Below, one piece after another: positions 1 through 64,000 of a stretch of DNA of 64,000 nucleotides. The notes under the pieces are model-generated. The model made no database searches and was not told the origin of the DNA. It worked only from the letters and a program-made list of their open reading frames with translations. The DNA is from Candidatus Multivorans sp. (GTDB taxonomy: Bacteria > Acidobacteriota > Thermoanaerobaculia > Multivoradales > Multivoraceae): NCBI GenBank assembly GCA_965224025.1, contig OZ245033.1:1824001-1888000 (forward strand), in the 5' to 3' direction. Position numbers and translations under genes: made by a program. The first letter of the stretch is position 1; each line of letters starts with the position of its first letter.

Positions 1-29
1 CCAGCCAGAACGCCGCCAGCAACCTTGAC

Positions 30-212
30 TCAGTTCTCGGAGTTGCCTCGTCGCCGCGATTCCTGGATCATCACCAGGTGTGGCTCCCAGTCCGGCTCGA
101 CTACGGGAGTCTGACCCACATCAGACTGGCGGAAGAAGTCCTGAAGCTCGGCAACCGACTTGAAGGGACGGCGGTTCTGCTGCCGTCGGTCGCTTCGCGA
201 TTCTCTACGCAT
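30..212 (-). CDS. Small hypothetical protein, possibly an orphan antitoxin remnant
   Basis: 60-aa ORF; C-terminal EPDWEPHLVMIQESRRRG resembles small antitoxins that precede PIN toxins. No toxin ORF is visible before the window edge. Confidence 0.35.
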   Translation of the reverse strand: MRRESRSDRRQQNRRPFKSVAELQDFFRQSDVGQTPVVEPDWEPHLVMIQESRRRGNSEN

Positions 213-360
213 TTGGAGACCCCCTCGTCAATCACTGAACGCAGGACTCTAGGCCTCACGAATCCAACTGAGCAACCAAGGGTCCAAGGTTCTCCCGTCT
301 GGCCCTTCGACGCACGAGCCAGAGCTGCGGCCAGCGGAACGCCACGCAGACGCCACTCCA

Positions 361-601
361 GCCTGGGCGAGCGCCGGAAGGCCGTCCCAGCGAGCTGTCG
401 GCAAGCGACGGCCGATGCCCGTGCATCGACTGACGCTCAACCGGAGCGCAGCCGACCGCAGCGAGCGCCAGCCTCTCATCGTCCGAACAAGCGCGAACCC
501 GGGTGGCGCGATCCGCGCCACCCGTGAACCAGTCCGTGTGCCCGTCATCGGGCGCACGGATGGCGCCGCCGCAGGGACGGCCTTCCGGCGCTCGCCCAGG
601 C
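361..601. repeat. REPIN/MITE-like element with 28-bp perfect terminal inverted repeats and internal hairpins
   Basis: GCCTGGGCGAGCGCCGGAAGGCCGTCCC at 361-388 and its exact reverse complement at 574-601; internal hairpins at 500-524 and 533-560. Confidence 0.7.
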
Positions 602-628
602 GGGTGTAACCGACGCCGCTGCGCTCGG

Positions 629-1903
<1,275 letters not shown>

Positions 1904-2269
1904 GGCTCTCTTGCTCCTTCTTCCCAGATAGAGGGCTCTGTGATTTGAGGCCGCGAAGCTATCGCACCGGCCGGCGGACGCCACATTCCGAGCGCCGCGG
2001 GCGCCACTCTGGCGGCCGGTGATTCAAGAACCGGAATCGGAAAACCGAATCCCGGATCCGCCGGATCCAGCGATTCGCAGAAACGTCTCCAAGACAGTGA
2101 ATTGACGATCCGGGCCCCTGCGTGACATCAAACACCCGAATTATGGAAAAGCCGCGCAAGAACAACACTAAATCGCCTGACCGAGCGCTTGTCCGGCTCT
2201 CGTCACAAAGGCTGGCATCCACCTTGCTCCAGGTCTCGTCATGCCCCACAAGCAGGAGGACCTTCCGTA

Positions 2270-5011
2270 GTGTCACATCACCAAGACAACCCCAGAGGAA
2301 ACCGCTCCGGCCTCAGCCGAAGCGCGATCCTGGGGCTATGCGCCGTACTGGCGCTTGCGTTTCTTGCCGCCCCGACGGCCGCGCAGCTCACCGGCCGTCT
2401 GGCCGGACAGGTGCAGGACGCCGACGGCGCCGCACTTCCCGGCGTCGCCGTTACCGTCAACTCGCCCAACCTGATGGGCACCCGAACCGACTTCACGGAC
2501 GAAGACGGCGGGTTCAGCTTCCCCAGTCTGCCGCCGGGCGTCTACACGATCGACGCCGAACTTGACGGCTTCATTCCGCAGAGACGGACAGAGATCGAGG
2601 TTAGCGTCAGCGGAGCCGTTGAGCTCCACATCTCCATGCCCGTAGGCGAGTTCGGCGAAGAGGTGACGGTCACAGCCGAGACTCCAGTCGTCGATCCGGA
2701 GCAGGTGTCTACGTCCTACCACTTCTCCACCGAGTACCTCCAGAAGGCGTCAGTGGGCTCGATCCGACGCAGCTATCAGAGCGTCCTGCAGCAGGCCGCC
2801 GGCGTTGCGGGAGGCGCCAACCCAAACGTCTTCGGTTCGACACTGGGCGAGAACACCTGGATCGTCGATGGCGTCGACACCACCGACCCGGTGACCGCAA
2901 CCTTCAACATCAACCTAGGCTTCGACTCCTTGCACGTCGTCGACTTCGAAACCGGCGGATACGAGGCGAAGTACGGTCGGGCCACCGGTGGCATCGTCAA
3001 TGCCGTGACCAAGTCCGGGGGCAACCAGTTCTCGGGCACGGCCGACATCCGCTACCGGGACACGGACTTCACCACAAGTGGAGAGCACTTCGACCCGGAA
3101 CAGAACATCTCGGAACGCCGGAACCCCGAGTTCACCTTCGGCGGCCCGTTTCAGCGGGACAGGCTCTGGTTCTTCAGTTCATTCATGCCCGTCCGTTCCA
3201 AAAGCACACCCACTGAGTCGTTACTCACCAGGGACTTTGAAGGAACAAACCTCCTGGGAAAGATCACCTGGCAAGCCAATCCGGAGTGGCAGATCGTGGC
3301 GCGCTACCTCGGCGAGGATGCGACAATCGACAACTCGAACGCCTCCAGGTTCGTGGCACCCGAAGCCGCGAGCTTCCAGGAGCAGCCGGCCAGCATCTCC
3401 GGCTTCGAAATCCTCGGAGTTCCGACATCGAACCTCCAGTGGTTCCTCAAGGCCGGCCTGCTGCGCAGCGAGTTGAACGTCTTTCCGCGGAGCGGTGACT
3501 TCGACACAATCGGACATACTGACAGAGTAACGAGCGTCTCCACGATGAACTACACTAACCAGCAGTTCTCGAATCGCGACCGCGACGATCTAGCGACCAA
3601 CCTGACCTGGTTCACGGATGGCGCAGCGGGCGATCACGAGCTCCAGTTAGGCCTGGAGTACGCCGGCAACCTGTTCCGCACCCGCAACGACGCTACAGGC
3701 GGAGGCTATTCGTATTCGGATAGTAGCGGTTCGCCTTTCATTCTGAACTTCTCGCCGCTCGATCCCTTTCTCGAGTACGACTCCGAGTTGCACTCGGCTT
3801 ACCTCCAAGACACGTGGCGGCTCGGTAACGTAACCCTGAAAGCGGGACTACGCCACGACCGGATCTCGTTCACCAACGACATCGGCACCGAAGTGACTGA
3901 TCTGTCGCAGCTGCAGCCTCGCCTCGGTGTAGCTTGGGACGTGAATGGTGATTCCAGAACTGTTGCCCGGGCGAGCTGGACCCGCGCCATGCACCCGAAC
4001 GCACTGACGCTGCCGAGTTTCGCCCGAGTGAGACGAACGCCCTCGATGCGCTATCTGTCGTGCTCCACTTTCTCCGCACGATTCCTTGGAGTCCTGCCAG
4101 GACACTGTGCCGCAGCAGCGCCCGGCGTGAGGACGGTTGGCGATTTCACCGTGTCGAACTGGATCGCGGATCCGTCGGGAGGCTTCGACGCCCACGGCTG
4201 GTTCTTCTTCGACTCGTTCTCGAGCCAGCCCGCCACAGTCCAGCCAGGGCTCGACCCTACCTATGCGGAGTCCTTGATCGTAGCTGTCGAGCGGGAACTT
4301 ACCCGCCGCACTTCGATCGCGCTCACCTACGTGGACAAGGAGACTCTCGACATTTTCGAGGACACCTGCAACGGCAATGTGCCGGCGCCAGTGGCGGGCG
4401 CGGACTGCACTTTCTACACGATGGTGAATCTTCCTGGGGCCACTCGCGACTACAGCGGAGTCATAGTCGACTTCGAGTCACGGTTCGCCGACTGGTTCCA
4501 AGTCCTCGCCTCGTACACTCGATCGGAATCGAAGGGTAACGTCGAATACACACAGAACGCCGGGATAGCTTTCGACATCTTCCCCGATCACTTCCACAAT
4601 CGCTACGGCTTCCTCAGCGATCACCGCAAGCATCGGGTGAAGATCAACGGCTACGTCGAGCTCCCGCTCGACTTTGGTCTCGGCGTCATCGGCTTCTGGT
4701 CATCTCCGTTCGTGTACTCTGCTGCCCAAGCGCAGCAGGATCCGTCGTCGTACGGCCTCGACTACACCGAGCCCCGGGGCAGCCGCGAGGCGAACGAGAA
4801 CTACCGTCTCGACCTGGAGGTTCGGAAGGGCTTCAACTTCGGCAACCGCCTGCGGTTCCAGTTGATCGCCGCGGTTTACAACGTCTTCGATCAGGAGCAG
4901 GTCACCGGAGTCTGCAGTCGGCTTGAAGGCTGCGGCACGGTTGCTTTCGGAGACGCGACAACTTTCCGACAGCCGAGGAACTACGAAGCCGGAATCCGCT
5001 TCGAGTTCTAG
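2270..5011 (+). CDS. TonB-dependent receptor, Oar-like, with carboxypeptidase-regulatory-like N-domain
   Basis: Signal peptide; G-x-V-x-D...LPGV-x-V domain; GGYEAKYGRATGGIVNAVTKSGGN plug motif; C-terminal GIRFEF; GTG at 2270 after GGAGGA. Confidence 0.9.
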   Translation: MSHHQDNPRGNRSGLSRSAILGLCAVLALAFLAAPTAAQLTGRLAGQVQDADGAALPGVAVTVNSPNLMGTRTDFTDEDGGFSFPSLPPGVYTIDAELDGFIPQRRTEIEVSVSGAVELHISMPVGEFGEEVTVTAETPVVDPEQVSTSYHFSTEYLQKASVGSIRRSYQSVLQQAAGVAGGANPNVFGSTLGENTWIVDGVDTTDPVTATFNINLGFDSLHVVDFETGGYEAKYGRATGGIVNAVTKSGGNQFSGTADIRYRDTDFTTSGEHFDPEQNISERRNPEFTFGGPFQRDRLWFFSSFMPVRSKSTPTESLLTRDFEGTNLLGKITWQANPEWQIVARYLGEDATIDNSNASRFVAPEAASFQEQPASISGFEILGVPTSNLQWFLKAGLLRSELNVFPRSGDFDTIGHTDRVTSVSTMNYTNQQFSNRDRDDLATNLTWFTDGAAGDHELQLGLEYAGNLFRTRNDATGGGYSYSDSSGSPFILNFSPLDPFLEYDSELHSAYLQDTWRLGNVTLKAGLRHDRISFTNDIGTEVTDLSQLQPRLGVAWDVNGDSRTVARASWTRAMHPNALTLPSFARVRRTPSMRYLSCSTFSARFLGVLPGHCAAAAPGVRTVGDFTVSNWIADPSGGFDAHGWFFFDSFSSQPATVQPGLDPTYAESLIVAVERELTRRTSIALTYVDKETLDIFEDTCNGNVPAPVAGADCTFYTMVNLPGATRDYSGVIVDFESRFADWFQVLASYTRSESKGNVEYTQNAGIAFDIFPDHFHNRYGFLSDHRKHRVKINGYVELPLDFGLGVIGFWSSPFVYSAAQAQQDPSSYGLDYTEPRGSREANENYRLDLEVRKGFNFGNRLRFQLIAAVYNVFDQEQVTGVCSRLEGCGTVAFGDATTFRQPRNYEAGIRFEF

Positions 5012-5038
5012 AGGAGCTAGAGCGGCTCAAAGCGCGAA

Positions 5039-5074
5039 GGGCCCGGTGTCTCGCATTGTCGAGGCGCCGGGCTC
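5039..5074 (+). terminator. GC-rich stem-loop after the TonB receptor gene
   Basis: GGGCCCGGTGTCTCG-loop-CGAGGCGCCGGGCTC with G-U pairs; no clear U-tract. Confidence 0.35.
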
Positions 5075-5115
5075 TGGTGGGCTATCCACCCAAACATGAA
5101 GGAGGCAAAGATAGG

Positions 5116-5553
5116 ATGTTGACGTCTCTTCTTGCTCTTGTCGCGATTGCCACACCAGCCGTTGCGGACGGCCCTGAGGTTTCTCAAAGCAATTCTACTC
5201 AGAGGACACTCCAGACCAGCCGAAACTTGTACGGAAGCGCTGCGCTCGGAGCATTCTCGCTGAGCCAAACAACGCGATGGACCGCGCTTCGAGGTGCAAG
5301 TGGCCTTCTCTTCCCGGCCATTTCCGCGCTCGCTACTGGGTCGGCGTCGGATACTGAGGACGATCCGCCTTGTTCACCAGACGACCCGGCTCAGCACCCA
5401 TGCATGCGACCGGAGCCGCCACCGCCGCTCGTACGCGAGTACGTGGATGGCTATTGCATCTACCGGTACTACTTGGCGGAAACCAGTAATCCTTTCGTCG
5501 AACGCAGGGTGATCGGCTGGTGGCGCTGTTGGAAAGGGACGGGAACCGACTGA
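5116..5553 (+). CDS. Hypothetical secreted protein with Pro/Cys-rich C-terminus
   Basis: MLTSLLALVAIATPAVA signal peptide; GGAGG upstream; 4 Cys in the C-terminal part. Confidence 0.55.
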   Translation: MLTSLLALVAIATPAVADGPEVSQSNSTQRTLQTSRNLYGSAALGAFSLSQTTRWTALRGASGLLFPAISALATGSASDTEDDPPCSPDDPAQHPCMRPEPPPPLVREYVDGYCIYRYYLAETSNPFVERRVIGWWRCWKGTGTD

Positions 5554-5677
5554 GATTAGCGAAGGCCGCCGGAGCGCTCGACTCCATCCACCTCTAAGCC
5601 TAGAGCTCGGCCTCTTCCCTCGCGCGCGCCTTGCGGATATTCGTGTTGTCCCAATCGGAAGGAGAAAGGGAGTCTCA

Positions 5678-7148
5678 ATGAGGCTTGGAGCCGCAGCCGC
5701 CGTCGCCTTGTTCATCGCAGCCGTCCCACTGCGGGGACAGGAGAGTCCGTTGCCGGACCTGTTCTCGGACGTGATCGATGTCCGGATCGTCAACGTCGAA
5801 GCCGTCGTCACCGACAGGAAGGGAAACCGGATTCGCGGGCTTGAGGCCAGCGACTTCGACCTCCGGATCGACGGTAAATCCGTGCCGATCGACTACTTCA
5901 CCGAGATCCACGACGGGCGCGCGCTGGCGCCTTCCGATGACGAAGTCGGCAGCGTACCGTCTCTGGAGCCGGAGCAACCTGCGCGTACGAGCTATCTGAT
6001 CTTCATCGACGATCGGTTCGCGATCAAGCAGCGTAGAGACCGCGTGCTGAAACGTCTCCAACAGGATCTGGCGCGGCTCGGACCCGCCGATCAACTGGCG
6101 CTGGTGGCCTACGATGGCAGCGACCTCACGCTGATCACGGACTGGACCAGCGCACGTGACCAGATCGAGGACGGGTTGCTGCAGGCAAGAAGCCGCAAGT
6201 CGCGCGGCCTGCAGCTCTACACGTTCAACACGGGCGTAGACCGGTTCGACGCTACACGGCGATCGGTGATGGCCGCCGCGGGCGCCGTGCGCAGCTTCGC
6301 CACCTCACCGGGCCGCAAGGTGATGCTGCTGCTGACCGAAGGCTGGGTCACCGCGGACAACCCCTGGGTGCTGGACGGGCTCTACGGTCCGCTCGTCACC
6401 GCCGCGAACCTGGTCGGCTACAGCCTCTACCCCATCGACCTTCCGGGCCTCGAGCCCCCCGGGATGATCTTCGCGAGCCGGTCTAGAGGACTTACCGGAC
6501 GGGAACGGAGGTGGCACGACGTTCTCCGGTTCCTTGCCGAGGAGACCGGCGGATTGCCAATGCTCAACGCGTTCCGCGAAAAGGCGCTCGCCGAGGCGGT
6601 CGAGGACACTCGCTCTTACTACTGGCTGGGATTCGAGCCTCCGCGCAGACGACAGCCTGCACGACATCCGTATCCGGCTGCCCGACCACCGCGGCCTCCG
6701 GATCCGGACCCGCGAGAGCTACGTGGATATGTCCAAGGGAGCCGAGCTCTCGATGCTGGTCGAGGGCGCCCTGCTGTTCGGCGGCTCGCCCGGCACCGAG
6801 TCCCTGGGCGTGAGCTTCGGCACGCCGAGAAAAGCCGGCTTCCGAAAGCTCCTGGTGCCGATGAAGGTGACGGTACTGCTCGACGACGTGGAACTGCTCC
6901 CGATCGACGGCCAGTGGATGAACGAGCTGGACTTCCGGATCCGACTCATGGACAAGTACGGTGATCAGGTCGTGCCACCGACCGCGACGGTCCCCGTGGC
7001 CATCCCGAAGGAGCCCCTGCCGGGCGACCGGCTCGTCTTCGAAACGGACCTGCACATCCGCAAGCGCAAGCACCGCTTCGTCGCGGCAGTGTACGACCCG
7101 CTGACCGGGGAGCTGCTGTCGACGACCGGCACCGTCGGGCCCAGGTAG
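5678..7148 (+). pseudogene. VWA-domain protein (VWFA-related Acidobacterial type), frameshifted near 6645
   Basis: Signal peptide, IDVRIVNVEAVVTD, GRKVMLLLTEGW, LAEETGG, SYYWLGFEP in one frame; continues as DDSLHDIRIRL...RTRESY in another frame. Confidence 0.75.
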
Positions 7149-7298
7149 AGCGACCTTTGAAACGAGAAGGTCCAGCCCGCGCGACTCACCGACGTCCTGC
7201 TGCGGCCTTGCTGGAAGGGCGCCTGACCGCTCTCGGTGCAGCACGGACTTCCGCGGCGGGGCTGCTGGGCCTGTCGCCAGGCAGCCGACGAGCCGCCT

Positions 7299-7835
7299 TC
7301 AGCCCATCTCGACAGCGCGAGGCCGGCACAGCTCGCGCAGCCGGCCTGCATCGTTCTCGTTCAGGCGATGAATCCGCAACAGCAACCGGCCCTCGGCGAC
7401 GTGACGGTCGAGTTCCGAAGCCTGGCCGCGGCGGCCGCGGATCGACCTTCCCGGTAGTAGCCCGCCCTCCCAGAGCACCCGCAGGACGGTCATCAGGATC
7501 AATCCGAGCGCGGTGCCTTCATAGGTGACGACGCCGACCGGCGGACCGGCGACGATCGACATGCCGCCGGTCGGCAGCGGGTACGCGAGGGCGGTCCCGG
7601 CCGCCAGACCGAAGGCGGTCAGACCGCCGAGCACGGCGCCGGCGAGCGCAAACAGCAGGACCCGGGACTTCGGCTTCGGCAGCGGCAGTTCGTCTTCTTC
7701 CAGCGGCGCGGGGCTGCGCACTTCGACCTTGGAAGCCGCGACACCCGACTCGAGCGCGGCTTCCACGACCGCCCGCAGGTCCGCGACCTGCTCGAATGCC
7801 GCTTCGACCAGATGACGCTCCGCCGCCGCCGTCAT
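7299..7835 (-). CDS. ActD/DUF3341-like membrane subunit
   Basis: Starts MTAAAERHLV overlapping the NrfD stop; two TM segments around YPLPTGGMSIV...VTYE; operon position. Confidence 0.75.
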   Translation of the reverse strand: MTAAAERHLVEAAFEQVADLRAVVEAALESGVAASKVEVRSPAPLEEDELPLPKPKSRVLLFALAGAVLGGLTAFGLAAGTALAYPLPTGGMSIVAGPPVGVVTYEGTALGLILMTVLRVLWEGGLLPGRSIRGRRGQASELDRHVAEGRLLLRIHRLNENDAGRLRELCRPRAVEMG

Positions 7836-9295
7836 GCCGCACCTCCACCGGGTATCGGCGCCGCCGGCGTCGCGGAGGCCGGCGCGGCATCGGCGGTCGC
7901 CGCCCCACGAAGTCGCCGTCCCGGATCGCCATTCCGGTTCACGTCGTCGGTGCCGCTCGCAGCACCACCGCCCTCTTCGCCGCCAGAGTGGCGCCAGCCC
8001 TCGCGCATCTCCCACACGGAGACGATCGGCAGCAACTGGGTGAACGTGAAGTAGAGACAGGCGAACACGCCGACCGCCCCGATCATGATTCCGAACTCCA
8101 CCCAGCTCGGCATGTAGTCGCCGACGCTGTACGCCAGCCGCGGCGTGGACAGGGACGGCACGACGATCAGGAACCGTTCGAGCCACATGCCGACCAGCAC
8201 GCCGCAACCGACCAGGGCGGTCGGCAACGGCCGCCGGCCGCGCGGGAAGGAGAGCACGGCCACAGGGATCACGAGGTTCACCACCACCATGGTCCAGAAC
8301 GGCAAGGCGAAGTCGCCGTGCAGCAGAACGTGATGCACCAGTTTCTCGGGCAGGTCGCCGCTGTACCAGACCGTCAGGTGCTCGGCGAACGTGAAGTAGC
8401 CCCAGACCAGGGACATGGTCACGAACAGGAGTCCGAGGTTGTTGAACACGCGGTCGGTCAGGAAGCGCCCGAGCCCGAGACCGCGGCGGAGCAGCGCCAT
8501 CGCGATCATGAGCACCGCGATCCCCGAGAAGATCGCGCCGACGACGAAGTAGGGGCCGAAGATCGTGCTCTTCCAGCCCGGCGTCCGGGTCATCGCGAAG
8601 TCCCAGGAGACGATCGTGTGCACGGAGACGGCGACCGGGATGATCGCGACCGCCAGAATGCGGATTCCCCACTCCAGGCTGTGCCACTGCTGCGCGGTGC
8701 CTCGCCAGCCGAGAGCGAGCATCGCGTAGAAGCGCTTCCTGAGACCCGCCGCCGCGCGGTCCCGCATCACCGCCGCATCCGGAATCAGGGGCAGGAACAG
8801 GTAGAGCGCGCTGCCGATGATGTAGGTCGTGATCGCGGCGATGTCCCAGACCAGGGGCGAGCGGAAGTTCGGCCACAGCATCCGGCTGTTCGGGTACGGG
8901 ATCATGTAGTAGAAGATCGCGACCCGGCCGAGGTGAATCAGCGGGAACAGACCGCCGATGGCGAGCGCGAACAGCGTGATCGCCTCCGCCGATCGGGTCA
9001 CCGGCCGCCGCCACTCCGCCTTGGTCACCCGCAGGATCGCCGAGATCAGCGTGCCGGCGTGGCTGATGCCGATCCAGAAGACGAAGTTGATGATGTGGAA
9101 GCCCCAGAACACCGGCCGGTTGATGCCGGTGACGCCGATGCCGTTCGCGATCTGGTAGCCCCAGCAGTAGAGGAAGACCAGGGCCAGCGCGCCGCTCGCC
9201 AGCGAGCCGGCCAGCAAGCCCGGACGGCGCCGGTCGAGGCGGCCGAGCAGCTCGCCGTCGAGCGTTGCCGCGCGGTTCTCGGTCCGATCCGTCAC
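7832..9295 (-). CDS. nrfD: NrfD/PsrC-family membrane subunit (ActC/QrcD-like)
   Basis: WGFHIINFVFWIGISHAGTLISAIL, HLGR, WPNFRSPLVWD, SVHTIVSWDF, WLERFLIVVP. Confidence 0.92.
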   Translation of the reverse strand: MTDRTENRAATLDGELLGRLDRRRPGLLAGSLASGALALVFLYCWGYQIANGIGVTGINRPVFWGFHIINFVFWIGISHAGTLISAILRVTKAEWRRPVTRSAEAITLFALAIGGLFPLIHLGRVAIFYYMIPYPNSRMLWPNFRSPLVWDIAAITTYIIGSALYLFLPLIPDAAVMRDRAAAGLRKRFYAMLALGWRGTAQQWHSLEWGIRILAVAIIPVAVSVHTIVSWDFAMTRTPGWKSTIFGPYFVVGAIFSGIAVLMIAMALLRRGLGLGRFLTDRVFNNLGLLFVTMSLVWGYFTFAEHLTVWYSGDLPEKLVHHVLLHGDFALPFWTMVVVNLVIPVAVLSFPRGRRPLPTALVGCGVLVGMWLERFLIVVPSLSTPRLAYSVGDYMPSWVEFGIMIGAVGVFACLYFTFTQLLPIVSVWEMREGWRHSGGEEGGGAASGTDDVNRNGDPGRRLRGAATADAAPASATPAAPIPGGGAA

Positions 9296-9390
9296 CCGAA
9301 CCTCTCCCGCCGCACCGGCCCGCCGAAGCAGCCGCGTTCAGGGCGCGCGCTGAACGTCGAGGCCAGATCGTCGAACGGCCTGCCGCTCAT
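9292..9390 (-). pseudogene. 32-aa translationally coupled mini-ORF, possible collapsed second NrfD-type gene
   Basis: MSGRPFDDLASTFSARPERGCFGGPVRRERFG overlaps the upstream stop and the downstream start by 4 nt each. Confidence 0.4.
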
Positions 9391-10088
9391 TCGGCGGGCT
9401 CCCGCCACTCCGAGCCGCTCAGGTAGACGACGCCGGGACGGGTGTCCAGATCGCCCAGGAGGCTGAACGCCCGCGGCGACTCCGCCCACCGGGAGACTTC
9501 GCTGTCCGCGTCGTCGAGGTCGCCGAACGCGATCGCCTTCGTCGGGCACGACTGCTGGCAGGCGGTCTTGATGTCGCCGTCCGCGACCTCGCGTTCCCCC
9601 TGGGACGCCTCGTCCTTGCCGGCGACGATGCGCTGCACGCAGAAGGTGCACTTCTCCATCACCCCGCCGGGCCGGACGCTCACGTCCGGGTTCAACTGGG
9701 AGTCGAGCGGGGCCGGGAACTCGGCGTCGAACCAGTTGAAGACGCGTACCGTGTACGGGCAGTTGTTGGCGCAGAACCGCGTGCCGATGCAGCGGCTGTA
9801 CACCATCGCGTTCAACCCTTCCGGGTTGTGGTACGTCGCGTAGACGGGGCAGACCGGTTCGCACGGGGCCGCGCCGCACTGCTGGCAGAGGACGGGCATG
9901 AAGCGTGTGCGGACGTTCGGGAAATCGCCCTCGTAGTAGCGCTCGATCCGGAGCCAGTGCATCGCCCGGCCCTCGCGCGCCTGCTCCTCGCCGACCGTCT
10001 GGATGTTGTTCTCGGCGGAACACGCGACGACGCAGGCCTCGCAGCCGGTGCAGCGGTCGAGATCGATGGCCATGCCCCAGCGCGTCAT
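9387..10088 (-). CDS. 4Fe-4S dicluster subunit (NrfC/QrcC/ActB2-like)
   Basis: CTGCEACVVAC, CQQCGAAPCEPVCP, CIGTRFCANNCPY, KCTFC...ACQQSCP. Confidence 0.93.
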   Translation of the reverse strand: MTRWGMAIDLDRCTGCEACVVACSAENNIQTVGEEQAREGRAMHWLRIERYYEGDFPNVRTRFMPVLCQQCGAAPCEPVCPVYATYHNPEGLNAMVYSRCIGTRFCANNCPYTVRVFNWFDAEFPAPLDSQLNPDVSVRPGGVMEKCTFCVQRIVAGKDEASQGEREVADGDIKTACQQSCPTKAIAFGDLDDADSEVSRWAESPRAFSLLGDLDTRPGVVYLSGSEWREPAE

Positions 10089-12460
10089 GCCTTCTCCTCC
10101 CGGGTCGCGGCGCCCGCCCTCACCGCACGGCGCGGCCGTCCGAGCCGCCGCACGAAGCCGGCGTCCTGCTTCGAGGCGTGAGCGGCGCCGCTGTCGTGCG
10201 GCGCCCAGCCGACGGGTATCTCCTCGGCCTGCCGCAGGCCGCGGCCGTGGATCACCGGCCGTTCGTCGCGACGGGGGCGGCGCAGCCGCTCGACCCGCGC
10301 GTTGACGGTTCCCCGCGCGAACGCGGCGACGCCCGCAACCCGGCGGTCCGGGTCGAACAGGGCGTTCACGTTGACGCCGCGGCCTCGCGCGTACCGACCG
10401 TAGTCCGCATGGCCGCCGCCGACCGGCACGCCCACGCACCCCGGCCGCACGGTCGGCAGAACGATCGCGGGCAGTTCGATCTCGGCGGCGGTTCCGGTCA
10501 GCCGCACGATGTCGCCGGTGCGGATGCCGAGGCGATCCGCGTCGGCAGTGGCCATCTCGGCCCACGATCCCCACATCACGGTCGACAGCGGGTCCGGCAA
10601 CTCCTGCAGCCACGGACGGTTCGCGCCCTGGCCGTCGCCGAGCTTCAGCGACTCGAACGGAATCAGCGTGAAGGACTCCACGCCAGCCGGAGCGGCCGGG
10701 GACGGCAGGGAGGCCGGATCGGGGAGTCCGGCCGGGGCGTCGTTCGCGGCGCCCCGAGTTGGCGCGCGACGCCTCTCCTCGGTCCCGACCAAGCCGCCGG
10801 CATCCGTGGTCCTGCGCACGAACTGGCGTGCGTTCAGGGCGCCCGCGATAAGGGAAGCGGGCAACGCGCCGGCCCCCTCGGCATCCGCTCTGGTCGCGGT
10901 GAAGGCATCGCTGAGCGCGGCCTCAACGGCCTCCTGGAAGCCCGGCCAGGGAAGCTCCGTGCCGGAAGCCGCCGCAAGGGCCAGGACCACGTCGCCCGGA
11001 TGCCGCGCCTCGCCCCTCGGCGCCACCGTCGGCGACGCGATGAGCAGCGCGGGCACCCCGAGCACCGGATCCGGCTCGATCGCCTGGAAGCGCTCCAGGT
11101 CGGTCTGGATCGGCAGCACCAGGTCGGCGCGAAGTGTCGTGTCGTCGAAGAAGGCGGAAAGCGCGATCACGGTGCCCGCACCGTCGATGGCGGACTCGAA
11201 CCGCGGCATCGCATGCAGCGGATCGGCCTCCGAGACGACGAGGACGCCGGACGCGCCGGCGCCGTCCAGCCGGTCGGCCAGCGCCGCCGGTGGCGCGGCC
11301 GCGTCGGCGTCGCCAGCCAATCGGTCCTCGAAGCCGAAGTCCACACCGGCGAAGACGCCGCCTTCGCGGCCCACGACGCCCAGCAACACGTTGAGCGCCA
11401 GCGCGGCCGCGCCCGCGGCGAGGCCGTTCTCGCCCTCGAGCGCGGATCCCCCGATCATCACCAACGGCCGGCGAGCGCGGGAGAGTTCGCTGGCGAGCCG
11501 CTCGATCCGGTCGGAATCGATGCCGCAGCGCTCGGCGGTGCCGGCCAGGTCGGTCGGCGCCTCGGGGTAGAGCGCCTCGTAGGCGGCTCGCGCGTCTTCC
11601 GGCACCTTCCCCGAAGCAATCAACAGCCCGGCCAGGCCGCGCGCGAACACGCCTTCACTACCGGGCACCACAGGCAGCCAGTCGTCGGCGTTCGCGGCGG
11701 TCAACGAATGCCGCGCCTCGACCTGAACCAGCTTGCCGCGACGATCGGCGGTCAACTCCGCCCAGGCGCCGGCAAAGTGGGCCGCACTCCGCCAGCCGTC
11801 GAGGAATGGCGCGCCGATGCTGAGCACGTAGTCCGCCCGGGCCATGTCATACGCCGGACGAACCGGCTCGCCAAGAGCGACTCGCGCCGCCTCGCGTTCC
11901 ACAACCAGGTCGGCGGACTGCCAGTGGACCGGCGCGGGCGCGCCGACCGAGGCGGCAAACCGCCGCCACAGGCCGAGGAGCGGTCCCGACGGCGCGCCCG
12001 AGACGAGCGTCGTCGCCGCCGGCGAGGCCGCAATCGCCCCCGCCGCGGCCTCCAGCGCCTCCTCCCAGGACACCGGCTCCAACTCACCCGAAGCGCCCCG
12101 CCGCATCGGTTCCGTCACCCGGTCCGGGTGATACAGCTCCTGGAGCGCCGAATGCCCGAGCGCGCAGACGCCGCCGCGGTTGACGAAGCCGTCCGGCAGC
12201 CCCTCGATCTTCTTCGCCAACCGATCGACGGTCCGCACTTCGATCTCGCAGCCAGCGCCGCACTGCCCGCAGATCGACCGCCGCCACACCGAGGCTCCAG
12301 GCAGAGCCGTACTCCGCCGCACCGGCGACTCGATCAGTTCCTGGTCCCGCCGCCGGCAGCCCTCGAGCACCGCTATTCCGGCCGCGGCGTAGACCTTCAA
12401 GAAGTCCCGCCGGCCGATCGTGACCCGGGGTTCACCGCGCTTGCCGTCGCCGCCGCTCAT
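10085..12460 (-). CDS. Molybdopterin oxidoreductase-family subunit with Tat signal (ActB1/QrcB-like)
   Basis: RRDFLK Tat motif, LEGC lipobox-like site, CGQCGAGC...C, ANRPWLQELPDP, molybdopterin-dinucleotide-binding C-domain. Confidence 0.88.
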   Translation of the reverse strand: MSGGDGKRGEPRVTIGRRDFLKVYAAAGIAVLEGCRRRDQELIESPVRRSTALPGASVWRRSICGQCGAGCEIEVRTVDRLAKKIEGLPDGFVNRGGVCALGHSALQELYHPDRVTEPMRRGASGELEPVSWEEALEAAAGAIAASPAATTLVSGAPSGPLLGLWRRFAASVGAPAPVHWQSADLVVEREAARVALGEPVRPAYDMARADYVLSIGAPFLDGWRSAAHFAGAWAELTADRRGKLVQVEARHSLTAANADDWLPVVPGSEGVFARGLAGLLIASGKVPEDARAAYEALYPEAPTDLAGTAERCGIDSDRIERLASELSRARRPLVMIGGSALEGENGLAAGAAALALNVLLGVVGREGGVFAGVDFGFEDRLAGDADAAAPPAALADRLDGAGASGVLVVSEADPLHAMPRFESAIDGAGTVIALSAFFDDTTLRADLVLPIQTDLERFQAIEPDPVLGVPALLIASPTVAPRGEARHPGDVVLALAAASGTELPWPGFQEAVEAALSDAFTATRADAEGAGALPASLIAGALNARQFVRRTTDAGGLVGTEERRRAPTRGAANDAPAGLPDPASLPSPAAPAGVESFTLIPFESLKLGDGQGANRPWLQELPDPLSTVMWGSWAEMATADADRLGIRTGDIVRLTGTAAEIELPAIVLPTVRPGCVGVPVGGGHADYGRYARGRGVNVNALFDPDRRVAGVAAFARGTVNARVERLRRPRRDERPVIHGRGLRQAEEIPVGWAPHDSGAAHASKQDAGFVRRLGRPRRAVRAGAATREEKA

Positions 12461-12467
12461 CCCGTCC

Positions 12468-12971
12468 TCACCGGTGGCAGGCCAGGCAATCGTCGCTGGC
12501 CTCGTTGTCGCGGTGGCACTCGACGCACCATCCCATGTCGGCGACGTTGCGCACCGGCTCGGCCACGGTCATCGAGGTGACGTCACCGTGGCAGGTCAGG
12601 CACTCGACCCCGGCGCGAGCATGGGCGCGGTGGTTGAAGTGGACCATCGCCTTGTCCGGGATCACGTTCACCTTCGCCCACAGGATCGGCTCCCGGTTCT
12701 CGTTCGCGAGCATCACCTTCTGGACCTCGGGATGGTCGGGAATCTCGCGTCGGTGACAGCCGGCGCATGCCTGGACCGAGGGCATGCCCGCGTGGACCCC
12801 CTCCTCCGCGCCGCGATGGCAGCGCGTGCACTCGAGCCCCGCCTCGATGTGGACCTCGTGGTTGTAGGCGATCGGCTGTTCAGGCGTCGGCAGGTTCCGG
12901 GTCGGGCCGCAAGCGCCGGATGCGAGGGCGATTCCTGCCAGGAACAGCCGACGGGTCGTGCCGCGGACCAA
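12468..12971 (-). CDS. Pentaheme cytochrome c (cytochrome c3/c7 family, ActA/QrcA-like)
   Basis: Five CxxCH motifs (CTRCH, CAGCH, CLTCH, CVECH, CLACH), PEQPIAYNH, MGWCVECH; TTG start inferred. Confidence 0.9.
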   Translation of the reverse strand: MVRGTTRRLFLAGIALASGACGPTRNLPTPEQPIAYNHEVHIEAGLECTRCHRGAEEGVHAGMPSVQACAGCHRREIPDHPEVQKVMLANENREPILWAKVNVIPDKAMVHFNHRAHARAGVECLTCHGDVTSMTVAEPVRNVADMGWCVECHRDNEASDDCLACHR

Positions 12972-12975
12972 GCTT

Positions 12976-13587
12976 CTAGACCTCGCGGATCCGCTGGTAC
13001 GAAGGGACTTCCTGAAGCCGCGTCCAGTAGCGTCGCACGTTGTCGCCGAAGTCGTCGATGCCGAGCGACGTGGCCAGGTGCAGGCCGTAGCCCACGCAGA
13101 TGTCGGCGATCGTGAAGCGGCCGCAGCACAGAAAGTCACGGCCGTCCGAGGTCGCCTTCTCCACCAGCCGGAGCCGGCCCAGGAACCACCTGCGGTAGTC
13201 CTCGGCGACCTGGGGAACCCGGCGCTCCTTGGGTTCGAGGCGGGTGTAACGGAGGAACAGCGTCTGCGGGAAGGTCAGGGTCGCGTCGCTGTAGAAAAGC
13301 CAGTTCAGGTACGCGCCGTACTCCGGGTCGTCCACGTCGACGGCGACCGGCGTCGGGCCGTAGCGGTCGACCAGGTACTTGGTCATCCCCGAGGACTCCG
13401 TCATGTGGACATCGCCGTCGATCATGTACGGGACCGTACCCAGGACGTTGGTTCCCAGGTAGTCCTTCTTGAAGACCCGCGGCGGGAAGGGCAGCACGTG
13501 CAGGTCGTAGTCGATGCCCATCTCCTCCAGCGTCCACACCGGACGGAGCGAGCGGGCGCCCTTGCAGTGGTAGAGCTGAATCGTCAC
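12976..13587 (-). CDS. Glutathione S-transferase family protein
   Basis: LYHCKGARSLRPVWTLEEMG, GTVP...ESS, FTIADICVGY; GTG overlaps the upstream stop. Confidence 0.88.
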   Translation of the reverse strand: MTIQLYHCKGARSLRPVWTLEEMGIDYDLHVLPFPPRVFKKDYLGTNVLGTVPYMIDGDVHMTESSGMTKYLVDRYGPTPVAVDVDDPEYGAYLNWLFYSDATLTFPQTLFLRYTRLEPKERRVPQVAEDYRRWFLGRLRLVEKATSDGRDFLCCGRFTIADICVGYGLHLATSLGIDDFGDNVRRYWTRLQEVPSYQRIREV

Positions 13588-14387
13588 GACGAATCGCCGG
13601 CGCCGACGGCAGCCACCGCCCAACTCGGTTTCCTCTTCTCGCGGAACGCGGCCATGCCTTCGGCCGCTTCCTCGCCCTGGAACATGCGACGGCTCCAGCC
13701 CTGGGTCAGCTCGAACCCTTCGGCCAGCGAGATGTCCGGCACCGCACGCACTAGCTTCTTGCACTCGACGACCGCCGTCGGACCGCCCAGGTTGATCGCG
13801 TCGATCTCCTCCTGGACCACCGACCACAGATCGTCGCGCGGCACCGCTTTGTGCGCCAGCCCGTACTCGACGGCCTGCCGGCCGTTGAATCGGTCGCCGG
13901 TCAGGAACAGCCTCATGCCGTGATGCGGTCCCAGCTTGCGAAGGCAGACGACGGCGATGATCGCCGGGATGACGCCGATCCGCACTTCGCTGAAGCTGAA
14001 CATCGCTTCCTCCGCGGTGATGACCAGATCGGAGGCCGCGACCATGCCCAGCCCGCCGGCGAAGGCGTGGCCGTTCACCGCGGCGATCACGGGCTTCTCA
14101 CCCTCCCAGATCGCGGTCAGCAGATCCGGATAGGGCACGATTCGGTCCGACTCGCCCTCGCCGGGTTGCCGCTTGAGGTCCGCGCCCGAGCAGAAGCCCT
14201 TGCCGGCACCGGTGATCACGATCGACCGGACGGCGTCGTCGACCTGGGCCGCCGTCAAGTGGTCATAGACCTCGGTGATCAGACCCGGCGACAGTGCGTT
14301 GCGCCGTTCCGGACGGTTGAGCGTGATGACGGCCGCGCCACTGCGGACTTCGTAGAGCGTGTATTCGGTCCCCGGCTGGTTCCCCAT
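13584..14387 (-). CDS. Enoyl-CoA hydratase (AtuE/LiuC-like)
   Basis: ITLNRPERRNAL, FCSGADL, AFAGGLGM, FSEVRIGVIP, EGMAAFREKRKP. Confidence 0.9.
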   Translation of the reverse strand: MGNQPGTEYTLYEVRSGAAVITLNRPERRNALSPGLITEVYDHLTAAQVDDAVRSIVITGAGKGFCSGADLKRQPGEGESDRIVPYPDLLTAIWEGEKPVIAAVNGHAFAGGLGMVAASDLVITAEEAMFSFSEVRIGVIPAIIAVVCLRKLGPHHGMRLFLTGDRFNGRQAVEYGLAHKAVPRDDLWSVVQEEIDAINLGGPTAVVECKKLVRAVPDISLAEGFELTQGWSRRMFQGEEAAEGMAAFREKRKPSWAVAAVGAGDSS

Positions 14388-14419
14388 GCCAATCCTCCTC
14401 GCGTCAACGCGCCGCGCCC

Positions 14420-16420
14420 TTAGGCCGCGTCCTCGTCGATGACCACGAGCAGCTCGCCGTTCCCCACCTGCTCGCCCTCGCCGACCCGGAACTCGGAGAC
14501 CGTGCCCGGCGCCGGCGCGGTCACGCGGTGCTCCATCTTCATCGCTTCCAAAACCAGGAGGAGTTGACCCGACTCGACCCGATCTCCAACCGCGGCGTGG
14601 GTCGAGATCACCTTGCCCGGCATCGGCGCCGTCAGACCGCCGGCGACCGTTTCCAGCCCGGCGACCGGGAAGCGCGGCAGTTCCCGCAGTTCGACGTCGC
14701 CCTCCGGACCGTGCACGAGCCAGCGGTCGCCGTCGGCCGTCACGGTCGCCCGGAATCTGCGGCCGTCGATCACGATTTCGACGCCGTCCGCAGTGCGCCG
14801 GCGCAACTCGACCATGTGTCGGCTCGGCTCGCAGTCGCCGGCCGTGGCGCGCGTGTCGAACCGGCCGTCGCGCTGGATCCCGTACTCGATCCGGAGCGCG
14901 CCGCCGGCGGCGGTCATGAAGTCGGCCCGCTCGTAGGGCATCACCGTGTTGCGCCAGCCACTTGTGATCGTCGGATGGATCCGCGCCGCCTGCCTGCGGT
15001 CGTGCTGCGCGGCCATCACCGCACAGATTCCCGCCGCCACCACCTCGCCGGCCGACGGCAAGCGTACCGGCTCGGGCGCCACCCGTTCGATGAAGTCGGT
15101 CGTCGTGTCGCCGGCCAGGTATTCCGGTGAGCGGAGCGTCGCAACCAGGAAGTCCCGGTTGGTCCGAATGCCCTGCACCCGCGTCGTCTCCAGCACTCTG
15201 GCAAGCCGGAGCGCGGCTTCGCGGCGCGTGGCCGCGCCGACGATCACCTTGGCGAGCATCGGATCGAACTCGATGCCCACGTCGCTGCCGCTTTCGATTC
15301 CGGAGTCGAAGCGCGCGTTCATCCCCGGCGCCGGCTGCCAGCACTGCACCCGCCCGGTCTGGGGCAGGAAGTCGTTCGCCGGGTCCTCCGCGTAGAGCCG
15401 GGCCTCGATCGCGTGACCGCGGATGGCCAGATCCTCCTGGGCGAATCCGAGCGCCTCGCCCTGGGCCACCCGGAGCTGCTCTCGGACCAGGTCGAGGCCG
15501 GTGATCTCCTCGGTCACTGGATGCTCCACCTGCAGCCGGGTGTTCACCTCGAGGAACCAGAAGTCGGTCGGCGCGGAACCATCCGCCGGCTGCTCGACCA
15601 GGAACTCGACCGTCCCCGCCGAGCTGTAGCCGATCGCCTGGCCGGCCGCCACCGCGGCCGCTCCCATGCGGGCCCGGAGCTCGTCGCTCACGACCGGCGA
15701 CGGCGCCTCCTCGATGATCTTCTGGTGGCGGCGCTGGATCGAGCACTCGCGCTCGAAGCAGTGGACGAGGTTGCCCTGCAGGTCGCCCAGAATCTGGATC
15801 TCGACGTGCCGCGAGGAGGACAGCCAGCGCTCCAGGAAGACCGTGCCGTCGCCGAACGCGGCCGCCGCCTCGCGGCGGGCACCCTCGACCGCGGCGGCGA
15901 GTTCCGCCTCCGATTCGACCACCCGCATGCCGCGGCCGCCGCCACCGGCCGCGGCCTTGACCAGAGCCGGAAAACCGACTTCCGCCGCCGCGGCCAGGTC
16001 GGCCCCTTCGCCGAGCTCGACGGCCTCAAGCGTCGGCACCTTCGCCTCGCGCATCAACCGCTTGGCCGACAGCTTGTCGCCCATCGCGGCGATCGCCTCG
16101 GGCGACGGGCCCACCCAGACCAGGCCCGCGTCGGTCACGGCGCGCGCGAAGTCCGCGTTCTCGGACAGGAAACCGTAACCGGGATGCACCGCGTCGGCGC
16201 CGGTACGGGCGGCAGCGGCCAGCACCTTCTCGATGTCCCGGTAGGTTTCGGTCGAAGAGCGCCCGTCGAGCGCGATCGCTTCGTCGGCCTCGGCCACGAA
16301 GGGCGCGTCGGCATCGCCGTCGGCGTACACCGTCACGGTCGCAATGCCCATCTCGCGGGCCGAGCGAAAGATCCGCCGCGCGATCTCAGCCCGGTTGGCG
16401 ACCAGGAGCCGCGTAATCAT
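14420..16420 (-). CDS. Acyl-CoA carboxylase biotin carboxylase/BCCP subunit (AtuF/LiuD-like)
   Basis: LVANRAEIA, HPGYGFLSEN, RECSIQRRHQK, EVNTRLQVEHPVTE, biotin motif EAMKM. Confidence 0.93.
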   Translation of the reverse strand: MITRLLVANRAEIARRIFRSAREMGIATVTVYADGDADAPFVAEADEAIALDGRSSTETYRDIEKVLAAAARTGADAVHPGYGFLSENADFARAVTDAGLVWVGPSPEAIAAMGDKLSAKRLMREAKVPTLEAVELGEGADLAAAAEVGFPALVKAAAGGGGRGMRVVESEAELAAAVEGARREAAAAFGDGTVFLERWLSSSRHVEIQILGDLQGNLVHCFERECSIQRRHQKIIEEAPSPVVSDELRARMGAAAVAAGQAIGYSSAGTVEFLVEQPADGSAPTDFWFLEVNTRLQVEHPVTEEITGLDLVREQLRVAQGEALGFAQEDLAIRGHAIEARLYAEDPANDFLPQTGRVQCWQPAPGMNARFDSGIESGSDVGIEFDPMLAKVIVGAATRREAALRLARVLETTRVQGIRTNRDFLVATLRSPEYLAGDTTTDFIERVAPEPVRLPSAGEVVAAGICAVMAAQHDRRQAARIHPTITSGWRNTVMPYERADFMTAAGGALRIEYGIQRDGRFDTRATAGDCEPSRHMVELRRRTADGVEIVIDGRRFRATVTADGDRWLVHGPEGDVELRELPRFPVAGLETVAGGLTAPMPGKVISTHAAVGDRVESGQLLLVLEAMKMEHRVTAPAPGTVSEFRVGEGEQVGNGELLVVIDEDAA

Positions 16421-16449
16421 GCCGCCCTCCAAGGGATCACGCCGCCGCC

Positions 16450-18081
16450 TCACATCCGGAAAACGGCATAGCCCTTCGCTCCCTCGACCGCCCGGCTGTG
16501 GCAGGCGGACAGCGACAGGCCGAGGACCGTGCGGGTGTCGCGCGGGTCGATGAGCCCATCGTCGGAGACCCGGGACGTCGCGTAGAGACCCAGCGAACGC
16601 TTCTCCGCCCAGTGGATCACTCCGGCCGCGCGCTTCCTGTCCGCCTCTTCGTCGAACTCGACGCCGCGCCGCTGCGCGGCCCTCCGGGTCACGATCGTCA
16701 TCACGCCGGCCATCTGTTCCGGGCCCATCACCGCGATCTTCGCGGTCGGCCAGATGTAGGTGAACCGGGTGCCGTACGCGCGGCCGCTCATGCCGTAGTT
16801 GCCGGCGCCGTACGACGCGCCCACGATCACCGACAGGTGCGGCACGGTCGAGTTCGCGACCGCGTTGATCATCTTCGAGCCGTTCTTCGTGATCCCGCCC
16901 TGCTCGTAGTCCGTGCCGACGATGTAGCCCGTGATGTTGTGAAGGAACAGGAGCGGCGCGTCGATCTGGTTGCAGAGCTGAATGAACTGAGTCGCCTTCT
17001 CGGCCGACTCGGAGAACAGCGCGCCGTTGTTGCCCAGGATGCCCACCGGGTAGCCATGGATTGAGGACCACCCGCAGACGATCGTCGGCCCGTAGAGCGG
17101 CTTGAACTCCTCGAAGCGGGAGCCGTCGACGACTCGCCCGATCACCTCGCGGATGTCGAGGGGCGAGCGCAGGTCACGCGAGACGAGGCCGAGCAACTCG
17201 TCGGGATCGAGCACCGGATCATCGGGCGGCAGGCTCGGCCCGGGGCCTTCCTTGCGCCAGTTCAGGTGGTGAACCACGTCTCGAAGCAACCGGATGCCGT
17301 CCATCTCGTCCAGGGCCAGGTAGTCGCCCAGTCCCGAGACGCGGCAGTGCATGTCGGCGCCGCCGACGCTCTCCGGCTCGGCGTCTTCCCCAGTCGCCAT
17401 CTTGACCAGGGGCGGGCCGCCGAGCGAGACCATCGCCTGGTTCTTGACGAAGATGTTGTAGTCGCTCATCCCCGGCTGGTAAGCACCGCCCGCCGTTGAG
17501 GCGCCGAAGACGATCGACACCGTCGGAATGCGCATCTTGGAGAGCTCGGAGATCTCGTAGAAGAGGCGGCCGGACTCGGCGAAGTGCCCGATGGTCCGCT
17601 TCGTTTGCGCGTTCGGATCGTCCCCCGTGTTGCCGCGCAGGTCAGCGCCCGCCGACTCCACGAACTGGACGTAGGGCAGCCGGTTGACCCGCGCGATCTC
17701 GAGGCCACGCATGAGCTTCTTCGAGTTGAACTCGTTGAAAGCACCGGCCCGAACCGACGGGTCGTGCCCGAGGATCACGCACTCCGTGCCCGAGATCACG
17801 CCGACGCCGAGCACGAACCCTGAGCCGACCGTGTAGTAGGAGTTCCAGGCCGCGAGCGGCGAGATCTCGAGGAACGGGCTGTCCCGATCGAGCGCGTTCG
17901 CCACGCGCTCGCGCACTGGCAGCTTGCCGCGGCTCCGCAGGCGATTCATCGCCTCCGGCCCGCCGCCACCGGACACCTGCTCGAGCAGGCCGTTCACCTG
18001 CTCGATCTGCTCCAGGATGTCGTCGCGGTTCTTCTTGAACTGCTCCGACCGGACGTCGACGTTGGATCTGAGAGCCTGCAT
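16450..18081 (-). CDS. Acyl-CoA carboxylase carboxyltransferase subunit (AtuC/LiuB-like)
   Basis: RGKLPVRERV, VESAGADL, STAGGAYQPGM, GASYGAGNYGM, DDGLIDPRDTR. Confidence 0.93.
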   Translation of the reverse strand: MQALRSNVDVRSEQFKKNRDDILEQIEQVNGLLEQVSGGGGPEAMNRLRSRGKLPVRERVANALDRDSPFLEISPLAAWNSYYTVGSGFVLGVGVISGTECVILGHDPSVRAGAFNEFNSKKLMRGLEIARVNRLPYVQFVESAGADLRGNTGDDPNAQTKRTIGHFAESGRLFYEISELSKMRIPTVSIVFGASTAGGAYQPGMSDYNIFVKNQAMVSLGGPPLVKMATGEDAEPESVGGADMHCRVSGLGDYLALDEMDGIRLLRDVVHHLNWRKEGPGPSLPPDDPVLDPDELLGLVSRDLRSPLDIREVIGRVVDGSRFEEFKPLYGPTIVCGWSSIHGYPVGILGNNGALFSESAEKATQFIQLCNQIDAPLLFLHNITGYIVGTDYEQGGITKNGSKMINAVANSTVPHLSVIVGASYGAGNYGMSGRAYGTRFTYIWPTAKIAVMGPEQMAGVMTIVTRRAAQRRGVEFDEEADRKRAAGVIHWAEKRSLGLYATSRVSDDGLIDPRDTRTVLGLSLSACHSRAVEGAKGYAVFRM

Positions 18082-18187
18082 GCGCCAACCGCTCGCTAGT
18101 CGCGGAGCGGCAAAGAGAAGCCTGCGTTGCGAGCGGCGATCATGTCAGATCGGATCCGCTTCGTGTAGCCGCCACACCAACCCCGAC

Positions 18188-19348
18188 TCAGGCCGCGTTG
18201 TAGGCCCCCTTCCGCCACTCCTCGAGCAGCACGAACTTCTGGATCTTGCCGGACGGCGTCAGCGGGAAGTCGTCGACCCGGTACCAGGCCTTCGGCGTCT
18301 TCTGCGGCGACAGGTTCTCGCGGCAGTACGCGTGGAGTTCCGCGTCCGAGACCGGGTTGGCCGGGTCCGCGTCGCGGATGAAGGCGCCGACGATCTCGCC
18401 CCAGCGCTCGTCCGGCAGTCCTACGACCGCAACGTCCGCGACCCGAGGGTGCTCGAACAGCAGCTCCTCGATCTCGCGCGGGTAGATGTTCTCGCCGCCA
18501 CGGATGATCATGTCCCTCAACCGGCCGGTGATCGTCGTGTAGCCGCGGTCGTCCATCGTGACGAGGTCCCCGGTGTGCAGCCAGCCATCCTGGTCGATCG
18601 TCTCGGCGGTCTTGTCCGGCATCTCGAAGTACCCGAGCATCACGAGATACCTGCGGCAGCAGAGTTCCCCCGGCTCGCCGATCGGCACCGTGGCGCCGGT
18701 CTCGGGATCGATCACCTTCATCTCGGTCTGCGGCAACACCGGGCCAAGCGTGTTCGCCTTGTCCTCCTCGCTGTCGTCCGGCTTCATCAGCGTCACCCCG
18801 GGCGACGCCTCGGTCTGGCCGTAGATGATCGAGAACTGCACGCCGAGCGTGCTTTCGATCCGCCGTACCAGGTCGGCCGGCACCGTCGCGCCGCCCGAGC
18901 AGACGGTGTGGACGGACGACAGGTCGCGGCTGGCGAAGTCGGGCTCCATCGGGTTGCCGCGGAACGAACGCAGGTAGAAGATGCCGGAAGACCTCGACTG
19001 CCGCAGCACGTACTCGAGTTCCTTCGGCTGGTACGCGGGATTGACGGTCACCAGAACGACCCCGGCCAGACCGGCGCCGTACTCCAGCAGCACCCACTCC
19101 GGGATGTTCGGCGCCCAGACCGCGACCCGATCGCCTTTCTCGAAGCGTGCAGCCAGAGCCCGCGCCACGCGCTCCGCGTCGGCCAGGAGTTCGGCATAGG
19201 TCCAGGATCGTCGCTCGCCCGGCACGCCCTCGACCAGAGCGACCTGGTCCGGCGCCCTGGCCGCGGCGTCGCGCAGGATGCCGCCGACGGTCGTCTCGAG
19301 GACAGGTGAACTCGTCTCGGCGGGAACGTAGCTCTCGGTCAGCGGCAT
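18188..19348 (-). pseudogene. AMP-binding acyl-CoA synthetase with an in-frame internal deletion
   Basis: YGQTE, GWLHTGDL, RGGENIYPRE and SGKIQK are present, but the TSGTTG-x-PK loop is absent; only 386 aa; junction at GNPM|EPDF (~18947). Confidence 0.7.
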
Positions 19349-19406
19349 CTCGGTTCTCCTCTGAGCGTTCGGCCCGGAATCGTACCCGTTGAGCGGCCCT
19401 CCCGAC

Positions 19407-19431
19407 CTGGGAACGCGGGCATCCTGCCCGC
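19407..19431. repeat. REP-like palindrome
   Basis: CTGGGAACGCGGGCA-TCC-TGCCCGC hairpin in the intergenic region. Confidence 0.45.
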
Positions 19432-19492
19432 ATACGGCCGGCCAAGACCCTCAAGAGGAATTGGAGTTCACGTCGAGTCTCCCAGTTCTGGT

Positions 19493-19504
19493 CTGACTAG
19501 TCAG
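19493..19504. promoter_or_regulatory. Palindromic operator for TA autoregulation (putative)
   Basis: Perfect palindrome CTGACTAGTCAG ~15 bp upstream of the antitoxin start. Confidence 0.5.
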
Positions 19505-19518
19505 TTACACTTGGCCGC

Positions 19519-19794
19519 ATGACCATCATGTACTCGACCTACGAAGCGAAGGCGCGTTTCTCGGAAGTGCTCCGGCACGTCCGGCAGGGGAAGACGATAA
19601 CGATCTCCTACCGAGGGAAGCCGGCGGCCGAGATTCGCCCGATCAAGCCGAAGAAGCAGACGCTCGAAGAGAGGCTGGAGCAAATGGAGCGCGAGGGCAC
19701 TCTGGTTGGCTCGAAGTCCCGCAAGCGGAACTTCAGAACGATCGAACGCCGCCCCGGCGCGCTGGAGCGGTTCCTGGCCGACCGCAACGAGTGA
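19519..19794 (+). CDS. Phd/YefM-family antitoxin
   Basis: YSTYEAKARFSEVLRHVRQGKTITISYRGKPAAEI; overlaps the PIN gene. Confidence 0.9.
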   Translation: MTIMYSTYEAKARFSEVLRHVRQGKTITISYRGKPAAEIRPIKPKKQTLEERLEQMEREGTLVGSKSRKRNFRTIERRPGALERFLADRNE

Positions 19795-20171
19795 TCCTCG
19801 CGTACATAGACACGTCGATACTCGCCGCCATTGCGTTCGGCGAGTCCGGGAGCAGTGAACTCCGCCAACGGCTGGACGACTTCGAACGGCTCGTTTCATC
19901 CAACCTGCTCCAAGCAGAATTGCGGGCGAGTCTCGCCCGCGAGCGGTTGGACTTTCAGCCGAGTTTCCTGGTCGGCGTACAGTGGGTTCTCCCTCGTCGC
20001 CCCTTGACGGCAGAGATTGAGGCAGTGCTCGCTGCCGGCTATCTGCGGGGTACCGACCTCTGGCATGTGGCCACTGCCATGTCGGTGCGCGGAGAGCCCA
20101 GGGAGATGACGTTTCTGACCAGCGACAAACGACAGCGCGCGGTCGCCCAAACTCTAGGCTTTCGGGTGTGA
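19791..20171 (+). CDS. vapC: PIN-domain VapC toxin
   Basis: AYIDTSIL, ELRA, LRGTDLWHVATA, FLTSDKRQ. Confidence 0.88.
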   Translation: MILAYIDTSILAAIAFGESGSSELRQRLDDFERLVSSNLLQAELRASLARERLDFQPSFLVGVQWVLPRRPLTAEIEAVLAAGYLRGTDLWHVATAMSVRGEPREMTFLTSDKRQRAVAQTLGFRV

Positions 20172-20212
20172 AAGGACGGGCGGCACCCGCCCTTGCTACC
20201 CTTCGCGCTCCC

Positions 20213-21202
20213 ATGAACGACCAAATCGCCGAGAAGATCCTGGACGGGCTCTACCGGGTCGTCGTGCCGTTGCCGCGGAACCCGCTCAAGGAAGTGAACT
20301 GCTACGTCCTGGCCGAGGACGACCGGTGGCTCGTCATCGACACGGGCATGAACCGGCCCGAGTGCCGGGAAGTCCTCACCGCCGGGCTCGACGAGATCGG
20401 CGTGGACCTCGAGAAGACCGACTTCCTGGCCACTCACCTGCACGCGGATCACCACGGCCTGATCCCGGAACTTCTGCGGCCAGGGCGCACCGCATCGATG
20501 GGGGCCATCGACGCCGCCTCGATGGGCCGGGCCCACGGCGGCTGGTCCGAGAACAGCCCGATGGGCGTGTACCTCAGACGCAGCGGTTTCCCGCCCGAGG
20601 AGTTGGCCGAGTCCTTCCGGCGCCACCCCGGCGCGCGCTTCAGCGGGCAGATGATCGAGTACGCGCCGCTCCATGAAGGCGACGCGATCGAGATCGCCGG
20701 CTACCGCCTTGAGGTCATCGACACGCCGGGCCACACCTTCGGCCACATCTCGCTCTACGACAGGGCGAAGCGCCTCTTCATCGCCGGCGACCACATCCTG
20801 GGCGACATCACGCCCAACATCCAGGCCTGGGCCGACGACCACGACCCCCTGGGGCTCTACCTGGCCAGCATCGCCAAGGTCGACGTCCTCGACGTCGACC
20901 TGTGCCTACCGGGCCACCGAAGCCTGATCCACGACTTCCAGGGCCGTTGCCGCGAACTGCGGGAGCACCACGAGGTCCGCGGCCAGGAGGTCCTCGACAT
21001 CCTGCGCGCGAACGGCGGCCGCAACGCCTACCAGACGGCCAGCGAAATGACCTGGGACATCCGCGCCAGGTCCTGGGACGACTTCCCGATCATGCAGCGC
21101 TGGTTCGCCACAGGCGAAGCGATCGCGCACCTGCGGTGGCTGGAGGATCTGGGAGAGCTGAGGCGGGAAGACGACGGCGAGCGGATTCTGTACGGCGCTT
21201 GA
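20213..21202 (+). CDS. MBL-fold metallo-hydrolase
   Basis: THLHADHHG, TPGHTFGH, AGDHIL, PGH motifs. Confidence 0.9.
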   Translation: MNDQIAEKILDGLYRVVVPLPRNPLKEVNCYVLAEDDRWLVIDTGMNRPECREVLTAGLDEIGVDLEKTDFLATHLHADHHGLIPELLRPGRTASMGAIDAASMGRAHGGWSENSPMGVYLRRSGFPPEELAESFRRHPGARFSGQMIEYAPLHEGDAIEIAGYRLEVIDTPGHTFGHISLYDRAKRLFIAGDHILGDITPNIQAWADDHDPLGLYLASIAKVDVLDVDLCLPGHRSLIHDFQGRCRELREHHEVRGQEVLDILRANGGRNAYQTASEMTWDIRARSWDDFPIMQRWFATGEAIAHLRWLEDLGELRREDDGERILYGA

Positions 21203-22025
21203 GAGGGAGCGTGAGGTACCGGAGACATGACATCGGACCGAATCAGAATGTGGGCCATTGGCGAATCGGCGGACAAGGTGGTGCCCATCGAACCGAAGAA
21301 AGAGACAGAGACCGAGATGCTGCTGGAAGACATCTTGGTCAAGCGTCCCGACATGCTGGCGCGCGACTTGAGCCTCGTCGGCCGACAAACCACCACTGAC
21401 GCCGGGTATCCCGATCTTCTCGGTATCGACGGTAGCGGCCGTCTTGTCGTCTTCGAGTTGAAGCGCGGCACCTTCACGCGTGAAGCGGTCGCACAGGTGC
21501 TGGACTACGGCTCCTCGCTGGGATGCACTAGGCAATGAGGATCTCGCAAACCTCATCGCCAGCCAATCCGGTGGGGAGGGGATCGAGAACTTCGAGAATC
21601 GCGAGGCTTTCGACGAATGGTACAGCGAACACAAGGCCGATTCGCTGGACAACCTGCGGCCCTTGAGGATGGTCCTGGTGGGCTTGGGCGCCGACGAGAG
21701 AGCAAGCCGCATCGTCAAGTTCCTGCAGTGCGGCCTCGACATCTCGCTCCTGACCTTTCACGGCTTCAGTCACGACGGCGGGACAGTACTAGCGAGGCAG
21801 TTTGAAGCCGGAGAGCCTGCCGAACATCAAAGGCGTCTCGACGACACCCGAGACCCGCGAAACTACGAGAATCTCTCGCGATCCCTCGCCAATCTGGCCA
21901 AGGATCTGGGCCTCGCCGATCTCTGGGCAGAAGCCATCGACGCCTTGAACACTGAGGACGACATGTACCCAAAGAGATCCGGCCTCACGTTTCGCAGCCT
22001 CAGGCCGCTAACGATGCCGGACCTA

Positions 22026-23244
22026 GTGTCGTGTCACTCGTCAAAAGTCGGATAGAGGCGTTTGAGCCTGACACGTGCGTCGTCGGTAGTGAAGTGCCAG
22101 TTGACCTTGGCTCGGATCCGGTCTCTGGCGGCCTCCCAGGCGGCGACTTCGGCGCGCAGTGTGTCGATGGAGTCGATGCGGCGGTTGAGGCACTGGCGGA
22201 TCATCACGCTGAGTTCGACCTCGGCGACGTTGAGCCAACTGCCGTGCTTGGGGGTGTAGACGAACTCGAAGCGGTCCCACAGCGCCTTGGCCCGGGCCGG
22301 GTCGAAGGTTTCGTAGAGCGCGCCGGGACGGTGCGTGTTGAGGTTGTCCATCACGAGCGTGATTCGGGCGGCCTCGGGATGCTGTCCGGCGATGTCTTCC
22401 AGGAAACGCGCCCAGTCGGTCTTGGTCCTGCGCTCGGTGACCTTGGTCAGACGCCGCCCGGCCAGCGGTTCGGTCGCCATGAACACGTTGCAGGTGCCGC
22501 AGCGTCGGTACTCGTAGTCTTCGCGGACCTCCCGTCCAGGGGCCGGCGGGATGGGAGCGCGTGTTTCGGCGATCAACTGCCGCGGCGTTTCGTCCATGCA
22601 TACCACCGGGAAGTGTGCGTCGTACGGACGCCGATAGACGTCGAGCACTCGCTCCATGCCTGCCGCGAAGTCGGCGTTGCATTGCGGCGGAATCACCCAG
22701 CCGACGCGGCGCCACGGTTTGAGAGCGTTCTCTTTAGCACCCGTCGCACCGTTTCGTGCGAGACGCTGTCGATATAGCCGAGCTCCACCGCACGGTCCGC
22801 CAACAGACGCAGCGACCACTGCGAACGTCCTTCGGGCGGGTCGCCGCAACTGAGCGCGACCAGCCGCGCCTCGAACTCGCCATCCGCCTTGCGCAGATAC
22901 TTGGGACGACGCCCCTGCCGATTCCCGAGCGCTGCCTCGAGACCGTCCTCCACGAACCGCTTCTTCACCCGATCCACCCTGCGCGCACTGATCCGCAAGA
23001 CGCCGGCGATCGTCTCGCCGGTCGTCCGAGGCCCGTCGAGCTTGCCCTCGTCGCAGTTGAGCAGAATCAGGGCGTTGACTACCTTCTGCGACCGATGCGA
23101 ACCCTTGCGCGTGATCGACGCCAACTCCTCGCGCTCCTGCACCTCCAATTCCACCACGTACCGCTTCATGCCAGCCTCCTTGCCGTCCTTGAACGGCAAC
23201 GAGCCTACTACAATTCATACGACATAGGACATGTGACATGACAC
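22026..23244 (-). mobile_element. IS630-family insertion sequence (1219 bp)
   Basis: Terminal IRs GTGTCGTGTCAC / GTGACATGACAC; TA duplication (22024-22025, 23245-23246) in a CTAG target. Confidence 0.92.
22034..23169 (-). CDS. IS630 transposase in two frames (probable -1 frameshift at ~22733)
   Basis: HTH ORF (WSLRLLA...SHETVRRVLK) and DDE ORF (LKPW, MDE, DYEYRRCGT, MDNLNTH, TPKHGSWLNVAE). Confidence 0.9.
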
Positions 23245-23689
23245 TAGTCGGTTACCGCACGGTGCGCGCGTCCCATTCCGTGGACCTTGACCCAAGCGCC
23301 AGAATCAGGGTCACGTTCTTCCCGACAGCCATCCATCTCTGCCTCGACAACTTCAAGGAGGCCGAGAGTACCATTCCTTTCAAGCGCGAACCCCCACCCA
23401 ACGCACCCATCACGGAACGGGTTCAAGAACAACGGTACTGCTTGTTGGACGCTGATCAGTGGGAAGCGCACGAAGCAGCGCTCTGCCGCCTGGCGAGAGA
23501 CGTGGCCAGCACTTGGGAAAACGAGCTGAACAAGGGAGCCGCTGGCGGCTGACCCTGGTCAATATCCTGTCGGTTGCATGTCGAAGCGTGCGGGACTACT
23601 CTGAGCCGAAAGGCACCACGGTCGCACTAAGATCGAGCAACGGAAGAACCCCTCCTGCATAGGCCGACACCAGAATCAGAGAAGGAGTC

Positions 23690-23938
23690 ATGAACATGGC
23701 GAAGACAGCGCAGAAGCTCTACGACGCGCGTCAAGCTACGCAGCAGTTGAAAGTGACGAGGCGAGGCACGTGGTACTCCATCTACCTCCCAAACGGGGAC
23801 GACGCCTACGTCTCCAATCACGAGGATGGTGCGACTGAAAGGGTGCGGGGCAAAGATGCACTAAAGGAGCGACTGTTGGACCTCGGCTACGAGCCTGAAC
23901 CGCTCTTCGGGTACTACAGCCCCGCCACGCAAGACTAG
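23690..23938 (+). CDS. Small hypothetical protein
   Basis: 82-aa ORF with strong GAAGGAG RBS; stop codon coincides with the IS1634 end. Confidence 0.55.
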   Translation: MNMAKTAQKLYDARQATQQLKVTRRGTWYSIYLPNGDDAYVSNHEDGATERVRGKDALKERLLDLGYEPEPLFGYYSPATQD

Positions 23939-25260
23939 ACCGAAGTTCTGAGCGTCAGACCGTGAAATCGCCTGTACTGGTGGGCGTTTTCTGTAATCGG
24001 GTTATGTCGGCTACTGGGTACGCCTGGTTTCAGGGTCGGACGCGGAGGAGCCTGAAGGCTTCGTTCTGGAGTGGAGTGGGCCTTGCGAGGACATCGGCGT
24101 TGTGGTCGTCCTTGCCGTGCATGCGCACGCGGTTTCGGGTCAGCGTGGCCAGGTCGGCGAGCAGGGTCTGGAAGCTGTGGACGGTGAGCCCTTGCGGGGT
24201 TTTCCGGGAGTTGGCCTTGGCCAGTGCGGCGGTCGACCTGCGCGCGGGATCGACGGGCGACTCGCGTTGGCCGTCGCGGCGTTGGTCGTCGAAGAGGAGG
24301 GGCGCCAGGGTCCGGCGCATGTGCCACTCGACGTAGTAGGCGAGCATGCAGAGGAAGACATGGGCGCGCACCCTCGAGGCCGGGCGATGGTGGACGGGGC
24401 GCACTTTGAGGTCGACGCTCTTGTAGGAGCGGAAGGCGCGTTCGACGCGGCTGAGGCTCTTGTAGGCGCGGACCGCATCGGCTGCCGGCAGTTCGTCTTC
24501 GGGGACGTTGGTGCGGATGACGTAGAAGCCGTCGAGAGCGGCTTCCTCGGCGATGCGCGCCTCGTTGCGGCGGTATTGGAAGCCGTCCTCTTCGATCTCG
24601 ACCTCGAAGTGCTTGCCGACCTTGTAGGCGCCCCGGGCGCGGTCCGCGCGCACGGCGATGGCGTCCTTGCCGCGCAGGGGGTTCTTCTTGCGCCGCGTCG
24701 CCGCAACGACGGCGTCGAGCTTGCGCTCGGTGGCTTCGAGAAGCTCCTGGCGCTTGCGGCCGCGTTCCTCCGCCAGAAGCGGGTTCCGGCACACCACGAG
24801 GCGCTCCTTCGGGTACAGCTCCGGGACCCTGATCTCGGCCATCTTCCGCTCATCGAAGAGCGACAGTTGCAGGTGGCCTTCCTGGGCCAGCGTCCTGATC
24901 GCCGGCGCGCGCAGGGCGCTGATCCAGGACAGGCCCGCGGGGTCGAAGTCCTCGCGGATGCGCGCGTTGGTGATCAGGCGCCGGTCTCCGACGATCACGA
25001 CCTGGTCGAGCGAGAAGCGGTCGCGGAGCTTCTGCACCTGGGCGCTCAGGGTCTTCGGATCGGCGGTGTTGCCCTCGAATACTTCGACCGCGACCGGGCA
25101 TCCATCCCGGTTGCAGAGCAGGCCGAAGACGATCTGGAGCTTGCCTCGCTCCCTGGAGTAGCCGTGCCTGGCCAGCGGGCACTCTCTGCCCTCGAAGTAG
25201 ACCGAGGTCACGTCGCAGAGCACCAGCGAGCCGTTTTCCAGATGCCGCCGGGCGAGACCC
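23935..25260 (-). mobile_element. IS1634-family element, 5'-truncated
   Basis: Transposase motifs DVTSVYFEG, GYSR, VEVFEGNTAD, VERAFR, RVRAHVFLCMLAY (ORF 24030..25223); N-terminal part missing; terminus-like CTAGACCGAAGTTC. Confidence 0.85.
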
Positions 25261-25289
25261 TATGAAGCGCATGAAGGGTGCCGTGTTCA

Positions 25290-25639
25290 GGCACGTGCCC
25301 TTGATCGACACCGCAACACACGGGGCCAATACCTGGCTTGCTGACGACGACATCCACGTCCTTCGTCTTCAAGCCTCCCAGCACCGTCAGCTCGCCTCCC
25401 GCCGCGCTTTCCGGGTCGTGAACCAGAACATGGCCGCCACGCGAGCGGCGCACCGAGAACGGCGGTCGCGAAACGACGTCGTCCGGGTGAAAGCCGCCTT
25501 CAACTACGAGCCGGCAAGCGGTGTACCAGTGTAAGGGCCGGATGTGGGCTTGGCTCTGGGACTTCCCAGGCACGGAGACAAACGCGTCGAGAGCCTCGGA
25601 GAGACCGATCCAGCGACAACGGTTCGCCTGTCTAGTCAC
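25290..25639 (-). pseudogene. Type II restriction endonuclease-like gene fragment
   Basis: GTG overlaps the MTase stop; GGLKTKDVDVVV...GP[fs]CVAVSIKG (PD-(D/E)XK-like); frameshifted and truncated at IS1634. Confidence 0.6.
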
Positions 25640-26685
25640 GGTGCCGCCACCGGCGCAGCATGTCGACGCCTTCCAGCAGATCGCGCTCGATGCCAACCGG
25701 CAGATCGCCATCCAGTGACACGACCACTTTCGTCGCTTCCCGAGGCTCGAGCTTCAAGACGCCGCCACCAAGAGGGTGCCCCTCGATCTCGCAACTGAGA
25801 CTGGTCAGAGGGCTACTCCACTTCCGGCGCAAGCGAGATGCAGTAACGCCTCTGTCGTTCAGACGAACGCCGTGGACTGCGTTGGTGCAGGTGCATCGGG
25901 CCTGGTTCTCGACCAGGGCGGGCCCCTCTCCGCTCATGTAGGAGAGGAAGAGATCGGGAACGGACACATGGGGCACGGCGTACCAAGGGGTCCGAACGCG
26001 ACACTTGTACCGCTTCCGGACCTCGACTCCGCGAGGAGAATCCAGGTACCGGCTGACCGCATCGGGAAGCGGCGTCTCGGGGCCGAGCGCGAGCAGGAAG
26101 TTCGGCCGATCGTCCGTTCGCCAGGCTGCAACCGTCTCATCGGTAATCGCTCCGGCCTGGAGTTCCCGGCCGCTACGCACGGTGGAGCGGAACAGATCAC
26201 TCGGGATTTCCAGTTCCTCCGCTTCCGACGGACGGAGGTGAAAGAAGTCGTTGGCGCCGGAAACGTAGCCGATCCCGACATCGGCCACGCGCCCGAGCGC
26301 GGTGGTCAGCTCGGAATCTCTGAGGTCCTCGTAGGCGTCACGAATCCGGCTCGGCAAGAGCATCGGTCGGAGGCGCGAGCCCCAACGCCGCCACTCTCGA
26401 ACAGACACGCGGGTGTCCGCGATCGGCCCAGTCGAAGAAGTCCGCACACTCTACGGTTCCGCGCGGTGCCGCCTCCGTCGCATTGGAGACTGCCGTCGCG
26501 TCGCAATCGACACCGGTGCTGCGGGGGTGCAACGCGAGAAACCGGCCGTCGCCGCAGGACGGGTCGAGCATGTGCTCGTTCGGGTCCCGAACAGCCCACC
26601 GGACCAGCGCAGCGGCGGTCTCAGGTGGTGTGTAGTAGGCCCCTCGGGCCTTCTGGTCGGTTACTTGATGCTCGACCGCCACCAT
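25632..26685 (-). pseudogene. N6-adenine DNA methyltransferase (Eco57I/TaqI-like) with internal deletion
   Basis: GAYYTP and LDPSCGDGRF in the 5' part; IGYVSGANDFF, YKCRVRTPWY, EIEGHPLGGGVLKLEP in the 3' part; NPPY region missing; frame change ~26420. Confidence 0.8.
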
Positions 26686-26793
26686 CGCGGAGACACGCGG
26701 GCAATGGCCCCACGCGCGAGCCGCGAATACATCGTCGCGCGGCGCTCCGGGACGCCAAACCGCCGCCCGCCGAGGTGCGTCAAGTGGTGAGCG

Positions 26794-27359
26794 CTACTCA
26801 GCCTTGCCGAGCGTCCCCTCCACCGTCCACTCCAGCGACATGGACATGGACATGGACATCGAGGAGACACCGGCCGGCTGGCCCTCAACCTGCGGCAGCT
26901 CGATGACCATCTCGGTGTCCATCGTCATGTCCATGCCGTAGGCGACCGCCAGTCCCGTCGCTTCGTCAAGCTCGTACGCACCGCTTATCGAGCCGGACAG
27001 GCTCTCGAACTGCATCTCCATGCCAGGCACGGCGGGTAGGCCCGGAAGCCCGAATCCGGCGTCCTCCGTGCCGGACAGGGTACCCGCGGCTTCGATCGAC
27101 GCCCGGCCGTCGCTTCGTTCCGCCAGCGTGAACGTCGTGTCGAGATCCATGCCCTGCGCCGGCATCTGCATATGCGTCCGGGTCTCGGTCTTCGTCACGC
27201 CCTTGTCTCGGTCTTCGTCACGCCCTTGTATGGGACGCCGAGTTCCGGATCGAGCCAGTAGGTATGTTCCTGGCCGTAGCAGCCGGGCAGGAACAAGAGA
27301 ATCGCAAGCAGCCCCATCGCTGCGGGTGCGATGCGTCGAATCACGTTCAACTCCTTCAT
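26794..27359 (-). pseudogene. Lipoprotein gene frameshifted by a 23-bp tandem duplication
   Basis: LLFLPGC lipobox; KGVTKTET is encoded twice in different frames. Confidence 0.65.
27183..27228. repeat. Perfect 2 x 23-bp tandem repeat
   Basis: TCTCGGTCTTCGTCACGCCCTTG at 27183-27205 and 27206-27228. Confidence 0.9.
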
Positions 27360-27420
27360 GCGTTTGCTTGCAGGTCCAGGGCCTCCGGCCACCTTCCAGC
27401 GGGTCGGACTCAAGCCCCCC

Positions 27421-27681
27421 TCAGTCCAGCGGCGCAATCTTCCCGAGGTCCTCCGAGTTCTGGCCCCGCTTCCATGCCTGCCGTAACTCGCGGCGGCGCA
27501 GTGACGCCCACTCCAACACCAGGCCGAGTGCTCTCGGCGGGAGCCGGCCCTTGAACACCGTCGACTTCTCGATCCCCATCAGCGCAATGGCCCCGCCATA
27601 GCTGGCGTGGAAGTGGGCCGGGGGCGTGTCCCCCTCCTCCATCTCGATGACGATCCCGTAGAACCGGCTGACTTCACGCAT
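27421..27681 (-). CDS. DUF4160 domain protein
   Basis: SRFYGIVIEM...PPAHFHASY...LVLEWA...IAPLD. Confidence 0.85.
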   Translation of the reverse strand: MREVSRFYGIVIEMEEGDTPPAHFHASYGGAIALMGIEKSTVFKGRLPPRALGLVLEWASLRRRELRQAWKRGQNSEDLGKIAPLD

Positions 27682-27792
27682 TCGCGGGGCGGTTCCTCCG
27701 TCGGAACTATGGACCTGGAATCACCGACCCTACCAGCCGACGCCCGATGGCCTGCATCCGAAACGGGTGTACTGCTCCAGGAGTCGGGGCAC

Positions 27793-28344
27793 TCAGTCGG
27801 TCTGGTCCTCGGCAGGCGGTACTTCGCCGGCCTCCAACCGTAGTCCGGCAGTCGGCGTGACCTTGGTCTGAGCCGGGATGTCGCCCGTGACGACGCAGTT
27901 CACGCCGATGAACGCGTCGTCCCCGATCTCGATCCTGCCGATCAGAAGGCTGCCGGCGCCGACGAAGACGTTGTCGCCCAACTTCGGCATCTGGTCGAGC
28001 CGCTTGCCGGTCGGAGCGCCAATCGTCACCTGGTGGAGCAGGGTTCCGTTCCTGCCGATGCGAACCCCGTTGCCGATGACCAGACCGATACCGTGGCTGA
28101 TGAACAGCCCGGGCCCGATCCGGGCCGCCGGCGCGATGTCGACGCTGGTGAGGAACAACGACAGCCTTGCGAAGGCCGGCCCCAGCACCGGGACGCGGTG
28201 GCTCTTGAACCAGTGGGCAAGACGGTAGAGAACGACCGCCTGGTAGCCGTTCTCGAACAGCAGCGACTCGATCACGTAGAAGGGGAACGGCTTGGTCTTG
28301 ATCTCGCGCAGCCGTCGCGTGTCCTCACGCAGGTTCTTCAGCAC
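27793..28344 (-). CDS. Serine O-acetyltransferase-like hexapeptide-repeat acyltransferase
   Basis: YRLAHW, IGPGLFISHG, LHQVTIG, LGDNVFVGAG; GTG start inside the duplicated 35-mer. Confidence 0.85.
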   Translation of the reverse strand: MLKNLREDTRRLREIKTKPFPFYVIESLLFENGYQAVVLYRLAHWFKSHRVPVLGPAFARLSLFLTSVDIAPAARIGPGLFISHGIGLVIGNGVRIGRNGTLLHQVTIGAPTGKRLDQMPKLGDNVFVGAGSLLIGRIEIGDDAFIGVNCVVTGDIPAQTKVTPTAGLRLEAGEVPPAEDQTD

Positions 28345-28422
28345 GGGGAGTCGGCCTTTCCGCGTTGAACGGTGAGGAGACACGAGAGCGTCCACCAGGG
28401 CCGACGTGTCAAGGTGAATCAT
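28345..28422 (-). pseudogene. PIN toxin N-terminal remnant
   Basis: MIHLDTSALVDAL overlaps the antitoxin stop and reads in frame into the acetyltransferase. Confidence 0.65.
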
Positions 28423-28703
28423 CGCCGATCGAACTCGCGGTCCCAGCCGACACGGCGGGATTCGCGGATCTCACGCAACTCAGCGTCGACCGCATTCGCC
28501 GAGCCCGCCAGCTGCTCACGGCGCAATCGGCCGAGCACTTCCAGCATGCTGAGTCGCTCGACTTCGGTCAGCCTGTCGCATCGGGCCGCATAGTCGGCGA
28601 TCGCCTCGCGAACGATCTGGCTTTGAGGTTTGCCGAGCCGCTCCGCCGTTCGCCGAAGGCGCCGGACGGTAGCTTCGTCGAGCGAGTACGTCGCGCGCAC
28701 CAT
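28419..28703 (-). CDS. CopG/RHH-family antitoxin
   Basis: RATYSLDEATVRRLRRTAERLGKPQSQIVREAIADY. Confidence 0.85.
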   Translation of the reverse strand: MVRATYSLDEATVRRLRRTAERLGKPQSQIVREAIADYAARCDRLTEVERLSMLEVLGRLRREQLAGSANAVDAELREIRESRRVGWDREFDRR

Positions 28704-28768
28704 AAGGTGGCAATACTGTCATAACGAGCTCGAACCCTCCAGCCGTCGCGTGTCCTCCCGCAGGTTCT

Positions 28769-29704
28769 TCAGCATGCCCGGACACCCTCGTCGATCCGCG
28801 GCGGCGGCGCCATCGGCGCCTTCAAGCCCTCGATCACGCCGCGCAGCTTGGCGATCACGGCACCCTGGTTGCCGCGGACGAGTTCGCGAAAGAAGGCCAG
28901 GAAGAGACCCGCCGAGAGGAATAGCAGGAACGAGCACCACTGCGCCGGACCGCCATAGCGGCGAACGAACAGCGCCGCGCTGCGGCCGTTGAAGAACGTC
29001 CGCGACGCCCGGTAGCCTCCGACCGTACGCGCCACCATGTGGTAGAGGACCGCCCGGTGCGCGTAGAAGCAGCGGTAGCCGCGCGCCTTCATCCGCATGC
29101 ACCAGTCCGCGTCGTCGAGCGCGAGGTGGAACAGCGGATCCCAGAGACCGATCTCCTCGACGACGCTCCGGCGCACCAGCATCGCGCAGCCGTTCACGTA
29201 GGGCACTTCCTCGTCGCGGTCGTACTGCCCGCGGTCGACCTCGCCCTCGCCCCGCTCCCGGGTCATCGACTCCCGGAAGCGGATGCGGCCGCCAGTGGAC
29301 CAGAGACGGTCACGCTCCCCGTGGTAGAAGATCTTCGGCCCCACGCAGCCGATGGCAGGATCCGCTCCGGCGACGGCGACGAGTTCGTCGAGGAAGTCCG
29401 GCTCGACCTCGATGTCGTTGTTCAGCAGGAGCAGGTAGTCGACGCCGCGGCTGACCGCGAGTTCGATCCCCTGGTTCATGCCGTGGACGACGCCCCGGTT
29501 CTCCTCGACCCGGATCTGGGTGACGCCCGGATGCGCGGCGGCGACCGCCTCGGACGAGCCGTCGCTGGAGCCGTTGTCGATGTGGATCAACTCGCAGGCG
29601 GGATAAGTCATCGCCTCCAGGCTGGCCAACGCCTGCAGCGTGATGTCCCGCCCGTTGTAGTTCAGAACGATGGCGGCGACCCTCGGTACACGTCCGGAAC
29701 CCAC
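28769..29704 (-). CDS. Glycosyltransferase family 2
   Basis: IVLNYNG, IDNGSSDGS, LLLNND, NGCAML, DDADWC. Confidence 0.9.
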   Translation of the reverse strand: MGSGRVPRVAAIVLNYNGRDITLQALASLEAMTYPACELIHIDNGSSDGSSEAVAAAHPGVTQIRVEENRGVVHGMNQGIELAVSRGVDYLLLLNNDIEVEPDFLDELVAVAGADPAIGCVGPKIFYHGERDRLWSTGGRIRFRESMTRERGEGEVDRGQYDRDEEVPYVNGCAMLVRRSVVEEIGLWDPLFHLALDDADWCMRMKARGYRCFYAHRAVLYHMVARTVGGYRASRTFFNGRSAALFVRRYGGPAQWCSFLLFLSAGLFLAFFRELVRGNQGAVIAKLRGVIEGLKAPMAPPPRIDEGVRAC

Positions 29705-29745
29705 GAATGGAGCGTAACGCAGCGGTCGCCGGTAGCATCCGCGTC

Positions 29746-31191
29746 ATGCAGCGCCTCCTCGTCGCCGCGCTCATCCTGGCCTGCGTCGTCGCACCCGCGC
29801 TCGCGCAATCGGCGGCCAAACCGGCGCCGACCCCGCTCTGGCCCGGCTTCCGCGGCCCGGACGGCATCCCGGTCTCGGACAACGACCGTCTGCCGCTGCA
29901 CTGGTCGACCACCGAGAACGTCGAATGGCGAGTCGACGTGCCCGGTTCCGGCTGGTCGTCGCCGATCGTGGTCGGCCACACGGTCTTCCTGACCACCGCG
30001 ACCGCACAGGCGGAGGCTACGAAGCAGCCGGAGTTCGGCACCGAATACAGCAACGAGTTCATGCGCGAACTCCGGGAGCAGGGCCTGCCGTGGGAGGAGG
30101 TCCTCAAGCGGCACGACGAGCGCTTCATCGAGTTCCCCGACGAGGTCGATCTCGACTACCTGCTGATCGCCTATTCACTCGAGGACGGCGCCGAACTCTG
30201 GCGGCGGACGTTCTTTGCCGGCCCGCCACCCGGTGGCCGCCACTCGAAGAACACCTTCGCCTCCGAGACACCGGTGACAGACGGCGAGACGATCTTCGTC
30301 TACATCACCGGCCTCGGCCTGTGGGCCTACTCGCTGGACGGCGAACCGCGCTGGGAACGGCGGCTCGACCCGTTCCAGATCTACATGGACTTCGGCACCG
30401 GCGGCTCGCCCGCCCTGACCGAGGACCTCGTCGTGGTCCTGAACGACAACCAGGAGCACCCGTTCCTCGCCGCCTTCTCGAAGCGGGGCGGCCGCGAGAT
30501 CTGGCGCGCGGCCCGCGGACGGCTGACCGCTCCGCACGCCCCGAATCACCGAACCTCGTGGAGCACGCCGTTCGTCTGGCGGCACGACGAACGGACCGAG
30601 ATCGTGGCGCTCGGGCCCTACACCGTCATCAGCCACGACACGGTGGGCCGCGAGTTGTGGCGGCTCACCCGCCACTCGCTTCTGCCGGTGCCGACGCCCT
30701 TCGCCTACGAGGGTCTCCTGTACGTGACATCGGGCGTTCACGGAGACCAGAACCGCCCGATCACCGCGATCCGTCCAGGCGCCGCCGGCGACCTCACCCT
30801 GGACGAGGGTGAGACGAGCAACGACTTCGTGGTCTGGAACGACAGCCGGGCTGGCACCTACATCCCGACTCCCGTCCCGTACAAGGGCTCCCTGTGGGTC
30901 GTCTACGACCGCGGCATCCTCGCCCGCTACGACGCGGCCACCGGCGAGCGCTTCTTCCAGGCGCGGATCAAGGAATCGAACGGCCACTTCACGACCTCGC
31001 CCTGGGCCTACCGCAACCGCATCTTCGCGACCGACGAGGCCGGCACGACGTTCGTCTTCGGGACCAGCGGCGAGTTCGAGCAGCTTCACGCGAACGAACT
31101 CGACGAAATGACGCTCGCCTCGCCGACGCTGGCCGGCGACCGGCTGGTGATCCGTACACGGTCGAAACTGTACTGCTTCCGGGAGAACTGA
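29746..31191 (+). CDS. PQQ-binding-like beta-propeller repeat protein
   Basis: Signal peptide, WPGFRGP, WSSPIV, ASETPVTDG, SWSTP, TTSPW, ASPT. Confidence 0.88.
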   Translation: MQRLLVAALILACVVAPALAQSAAKPAPTPLWPGFRGPDGIPVSDNDRLPLHWSTTENVEWRVDVPGSGWSSPIVVGHTVFLTTATAQAEATKQPEFGTEYSNEFMRELREQGLPWEEVLKRHDERFIEFPDEVDLDYLLIAYSLEDGAELWRRTFFAGPPPGGRHSKNTFASETPVTDGETIFVYITGLGLWAYSLDGEPRWERRLDPFQIYMDFGTGGSPALTEDLVVVLNDNQEHPFLAAFSKRGGREIWRAARGRLTAPHAPNHRTSWSTPFVWRHDERTEIVALGPYTVISHDTVGRELWRLTRHSLLPVPTPFAYEGLLYVTSGVHGDQNRPITAIRPGAAGDLTLDEGETSNDFVVWNDSRAGTYIPTPVPYKGSLWVVYDRGILARYDAATGERFFQARIKESNGHFTTSPWAYRNRIFATDEAGTTFVFGTSGEFEQLHANELDEMTLASPTLAGDRLVIRTRSKLYCFREN

Positions 31192-31278
31192 CCACGATCA
31201 CGGCTTCCATGCAGTGAAGCGACACGGTTCCTGCTTCGTAGACTGTCGAACCGGACGGCGAAACCAGTAGAGACAAGG

Positions 31279-31997
31279 ATGCAGGACGCCTACACCCGCG
31301 ACATCGGCGATTCGCGAAGTACGGCCTGCTCCGCGCTATTGGCCACGGCAAGCGACTTGGCGTGGCCTGGCACCTACACCCGTCACCAAGGCGCCAAACC
31401 GGCAACGGGTAGCACCTGAAGCACCTCGACGATCTGACACATGGCGCCGCCTGGGCCCGTCACCGTTCGAGACGTTGGCGGGACTGGTCGGACGCCGCGA
31501 TCAAAGTACAGCGGCCATTGAAGAGTCGGGTGTTCTCGGCCGTGCGGTGTTCGCCAGCGAGTTGCTCGACGTCCGGGACATTCCGTTTCGGGACCGTAAG
31601 AGATGGCGCCAAGCGTGGTTCAGGCGGGTCGTCGGTACGCTCAAAGACTGCGACTTGGTGTTCGCCGATCCGGACAACGGGCTCTTCCCCACCAAACGCT
31701 TCAAGCCAAACCCGGAAGGACAGCGCCAAGCAGATAAGCCTCGTCGAGGCCACGAAACTCGCCGACCAGCGCACCGCTGTCGTCTATCACCACAACACGC
31801 GCCGCCGTGGCGGCCACAAGAAGGAAATCAACCACTGGATGCGCGAGCTACCCAACCGCCGCCACGCGTCGTACTGGCATCGATGAAGCTGCCGGACCTT
31901 CTTCATTCTGAACACGGAAGGAGAGACCGAGAGACAACTCGGCAAGTTCGCCAGCCGATGAGAAGCACACGGAGAGCTGATTCGCGCGCCGGCCTGA
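31279..31997 (+). pseudogene. Conserved hypothetical gene with multiple frameshifts
   Basis: Fragments MQDAYTRDIGD[fs]FAKYGLLRA, CDLVFADPDNGL, AVVYHHNTRRRGGH lie in different frames. Confidence 0.6.
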
Positions 31998-32059
31998 GAG
32001 CGGTAGGTGAGCCATCGAGTGCCCCTTGGCCGGCTGGCAGGTCAGAAGTCACCAACAAC

Positions 32060-32551
32060 TCAGCCCAGATCGTAGACGACATCGTATCGATGCCGGTGCA
32101 GCGGCGTCCGCCTGCTCCTACTCCGTGCGTTGGGATCCGCACCGCTGGCAAGCAGCGCTCGTATGGCACCAAGTTCCATCACGAGGTGCAGCGGTGTCTC
32201 CCCCGAATCATCCCGAGCATCCGGATCGGCTCCGCCAGCAATCAGAGCCTTCACAACGTCCGATCTTCTCGCCTGATGCAACGGCGTTCTACCCGCATCA
32301 TCCCGAATATTCGGGTCGGCCCCGCCAGCAATGAGGCTCCGAACCACCCCGGCAGCCGGCCAGTCGTCGTCCGGAAACGCCGCCTCTGTTGCGTCGTGCA
32401 GCGGTGTCTCGCCGAACTCATTCCGCCCGTTCGGGTCAGCCCCACCAGCGATCAAGGCTTCTACCTCTTCCGGCGCTGACACGCCGTGCAGAGGCGTATC
32501 TCCGTATCGATCGTCCAAGTCCGAAGCCTCGCCGCTCGGTTTACACACCAA
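32060..32551 (-). CDS. Ankyrin-repeat protein (probably partial)
   Basis: Five TPLH motifs with LIAGGADPN-type repeats. Confidence 0.8.
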   Translation of the reverse strand: MVCKPSGEASDLDDRYGDTPLHGVSAPEEVEALIAGGADPNGRNEFGETPLHDATEAAFPDDDWPAAGVVRSLIAGGADPNIRDDAGRTPLHQARRSDVVKALIAGGADPDARDDSGETPLHLVMELGAIRALLASGADPNARSRSRRTPLHRHRYDVVYDLG

Positions 32552-32711
32552 TCAAGCTGCCCGTCGACTGAAGAGGTAGACGCGCAAGCTGTCCCCCTGA
32601 AACAACAAGCCTCAAGAATACCGCCGAAGGCGATCTGGCGACCGTCCAATCGCCCCGCTCAGCAATGTCCGCGGCCGCAACTGCAGCACGGAAAGACCCG
32701 AGTTCGTCGGC

Positions 32712-34052
32712 TCAGTCCGCGGAACCTCCAAGCGCCCAGGCATAGGCCGGTTGAGCTGTTACGTCATCCGGCAAGGTCGGCGGTGTGCCGTCTCGATGGA
32801 GGGTGAGCAGGAGCTTGCGGGCATCAGGAAACGCCTCCCCCGCCGCCTCAAGAGCCCGCATTTCCCGCTCAGCGGTAACCGGATCCGATGCGTCGGCGCA
32901 GACCTGAATGAGTTCGCGCCGTCTATCGGCAGAGCGGACCAGGAAGTCGACCTCGTATCCCTTTCTGGTTCGAACATAGGTCACGTCGAGCCGCCTGCGC
33001 TCGAGCTCGACCAGAACGGCCGTTTCCAGGGCATGCCCGACGTTCGCACGCCCAGTGCGGTCGAATAGCGGGATCAGCCCCGTATCGACCGGATACACCT
33101 TGCGCGGATTGACCATGCGCTGCCGTTCCGAGCCCGACTCCATCCACACCACGCGGACGAGAAAGCAGTCCTCCAGGTAGCCGACAAACCGATGCACCGT
33201 GTCCCGCGCGATCGCGAGCCCCTGCGACTTGACCGCAGCATGGAACTTCTCGACACTGAACAGACTGCCGGCGTTGCCGAGCAACTGCCGGACGAGCCAC
33301 CGCAACCCGGTGACGTTGCTGACGCTGTGACGTTCCACTACGTCGCGCAGGATGGCCACGTCCACGTAGTCGCGGAGCAGTTGCTGCCTTGAGGCGGCGT
33401 CGAGGCCTTGCGCCTCCGGGAATCCTCCGGTAGCAAGCCAGGCAGAGAAAGCTCGCTCCAGGCGTAGTCGCTCGTCCCGAGGCAAGGTCTCCAAGTCGGG
33501 CGGAGCCGCGATGCCCTGGTGGCGAATGGCCTCCTCGAAACTGAAGGGGTGGATCAGCACCTGCCAAGCGCGACCGCGAAGCGCAGTGGCGATCTCCCGC
33601 GACAGAAGCGCCGCCGACGAACCGGAGACGAACACCTGCACATCACGGGTGTCGAGCAACCTCCGCACGAAGCGCTCCCAACCCGGCACGAGATGCACTT
33701 CGTCGAAACACCACATGACCGGTGCACGATCCGGTCCCGCCGCCGATAGTCGGTCGTACTCGTTGAGAAGGAGATCGAGGTGTCGGGTCTCCAGCCCTGT
33801 CAACCGGTCATCCTCGAACGACAGGTAGGGCACACGGAACGGCGCTTCGCCTTTCGGCGTCCACTCCCGCCGGAGTTGGTGAAGAAACGTCGTCTTGCCG
33901 GCCCTCCGCATCCCCACCACAGCGGTGACCTTGCCGGGAAACCGCGTGCGCCCGGACACACGTCGGGGCGTGTGGGAGGGCGGCGAATTCCGTAACGACT
34001 CCGCGAGTAACTCCGAGAGCACCTGTCGGAGCTGAGTTGGCACGACTTCCAC
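32712..34052 (-). CDS. AAA_14 ATPase with DUF4143 domain
   Basis: GMRRAGKT, FDEVH, SGSS, TGGFPE, KVYPVDTG, YEVDF, LIQVC. Confidence 0.9.
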   Translation of the reverse strand: MEVVPTQLRQVLSELLAESLRNSPPSHTPRRVSGRTRFPGKVTAVVGMRRAGKTTFLHQLRREWTPKGEAPFRVPYLSFEDDRLTGLETRHLDLLLNEYDRLSAAGPDRAPVMWCFDEVHLVPGWERFVRRLLDTRDVQVFVSGSSAALLSREIATALRGRAWQVLIHPFSFEEAIRHQGIAAPPDLETLPRDERLRLERAFSAWLATGGFPEAQGLDAASRQQLLRDYVDVAILRDVVERHSVSNVTGLRWLVRQLLGNAGSLFSVEKFHAAVKSQGLAIARDTVHRFVGYLEDCFLVRVVWMESGSERQRMVNPRKVYPVDTGLIPLFDRTGRANVGHALETAVLVELERRRLDVTYVRTRKGYEVDFLVRSADRRRELIQVCADASDPVTAEREMRALEAAGEAFPDARKLLLTLHRDGTPPTLPDDVTAQPAYAWALGGSAD

Positions 34053-34055
34053 GAC

Positions 34056-34110
34056 ATTCTCCGTCTACGGAGGAGAATATGCCACGAAGTTCTCCCTTCG
34101 ACAAGGAGAA
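34056..34110. promoter_or_regulatory. Two tandem palindromic operator-like sites TTCTCC-N9-GGAGAA
   Basis: Sites at 34057-34077 and 34090-34110, directly upstream of the AAA_14 start. Confidence 0.55.
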
Positions 34111-34168
34111 TCTGACTCCCACCAGAAACACTCTTCCCTTGCCGGAACGGAGGCCGGCGAGTCCGGCC

Positions 34169-34936
34169 CTATCTGACGGGGTCCATGTCGAGTTCCAGGC
34201 GGTCGAAGAACTCGATGCGGTTCGGCATCGTCGCCTGGATCGTCTCGGCCATGTCGCGGGAGATCCGCTCTGAACGGTGTCGAACCGCGAAGAACGGCCC
34301 GAAGCTCTCGGCGACGTCTTCCCTATGAGAGTGCTCGCGAGCGTAGTCGGAGACAAATCCGCCGTCCGCGTCCTGCGCGGCGAGCCAGGCGGCGGCGTCC
34401 GCATGGACCGGATCCAGGGAGGTGTGCGCCGCTTCGTGCATCAGGATCTCCTCCAGCACACCGTCGCGCAGATACTCCGCGGCCTTTCCTGTATGGATCA
34501 GGATGTTGTCGTTGCCGCCGCCGAAGGGCACGACGCCCCGGTGGATCCACACGGTTTCGACCCGCGTTCGCAGGCCCGCCGGCAGTTGGCCGATGGCGCG
34601 TGCATAGAAGGCCCCGTGGCGCTCGGCCAGATCGGCATCGCCGAACTCCGCGTTGACCTGCACCTCCACGGCCGTGGCGCCCTCGTAGGTGGCGTTGAAC
34701 AGGTAGGCATCGGTCAGCACGAAAGCGTCCGCGCGACGATCGAACATCCTGCGCATGTCGCGACCCGCGTAGTCGAGACCCCGCAGCGTCGACGGGTCTG
34801 ACGCGGCGATGAGGTCGGGGTCGATGAAAGCCGTGCCCCGGTAGGGCGGCTGCCGCGGCGCCGGCGCCGGCCCCGCGCAAGCGAAGCAGAGCAGCAGAAC
34901 GGCGGCAAGGTCGGCTCCCGGTCGCGAGTGGAACAC
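34169..34936 (-). CDS. Hypothetical lipoprotein with HEXXH (zincin-like) motif
   Basis: LLLCFAC leader, LMHEAAH, SDYA...REDVAESF. Confidence 0.7.
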   Translation of the reverse strand: MFHSRPGADLAAVLLLCFACAGPAPAPRQPPYRGTAFIDPDLIAASDPSTLRGLDYAGRDMRRMFDRRADAFVLTDAYLFNATYEGATAVEVQVNAEFGDADLAERHGAFYARAIGQLPAGLRTRVETVWIHRGVVPFGGGNDNILIHTGKAAEYLRDGVLEEILMHEAAHTSLDPVHADAAAWLAAQDADGGFVSDYAREHSHREDVAESFGPFFAVRHRSERISRDMAETIQATMPNRIEFFDRLELDMDPVR

Positions 34937-34946
34937 GGCCGTTGGC

Positions 34947-36176
34947 TCAGACGATGCGAACTTCCGGCACGGGCAGGATGAACTTGCCGCCGCGTCGACG
35001 GAACTCGGCCTGCTGGGCGAGGATCTCATCCTTGAAGTTCCAGGCCAGGAGGAGTACGTGGTCCGGCGACGGTTCCTCCAGGAGTCGCTCCGGCGCGACG
35101 ATCGGGATGTGGGAGCCCGGGGTGTAGCGGCCTTGCTTGAGCGGACTGCGATCCGCGATGAAGTCGAGCAGGTCCGGGCCCAGCCGCAAGTACTCAAGCA
35201 GCGTGCTGCCCTTGGCCGGCGCGCCGTAGCCGGCTAGCCCGCGGCCGTCGGCCTTGAGGCCGCGGAGACAGTCCACGACTTCGGTCTTCAGGCGGTCGAC
35301 CCGGGCCGCGAACGCGCGCCAAGTCTCGAACCGGTCGATGCCGAGCTTCCGTTCCGCCGCCAGGACCTCGGCGACACTTTCGTCCACCTCGCCCTCACCG
35401 CGGCGGATCACCGTGGCCCGAAGCTGGCCGTGGTGGATCGGCAGCCTCTCCGCGCGGACCACCTCCATGCCGTGGTCCTCGAAGAGCCGGATCATCGGTC
35501 CGAGCGCCCAGTAGGAGACGTGCTCGTGGTACACGGTGTCGAACGCGAGCTGGTCCAGCAGGTCGACCAGGTAGTGCGCCTCGAGAACGAAGGCGCCGCC
35601 CGGCGCAAGGACGGCGTCGAGGCCGGCGACGAAGCCTCTCAAGTCGGGGATGTGCGGGAACGTGTTCGTCGCGGTGACGAGCGCCGCCCGGCCCCAGCGA
35701 TCCGCGATCTCGCCTGCGGTGTCCACGCCGAAGAACCCCTGGTAGCGCTCGATGCCGGTATCGCGGCTGAACTCGGCCAGGTTCTCGGCCGGATCCACGC
35801 CGAGGGTACGGGCGCCGCGGTCGCGGAAGCTGCAAAGGAGGGAAGCGTCGTTGCAGCCGATGTCGATGACGAGGCCGCCATCAGCCAGGCCGTGGCGCGC
35901 GGCCAGCGTGATCGCCAGGTCGTCGAAGTGAGCGCGGAGCGTGTCGGAGGCGGACGACACGTACAGGTAGTCCGTGAACATCGCCTCCGGCGGCACGCGT
36001 TCGACGAGCTGGACGTGGCCGCAACCGTGGCAGAAGCCAACTCGCAGCGGGAAGCGCGGTTCGGGGCGGCTCAGATCCCCGGCGCTCGGGAACTTGTTCG
36101 CGAGCGCGGTGTTGCCCAAGTCGAGAAAGTCCTCGACCGACGGCTCGGCACAGACGAGACAGACCGAGTCAGCCAT
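34947..36176 (-). CDS. NDP-sugar C-methyltransferase
   Basis: Zn site CLVC...CHGC, IDIGCNDASLL, FDTVYHEH, GYGAPAKG, LLLAWNF. Confidence 0.9.
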   Translation of the reverse strand: MADSVCLVCAEPSVEDFLDLGNTALANKFPSAGDLSRPEPRFPLRVGFCHGCGHVQLVERVPPEAMFTDYLYVSSASDTLRAHFDDLAITLAARHGLADGGLVIDIGCNDASLLCSFRDRGARTLGVDPAENLAEFSRDTGIERYQGFFGVDTAGEIADRWGRAALVTATNTFPHIPDLRGFVAGLDAVLAPGGAFVLEAHYLVDLLDQLAFDTVYHEHVSYWALGPMIRLFEDHGMEVVRAERLPIHHGQLRATVIRRGEGEVDESVAEVLAAERKLGIDRFETWRAFAARVDRLKTEVVDCLRGLKADGRGLAGYGAPAKGSTLLEYLRLGPDLLDFIADRSPLKQGRYTPGSHIPIVAPERLLEEPSPDHVLLLAWNFKDEILAQQAEFRRRGGKFILPVPEVRIV

Positions 36177-36265
36177 TCGATCGACCCAGAATGCGGGCCA
36201 GAAGGCCCGCGCACCCAGAGATACGGCGTCGGCTCTGACTGACTTCTTTGTTGGACACGAAGACG

Positions 36266-37273
36266 TCAGCCATGGTGGAACGGCGCCACGAGCTGTGAGC
36301 CGTGCGATTCATGGCCGACGGGCAGTTCGAACAGGTCGCCCAGGGCCGCACGCACCGCGGCCTGCCGATCGGGCGGCACGACGAACAGCAGGAAGCCGCC
36401 GCCGCCGGCGCCGCAGAGTTTGCCTCCCAGGGCGCCGGCCGCCATCGCCGCGTCGTACCAACCGTCGATCAGCGGTGTCGTGATCGATCCCGCAAGTTCC
36501 CGCTTCATTCGCCAGCCCCGGTCAAGCAGCCGGCCGATCCCCTCGATGTCGATCTCCCCGGCGCCAAGGTCCCGGTGCAGGTCGCGCGCCTGATCGCGCA
36601 TGCGGCACAGCGAGTCGAGGTTCAGCTCGGTGCGGTCGTCCTGCTCGGAGAGCACCGCGCTCGCGTCGCGCTGGTGTCCGGTCCAGAACATGAGCACGGA
36701 CTGGAACAGCTCGCGCAACCGGTCGCCCGGAATCCGCAGGTGCTCGACCGTCACGCCGCCGTCCGGCTTGAACGACAGCAGGTTGAGCCCGCCGTAGGCC
36801 GCCGCGTACTGGTCCTGCTTGCCGATCCGTTCGCCCAGGACATCGATCTCGATGTGGCAGGCCTCCTCAGCCAACTGGCCCGCCGAGGCGCGCTCGCCCC
36901 TGTAGGAGTAGAGAGCGTTCAGCAGGCCCACGGCGAAGGCGCTCGAACCGCCGAGCCCAGTGGACGCCGGCACGTCGCCGACGGTGGAGATGTAGACCGG
37001 CGGATCGACGCCCAGGAAGCGCAGGCACTCCCGGGCGATGTTGTTGTCCAGTTCATCGATCCGTTCGACCTGTTCGCTGCGCGAGTAGTTGACGCGGACC
37101 GGCTCGAAGAACAGCTCGCTGTGACGCTTCACCGTGACGTAGACGTAGCGGTCGATCGTCGTCGACAGGACGGCGCCGCCCTCCCGCCGGTAGAAGGCCG
37201 GCAGGTCGGTGCCGCCGCCCACCAGGGACACCCTGAGCGGCGTACGGGTAACGATCAGGCGCGATGCGTCCAC
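36266..37273 (-). CDS. hddA: GHMP kinase, D-glycero-D-manno-heptose-7-phosphate kinase-like
   Basis: TPLRVSLVGGGTD, GLGGSSA, GKQDQY, GGKLCGAGGGG. Confidence 0.82.
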   Translation of the reverse strand: MDASRLIVTRTPLRVSLVGGGTDLPAFYRREGGAVLSTTIDRYVYVTVKRHSELFFEPVRVNYSRSEQVERIDELDNNIARECLRFLGVDPPVYISTVGDVPASTGLGGSSAFAVGLLNALYSYRGERASAGQLAEEACHIEIDVLGERIGKQDQYAAAYGGLNLLSFKPDGGVTVEHLRIPGDRLRELFQSVLMFWTGHQRDASAVLSEQDDRTELNLDSLCRMRDQARDLHRDLGAGEIDIEGIGRLLDRGWRMKRELAGSITTPLIDGWYDAAMAAGALGGKLCGAGGGGFLLFVVPPDRQAAVRAALGDLFELPVGHESHGSQLVAPFHHG

Positions 37274-37295
37274 GTCTACGTCGGTTCCCGTTGTC

Positions 37296-37745
37296 TCAGC
37301 CGTGCTGGAGGGCCCAGTCGTAGGGGATCCGGTCGGTGAACGGATCGAGCCGCTCCATCTCGTCGGGATCGTGCGGCTCGGTGGCGGCGTTGGCCATGAT
37401 CACCTGGCTTTCGCCGTACGCCTTGTAACCGTTGGCGATCCCCGGCGGAATCTGCACCAGGACGTAGTTGTCCTCGCCGAAGAAGACCTCCTGGAGTTCG
37501 CCGCGGGTCGGCGAATCCTCGCGCAGGTCATACATCACGAGCTTGGCCCGGCCGCTGACAACCGCGTTGTTCACGGTCATCGACCGGTGGATGTGCCAGG
37601 CCTTGATCGTCCCCGGCCAGACGGTCGAGAAGTAGATCTCGCCGAAGCCGAGGAAGTGCTCGTCGGTGGCCTTCAGCATGTGCATGATCTTGCCCCGCTC
37701 GTCGACGATCTGACGAAGCGGAACCACCTTGACGCCGTGGATCAT
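37296..37745 (-). CDS. RmlC-like NDP-sugar 3,5-epimerase
   Basis: DERG, IKAWHIH, YDLREDSPTRG, IPPG. Confidence 0.88.
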   Translation of the reverse strand: MIHGVKVVPLRQIVDERGKIMHMLKATDEHFLGFGEIYFSTVWPGTIKAWHIHRSMTVNNAVVSGRAKLVMYDLREDSPTRGELQEVFFGEDNYVLVQIPPGIANGYKAYGESQVIMANAATEPHDPDEMERLDPFTDRIPYDWALQHG

Positions 37746-38827
37746 CCCTTGCCCTCCGGTTGTCTCTCCCCACCCGCGGCGCCGGCATCCCAGCGCAACG
37801 AGCCGTCCAGCCGCCCCGATTCGATCAGGTGGTTGAGCCAGCGCAGCCGGACGAAGCGCCGGTCGCCGTACAACGCCGCATCGAGGCCGATCCGGCGATA
37901 GTCATCGATCAACTGTGCCGCTCCGCTCGCCGCGTCCCACCGGAACTCGAAGTCCGGAAAGGCGCGGGCGAACTTCTCGAACGAGGCGCGGTAGGTGCGT
38001 TGGTCGGCGCCGGGTTCGCCGCGGACCTCCAGGTCGCAACCGGGCACCAGGTCGGCCGCGATCTCCGCGAGTTCGATTACGCGGTGGTTCAGGTGGTCGG
38101 CGCCCGTGTTGAAGGCCTCGTTGTGCACCACCGAGAGCGGCGCCTCGAGCACCCGGCAGAAGGCCGCCGCCACGTCCCCCACGTGGACCACCGGCCGCCA
38201 GGGTTTGCCGTCGCCGTAGACGACGACGCGTTTGTTCGCAAAGGCGGCGCCGGTCAGGTCGTTCAGGACCGTGTCGAAACGCATCCGCGGCGACAGACCG
38301 TAGACGGTGCCGTTGCGCAGGAAGGTGGGCGAGAAACCGTCGCTCGCCAAGTCGCGAATCGCCTCCTCGCTCTTGACCTTCGACCTCGCGTACAGGGTCC
38401 GCGGGTCGAGCGGCGAGGTCTCGTCGACGATCTCCGCGCTCGACTGGCCGTACATGATGCAGGACGAAGAGAACAGGAAGCGGCGTACGTCCGCCTCCCG
38501 CGCCAGTTCCGCGAGGCGCACCGAGGAGCGGTGGTTGATCTCCTCCGTCCAGGTCTCGTCCAGGTTGCCGATCGGGTCGTTCGACAGCGCCGCGAGATGG
38601 ATCACGGCGTAGAACGCGCGCAGGTCCGCCGGCACGAGGTCCCGAATGTCCTTGTCGATGGAAGGAATCGGCTGCGGTTCGGCCGTAATCGCGCAGTCGT
38701 CGAAGTACCCGACATCGAGCCCCACGACGTCGTAGCCGCGCTCCACGAGAAGCGGCGCCATGACCGAGCCGAGGTAGCCGCGGTGACCCGTGACCAGAAC
38801 CGGCCGGCGGACGAAGGCCGACCTCAT
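37742..38827 (-). CDS. NAD-dependent sugar epimerase/dehydratase (extended SDR)
   Basis: TGHRGYLG, HLAALSNDP, YARSK, RMRFD. Confidence 0.9.
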   Translation of the reverse strand: MRSAFVRRPVLVTGHRGYLGSVMAPLLVERGYDVVGLDVGYFDDCAITAEPQPIPSIDKDIRDLVPADLRAFYAVIHLAALSNDPIGNLDETWTEEINHRSSVRLAELAREADVRRFLFSSSCIMYGQSSAEIVDETSPLDPRTLYARSKVKSEEAIRDLASDGFSPTFLRNGTVYGLSPRMRFDTVLNDLTGAAFANKRVVVYGDGKPWRPVVHVGDVAAAFCRVLEAPLSVVHNEAFNTGADHLNHRVIELAEIAADLVPGCDLEVRGEPGADQRTYRASFEKFARAFPDFEFRWDAASGAAQLIDDYRRIGLDAALYGDRRFVRLRWLNHLIESGRLDGSLRWDAGAAGGERQPEGKG

Positions 38828-40047
38828 CCAGCCACCGCCGTCCTGCCTGCCGCGTGGAGGCCCAGCAGTCGCTCGGCGTGCGCGAGCAGCGGTTCGCTCT
38901 CGGTGACCAGGCCGAACGGGCAGCCTGCCGCGTCGGCCGCCTGACCGTCGCGCTCGTCGTCGCCCAGAAAGGTCGTCCTGGTGAGATCGAGGTGATGATC
39001 GCGCTGCGCCTGGAACAGCATTCCCGGCGCCGGCTTGCGGCAGGCGCAACCCTCGTCCCAGCCGTGAGGACAGAAGTAGATACGGTCGATCCGTCCACCC
39101 GCGGCCTCGGCCTCGCCGCACAGGCGTCGATGCACCGCCGCCAGGTCGTCCAGCGTCATCCGGCCGCGGGCGACGCCGGGCTGATTCGACACGACGAGCA
39201 CCCGCCATCCGGCCCGGTTGAAGGCGGCGAGCGCCTCGCGGGCGCCCGGCAGCCAGCGCAGTTCCTCCGGTCGGCAGACGTACTCCGCCCGCGCCGGGCG
39301 CACGTTGAGCACCCCGTCACGGTCCAGGATGATCGTCGGCGAACGGGCGAAGAAGGCCTCGGTCAGCGGCAGGCGCTCGTGACCGCCGACGCTGTAGTAG
39401 CGGTGCTCGCTCCAGTAGGCGTGGAGCTCGCCGCGCGCCGTAAGGGCCGGGTAAACCGCCTCCTCGAACAGCTCCTGGTGGTCCGGCAGCAGTGGCAGCA
39501 CGGACGCTTTCCCCAGGATCGCGTAGCTGATCTCGACTCCGCTCAGTCCCGGGGTCGTCCGGCCCCGGTCGAAGACCGTCACGAACCCGTCCTCGCCCAC
39601 GATCACGCTGTCCCGCGTGTAGCCGTCCGCGTTCGCATAGACGGTGATCTGCGCCGGGGCGCCGGAGTCCACGTAGGCCCGCCACATGCGATCGAACTGC
39701 ATCGGCCAGTAGTTGTCGCAGTACAGGAGCAGAAACCGGTCGTCAAGTTGATCGGCCGCGTCCTCCACCCGAAACGCGGTCAGATCGTCCGCGGCCGTCA
39801 CCCGGTAGCTGATCTCGACGCCGTACTCCGAGCCGTCACCGAAGTGGTCGATCATCGCGTCCGCCATGTGGCCGAGCAACAGCAAGACGTGGTCAAAGCC
39901 CTGTTCGCGAAGCATCTCGATCACGTAGCCGAGGAAGGGTTTGCCTTGGAACGGGATCAGCGCCTTGGGCAGATTGTCCGTCAGCGGCGCCAGACGGGTA
40001 CCCCGCCCGCCGGCCAGGATCACGGCCTGGGTGGGTCGAGAGTGCAT
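38824..40047 (-). CDS. Fused nucleotidyltransferase (HddC-like) and heptose-bisphosphate phosphatase (GmhB-like)
   Basis: LAGGRGTRL N-domain; DRDGVLN, VSNQ, CPH...CACRKP, GD HAD-IIIA C-domain. Confidence 0.88.
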   Translation of the reverse strand: MHSRPTQAVILAGGRGTRLAPLTDNLPKALIPFQGKPFLGYVIEMLREQGFDHVLLLLGHMADAMIDHFGDGSEYGVEISYRVTAADDLTAFRVEDAADQLDDRFLLLYCDNYWPMQFDRMWRAYVDSGAPAQITVYANADGYTRDSVIVGEDGFVTVFDRGRTTPGLSGVEISYAILGKASVLPLLPDHQELFEEAVYPALTARGELHAYWSEHRYYSVGGHERLPLTEAFFARSPTIILDRDGVLNVRPARAEYVCRPEELRWLPGAREALAAFNRAGWRVLVVSNQPGVARGRMTLDDLAAVHRRLCGEAEAAGGRIDRIYFCPHGWDEGCACRKPAPGMLFQAQRDHHLDLTRTTFLGDDERDGQAADAAGCPFGLVTESEPLLAHAERLLGLHAAGRTAVAG

Positions 40048-40220
40048 CGTTGGATCGACGGTGAACTGCTTGACGGTGCGGTTCTTCTTCGCGGGCGCGG
40101 CGAGGAGGTCCTGTCCTTGGCACCCGAGGCGCAGAGCCGAACCCGCGCGCCAGCGAGCCTACCAACGACCATGGAGACGGAGCCCGGCGACCACCGACTG
40201 GTAGTTTCCGAGCGTCGACC

Positions 40221-41636
40221 ATGCGATGTTGCCGCCCGCCAACGCTGGCTTTCCTTTCCCTCGCCGCGCTGGCCTTGGGCTGCGGCGCCGACGCCACCCT
40301 CGAACCGCCGCGACGGGTGTTCCTGATCACCGTCGACACGCTGCGCGCCGACCACCTCGGCTGGCATGGCTACCCGCGGGACACGAGTCCTCGCCTCGAC
40401 GAATGGGTCGAACGAGGCGTCGTGTTCGAGCGCGCCATCGTCCAGTGGCCCAAGACCGGTCCGTCCTTCGCCTCGATGTTCACGAGCTTGTATCCGCACA
40501 CGACGGGACTGATCCATGACGCCGCACAGACGATTCCCGAGTCCTACGTCGCCTTGCCGGGCTGGTTCCAGGAACGGGGCTACCGCACGGCCGCGGTCAT
40601 CTCGAACCCGATACTCAGCCGGGAGCTCGGCTGGGGCCGCGGATTCGACCACTACGAGCAGACCTGGATCGACCAGGCGACTCTGGACGCGATCGACGAC
40701 CTCCCGGTCGAGCAACGGCCGATGGCGTTCCGGCGCCACGTGTGGGCCGATCGCGTGAACGAGTTGGCGGGGCCCCTGCTCGCCTCACTCGCCGCCGAGG
40801 AGCGCCTGTTCGTGTGGCTCCACTACACCGACCCGCATGTGCCCTACCTGCTCCAGCCAGGAAGCGAGAACCCCTTCCTGCACGACGAGCACTACACGGG
40901 TGATGAACTCGTCGACCTCACGGGCGCCGAGGGCCGGGCGCTTGGCGACCAGCGGGAACTCCGCTACTACGTGGCCCAGTACGACGCGAACGTCCTGGTG
41001 ATTGACCGGGCGATCGGCGCGATCCTGGACCGAATCGCAGACCTCGGCATGGAGGACGAGAGCCTGTTCGTGCTGACCGCGGACCACGGCGAGGAACTGA
41101 ACGAGCACGGGGTGCCCTTCGAGCACGGTCCAGTGCCCTACAACAGCAGCGTCAACGTGCCCCTGGTCGTCGTCGGCGAGCCGTGGGTGACCGCCGGCAC
41201 GCGCGTCGGACAACCCGTCGAGCTCATCGGGCTGTTCCCCACTCTGATCGAACTGCTCGGGGAGTCGATGCCCGAGGGTTTCGAGGGCCGGAGCTGGATG
41301 CCCCACCTGACCGGCGAGATACGGGCCGGCGACGAGCCGGATCCCGTCGCCTTCGCCGACGCCGGCGCCTACCAACGACACCTGCGGAGTATTCAGGACG
41401 AGGAGTGGCAACTCGTGCTGCGCCCCCCAAACAAACAACGCGGGAAGCCGTTGATCGAGCTCTACCACCTGCCGTCCGATCCGCTCCAGCTCCGCGACGT
41501 GGCCGAGGAGTTTCCTGACACAAAGAACCGCCTGGGGCGACGGCTCAGTAGTTGGATCCGCGAGTCGCCGGAGAACGTCAGTCCACACACGGAAGCCGCT
41601 CGCAAGGCGCTCCAGGCGATGGGCTACCTGGAGTGA
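40221..41636 (+). CDS. Sulfatase-like alkaline-phosphatase-superfamily lipoprotein
   Basis: ITVDTLRADH, KTGPSFASMFT, HYTDPH, ADHGE, ALQAMGY. Confidence 0.85.
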   Translation: MRCCRPPTLAFLSLAALALGCGADATLEPPRRVFLITVDTLRADHLGWHGYPRDTSPRLDEWVERGVVFERAIVQWPKTGPSFASMFTSLYPHTTGLIHDAAQTIPESYVALPGWFQERGYRTAAVISNPILSRELGWGRGFDHYEQTWIDQATLDAIDDLPVEQRPMAFRRHVWADRVNELAGPLLASLAAEERLFVWLHYTDPHVPYLLQPGSENPFLHDEHYTGDELVDLTGAEGRALGDQRELRYYVAQYDANVLVIDRAIGAILDRIADLGMEDESLFVLTADHGEELNEHGVPFEHGPVPYNSSVNVPLVVVGEPWVTAGTRVGQPVELIGLFPTLIELLGESMPEGFEGRSWMPHLTGEIRAGDEPDPVAFADAGAYQRHLRSIQDEEWQLVLRPPNKQRGKPLIELYHLPSDPLQLRDVAEEFPDTKNRLGRRLSSWIRESPENVSPHTEAARKALQAMGYLE

Positions 41637-42526
41637 ACGGCAGCCCGCCCTTCCCAATCGAGCGGGTCAGCGTCGTCATCCCCTGCCTCAACGCCGCCGC
41701 GACCTTGGGGGCACAGCTCGAAGCGCTGTGCCGCCAGGCCTGGCGGGGCGAAGTCGAGGTGCTCGTCGCCGACAACGGGTCGACGGACGGGTCCGTCGAA
41801 CTCGCCGAGTCCTACCGTGACCGCCTGCCAAGCCTGCGAACGCTGCACGCCGCGGACTGCAAGGGTCCGGCCCACGCCAAGAACGTCGCGGCCGCGGCGG
41901 CGACCGGCGAGGTGCTCCTGTTCTGCGACGCGGACGACGAGGCCGCCGACGGCTGGATCGACGGCCTGGTCCGCGAGTTGCAAGACCATGAGGCCGCGGC
42001 GAGCCGGCACGAGATCGAACGACTGAACGGCGAGCACGCACGCCGTCTGCACGGCGACCCGGCCCAGCAGCACGGCCTGTCCAGCTACACGAACCCGCCC
42101 TTCCTCGACCACGCCGGCGGCTGCGGCCTGGGGGTTCGACGCCACGTCTTCGAAGCCCTGGACGGCTTCGACGAGTCGTACGTCGCACTGGAGGACACCG
42201 ACTTCTGTTGGCGCCTGCAGCTCGCCGGCCACCGCCTCGTCTTCGCGCCCGACGCGGTCGTCCACGTCCGCTTCCCGGCGACGCTCGCCGGCGCCTTCCG
42301 CCAGGCGGCCCGCTACGGTCGGTACAACGTGTACATCTACACGCGCTACCGGCCGCGCGGCATGCCGCGGCTTCCGATGCTCCCCGGCCTGTTGCGGCTC
42401 GGCTCACTGGCCCTGCGCAGCCCGCAACTCCTGTCACGGGTCGCCCGCGGCCGCTTCATCTGGCTAGCCGGCTGGCGGCTGGGGCGGCTCTGGGGCTGCC
42501 TTCGCTACCGTACGATCGCGCTTTAG
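41633..42526 (+). CDS. Glycosyltransferase family 2
   Basis: SVVIPCLN, DNGSTD, FCDADD, EDTDFCWR. Confidence 0.9.
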   Translation: MNGSPPFPIERVSVVIPCLNAAATLGAQLEALCRQAWRGEVEVLVADNGSTDGSVELAESYRDRLPSLRTLHAADCKGPAHAKNVAAAAATGEVLLFCDADDEAADGWIDGLVRELQDHEAAASRHEIERLNGEHARRLHGDPAQQHGLSSYTNPPFLDHAGGCGLGVRRHVFEALDGFDESYVALEDTDFCWRLQLAGHRLVFAPDAVVHVRFPATLAGAFRQAARYGRYNVYIYTRYRPRGMPRLPMLPGLLRLGSLALRSPQLLSRVARGRFIWLAGWRLGRLWGCLRYRTIAL

Positions 42527-42558
42527 TGGAACCCGTCCCGAATCCAGACCCGGCCGCG

Positions 42559-43992
42559 ATGGGCGCCAAGCAGCGGCTGCTGCACTCCTCGATCAGCGCC
42601 TACGGCTCGATGCTCGTGCGGCTGCTGCTGGCCTTCGCCGCGCGAGCCATCCTGGCCCGGCTGATCCTGCCGGATGTCCACGGACTCTTCGCACTCGCGC
42701 TGCAGTTCGTGATCATGGCCTCGGCGATCCGCGACGTAGGCCTGACGCACCACCTGATGCGCGATCCACGCGAGTCCTACGGCACCGTCCTGGCCTGGAG
42801 CGTCGGCGTCGGCGCAGCGATGTCCATCCTGCTGGTCGCTCTCGCGAACGTCTTCTCCTACCTGAATCCGGACCTGCCCGGCGTGTTGCGGGCGATGGCG
42901 ATATGGATCGTCATCGACGCCGTCATCATGGTCTACCGCACTTTCTTCGAGCGGCGGCTTCGGATCCGGGAGATCGCCGGCTTCGAGATTCTGCGTAGCC
43001 TGGTGTACGGCCTGATCGCGGTCGGACTGGCCCATCTTGGCGCCGGGGTCTGGGCCTTCGTCGGCGGCGAGCTTCTCGCTTCGGCCCTGTTCGCGAGCCT
43101 GCTACCGTGGCGGGCGCGCGGCCAGGTTCCGCTGACCGTCGATTGGCAGCGACTCCCGGGGCTGCTCCGCGCGAGCCGCTACCTGTTCGTCGTCTGGGCC
43201 GCGACCCAGGTCTTCCACCGCGTCGACATCTACTTCATCGAGATCTTCTCGACCACCACCTCCGTTGGCCTCTACGAGCAGGCCTACTACTTCGCCTTCC
43301 TGGTCGCGCTGACCGTGACCCCGAGGCCACTGCTGCCGGCGCTGGTCGAATTCCGTGAAGACCCCGCGGAGTTCGCCGAAACGCTGCGTCTCGGCACACT
43401 GCTCTTCCTCTCCGGAATCGTCGTCTCGGCTTACTTCCTGTACTTCAATGCCGAGAAGGCAGTCCAACTCGTGCTCGGTCCCGAGTGGGCCGGCACGGTT
43501 CCGCTGCTGCGCGTCCTCTGCCTGGTGCCCCTGATCGACGTCTTCACGACGACCGGCGGCGAAGCGCTGAAGGTACAGAACCGGGACCGCCTGTGGCTGA
43601 CCACGGTGGTTCTGAACATGCTGGCCATCGTCGGCTTCGGCTTTCTGTTCACCTACAACTGGGGCCCCATCGGCATGGCCTGGGCGAACTTCCTGCGCCT
43701 CGGCAGCCTGTTGATGTTCCTCAAGGTACTCGGCATCTTCGCGGGCCGGAGACTCCGGCTCATCTCCAGCCTGGCCCAGGTCTACCTGCTGCCGCTGCCC
43801 TTCTTCCTGGCCGCGGCGGCTCTGCTGCCGACAGGAAGCTGGGGTCGGTTGCTCGCCAGTGTCGCGGCAGCGGCGCTCGGCGGCGGACTGCTGGCGCTTC
43901 GCTTCCTGCCCGACTACCGGAAGTTCTTCCGTAGGGCGCAGACGGCACCGGCGGGCACGACCGAGAGCCCCGACGGCGGGACGCCTCAGTGA
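42559..43992 (+). CDS. Oligosaccharide flippase (Wzx-like)
   Basis: About 12 hydrophobic segments; LARLILP..HGLFALA; GVWAFV; LVLGPEW. Confidence 0.85.
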
Positions 43993-45599
43993 CCGATCGC
44001 CGGGCGCTGCACATCCTCGGCGCGTCCGTGGCGGCCCTGCCGCTGCTTACCCTCCTGTTCGTGCCGATCCGTACGATCGACGACGCCTTCATCACGTTCC
44101 GATACGCCCGCAACCTGGCCTCCGGCGACGGCCTGGTGTTCAATCTCGGCGAGCGGGTCGAGGGGGCGACCAGCCTCTCGTGGACGCTCCTGCTCACGGC
44201 CGCGGAGACGCTTCGCCTGCCGATCGAGGGGACGGCACTCGTGCTCGGCGTGTCCTTCGCCCTGCTCGCGCTGCGGGAGGCGTACCTGCTCGGTCGCCGC
44301 CTCGGCGCCTCACCCGCCGCATGTCTGGCGGCGGTCGCCCTGGTGGCGGTTCACGGTCGCTTCTGGCTCGTCGCCGCCAACGGTCTCGAGGGGGGGCTGT
44401 TCGCATTCCTGGTCGTGCTCGTCGCTCGCAAGACCGTCGAGGACGCCGACGCCAGGCTGATCGGCGCTCTGCTGGGCCTGCTGTTCCTTACTCGACCGGA
44501 GAGCCTGCTCATCCTGCTCCTTGTTCTCGCCTACCAGGTCCTTGGTGCTCGCGGGCAAGACCGCGAATCGGCCATGCCCGCCACCGGGAATCTCCGTCCC
44601 GGGAAGGCAGGCGCCTCGCCCGCATCCGGCGCCCTCCGACGCGCCACCCCAACCGCGGCCGTCGCCCTCGCCATCATTGGCGCCGCGTCAATCTGGCGAC
44701 TCGGTTACTACGGCGCCCTGCTGCCGAACTCGGTCGCCGCCAAGTCCGCGCTTTCCGCCGGGCCGGAGGCATTGCTGGCGAATCTCCTAGCGGGCCTCTC
44801 CTACACCGTCCGCTTCGAGATCGCGCACGCGCCGCTGATCCTCGGCGCCGCGATCGCACTCGTCCTCAAACCAACGAACCGGGCCTTGTGGCTGTCCCTG
44901 CTCGTCGTGGCGTCGGAGATCCCGGCGGTGCTCGTCAACGGCGGCGACTGGATGCCCCACTACCGGCTGTTCATGGTCTTCCTGCCGGTGCTTGCAGCTC
45001 CCCTTGCCCTCGGCCTGTCAGCGACCTTCGAAGACTGGGATCACCCGGGCCGCCGACGGCGACGGGCGACCTGGGTTCTCGCCCTGCTGGCCCTGAGCGC
45101 CGCCTTCATGCTCAGCCGCAGTCCGTGGCAGTCCTCACCCGGACCCCGATTCGAGTTCCACCCGATCGCGAACTGCTACCGGTTCATGGCCACGCGGCTT
45201 CAACCCCACCTCGAGACGAGCGACATCGCCGCTTCCGAAGCGATCGGACTCTTCGGCTGGGTACTCCAGGACACGACGATCCACGATCCACTCGGCCTCG
45301 TCGATACGCACCACGCGCGCCACGGCGAGTACCACGGCCAGTGGGGCAAGACGGACTACACCCACCTCCACGAAGCCTGGCCGGCGGTCCTGGTCCTCCA
45401 CGACGGTTCCGTCGTGACGCCCGAGAAGATCGACCGCGGCACGAACGGCGCCTTCAACCGCGACTACTCGGCGTGGTTCGTCAGCCATCCACCGGCCTGC
45501 GCGCCGTACCGGCTGATCGTCTATATCGACAACCGCCATCTCGAGCAACTACGGCCGGCGCTCGACGGGCTGGTCGTCGAACCGCTTGGAGACGAGTAG
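43989..45599 (+). CDS. GT-C fold membrane glycosyltransferase (AftB-like)
   Basis: [12 protein letters not shown]...[32 protein letters not shown]. Confidence 0.75.
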
Positions 45600-45602
45600 C
45601 CC

Positions 45603-46544
45603 TCAGCCGGGCGGTAGCCGACGGCGCAACCAGATCGAGCCGAAGTGGGTGTCGTAGTCCTCGACCTCGACCGGCCGGTAGCCGGGGATCGTCCGCTCGA
45701 GGAAGGCTTCGTCCGCGTGGCGGATCATCGGCGCTGACAGCACGACCTCGAACTCGCGGTTGAAGCTCAGGAAGGCCTGCAGGACCATCGCCTCCGTGCG
45801 GTAGAGCGGCCATTTGGCGCGGAAGATGTACTGCTCGGCCGGATACGGCGTGTTGTACGGGAAGTGGATGTCGTGGACGTGGATCACGACTCCCGGCCGC
45901 AGCCGCGGCAGGACTTCCAGGAACAGAAACGCGACATCCCCGCCCAGCTTGAGCACGTGCGTCGAGTCGATGAACAGCACGTCGCCAGCATCCAGAGCCT
46001 CGAAGAGGCCAAGGTCGGTGGCCTCGACCTTCGAAACCACCGCGTTCACCGGCGGCTCCTCCAACTCGCTCAGCCGACCGGTCGGAAACGGATCGACGCA
46101 GGTCATCTCGCAAGGACTACCCTCGCGCCCATTCGCCGCCGCCGCCAGCCACGCGTGGTACGTCGAAAGACCCGAGCCGATCTCCACGTATCGCGCCGGC
46201 CTGAGGTCCCGAACCATCAAGTACGTCGTGAGAGCATCGACCACCGGGAACCCGGGCCCGTAGCCCAGCGCCCTGATCTCACTGTGCGGCGGCAATGCCT
46301 CGAACTCGCCGCCATGCACCTCGATCAACGCCGAGAGCAGCCCCTTCATCGCCTCCAGGTCGTAACGGAGCCCCACGAGCTCGCTCGGCCGATCCCAGAG
46401 GTCACGCGTCTCCTCCACCTCCGACAACACCGGCAACGGCGAGTAGAAGTCGGCCGTTCGGGCCACGTTCCAGCCCAGCCACCGCAAAGTGGCAAACACG
46501 GCCGCGTGCAGCCGGCGGTAGATCGTTCTGGCTACCTCGACCAT
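45603..46544 (-). CDS. Class I SAM-dependent methyltransferase (Methyltransf_24-like)
   Basis: EIGSGLST, LFIDSTH, GVVIHVHDI. Confidence 0.87.
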   Translation of the reverse strand: MVEVARTIYRRLHAAVFATLRWLGWNVARTADFYSPLPVLSEVEETRDLWDRPSELVGLRYDLEAMKGLLSALIEVHGGEFEALPPHSEIRALGYGPGFPVVDALTTYLMVRDLRPARYVEIGSGLSTYHAWLAAAANGREGSPCEMTCVDPFPTGRLSELEEPPVNAVVSKVEATDLGLFEALDAGDVLFIDSTHVLKLGGDVAFLFLEVLPRLRPGVVIHVHDIHFPYNTPYPAEQYIFRAKWPLYRTEAMVLQAFLSFNREFEVVLSAPMIRHADEAFLERTIPGYRPVEVEDYDTHFGSIWLRRRLPPG

Positions 46545-46615
46545 CCCAGGGCCGACGATAGCCCGTTCAGAGGTCACGCGTGCCGCAGGGGCCCTCGTTC
46601 GACCAAACGCGCCAT

Positions 46616-46843
46616 TTAGAGTGCGCCCTCGGCCCACCTAGCCAGTGCGAGCGCTTCCCTGTAGTCATCCTTCGCGCCGGATCATGAGGGCCTTGACGGC
46701 CTGCTCGCCGCCTGCTGCGCGTCGTGGCACATGTCTTCCAGGTAGACGTCGGGGATGCGCTCGCGAGCCCGGCGCAAGTTGCTCCTCGCGCGGTTCAACC
46801 ATTCCCGCGGGTCGTCCGGCGGGTAGCGCTCAGGCGGCTTCAT
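46616..46843 (-). pseudogene. HEPN-domain toxin remnant
   Basis: MKPPERYPPDDPREWLNRARSNL...EDMCHDAQQA[fs]EQAVKA, then a jump to the C-terminal DDYREALALARWAE. Confidence 0.7.
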
Positions 46844-47188
46844 AGATGACCTTGCCCTCCGTCAATGCGGGTTTGTAGACCAGAGCGTGGCAGTCCCTAT
46901 AGCGCTCCAGCGAGCTTGGGGACACGACGATCGCATCCACGGCGGCGCCGACGCCGTACAGGTTGCCATAGATCCATCCCATGGCGTCGAGCGGGTCCAC
47001 TCCATCCTTGACCACGAGGAGGTCCACATCGCTGTGGCGGGTCATCTCGTCCCGCGCCGCTGAGCCAAACAGGATGATCCTCTCAGGCTGACGGCCTCGA
47101 CGACCCGCCGGACGATCTCGTCGAGCACGTCCGGATCCAGGCGGCCGCTCGGCCGCGGCGCGGCTTCCTGGTTCGCAGCGCGCCTCAC
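46830..47188 (-). pseudogene. Minimal nucleotidyltransferase (MNT antitoxin), frameshifted
   Basis: LDEIVRRVVEA[fs]QPERIILFGSAARDEM...SDVDLLVV. Confidence 0.75.
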
Positions 47189-47197
47189 ATCCACATG

Positions 47198-49117
47198 TTA
47201 GCGCCTCACAGCCGACGCAACGCGCCACGACAAACGCAAACCGACGACGATCGTGCGGCCCGGCGTTGCGAAACCGGGGACTTCAAAGTAGTCCTCGTCG
47301 AGGAAATTCTCGATCCGCACGAAGGGCTTGAGCATCGACCAGGCGTAGCTCAGGTGGACGTCGACCTTGGTGTAGTCGTCCATCACGGCGCCGTTCGAGT
47401 CGATGCGGTCCGAAACGAACGCCGCCATGACGGCCGCCGCGAACCGGTCCGTCGGCTGCAACTGTGCGACCGCCGTCGTGCGGTGTTTCGGCCGCCGGGC
47501 CAACGGATTGCCCGTCGCCTTGTCTTCCGTCCGGTTGACCGTGTGCGAGAACTCCAGGCTGTAGTCGATGTCCGGGCGGTAGAGCAGCGTCAACTCCGCG
47601 CCGCTGGAGCTCGCCTGCGCCAGGTTGCCGAATGTGAAACTCGTCAGATCGAACTCGATCAGTTGATCGAAGTCGATCTCGAACCAGGTCAGATCGAGAG
47701 TCACGCCCGAATCGCCGATGCGCTGCTGCACTCCGATGTCGAAGCCCTCCGTGGTCTCCGGCAACAGGTTCGGATCGCCGGAGAACGGGAAGTAGAGCTC
47801 GTCGAAGTTCGGGGCGCGGAACGCGGTGCCGTAGCTCCCGTGGACGCGGCCGCGGCCGGCGCTCCAGCCGCCAGACACCGTGACGCGATGGCTCGTCTCG
47901 GAGCCGAACACGGAGTGGCGATCACCGCGTACCGCGGCGGTCAGATGCACCTCGTCCGTGATCGACCACTGGTCCTGCACGAACCACGAGTCCAGGTCGG
48001 CCTCCTCGTCGAAGGCGCCGACGCTCAGCCCCCTCCGCTTCTCCGTCGAGAGACCGACGTTCAGCACGTTGTCCGCGGCCAGCGATATGTCCGACTGCAG
48101 GTCGATCTGCCGAATATCCGAACGGATCTCGTAGTTGTTCCAGATCGTGTCCGGGTCGCTGCCGAGCAGCGAACCCTCGGTCTGGCCGACGCGCACCGTC
48201 TGCCGCCAGAACGAACTGAGGTCCTTCTCGACGACGAGAGCCACCGTGTCCTCGTCCTGAGCGGCCATCGCATTCAGGTCCTCGGGGCCGAAGCCGTCCA
48301 CCGCCGTATCGGCCCGGTAGAAGCGAACACGCAGGTCGATCCGGCCGTCGTCGAGGAAGGCGGCGCCGAGACGGGTGCTGTATGTCCGGTTCTCGAACGG
48401 ATCGTCTTCGACCGCGCCGCCCTCGATCGCGCGGTGAGACACGCCGTCGGTGCTCAACTCGGTCGCCGAAACGCTGTAGTCCCAACGATCCGACGCGCCC
48501 AAGAAGCCCAGATCGAATCGACGGTGGTCGTGGGTGCCCGCTTCCCCGGTCGCGTTCAGCCGCCAACCCGGGCCGCCGCGGCCGGTCGTGATGCTGATCA
48601 CCCCGGTCATCGCCTCCGAACCGTAGGTCGCCTGCGGACCCCGAAGCACCTCGATGCGCTCGATGTTGGCGGCCAGCAGGTTGGCGAAGTCGACCGTGCC
48701 GCCGGCGACCGAGTTCACCCGCACGCCGTCGACGAGGACCAGGGCCTGCGCACCCGAGCCGCCGCGCACGCGGACGGTTGCGATCTTGCCCGGGCCTCCG
48801 GCATGAGTCACCTCGGTGCCAGGCACCGTGCGGAGCAGGTCGAGCACCGCCACGGGGTTGCGCCGTTCGATCTCTTCGCCGTCGATCACCGTGACCGCGC
48901 TGCCGACCTCCGAAGCCGGCACCTCGTAGCGGTTCGCGCTGACGACGATCTCTTCCGCGAGGACCGGCGTCTCGTCTTCAGCTTCGTCGTGCTGATGGCC
49001 GGCTGTTGCTGCCGGCGCCAGCAGGATCGTGGCTGCCACGCCGTGGATCCACCACCGGTAGCGCCTGCACGTGCCGCCGCCACTGCGAGCGGACTCGCCC
49101 TCTCTCCTGTCGTTCAT
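47198..49117 (-). CDS. btuB: TonB-dependent cobalamin receptor
   Basis: EEIVVSANR TonB box, IERIEVLRGPQ, SYGTAFRAP; lies downstream of a cobalamin riboswitch. Confidence 0.88.
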   Translation of the reverse strand: MNDRREGESARSGGGTCRRYRWWIHGVAATILLAPAATAGHQHDEAEDETPVLAEEIVVSANRYEVPASEVGSAVTVIDGEEIERRNPVAVLDLLRTVPGTEVTHAGGPGKIATVRVRGGSGAQALVLVDGVRVNSVAGGTVDFANLLAANIERIEVLRGPQATYGSEAMTGVISITTGRGGPGWRLNATGEAGTHDHRRFDLGFLGASDRWDYSVSATELSTDGVSHRAIEGGAVEDDPFENRTYSTRLGAAFLDDGRIDLRVRFYRADTAVDGFGPEDLNAMAAQDEDTVALVVEKDLSSFWRQTVRVGQTEGSLLGSDPDTIWNNYEIRSDIRQIDLQSDISLAADNVLNVGLSTEKRRGLSVGAFDEEADLDSWFVQDQWSITDEVHLTAAVRGDRHSVFGSETSHRVTVSGGWSAGRGRVHGSYGTAFRAPNFDELYFPFSGDPNLLPETTEGFDIGVQQRIGDSGVTLDLTWFEIDFDQLIEFDLTSFTFGNLAQASSSGAELTLLYRPDIDYSLEFSHTVNRTEDKATGNPLARRPKHRTTAVAQLQPTDRFAAAVMAAFVSDRIDSNGAVMDDYTKVDVHLSYAWSMLKPFVRIENFLDEDYFEVPGFATPGRTIVVGLRLSWRVASAVRR

Positions 49118-49189
49118 TTCGGGCCTTCCTCCCCCGCGGGATTCCTGCTCCGGGCGGCCTTCCGGGCCGGCGGAGCGTTGTTGCCTCGG

Positions 49190-49390
49190 CAGGCAGCCAG
49201 GTCTCCTGACTCACCTTCCTCCTACTCGCCGGCCCTTCCCATCCCGGTCTCGGGACAGTGGTTAGCACCGGTTTTCGTCCGGATCACAGTCGCGGGGCGG
49301 TGGGAGATTCGCACTCCCTTCCCTTGAACTGCCTGCGTTTTACTGTGTGCTCAGACTCCCGCCGTGATGTTCCTCTTCGCGATGGTTGGA
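49190..49390 (-). ncRNA. Cobalamin (B12) riboswitch
   Basis: Minus strand AGGGAAGGGAGTGCGAATCTCC...GCCCCGCGACTGT...CCACTG...GGGAAGG...AGTCAGGAGACCTG (B12 box); 5' boundary approximate. Confidence 0.9.
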
Positions 49391-49489
49391 GAATCAGGCT
49401 GCGAGCCGGCATCGTACCAGCCCGGAGCCGCCCGCACCGGATTGCGCCAACACCTGCCGAACGCCCACCGGGCGACCTACAATCACCCG

Positions 49490-52400
49490 ATGCCCCGCCC
49501 CCCGCACGCTGCCGGCTCCGGCGAGCAACTGCCGCTCCTGACGAGCCAGCCCGACACGCCGCTGCAGCTTCATGCGTCGAACCGCCTGGAGACCCTGGCG
49601 GCCCGGCTCGCCGACAGGATGCGGCAGAGCCCGGCCGAGCCGCTCGAGCCGGAGCGCCTCGTCGTGCCCGACGCCCTGCTCGGCCAGTGGCTGCGCCTCG
49701 AACTCGCGGGCCACCTCGGCGTCGCCGCCCACTTGCGGGTCGAGTTGCCGGCGGAGTTCGCCTGGGCCGCGATGCGCGAGGAGGTGAAGGGGCTGACCGG
49801 AGACTCCGTCTACGGGCCGCCCTACCTCCGCTGGAGGATCTTCGACCGGCTGGGGGACTGGGCGGAACACGACGAGATCGCGCGCTACCTGGAGGACGGC
49901 GACCCGCGCAAGCGCTTCGAGCTTGCCGACCGGCTCGCCGTCGCCTTCGACCATTGCCGCGTGTATCGGCCGGAGAGCATCCGCGCCTGGCAGCGGGGGT
50001 CGGCGGACGGATGGCACGCCCGGCTATGGGCGGATCTCGCCGCGGCCGACACCGAGCCGCGCCACTGGGTCGACGCCATCGACCGCTATCGCGACGCGCT
50101 CGCCGCGCGCACGGCGGCCGCCCCGAGGAATCGCGTCAGCCTCTTCCATGTGGCCCAGATGTCGCCCACCTACGTCGAAGTGCTGCGGCTCGCCGCTTCG
50201 GTGATGGACGTTCACGTGTACGTCCTGAGCCCGAGCCGACGTTTCTGGACCGTTCCGGCCGCTCCCTCGGGCCGCCGCAAGGCCGAACACGCCGGGGAAG
50301 CCGGAGAAGCGAACGAACTGCTCGACGTCTGGGGGCGGTCGGCGCGGGACCTCCGGGACCAGCTCTTCGCCGAGCCGAACGCCGTCGTCATGGCCAGCGG
50401 TCCGCGGGAAGACGACGTGCCGCGCGCTGCCACATGCCTCGCCGCCCTGCAGCACGACATTCTGGGCGCCGCCCCGGATGCCCGCGTCAGCCGGGCCGAA
50501 CCAACCGGGCCGGACGACTCGATCCAGCTCCACGTCTGCCATTCACCCACGCGCGAAGTCGAGATCCTGCACGACCGCCTGCTCGGCATCTTCGACACCC
50601 ACGAAGGCATAGAGCCCGCCGACGTGCTGGTGCTCACGCCGGACATCGACACCTACGCCCCGCTGGTCGAGGCGGTGTTCGGCGCTGCCGGCCGCATCGG
50701 CTTCAGCATCGGAGCGCGGCGGCTCAAGGAAGGTGCCGCCCTGACCGCCTTCCTCGACCTGCTGGCACTGCCCGCCTCCCGCTATACCGCGAGCGACCTG
50801 CTGGCGCCGCTGCTCGCCGAATCCGTGCGCGGCCGCTTCGGCATCTCCGACACGGATCTCGCGACGCTCCGCGGCGCCGTCGCCCGCTCCCGGATCCGCT
50901 GGGGCACCGACGGCGAGCACCGGACCGAACTCGACGTTCCCGCGTCGGCGAACCACAACTGGCGCCGGGGCCTCGACCGGCTGGTGCTCGGCTACGCGCT
51001 CGACGAAGACGACGTGCTGGCCGGCGGCATCAACCCCTGCGCGCTCGATCGGTGGGGTTTCCACGACGGCGCCGCCGACTACGAGCTGCTCGGCCGCTTC
51101 CACCGCTACTGCGATCTCGCGGTCGGGCTCGGCGGCTGGATGAAGGCCGAACGGGAGGCCGGCGGCTGGGCGGACCGCCTGCGAAGCGACGTCCTGGACG
51201 GGTTCTTCGACGCCGGAATCCGCTCCGGATCCGAGGCCGCCCGGGAGGTGCGTACGGTGTCCCGGCTGATCGAGGAGTTCGACGACGAGTGCCGGCAGGC
51301 CGGCAACGCCGGCCCCATCCCGTTCCCGGTGCTGCGCGGTGTGCTGAACGACCTCGCCGCGCAGTCCGTCCGCTCGGCGCCCCGACTCGCGGACGGCATC
51401 GCGGTCGCGTCCCTGGCCTCGGGGGAGGTCTTCCCGGCGAACGTGGTCTGCACCGTCGGCATGAACGACCGCGCCTTCCCGCGCCGCTCACCGCCCGAGG
51501 TCTTCGACTTCGAGGCAGAGCTGTTCGACCGCGAGAAGCCCAGGCCAGGCGACCCGGACCGCCGCGACGGCGACCGCTTCGCCTTCCTGGAGGCCCTGCT
51601 TGCCGCCCGGAACTGTTTCGTCGTGACCTGCACTGGCAGGGACCTGCAGGAGGACAAGCCGATTCCGCCGTCCGTCCTCGTCAGCGAGCTCCTGGACTAC
51701 CTGACTGAGCGCTTTCCCGCCCAGGAACCCGAACCCCGCGACCGCTGGCGAACGGAGCATCCGCTGCAACCTTTCAGCCGCCGCTACTTCGAGGCCGACG
51801 AGCCGAACCTGTTCAGCTTCTCGCGGCCGATGCTTCAGGCCGCGAAGGCGCTGCGGTCGCGCGGCGAGGAACCCCGCCGCTTCGAGGGCGAACTGGCCGC
51901 GGAGCAGGCCGACGGCGCGCCGGTGGAGGTCGAACTGGAGGACCTGATCCGCTTCTCCGAGAGCCCTTCGAAGGACTTCCTGCGGAACCGGCTCGGCATG
52001 GCTCTCACTACACGCGAGGACGACGTGGAGAACGAGCCGCTCGACCTGAACCCGCTTGAGGTCTGGCAGTTGAAGAGCGACCTGATCGGGAAGGACGAAC
52101 TGAACGACGAAGCAACCCTCGAGCTCGCGGCGGCCCGCGGCCTGCTGCCCGCGGCCAACCTGGGGCGCATCCAACACCGGCAGTCGGCGGCGCAGGTTGC
52201 GGAGCTCGACAAGGAGCTCAAGAAGTTCGACGCTCATCGCGAGGCGCCGGTCCAAGGTCTCGAGGTTGAGCTTGAAGGCGTCCGGTTGGTCGGCGCGGTC
52301 AACCGGTTTCATACGCAGAGCAACGAACTTCTCTTCTGGCGCATCGGAAGGGTCCGGCCGAAGGACCGGATCGCGACCTGGCTCAGGCTGCTCGCACTGA

Positions 52401-52753
52401 TCGGCAGCCGAAACGAATCGGCCGACGCCCACCTCCTGGGCTGCGGTCAGGAGCTCGATAAGGTCGCCGTCCAGGGCCCGGACCCTGCCACGGCTCGGTC
52501 TCTGCTGGGCGACTGGACGGCGGTCTGGCAGGAGAGCCGGCGGCGCCCCCTGCCCTTCTTCGCCGCAACGTCGTGGGAGTGGCTGGAGAGGGAAAGCTGG
52601 AACTACAAGGTCGAACGCGTGTGGTCGGACAAGAGCTACAGCGAGGGCAACAAAGCCTCCCATCAGCTCATCTTCAACGGCGTGGCGGAGAGCGTCGAGT
52701 TCGAGGATCTGGCCCGGCGCCTGCTGGGCCCGCTCAGGAAGGCCAGCTCGTGA
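49490..52753 (+). CDS. recC: Exodeoxyribonuclease V gamma subunit
   Basis: SNRLETLA, QLHVCHSPTREVEILHDRLL, VLTPDIDTYAP, HPLQPFSRRYF. Confidence 0.93.
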   Translation: MPRPPHAAGSGEQLPLLTSQPDTPLQLHASNRLETLAARLADRMRQSPAEPLEPERLVVPDALLGQWLRLELAGHLGVAAHLRVELPAEFAWAAMREEVKGLTGDSVYGPPYLRWRIFDRLGDWAEHDEIARYLEDGDPRKRFELADRLAVAFDHCRVYRPESIRAWQRGSADGWHARLWADLAAADTEPRHWVDAIDRYRDALAARTAAAPRNRVSLFHVAQMSPTYVEVLRLAASVMDVHVYVLSPSRRFWTVPAAPSGRRKAEHAGEAGEANELLDVWGRSARDLRDQLFAEPNAVVMASGPREDDVPRAATCLAALQHDILGAAPDARVSRAEPTGPDDSIQLHVCHSPTREVEILHDRLLGIFDTHEGIEPADVLVLTPDIDTYAPLVEAVFGAAGRIGFSIGARRLKEGAALTAFLDLLALPASRYTASDLLAPLLAESVRGRFGISDTDLATLRGAVARSRIRWGTDGEHRTELDVPASANHNWRRGLDRLVLGYALDEDDVLAGGINPCALDRWGFHDGAADYELLGRFHRYCDLAVGLGGWMKAEREAGGWADRLRSDVLDGFFDAGIRSGSEAAREVRTVSRLIEEFDDECRQAGNAGPIPFPVLRGVLNDLAAQSVRSAPRLADGIAVASLASGEVFPANVVCTVGMNDRAFPRRSPPEVFDFEAELFDREKPRPGDPDRRDGDRFAFLEALLAARNCFVVTCTGRDLQEDKPIPPSVLVSELLDYLTERFPAQEPEPRDRWRTEHPLQPFSRRYFEADEPNLFSFSRPMLQAAKALRSRGEEPRRFEGELAAEQADGAPVEVELEDLIRFSESPSKDFLRNRLGMALTTREDDVENEPLDLNPLEVWQLKSDLIGKDELNDEATLELAAARGLLPAANLGRIQHRQSAAQVAELDKELKKFDAHREAPVQGLEVELEGVRLVGAVNRFHTQSNELLFWRIGRVRPKDRIATWLRLLALIGSRNESADAHLLGCGQELDKVAVQGPDPATARSLLGDWTAVWQESRRRPLPFFAATSWEWLERESWNYKVERVWSDKSYSEGNKASHQLIFNGVAESVEFEDLARRLLGPLRKASS

Positions 52754-55700
52754 ACGCGGGCAGCGCACGCGACGACGCGTTCCAGGCGCCTCTGGACGCG
52801 GACCTGCTGATCGAGGCCAGCGCCGGAACGGGAAAGACCTTCGCCCTGACCACGCTGGTCGCCCGCCTGGTCGTCGAGGAAGATCGCGGCATCGACGATC
52901 TCCTCGTCGTCACCTTCACCGTGGCCGCCGCCGGCGAACTGCGGGCACGGGTCCGGCGCACGCTGCACGCCGCGCGCAGGGCCGTCGCCGGGGCCGGCGC
53001 AGGGCCCGGCGACGGCGACCAGGCGCCGAAGCTCCAGAGGGCGTGGCAGTCGGCGAACGTCACGGACCAGGAAGCGCACGACCGGCTCGTCCGGGCGCTT
53101 CGCGACTTCGACCGGGCGACGATCACGACGATTCACGGCTTCTGCCAGCAGGCTCTGAACGAGTTCGCGCTTCCCGCCGGCATTCCGTTCTCCTTCGAGG
53201 TCAGCGGCGACGACGCGCTGGCGGTGGGCGACGGGCTGCGCGACTTCTGGAGACGCCGGATGGTCGACGAACCGATCGCCCTCCTCGAGTACGCCAAGTC
53301 GCGGGGTTTCGTTCCCGACAAGGACACGGCCGGTTGGGTCTCGGGCCATCACGCGCGGCCGCAGGAGATCCGGGGCGTCTCCCGGAACCTGGAGGCGGCT
53401 CTGCGCTCGAAGCGGGCGGAGTGGCTCGCGGCGCTTCGTCAGGCCGAGCAGGCCTGGGCAGACGGCGGGCGGGCCGCGTTCCTGAAGGTCGTCCACGGGC
53501 ACCAGTGGTACAAGGGAAAGCGGAACGACCAGCACGTCGCGACCCTCGTCGCCGCGTTCGATTCCGGCAACGCGGAGGATCTGGCGCCGGACTTCGCCGG
53601 AGAGTTCGGCCGCGAGAAGCTGACCTCGCTGCTACAGAAGCACAACCCGCCCCCGGACGACGTTCCGCTGTTCGACGTCCTCCAGCTTGTCGGCGAGAAG
53701 GGCAAAGCCTACGGACAAGCCTGGCTGGCCGGACAGCGCCGCCGGCTTCTGAAGGACATCAGAAACACCCTGCATCACGACGCCTGGAGCGACCGCAGCC
53801 TGAGCTTCGACGCCCTGCTGGTGGAGCTTCACCACGCGCTCGCCGAAGCGCGAGGACCGGAGCTCGCGCAACGGATTCGCGACCGCTACCCCGTCGGTCT
53901 GATCGACGAGTTCCAGGATACGGACCGCCTGCAGGCCGAGATCTTCAGAACGATCTACCCGGGCGACGGCACCCCCGCGAACGGCCGGTTGTTCGTCGTC
54001 GGCGACCCGAAGCAGTCGATCTACCGCTTCCGCGGCGCCGACGTCTTCGCCTACCTGGAGGCCCAGGACCGGCTTTGCGCGGCGCGAGAACCTCTCCGGC
54101 TGGAACACAACTACCGGTCGACGCCGGGGCTGATCCGCGCCGTCGGCGAACTGTTCTCCCGCCCTCGACCGTTCCTGCTGCCGAAGTTCACGTTCGAGCC
54201 GTCCCGGCCGGCCGCGCGCGAGCGCGCCGAGCTGGTCGTCGAAGACGCGGACGACGACCCCACGCCGTTCCAGTTCGTCCTGATTCCGAAGCGCCCGGGC
54301 GAGAAGCGCAACAAGTCGGACCTGGCCCGGATAGCGGCCCGGCAAGCGGCGGGCGAGATCGCCCGGCTGATCGCCCTCGGCCACGAAGGCAGAGCGGCGC
54401 TGGTCTCTGGCGACAGGAGCGAAAGGGAGCCCCTCGCGGGCGGCCAGATCGCCGTGCTGGTCCGCACCGGCGCCCAGGGCAAGGCCGTCGCCGAGGCGCT
54501 CCGAGAGCTCGAGGTCGCCAGCGTCGAACTCGGCACGGACAACATCTTCGACTCGGCGGAAGCGGCCGCGCTCCACCGCCTTCTCCGCGCCCTGTGCCTG
54601 GACGGATCGGAGTACAACGCCACGTCCTTGCTGCGGGGAGCGCTCGCCGCCGACCTGTTCGACCTGGACATGCAGGAACTGGCCGGGCTCCGGGACGACG
54701 ACGACGTGTGGGACCACTGGCGGGAGCTCGCGCGCGAGTGGGCCGACGTCTGGCAGCAACAGGGAGTCGCCACGCTCATGCGGCGCATCCTGTTCGCCGG
54801 CGAGCCGGACTGTTCCGCCAACCTGCTCCGCTACCCGGACGGTCCGCGCCGGCTGACGAACTACCTCCACCTGAGCGACTTGCTCCACGAGGCGGAAACC
54901 AGGAGCCGACCCTCGCGCCACGGCTTGGTGGAATGGTTCCGCCAATCGAGATCCGACTCCCGCCCGAGCGACGAGACGGCCCAGCTTCGGCTGGAGAGCG
55001 ACGAGAACCTGGTGAAGATCGTCACCGTCCACCGCGCCAAGGGACTCGAGTTTCCGATCGTCTTCTGCCCCTTCGCATGGGATGGCCGGCGGCCCAGATC
55101 GGGCAAGCAGAGAAGACCGACCGTCGACTACTACGACGAGACCTCCCGAGCGCAGGTGCTCGACCTGAGCCCGGACGACCCGGCCCACGACCGCGAGCGG
55201 GTCGAGGAGCATGCCGACGAACTACGGCTGCTCTACGTGGCGCTGACTCGCGCCCAATACCGCACCGTCCTGACCTGGGCGCCGGACGGGCAGGCCGAGT
55301 TCACGCCGATGGCCTGGCTCCTTCACGGCCGCGACCGCGCGCTGCCCGCCGAGCCCGCGGAAGCGTTGGCCGACCTCGCGAAACATGTAAAGAGCCTCGG
55401 CCCGGACGAATGGCTCCAGCAGGTACAGGAGTTCGCCGCGCAGGCGCCGGGGGTCATCTCGACCCGCGAGACCGCTGCGAAGGCATCCCCGGCTCCGACG
55501 CCCGCCGAGCCGGCCGAAACCGCGGACCTCTCGGCCCGTGAGCTCCGCAGCAAGCTGAAGCTGATCCGGCAGCGGACGAGCTACTCGGCCCTGTCGACCG
55601 ACCCGAGCCCGCGTGTGCCCGTGCGCGACCGCGACGAAGTCGATCTGGTCCAGGCCGGCGAGGCGCCCGCCCCGGAGGAGCCGGAGACGGACGAGTCTCA

Positions 55701-56466
55701 GGAAGAACCGGGCCCGTCGATCTTCTCGCTCCCCGCCGGCGGCCGAACCGGCAGGTGCCTGCACGAGATCTTCGAACGGCTGCTCGGCAACCCCGAACCG
55801 CCGGAGCTCGACGAGGTCTGCAAGGACGCCCTCTCCCGTTACGGGTTCGGGCAGCAGTGGCTGCCGGTGACGCGATCGCTGATCGCCAACGCGCTCGACA
55901 CTCCGCTCACGCGGCCCGGCGAGGCGGGAGGCGTCTTCCGGCTCTCCGACCTCGAGAAGGCGGTCGCCGAGATGGAGTTCCATGTGCCGGTTCGAGCCCT
56001 CAGGCAACCGGAGCTCGGTCGTCGCCTGGAGGAGCACGGCTACGACCACCGGCTTGCCGACGACGACAACCGGATCGACGGCTTCCTGCACGGCTACATC
56101 GATCTGGTGGCGCTGCACGATGGCCTCTGGTACCTCATCGATTACAAGTCGAACCGCTTGGGCCCCGATCTTTCGGCGTTCTCGGAGCAGGCGCTCGCCG
56201 AGGCGATGCGAGAGCACGGCTACCACGTCCAGTACCTGCTCTACCTGACCGCGCTGCACCGCCTGCTGCGGCTTCGGCTGGCCGACTACGACTACGACCG
56301 CCACATCGGCGGCGCGTTCTACCTCTTCCTGCGCGGCATGCGGCCGAACGCTCCCGGCAGCGGCGTGTTCCGGGACCGGCCGCCCCGCGCCTGCATCGAG
56401 GCGCTCGATGCCATCCTGAACGATGGCGGGAACGAAGCAGCGAGCGACGGAGCGACCGCGTCATGA
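52750..56466 (+). CDS. recB: Exodeoxyribonuclease V beta subunit
   Basis: EASAGTGKT, IDEFQDTD, GDPKQSIYRFRGAD, TVHRAKGLEF, nuclease motif GYIDLV...IDYKSN. Confidence 0.95.
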   Translation: MNAGSARDDAFQAPLDADLLIEASAGTGKTFALTTLVARLVVEEDRGIDDLLVVTFTVAAAGELRARVRRTLHAARRAVAGAGAGPGDGDQAPKLQRAWQSANVTDQEAHDRLVRALRDFDRATITTIHGFCQQALNEFALPAGIPFSFEVSGDDALAVGDGLRDFWRRRMVDEPIALLEYAKSRGFVPDKDTAGWVSGHHARPQEIRGVSRNLEAALRSKRAEWLAALRQAEQAWADGGRAAFLKVVHGHQWYKGKRNDQHVATLVAAFDSGNAEDLAPDFAGEFGREKLTSLLQKHNPPPDDVPLFDVLQLVGEKGKAYGQAWLAGQRRRLLKDIRNTLHHDAWSDRSLSFDALLVELHHALAEARGPELAQRIRDRYPVGLIDEFQDTDRLQAEIFRTIYPGDGTPANGRLFVVGDPKQSIYRFRGADVFAYLEAQDRLCAAREPLRLEHNYRSTPGLIRAVGELFSRPRPFLLPKFTFEPSRPAARERAELVVEDADDDPTPFQFVLIPKRPGEKRNKSDLARIAARQAAGEIARLIALGHEGRAALVSGDRSEREPLAGGQIAVLVRTGAQGKAVAEALRELEVASVELGTDNIFDSAEAAALHRLLRALCLDGSEYNATSLLRGALAADLFDLDMQELAGLRDDDDVWDHWRELAREWADVWQQQGVATLMRRILFAGEPDCSANLLRYPDGPRRLTNYLHLSDLLHEAETRSRPSRHGLVEWFRQSRSDSRPSDETAQLRLESDENLVKIVTVHRAKGLEFPIVFCPFAWDGRRPRSGKQRRPTVDYYDETSRAQVLDLSPDDPAHDRERVEEHADELRLLYVALTRAQYRTVLTWAPDGQAEFTPMAWLLHGRDRALPAEPAEALADLAKHVKSLGPDEWLQQVQEFAAQAPGVISTRETAAKASPAPTPAEPAETADLSARELRSKLKLIRQRTSYSALSTDPSPRVPVRDRDEVDLVQAGEAPAPEEPETDESQEEPGPSIFSLPAGGRTGRCLHEIFERLLGNPEPPELDEVCKDALSRYGFGQQWLPVTRSLIANALDTPLTRPGEAGGVFRLSDLEKAVAEMEFHVPVRALRQPELGRRLEEHGYDHRLADDDNRIDGFLHGYIDLVALHDGLWYLIDYKSNRLGPDLSAFSEQALAEAMREHGYHVQYLLYLTALHRLLRLRLADYDYDRHIGGAFYLFLRGMRPNAPGSGVFRDRPPRACIEALDAILNDGGNEAASDGATAS

Positions 56467-58223
56467 GGCGCCACGCCCGCATCGCGGCGCTGACCGAAGC
56501 CGGCGTCCTGGCCGAGATCGACCGCTGCTTCGCCCTGCTCCTGATGGACCTGGGCGCCGGTGAGGACGCGGCACTGGCCGCCGCCGTCACCAGCGCGGTC
56601 CACCGGAGCGGGCACACCTGCCTCGACCTGCGGGACACAAGTCGCCCGATCGCCGAACTGGTCGAACAGCCCGAAGTGAACCTCCCGGAAAAGGCTCAGG
56701 ACCCGGAAATGCTGGAGATCGCGCTGCCCCGGCGCGAGGCTCTGCTTGAAATGCTGCCGAAGAGCCCGGTCGTCGCCGCGGGAGAAGGTCCTGCGGCCGA
56801 GCGGCCTCTCGTCCTCGACCGCGACCGCCTCTACCTGCACCGCCTGTTCGATGCCGAGTGCCGTCTCGCCGAGCGGCTGGTCGCGCTGGCCATGGACAGC
56901 GAGTCGATTCCCGGCAGCGAACAGGCGATCCGCCGGATGTTCGACGAGCGGGAAGACCGGACCACGGAGGCCGTCGCCGCGCTCCGCACCGCGATCGAAC
57001 GCCGGCTGTGCATCGTCACCGGCGGACCCGGCACCGGCAAGACGACCCTCGCGGCCAAGCTGATCGTCATCCTGGTGGCCCAGGGCCTGGCCGACCCGCG
57101 GCGCATCGGGCTGGCGGCGCCGACGGGCAAGGCCGCCTCGCGCATCCAGGAATCCGTGCGCGGAAAGCTCGGCCAGCCGCCGCTCGACGACGTTCCGGGA
57201 ATCCGGGAGTTCCCGGCCGAGGCCTGGACAATCCATCGGATGCTGGCGAGCCGGACCAGCCGCTTGAGCCGCCTCGACGCGCTGGTCGTTGACGAGTGCT
57301 CGATGGCCGACCTGCGGCTGATGGATCGCCTCGCGACGGCCCTGCCGCCACGGTGCCGGCTGATCCTCCTGGGCGACGCGAACCAGTTGTCTTCGGTGGA
57401 ACCGGGCTCCGTCTTCAGCGACCTCTGCAAGGCCGGGGAAGCGGGGCCGCTAGCCTGTTCCGTCACGACGCTGAGGAAGAACTACCGCTTTGCCGAGCGC
57501 TCGGGCATCGGCCGGCTGGCCCGGGCCGTCGTCGCCGGCGACGCCGCCGGCGCGGCCGCCGTCCTGCGAGAAGGATCCGATGCGGAGACCCGTCTTGAAC
57601 CGCTCGAGGACGAGGACGCCTTCGACCGTTTCGTCGACGAGTGTGCAGCGACCTGGGCCGATCACATCGCGAAGCTCAAGGCAGACCCTCGGGCCGCCGC
57701 TCCCTTCCCCTCGGAGCGGGTGCTTTGCAGCCACCGGCGGGGTCCATTCGGGACGCAGCGTTTCAACCGCCTGGTCGAGCGCCGTCTCGCTCGATCGCGG
57801 CGCCGGTCGGGTGACGACGAGTTCTACGTCGGACGCCCGGTCATCGTCAGCCGCAACGATCGGCAAACGAACCTCTCGAACGGCGACACCGGCGTCGTCG
57901 TGCCGGGCGACTCGGGGCGTCCGCAGGTCTGGTTCCCGGATCTCGACCGTGCCGGCGAGCGGCACCTCGTCTCGCTCGCCCGCCTGCCGCAGCACGAGAG
58001 CTTCTTCGCCCTCACCGTCCACCGCGCGCAGGGTTCGGAGTACGACGACCTCGTCTTCATCCCCGGCCCCGCGGAGTCGCGAGCGAACACGCGGGAGCTG
58101 TTCTACACGGCCGTGACCCGGGCGCGCCAGCGCGTGACCGTCATGGCAAGCGAGAAGGCCGTCCGCGCGGCGGTCCTGCGGTCAACGTCCCGCTCCACCG
58201 GGCTGCTGGACCGGCTCCGCTAG
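56463..58223 (+). CDS. recD: Exodeoxyribonuclease V alpha subunit
   Basis: TGGPGTGKTT, VDECSM, LGDANQL, TVHRAQGSE, ELFYTAVTRA. Confidence 0.95.
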   Translation: MRRHARIAALTEAGVLAEIDRCFALLLMDLGAGEDAALAAAVTSAVHRSGHTCLDLRDTSRPIAELVEQPEVNLPEKAQDPEMLEIALPRREALLEMLPKSPVVAAGEGPAAERPLVLDRDRLYLHRLFDAECRLAERLVALAMDSESIPGSEQAIRRMFDEREDRTTEAVAALRTAIERRLCIVTGGPGTGKTTLAAKLIVILVAQGLADPRRIGLAAPTGKAASRIQESVRGKLGQPPLDDVPGIREFPAEAWTIHRMLASRTSRLSRLDALVVDECSMADLRLMDRLATALPPRCRLILLGDANQLSSVEPGSVFSDLCKAGEAGPLACSVTTLRKNYRFAERSGIGRLARAVVAGDAAGAAAVLREGSDAETRLEPLEDEDAFDRFVDECAATWADHIAKLKADPRAAAPFPSERVLCSHRRGPFGTQRFNRLVERRLARSRRRSGDDEFYVGRPVIVSRNDRQTNLSNGDTGVVVPGDSGRPQVWFPDLDRAGERHLVSLARLPQHESFFALTVHRAQGSEYDDLVFIPGPAESRANTRELFYTAVTRARQRVTVMASEKAVRAAVLRSTSRSTGLLDRLR

Positions 58224-59636
58224 CTACCCGCCGCCGCCGACCGTTCCTTCGCTCCCGTCGCTGTCCGCGCCCTGACGCTGCTGCTGGCGGAAACGGCGGA
58301 ACAGCTTGCCCTGTTCCTCCTCGCTCAACGAGTCCCAGTCGATTCCGAACTGCTCCTTGATCTGCTTCTTGAAGCTCTCGGCATTGAAGCGCTGACCGCC
58401 GAGGAAGCCGGTGTTCTCCGGCTTGTAACCCGCCTCGGCGTCCGCGTAGGACACGAAGCCGAACATCATCTCGGACGTGGTCGGACCGCCGTAGACGACG
58501 GTCTTCGTCGGATCGGGGTTCGCCGGGTTGTCGGCCGAGTTGTCCCAGGCCATCGTCAACTCGATCTCGGTGCCGGCCGGGATCCGCTTGCCGCCAGCCG
58601 GGTACTTGTAGTGCGTCTGCCAGTTGAAGTCGTAACGCGGCACGTCCAGCAGCACCTCTTCGGCGCCGTCCGGGTACTTCGCTACGTAGCGGGCCGACTT
58701 GCCGCGCAGGTGCATGTGCGGCGTGTAGCCGAGCAGCAGCGCGTCGCGGTCGAACTTCGCGCTCGTCGTGGCGACGTAGTTCGAATCGCCCGGCGGAATC
58801 TGGAAGTCGAACTTGCCCATCGCGTTGTTCTGCATCACGTAGGTCGGCTCGTAGTCCGCCGGGTAGAACCGTAGCGCCACCGAAGAGCGATCCCAGGCGC
58901 CGGTGCCGGGCCCCGGCTCCTTGTGGTAGTGCATCTGCCAGCGGATGGTGGTGCCTGGCTTGACGAGCGTGCCGAAACCGTCGTTGTGAACCGTCGGGTC
59001 GTTGCCCGGAGCGATGCCGCCGAAGGGGCGAGCGATGATGTGGTGCACGACCGGGCCGCCCGGACGGAACTCGACCGCCTTGATCCAGCGCGGCTCAGGC
59101 AGCATCTCCTCCGTGATCGCGGTCTCGAAGTTGATGTACTGATCCTCGACGTCGTCCTCGACGAAGTAGTCCTGGCCCATGTCCATGACCAGGTCCGGCT
59201 CGCCGATCGTCCAGCCGTCGGTCGACTCCCACACCTTGGCCGGCGGCGCGTCAGCCGCGTCGCCCACCGGCGCTCCGCCCTTGGCCCAGGCGATCAGAGT
59301 CGCCTTCTGCTCCGCCGTCAGCGAGCGCTCGTTCACGAACACGCCCGCATGCTCCGGCGCCGCATGCCACGGCGGCATCAGGCCGGCTTCGACCTGGCGG
59401 GCGATGGAACGCGCCCAGGGCCGTGCTTCCTGGTAGCTGGTGAATGCCATCGGCGCCACCATGCCGCCCAGGTTCGCGCCGTTCGGGCGGTGACAGACCT
59501 GGCACTTCTCCTCCAGCACGGTTTGCACCGCGCCGTAGTAGGTCGGCGTCGCCGTCGGAGCGTCGTTGTTGTTGTTCGCCGCCGCTACAGGTGCGGCCAG
59601 CGCGAGGATCAGCAACAATCCGATCGCCTTCTTCAT
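58224..59636 (-). CDS. Secreted cytochrome c / copper type II (PHM/DBH-like) monooxygenase-domain protein
   Basis: Signal peptide, CQVCH, MPPW, VVHHII, QMHYH, PHMHLRGK, YDFNWQ, SEMM. Confidence 0.8.
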   Translation of the reverse strand: MKKAIGLLLILALAAPVAAANNNNDAPTATPTYYGAVQTVLEEKCQVCHRPNGANLGGMVAPMAFTSYQEARPWARSIARQVEAGLMPPWHAAPEHAGVFVNERSLTAEQKATLIAWAKGGAPVGDAADAPPAKVWESTDGWTIGEPDLVMDMGQDYFVEDDVEDQYINFETAITEEMLPEPRWIKAVEFRPGGPVVHHIIARPFGGIAPGNDPTVHNDGFGTLVKPGTTIRWQMHYHKEPGPGTGAWDRSSVALRFYPADYEPTYVMQNNAMGKFDFQIPPGDSNYVATTSAKFDRDALLLGYTPHMHLRGKSARYVAKYPDGAEEVLLDVPRYDFNWQTHYKYPAGGKRIPAGTEIELTMAWDNSADNPANPDPTKTVVYGGPTTSEMMFGFVSYADAEAGYKPENTGFLGGQRFNAESFKKQIKEQFGIDWDSLSEEEQGKLFRRFRQQQRQGADSDGSEGTVGGGG

Positions 59637-59711
59637 GGGTCGGGGTCTCCTCGGGTCGGGTTCTTCGGGCGCTAACTGCAACACCGTACCACAACGACCC
59701 CGAGTATTGTC

Positions 59712-60476
59712 TCAGTTTGACGGAGCTGGCCGAATCCCTCGAAGATTCTTCATGACGAAAGTCGCCTGGCTCCAGGCCGGAGCAAGAGCCCGGCGCCACC
59801 AGCGGATCTTCGACACCATCTTCTTGACGTCACTCAAGGCGGTCTCACGGGTCGCCTTCAGCGATTCATACTCGCACAGGAGGCTCAGAAGCCGTTTGAC
59901 CCCGGCCGGCTCCTCAGCTTCGATGGCGATCCTCTCCGCCCTACAGTCCTGATACCGCTCCTGAGTCATGGACCGCCAGTCGATCTTCGTGTGCAGTGCC
60001 CGGAACCTCTTGGCCAGAAGATGGTGCTCGGCAGCATGATCAGCGAACCTGTACGCGAGATTTAAGGCCACACTGGCTCCAGTCAACACCGAAAGTGTCC
60101 ACGGCAGCCAAGGAAGGTTCACGACCTGTTCAAGACGTGCCGCGACTCCTCCCGCGAAGAACACGGCTCCAACCAGAGTGCCGTTGTTCCAGCCGACGAA
60201 CCAACTCCGACGCCGATCGTGATACCGAATCGACATTTGCACGCCGACCTGGAGGGCGTAGGCGTTGCCCCTTAGCTGCTTTCGTCCGCCTCCGTTGGCG
60301 GTGGCGGCGGCGGCGGCACCGGATCGTCTACTCGGAAGTCCGGCTGTGGACTCTCTCTGGGACTGTCGATCGCCGGGCTGTCCCGTCTCTCGATCCATTC
60401 GCCCCTGTCCGGCGTTTCTCTGATCGACGGCCTTTCCCTTGGCGGTGGCGTCCTTGTTCTGTCTCTGGGCACTCAT
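59712..60476 (-). CDS. SLATT-like two-TM effector protein (start uncertain)
   Basis: SIRYHDRRR, two hydrophobic helices, A..HHLLAKRF..L, RIAIEAEEP. Confidence 0.6.
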   Translation of the reverse strand: MSAQRQNKDATAKGKAVDQRNAGQGRMDRETGQPGDRQSQRESTAGLPSRRSGAAAAATANGGGRKQLRGNAYALQVGVQMSIRYHDRRRSWFVGWNNGTLVGAVFFAGGVAARLEQVVNLPWLPWTLSVLTGASVALNLAYRFADHAAEHHLLAKRFRALHTKIDWRSMTQERYQDCRAERIAIEAEEPAGVKRLLSLLCEYESLKATRETALSDVKKMVSKIRWWRRALAPAWSQATFVMKNLRGIRPAPSN

Positions 60477-60564
60477 AGCCTCCCTGACTATAGGGCAGCT
60501 TCCAGAGGCAGCTTGTCGCGCGGCTAGCCTAGCAGGCCAGGGCAGGAGATGGGGCGGCCAGAGC

Positions 60565-61519
60565 TGTCCAATGAGAAGTGAGCCTGAAGGGGGGAGTGCT
60601 TATCCAACGAGAAGTGAGCCTGAAGGTCGGGGATGGGAAACGATCGGAGGATGATCGTGTCGTTCCAGACCCAGCGTCTTCAAAGCATCGAGCAGATTCG
60701 GGAGTTCGTGTCCTCGGGAGGGGACGCGATCTTCCGGCATAAGGACCGGCGGTCGGCGTACGAGTTCTGCCGCCGGTCGCTGGTCCAGTTCCGCTATCTG
60801 TCGCTCGGCAGGGCGGACAAGGGCACAGTCAGGTCGTACCTGGCCAAGGCGACCGGGTTCTCAAGAGCCCAGATTGCCCGCCTGATTCGACAGTACCGGG
60901 AGACGGGCCGTATCGTCGATCGTCGGGGTCCGCCGCGGCACGCCTTCGAGCGCCGCTGCACGAAGGCCGACATCGGCGTTCTGGCCGAGGTTGACGAGAC
61001 CCTTGATCAAGCTGTGCGGCCACAGCACCCGGGCGGTGATGCGCCGCCAGTACGAGAAGTACGGCGATGAGCGCTTCGCGCGTCTGGCCTACATCTCGCA
61101 CGGCCACTTCTACAACCTGCGCAAGGACGACGCTTACCGGCGGCGGCGCACGACGGTCCGGAAGACGCGCGCGACGACGGTGTCGATCGGCGACCGCCGC
61201 AAGCCCCGGCCGGAGGGCCGACCGGGCTTCCTGCGCGTCGACACGGTGCATCAGGGGGAGCGGGACGGCGAGAAGGGCGTGTACCACGTCAATCTCGTGG
61301 ACGAGGTGACGCAGTGGGAGCACGTGGCGACGGTGCGGGCCATTTCGGAGCGCTGTCTGCCGGTGCTCGAGAACTCATCGAGTCCTGCCCCTTCAAGGTC
61401 CTGGGCTTCCACGCCGACAACGGCTCCGAGTACGTCAACCACCGGGTCGCCAAGATGCTGAGCGAACTGCACGTCGCCGAGTTCACCAAGTCCCGCCCCC
61501 GGCGCAGCAACGACAACGG
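60565..61519 (+). mobile_element. Degraded IS with rve/DDE integrase-core transposase (ISNCY/IS481-like)
   Basis: TGT terminus with doubled TCCAA(T/C)GAGAAGTGAGCCTGAAGG; motifs SRAQIARLI, RVDTVHQG, VDEVTQW, FHADNGSEY, KSRPRRSNDN across three frames; truncated. Confidence 0.8.
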
Positions 61520-61535
61520 AGCCGCCCCCGAAGCG

Positions 61536-61955
61536 CTACTCGGCCTCGTCGACCATCCGGTCCACGCACGCGGACCGGGCCTTGACCGCCTCCTCGAAGC
61601 ACGCCAGGTAGTCCTCGTTGCCCTCGAGGCCCCGAAGCATCCAGTCCAGGATCTCCAGTTCCTCGGTCTCGGCCTCGTTCAACGTCTCCAACAGCGCGGC
61701 TCGCGCCTGGCGCGGCTCCGGCGCCAAGAACCTCACGTCGTCGGCCGTAGTGCCGGGCACGAGCATCGCAAACGAGGCCGGCCACTCGAACATCAGGTAG
61801 GACATCCGGCCCAGGCGCTCGTCGTCGGCTTCCAGCAGGAAGGTCCGCAGCTCGGATCGCAGGTCGTCCTGAGCCGAGCAGGCCGTCAGGGCCGACAGAA
61901 GGCCGTACAGCGCCAGGAAGCCGACGCCGAACCGGGGGCCGCTACCACCGTCCAC
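61536..61955 (-). CDS. Hypothetical acidic lipoprotein
   Basis: FLALYGLLSALTAC lipobox; D/E-rich; overlaps the upstream gene stop by 14 nt. Confidence 0.55.
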   Translation of the reverse strand: MDGGSGPRFGVGFLALYGLLSALTACSAQDDLRSELRTFLLEADDERLGRMSYLMFEWPASFAMLVPGTTADDVRFLAPEPRQARAALLETLNEAETEELEILDWMLRGLEGNEDYLACFEEAVKARSACVDRMVDEAE

Positions 61956-62709
61956 AGCGGTAGCCCAAGTGCTTCTTGCCCTTGAAGTGCCGCCGGCACT
62001 CCTTCACACAGTCGCGCCGCGTGCCGTTCTGGCGACGGCAGTTGGTCACCGTCCGCCAGTTCACCCGCGAGTTGCGCCGACAGTCCTTCTTCACCTGCCA
62101 GCTCCACCGCTTCTTCCATGTCCTGCAGCCGTTGTCATCGAGCGACCACGCGCACAAGTTGACACGCCGGAACGACTCGTTGCAGTGACCCGGGTAGCGG
62201 TAGGAGCGCAGCGGCTGCGCTACCGACTGCGGCGCTGGAGCAAGCGAAAAAGGGTCGGCAGGGAGGTTCTCCACGGGGCCGTACTCCCACTCGTACCAGT
62301 CGACGCCGAACTCGATCGCCTTCTCGCGGTACCGCTGAACCACGCCGTACAGATGCATGACTTCGCTCTCATCCTAGTCTGCGAGGGCGAAGTAGCTGCG
62401 AATCTCCGCGGCCGTCCCGAGCAACGGCAGCGGCTCGGGCGGCGGCGGCGGGTTCTTCATGTACTCGCGATAGTCGCTGCCCTCCGGGGCGAATGCCTCG
62501 AACTCCTCGGCGAACGCCTTGATCTCCGCCTCGGTGTCGAGGCTGGCGAACCACTCCGCCTCATCGGAAAGCAGGTCGATCTCGGCCATTCGCAGGTGGA
62601 AGGCCAGGTCGTATTCCTCCAACATCTCCCTGTCGGTCATCGTGCTGGCCAGGACCCGGAGCTCCGAACGCATGGAGTCCGCGTCCTGGAAGTCCGGCAA
62701 CAGGCGCAC
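61942..62709 (-). pseudogene. Acidic-prodomain plus Cys-rich cationic peptide gene with in-frame TAG, 5' end lost
   Basis: ORFs 62374..62709 and 61942..62358 are in the same frame, separated by TAG plus 5 codons; C-terminal ~88 aa has 8 Cys and is K/R/W-rich. Confidence 0.55.
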
Positions 62710-63279
62710 TGGGGGTTCGTGGGGGTCTGGTCGGCCGGCAGCGCCAGCAACAGCACGGCTAGCGCTGTGCGAGACACGACAACGGAGAACGTGAAGGTCT
62801 ACTACCGGGAGGCCAACGACGGCCTGGAGGGAATCGCAGACCGCTCAGCGTTCTCGTGCAGTGACGCGGCGGCGCCCGACCCCGAGCCGGAACCGGAGCC
62901 AGACCCCGAGCCGGAGCCTGAGCCCGCGTGCAGCGACAGGACCTGCCTGTTGCAGGACGGTCGCTTCAGGGTGAAGGCGTGGTACGTGCTGGCCGGCGAC
63001 GCCAAGAGCCGAGCGGCCAACACCATAGATGTGGACCTGGGCGCGCCTGCGGGACTGTTCGCCTTCGACGCCGGAGAGCCGGAACTGTTGGTGAGAATCA
63101 CCGATCGCTGTGCGTGGAACGGGCACTACGCGGTGTACGCCGCCGCGGGGTCGGATGCCGTGCGGTACAACGTGGCGGTGAGGGACACGGAGACGAATGA
63201 GCTCAGGTGGTTCCGCGGCCGGTACGGCGCGGTGGTCATGGACAGCGCGGCGTTTCCCTGTACCGGGGCCGCTCACTAA
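62706..63279 (+). pseudogene. C-terminal fragment of an Acidobacteria-type repeat-domain surface protein with a PE linker
   Basis: CLLQDGRFRV...ELLVRITDRC..NGHY...VRDTET...DSAAFPC; (PE/PD)n linker at ~62875-62925; no start or signal peptide. Confidence 0.65.
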
Positions 63280-63318
63280 CCGGGCCGATCACGGCCCACC
63301 AACCAAGAGGATCACTGG

Positions 63319-63597
63319 ATGGGACCTGAGTGGTTCATCGCCTCCGTCACTGCTGCGCTCAAAGCCATCGAGATGTTCAGGAAGGACCCGAAACGAGACT
63401 CCGTTGACGACGACGGGATCAACAACGACCTGGCTCTTGCCGAGATCCGTTTCAACTCGACCCTTACGCTCGTTTGCGCCATGGCACTCCTGGCGGCTGA
63501 GGCCGACACTTCCAGCCCTAAGTTCGAGACCGGCCTTGAGCGCCTCCTGAAAGACGCTACGAAGGACTATGAAGAAGCGCTTTCACGCTACTCCTGA
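63319..63597 (+). CDS. Hypothetical protein (possibly truncated)
   Basis: 92-aa ORF with AAGAGGA RBS. Confidence 0.45.
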   Translation: MGPEWFIASVTAALKAIEMFRKDPKRDSVDDDGINNDLALAEIRFNSTLTLVCAMALLAAEADTSSPKFETGLERLLKDATKDYEEALSRYS

Positions 63598-63769
63598 CGA
63601 GCCCTGACAGCAGACGCGCCCGGGCCCGTCGCTCCTCCATCTCCCATGCTCGCATCACATGGACCTCGATTACCCGGAGTGCCTGCCGAACGTCATCGGC
63701 GGTCTCAAAGACCATCGGCATCTGATCCTCGCCCGCGCGAGTCCGTCTCGCCGGATTCAAACTGAGACA

Positions 63770-64000
63770 CTACCCGATACCGCGCCCGCAGCAGCAACGC
63801 CCCAAGCAGTTTGAAGAGATTGAGCGAAACGGAGTCGGCCGCAATCACCTCGTCCTCGGCGACGCCGAGCAACGGAGCAATCCGCGCCCCAATCCGTTCA
63901 GGCAGCTCGAGCCAGTCGTGCCGGTTCCAGGCGGCGACCATATCCGTTCCCCACTCCCCGGCAATCAGCCCCTCCGCGCGCGCCAGCATCGTCCGTGGAA
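63770..64000 (-). pseudogene. kynU: Kynureninase 5' fragment, truncated by the island end
   Basis: EWG...AWN..DWLELP.RIGARIAPLLG...EVIAADSVSLNLFKLL, then loses similarity at the inverted repeat. Confidence 0.8.

Follow-up and report, generated by a model that had tools for sequence, protein, structure and literature searches.

The segment between positions 59703 and 63774 of the window (the whole 64,000-nucleotide stretch analysed) is best read, with a probability of about 0.8, as a non-autonomous, decayed, MIC-like derivative of an IS1-family lineage, and on this reading its arrival went together with an adjacent deletion or with recombination between two copies. The original prediction had described transposon ends, cargo, the lack of a mobiliser and a deletion as an alternative, all of which stand, whereas its undescribed element, conflict-related cargo and mobilisation in trans (as a present-day process) are mistaken or go too far.

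Terminal repeats and the interrupted kynU locus

The degenerate 20-mer had only two matches in the window, at 59701-59720 on the plus strand (CGAGTATTGTCTCAGTTTGA) and at 63757-63776 on the minus strand (CGGGTAGTGTCTCAGTTTGA), which face inward and are identical at 18 of 20 positions, as predicted. A shuffle control for this 20-mer is circular because the pattern itself was taken from the two tested sites. Independent support came from its 13-mer core (TGTCTCAGTTTGA), which is present at these two sites and nowhere else in the 5.14-Mb genome. The genome as a whole contains few inverted exact 13-mers with at most 5 G+C and within 6 kb (55 k-mer pairs), and the majority of the 40 pairs listed came from multi-copy IS-like elements. 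Solo copies of the repeat are present elsewhere in the window's genome (G000; C1:150842, 1575843, and 2156593) and in relatives (G063, G010, G066 C3, G055, and G017 C72). Both junctions are bridged by Logan contigs from two runs of one sample, which is possibly the source of the window's own assembly.

Comparison with relatives revealed that the two repeats mark a replacement. In five same-genus genomes, kynU is followed directly by the cytochrome-like gene; here, 4.07 kb replaces approximately 0.9 kb, the breakpoints coincide exactly with both inverted sites, and no native DNA is left between the repeats (Table 1). The homology of kynU to nine relatives fades at or within the right repeat, approximately 137-139 N-terminal codons being retained, and this fragment is the sole match in the genome to the kynureninase profile TIGR01814 (profile positions 3-115 of 400). 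On the other side, intergenic homology to relatives resumes approximately 10-17 nt outside the left repeat. The claims that kynU is cut at the right site and that both sites represent transposon ends, located where insertion and loss of synteny truly occurred, were thus confirmed.

The predicted absence of a target duplication was also observed: the 8-bp flanks (CGACCCCG and CGATACCG) match at 6 of 8 positions and so do not demonstrate transposition of the 4072-bp unit in one piece, a point against the main reading. The accompanying 0.9-kb deletion can explain this absence, and the missing 3′ part of kynU makes the earlier "deletion" alternative necessary. As described in section 5.2.1 of PMC9330008, adjacent deletions begin exactly at the element's terminus, which fits the pattern here.

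Table 1. Features of the repeat-bounded segment, its flanks, and the same-genus elements with the same repeats
Feature	Position	Strand	Description
Native left flank	58224..59702	-	cytochrome-like gene (probable ATG 59636) and conserved upstream region; directly after kynU in relatives
Whole repeat-bounded segment	59703..63774	.	4072 bp; replaces ~0.9 kb native DNA
Left terminal inverted repeat	59703..59720	+	AGTATTGTCTCAGTTTGA; 16/18 to lineage consensus GGTAGTGTCTCAGTTTGA
SLATT_4-like ORF	59712..60476	-	254 aa, two transmembrane helices, full length; NCBIfam SLATT_4
IS481-like (rve) insertion sequence fragment	60559..61518	+	unrelated IS; truncated after ...RRSNDN at 61518
ORF, 139 aa	61536-61955	-	one of three in 61536..62709
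ORF, 138 aa, Cys-rich	61942-62358	-	no usable Atlas match
ORF, 111 aa	62374-62709	-	one of three in 61536..62709
ORF with (PE)n linker	62749..63279	+	gene family multi-copy across the genus
ORF, 92 aa	63319..63597	+	points at right repeat; ~160 nt non-coding DNA between ORF and repeat
Right terminal inverted repeat	63757..63774	-	GGTAGTGTCTCAGTTTGA; 18/18 to consensus; GGnnnTG end (GGTAGTG...)
kynU (kynureninase) 5′ remnant	63775..64000	-	continues past the window to G000:C1:1888187
G017 element	L042:9996-12445		2450 bp; duplication TAGCGTTC
G016 element			2295 bp; duplication CCGTCCGG
G060 element			2414 bp; duplication TGCTGGTG
G066 element			2196 bp; duplication CCGGATTC

The IS1-family lineage of the ends

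The 18-bp terminal inverted repeats (GGTAGTGTCTCAGTTTGR) bound elements of 2.2-2.45 kb with passenger genes in four same-genus genomes, and all four repeat pairs examined have perfect 8-bp target duplications. A full-length IS1-type transposase gene is present in three of the four. The G017 transposase (243 aa) matches Pfam DDE_Tnp_IS1 (PF03400) with 35.1 bits, above the cut-off of 24.1; its best NCBIfam match is transpos_IS1 (E 1.6e-21), at 77.2 bits below the cut-off of 100, which counts against the main reading. Both terminal genes of the G017 element end at a TGA within a repeat, as does the G016 transposase gene, and a stop codon within the repeat is a trait of the lineage. Among the other genomes of the genus, 6 of 41 contain the exact 13-mer (7 sites, 5 of which have an upstream GTAG in common), compared with 3 of 258 elsewhere in the order; a control with the reversed 13-mer gave matches in 4 of 300 genomes.

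In public data, a 17-mer was present in at least 131 stretches from many phyla, and 80 of these loci were fetched for analysis. Among them, (i) 21 had a homologous transposase within 2 kb (41-64% identity); (ii) 25 distinct pairs of 34-1434 bp lacked a transposase, 10 of them with perfect 8-bp duplications, and their genes included one DUF4440/SnoaL, one RibD_C, and one methyltransferase; and (iii) six two-locus pairs of 2066-4790 bp all had transposase matches, four with perfect duplications. Perfect 8-bp duplications thus amount to 14 public pairs. Members of the lineage range from 34 bp to 4790 bp, intact-ended elements of 3.7-4.8 kb exist, and the duplications of mini-elements of 34 and 47 bp match at 8/8 and 7/8 positions. 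The motif recurs at element boundaries with 8-bp duplications in relatives and public loci, and the transposase that co-occurs with it in relatives is an IS1-type enzyme (DDE_Tnp_IS1).

According to Table 8 of PMC10425158, the IS1 family has GGnnnTG ends, an 8-9 bp duplication, and co-integrate chemistry; adjacent deletions, for which the family is also known, are covered in PMC9330008. The right repeat starts with GGTAGTG..., and the left repeat (AGTATTG...) keeps the TG and has an A in place of the terminal G. Both mismatches of the left repeat to the consensus, this G among them, lie within the outer 7 bases, which counts against the main reading; the outer end of the G066 element (CGTTCTG...) is similarly degenerate, yet this element has a perfect 8-bp duplication. 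The lineage shows the duplication expected of the family, and the window copy does not. Likeness to the prototype IS1 of Escherichia coli thus comprises the GGnnnTG repeats, the 8-bp duplications of the lineage, and the DDE_Tnp_IS1-type transposase of the relatives. The differences are that (i) the window copy has no transposase; (ii) it measures 4072 bp, compared with 740-1180 bp for classical IS1; and (iii) the relatives' transposases are single 243-aa ORFs, below the NCBIfam IS1 cut-off, whereas IS1 has two frameshifted ORFs. In ISfinder, the single-ORF and ISMhu11 subgroups of IS1 reach up to ~4.6 kb. The GGnnnTG ends, the 8-bp duplications, and the relatives' DDE_Tnp_IS1 domain identify the repeats as those of the IS1 family rather than the ends of an undescribed integrative element; a match to the ends of a described element had been named in advance as the outcome that would undo the claim of novelty, and at the family level that claim fails.

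No IS1-type transposase was found in the segment or anywhere in the window's genome: tblastn of the cognate transposase gave a best E of 0.8, a protein search gave no match, and PF03400 had 0 matches, with positive controls in E. coli and M. acetivorans. Neither tblastn nor PF03400 detected a vestige of an IS1 transposase, which counts against the main reading. The lack of a cognate mobiliser thus holds for this genome, and present-day mobilisation in trans is impossible from its own gene set.

Passenger genes and decay of the interior

The segment carries passenger ORFs, and the outermost ones are directed outward, toward the repeats, as had been described. The stop codon (59712-59714) and the last three codons of the SLATT-like ORF are supplied by the left repeat, in line with the stop codon originally placed inside the left site. 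This ORF matched NCBIfam SLATT_4 with an E of 8.5e-5 and 22.4 bits, below the curated cut-off of 55; a Pfam search gave no match, and Atlas feature matches scored 0.94 to clusters with SLATT_4 in 16-33% of members, which is a lead only. PADLOC gave one marginal match for it (typeIV_Cas11, E 0.0073), unrelated to SLATT, and no match for the other five ORFs. The "conflict-related" label derives solely from the weak SLATT_4 likeness.

Only six such proteins, the window's included, were found among 5.8 billion, and their C-terminal tails are variable. The closest homologous locus (G068, 89% DNA identity) has no adjoining repeat. The G067 homologue (50% amino acid identity) has a repeat 34 nt past the 3′ end of the gene, and this second link between gene and repeat counts for the main reading. 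In 12 matches (12 loci in 10 genomes), the repeat accompanies the gene in only two, the window and G067, which together with the repeat-free G068 locus counts against it.

The rve insertion sequence inside the segment has, as predicted, a different terminus: its left end is intact, with TGTCC... and two 23-nt direct repeats (60568-60590 and 60604-60626). Its reading frame is broken into three overlapping ORFs, compared with one 432-codon frame in a full, 98% identical copy at G000:C1:558276-559635, and it scored 52.9 bits for NCBIfam transpos_IS481 (cut-off 224) and 25.4 bits for Pfam rve (cut-off 32.6). The next three ORFs have no Pfam, NCBIfam, or PADLOC family, and their region has no DNA match above the E 1e-9 threshold in 56 other genomes of the family. 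Positions 62875-63262, in the (PE)n-linker ORF, have 65-79% DNA matches in many same-genus genomes; the family matches of this ORF are low-complexity only. The 92-aa ORF has no assignable family in Pfam, NCBIfam, or PADLOC.

Outside the repeats, the interior resembles the four same-genus elements neither in DNA nor in translation, which counts against the main reading. In a comparison with the 80 public loci and 10 additional ones from relatives, only the SLATT-like genes match (G068 and G067/L095). The passenger-carrying elements of the lineage (such as the G017 element and a 3728-bp element in a Ramlibacter MAG) resemble the segment in their 18-bp repeats, their size (2.1-4.8 kb), and their outward-facing terminal genes, some with the stop codon in the repeat. 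By contrast, these two retain a transposase and perfect 8-bp duplications, whereas the window copy has neither and has no interior sequence in common with them.

MICs are described in PMC3913671 as IS-type inverted repeats around passenger genes without a transposase, which the cognate enzyme presumably moves in trans, with a target-site duplication "usually observed". As in MIC231 of the Bacillus cereus group and the qnrD mic elements, two IS inverted repeats bracket the segment, and passenger ORFs are present without an IS1-type transposase, though with a dead IS481-like transposase gene fragment. The segment differs from MICs in that (i) it has no target duplication (6/8); (ii) the cognate transposase is absent from this genome; (iii) its interior is decayed and contains a fragment of another IS; and (iv) its repeats are of the IS1 family, whereas those of MIC231 are of IS231 (IS4 family).

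Formation of the segment and alternative readings

We propose that an IS1-type element with passenger genes, the SLATT_4-like gene at one end, may have inserted in or beside kynU, driven by its own transposase or by one acting in trans. Next, kynU would have lost its 3′ two thirds, together with ~40 bp of the intergenic region, either through an IS-mediated adjacent deletion, that is, intramolecular transposition starting at the element's end, or through recombination between two nearby copies; either route would leave a single element with non-matching flanks. Later, an IS481-like element would have inserted and then been truncated by a further deletion, which probably also took any IS1 transposase gene. 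Unless gene transfer brings in a cognate transposase, the element would now be unable to move.

The absent target duplication, the mosaic interior with its truncated foreign IS, and the solo repeats in this genome and its relatives would also be compatible with two solo ends of separate IS1-type elements that were never one unit, one in kynU and one intergenic, the stretch between them being a patchwork left by unrelated deletions and insertions. However, the ends face inward like those of one element and coincide exactly with the two borders of the replaced segment, without native DNA between, and intact-ended elements of 3.7-4.8 kb exist in the lineage. Recombination between two copies of the same family would, moreover, produce a single hybrid element and thereby lead back to the main reading anyway. 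We consider separate solo ends unlikely.

One Logan contig in each of the two runs joins 59724 to 63759 with no letters between (depth 25.9 and 23.6). There is a small chance that the source community holds two allelic forms, the 4.07-kb cargo form and a 38-bp repeat-loop-repeat form. If so, 4 kb of cargo would come or go as a single block bounded by the inner edges of IS1-type repeats, with no cognate transposase in the genome, either by "nearly precise" excision driven by a hairpin or because cargo docks into a mini-element. Transposons flanked by repeats, such as Tn10 and Tn5, leave nearly precise excision scars. If the joint is real, it would resemble these scars as a repeat-loop-repeat remnant after transposase-free loss of the interior; it differs from them in being a single short-sided contig joint per run, without a direct repeat at the joint.

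An order of events in which the 38-bp mini-element came first and the 4034-bp block 59725-63758 entered its loop later as at a landing pad or cassette-exchange site is suggested by the same joint, by the SLATT-like homology to the G068 copy, which begins at 59725, the same boundary, and by the public mini-elements of 34 and 47 bp. On its shorter side, however, the joint extends over just 21 nt, and sides below 30 frequently derive from other organisms or repeats; nor do the flank contigs gain depth to the extent of the joint's own depth. The block lacks both end repeats and a duplication of its own, both boundaries lie at most 4 nt from the inner edge of a repeat and may coincide for that alone, and a later loss of the interior explains the joint equally well. 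We regard this order as very improbable.

That the inverted repeat arose by chance, or that the two sites serve a recombinase or invertase (as att sites or as borders of an invertible segment), can practically be dismissed: an 18/20 inverted match in 64 kb alone is not rare (~0.5-3 expected by our own uniform-composition estimate), but the core is unique to the two sites in the genome, the 13-mer is enriched in the genus, the same 18-mer forms the ends of elements that have 8-bp duplications and IS1-type transposases in four same-genus and many public genomes, the ORFs scanned in 58224-64000 gave no match to a tyrosine or serine recombinase family, and both flanks are broken native DNA, unlike the product of an invertible switch.

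The segment is thus a real mobile-DNA remnant of a known and fairly ordinary kind, and no new type of mobile element comes to light here. The loss of kynureninase and the synteny break in this genome are explained by an IS1-family element combined with an adjacent deletion or with recombination between copies, and the lineage gains one more example, unusually large and decayed. The IS1-family lineage of the ends is very widespread: its 18-bp ends are letter-identical across many phyla and often enclose single genes or small gene sets without a transposase. The motif GGTAGTGTCTCAGTTTGR can be used to flag such cargo cassettes and scars in environmental genomes.

The terminal repeats and the kynU breakpoint

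The two sites that bound the element (Table) were originally predicted to be inverted and identical at 18/20 positions, and a pattern search of the window bore this out; the degenerate 20-mer built from them matches nowhere else in the window. A shuffle control for this 20-mer is circular because the pattern was derived from both sites themselves, and we therefore sought 2 independent measures: (i) the perfect 13-mer core TGTCTCAGTTTGA occurs at only 2 places in the 5.14-Mb assembly, which are the 2 window sites; and (ii) inverted exact 13-mers within 6 kb of each other are common in the genome (5780 k-mer pairs), but only 55 genome-wide have 5 or fewer G+C, as the window pair has, and among the 40 of these 55 that were listed, most are multi-copy IS-like elements. 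The further predictions that the stop codon of the SLATT_4-like ORF lies inside the left site, that the outermost ORFs are directed outward, toward the sites, and that the end of the internal rve element is a different one (TGTCC, then two 23-nt direct repeats) were likewise confirmed.

The right-edge ORF is the N-terminal part of kynureninase and extends past the window to position 1888187 of contig C1. The fragment is 61-77% identical to full-length kynU at nine same-genus loci, and a search of the window's genome with TIGR01814 (kynureninase) returned this fragment only, covering profile positions 3-115 of 400. As predicted, kynU is cut at the right site, at whose outer edge (...GCG CGG TAT CG|GGTAGTG) its DNA homology fades. 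A kynU frame reading through the repeat was rejected, in that BLAST reaches residue 146 by weak chance identities only and the DNA homology fades at CGG|GTAGTG. In 5 same-genus genomes (G001, G009, G014, G015, and G023), the gene that directly follows kynU is orthologous to the cytochrome-like gene (84-85% identity); across kynU from it, 4 of the 5 have the efflux outer-membrane gene, which in G001 is ~15 kb off. The kynU-to-cytochrome spacer of eight relatives, compared with the window, is conserved from the start codon to TGGTAC and possibly for ~10 nt more, stopping ~10-17 nt outside the left site. Judged from these alignments, both sites are true breakpoints, between which 4072 bp stand in place of ~297 kynU codons and ~40 bp of spacer (~0.9 kb).

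Both junctions are spanned by Logan contigs of two runs (record 3, 59550-60592; record 8, 62948-64000); the stretch is present in only these runs, which come from one sample, maybe the source of the assembly, and provide no independent sample. No alternative-haplotype contig of the locus was found in the assembly.

The cytochrome-like gene has 25-28 matches per genome in five same-genus genomes, some of which are two pieces of one gene; these numbers indicate many paralogues. Its Pfam matches, to Haem_bd and Cytochrome_CBB3, are all sub-threshold. In the 3' part of the G023 kynU (locus L004, contig C6), the frame stops ~44 codons early with an unrelated C-terminal tail, and 269 residues follow NLFKLL versus 313, which suggests a frameshift.

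Features of the window, its genome (contig C1), and related elements
Feature	Location	Strand	Size	Sequence or content	Flanking duplication
Window element, by 18-mer	59703-63774		4072 bp		
Left site	59701-59720	+		CGAGTATTGTCTCAGTTTGA	
Right site	63757-63776	-		CGGGTAGTGTCTCAGTTTGA	
SLATT_4-like ORF	59712-60476	-	254 aa		
IS481-like fragment	60559-61518			98% identical to full copy at C1:558276-559635	
Direct repeats of internal rve element	60568-60590 and 60604-60626		23 nt		
Cytochrome-like gene	58224-59684				
1.1-kb IS, five copies	C1:1312049-1313190, 2719630-2720771, 3915956-3917097, 4006353-4007494, 4226933-4228074				
Three ~5-kb elements	C1:240864-245884, 1567989-1572985, 1968052-1973033			Inverted repeat GGATTATGTCGAATAGTG	
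G017 element	L042:9996-12445		2450 bp		TAGCGTTC, perfect 8 bp
G016 element			2295 bp		CCGTCCGG, perfect 8 bp
G060 element			2414 bp		TGCTGGTG, perfect 8 bp
G066 element			2196 bp		CCGGATTC, perfect 8 bp
Transposase-less pair	Mesorhizobium calcicola		817 bp	DUF4440/SnoaL gene	
Transposase-less pair			775 bp	RibD_C gene	
Transposase-less pair			1013 bp	Methyltransferase gene	6/8 only
Transposase-less pair			1434 bp	ORFs of unknown function	

IS1-type ends in related and public genomes

The 13-mer was searched in 300 genomes of the order, with the reversed pattern as control. It was found at 7 sites in 6 of the 41 other genomes of the genus and in 3 of the 258 genomes outside it (reversed control, 4 of the 300). 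GTAG directly precedes it at 5 of the 7 same-genus sites and at 0 of the 3 outside sites, which extends the motif to the 18-mer GGTAGTGTCTCAGTTTGA. In the related genome G017, the 18-mer forms an inverted pair around a 243-aa ORF that scores 35.1 bits against Pfam DDE_Tnp_IS1, above the gathering score of 24.1; the top NCBIfam match of this ORF is transpos_IS1 (E 1.6e-21), at 77.2 bits under the cut-off of 100. Table 8 of PMC10425158 gives the IS1 family ends of GGnnnTG, a duplication of 8-9 bp, and DDE. The recurrence of the motif and the co-occurring transposase for which the original prediction called were both found: in the genus and in public genomes the motif bounds elements with duplications, and the transposase in the relatives' elements is of IS1 type.

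The outer end of the G066 element is degenerate (CGTTCTG...) yet the duplication is perfect, so that the left end of the window element (AGTATTG...) is not disqualified. Both terminal genes of the G017 element, a passenger and the transposase, end at a TGA within a repeat, as does the G016 transposase; the stop codon inside the site is thus a trait of the lineage. For the solo sites in G063, G010, G066 (C3), G017 (C72), G055, and G002, no partner repeat was found within ~10 kb (less at contig ends) at up to 4 mismatches. Degenerate solitary copies of the 18-mer in the window's genome (C1:150842, 1575843, and 2156593; 2-3 mismatches) have no partner within 7 kb. At L033:1501-1544 (G066, C3), two IS1-type ends stand back to back, 8 bp apart (GACTGAGACACCACC cctttctc GGTAGTGTCTCAGTTTGA), beside a phage-integrase fragment; this arrangement may reflect either two elements that abut or a junction of the dimer or circle type.

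The 17-mer GGTAGTGTCTCAGTTTG was then scanned in one public genome per species and matched at least 131 stretches, whose record titles include Acidobacteriota, Alpha-, Beta-, Gamma-, and Deltaproteobacteria, Bacteroidota, Binatia, Nitrospirae, Gemmataceae, and others. By our estimate, some tens of chance 17-mer matches are expected in a collection of this size, and we therefore relied on structure rather than counts, analyzing 80 loci fetched from these stretches. A homologue of the G017 transposase (41-64% identity) lies within 2 kb at 21 of the 80 loci, and 26 of the 80 contain inward-facing pairs that are 34-1434 bp apart and lack a transposase match, these pairs representing 25 distinct elements, 10 with a perfect 8-bp duplication and 6 more with 7/8. 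These transposase-less pairs carry ordinary single genes (examples in the Table). Six larger pairs, each spanning two fetched loci (2066-4790 bp), contain transposase matches; their duplications are perfect in 4, 7/8 in one, and 4/8 in one. A metagenome scan for a 21-mer (left repeat plus 4 nt) gave 0 matches, and our literature searches found no paper on this IS1 lineage.

Two other readings of the sites were rejected. In the IS630/Tc1-type reading, the TA on either side of (T/G)TGTCTCAGTTTGA is a TA duplication, a view dropped in light of the 8-bp duplications and the IS1-type transposases; the REP/RAYT reading, based on the GTAG head, was dropped as well, since there is no real palindrome in the motif, which bounds elements with duplications. 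The IS630/Tc1 idea was prompted by the five-copy 1.1-kb IS, which has inverted 13-mers 1128 bp apart, terminal repeats CTAGTGTAGTGTCTCC(G/A)ACATGG that have GTAGTGTCTC in common with the IS1-type repeat, and a C before each copy. The three ~5-kb elements are known from the low-G+C inverted 13-mer list only.

Interior of the element and a candidate short form

From left to right, the interior holds the SLATT_4-like ORF, the IS481-like fragment, three unknown minus-strand ORFs, a (PE)n-linker ORF, and a 92-aa ORF. No cognate transposase was detected in the window's genome by tblastn with the G017 protein (best E 0.8), by a whole-genome protein search (no match), or with PF03400, for which positive controls in E. 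coli and M. acetivorans were detected. The SLATT_4-like ORF scores 22.4 bits against NCBIfam SLATT_4, under the cut-off of 55, and its Atlas feature matches (0.94) are to clusters with SLATT_4 in 16-33% of members. A search of 5.8 billion proteins found only six of this type, the window's own included; their C-terminal tails vary, and the window ORF is therefore full length. In metagenomes, 184 pattern matches to it yielded 0 confirmed relatives. With PADLOC, five of the six cargo ORFs had no defence family, and the sole match of the SLATT-like ORF was a marginal one to typeIV_Cas11 (E 0.0073). The IS481-like fragment has a broken reading frame and is cut after ...RRSNDN; the (PE)n-linker ORF belongs to a family with several copies across the genus, and a 138-aa Cys-rich ORF has no usable match in the Protein Atlas.

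By tblastx and blastn, the interior has only the repeats in common with the four elements from the genus; in the 80 public loci and another 10 from relatives, only the SLATT-like genes of the related genomes G068 and G067 matched besides the repeats. The G068 gene (89% DNA identity) has no repeat alongside, its homology beginning at 59725, 4-5 nt inside the inner edge of the repeat; the G067 gene (50% amino acid identity) has a repeat 34 nt beyond its 3' end, and the public locus L095, letter-identical to G067 there, was counted as the same instance. Altogether, 2 of 12 SLATT-like matches (12 loci, 10 genomes) are repeat-linked. At L025:7674-10651 (G068), the SLATT-like gene has two notable neighbors: a homologue of the lipoprotein-like passenger of the G017 element, and an ORF that, by eye, resembles an IS1595/ISXO2-like transposase. 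Different mobile elements thus seem to carry the same accessory genes.

Both runs from the one sample contain a single Logan contig that joins 59724 to 63759, skipping 4034 bases with no letters between (depth 25.9 and 23.6). As a lead only, this joint may come from a co-occurring strain in which the locus has a 38-bp repeat-loop-repeat form, comparable with the 34- and 47-bp mini-elements with duplications in public genomes. However, the joint has a shorter side of 21 nt, a length flagged as unreliable, the flank contigs show no rise in depth to match the joint, and the sample contains related strains, as indicated by ~3% divergent contigs over 58884-59497 in the cytochrome-like gene, at a depth equal to or above that of the window.

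Origin and classification

IS1-type ends lie at both edges of the replaced stretch, oriented inward, and the lineage carries passengers and gives rise to transposase-less derivatives. An IS1-type cargo element would have inserted within or beside kynU, and an adjacent deletion could then have removed the 3' part of kynU. IS1 itself makes adjacent deletions. Section 5.2.1 of PMC9330008, which treats adjacent deletions, names the IS6 and Tn3 families. Instead of an adjacent deletion, recombination of two copies of the same family, separated by ~0.9 kb, would give an identical outcome in sequence. The truncated IS481-like fragment implies at least one later insertion and at least one later internal deletion, and the latter could also have taken out an IS1 transposase gene. 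The 8-bp flanks of the element, CGACCCCG (59695-59702) and CGATACCG (63775-63782), are identical at 6/8 positions, a match with a chance probability of ~1% by our estimate from base composition; in the direction of kynU, the left flank reads CGGGGTCG, which equals the relatives' kynU at the cut (CGG GGY CG). Their resemblance may stem from a duplication that has decayed, with a separate deletion afterwards, or from chance.

Like mobile insertion cassettes (MICs), the window element has IS repeats and no cognate transposase; unlike them, it has no duplication, and its mobilisation is putative. We therefore class the element not as a MIC but as a MIC-like remnant, probably derived from an IS1-family element. 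The undescribed integrative element of the original prediction was not borne out: the refuting condition set in that prediction, a match to ends already described, applies at the family level, as the repeats are IS1-family ends. Its points of interest are its size, its coupling to kynU loss, ends that are letter-identical across phyla, and the candidate short form.
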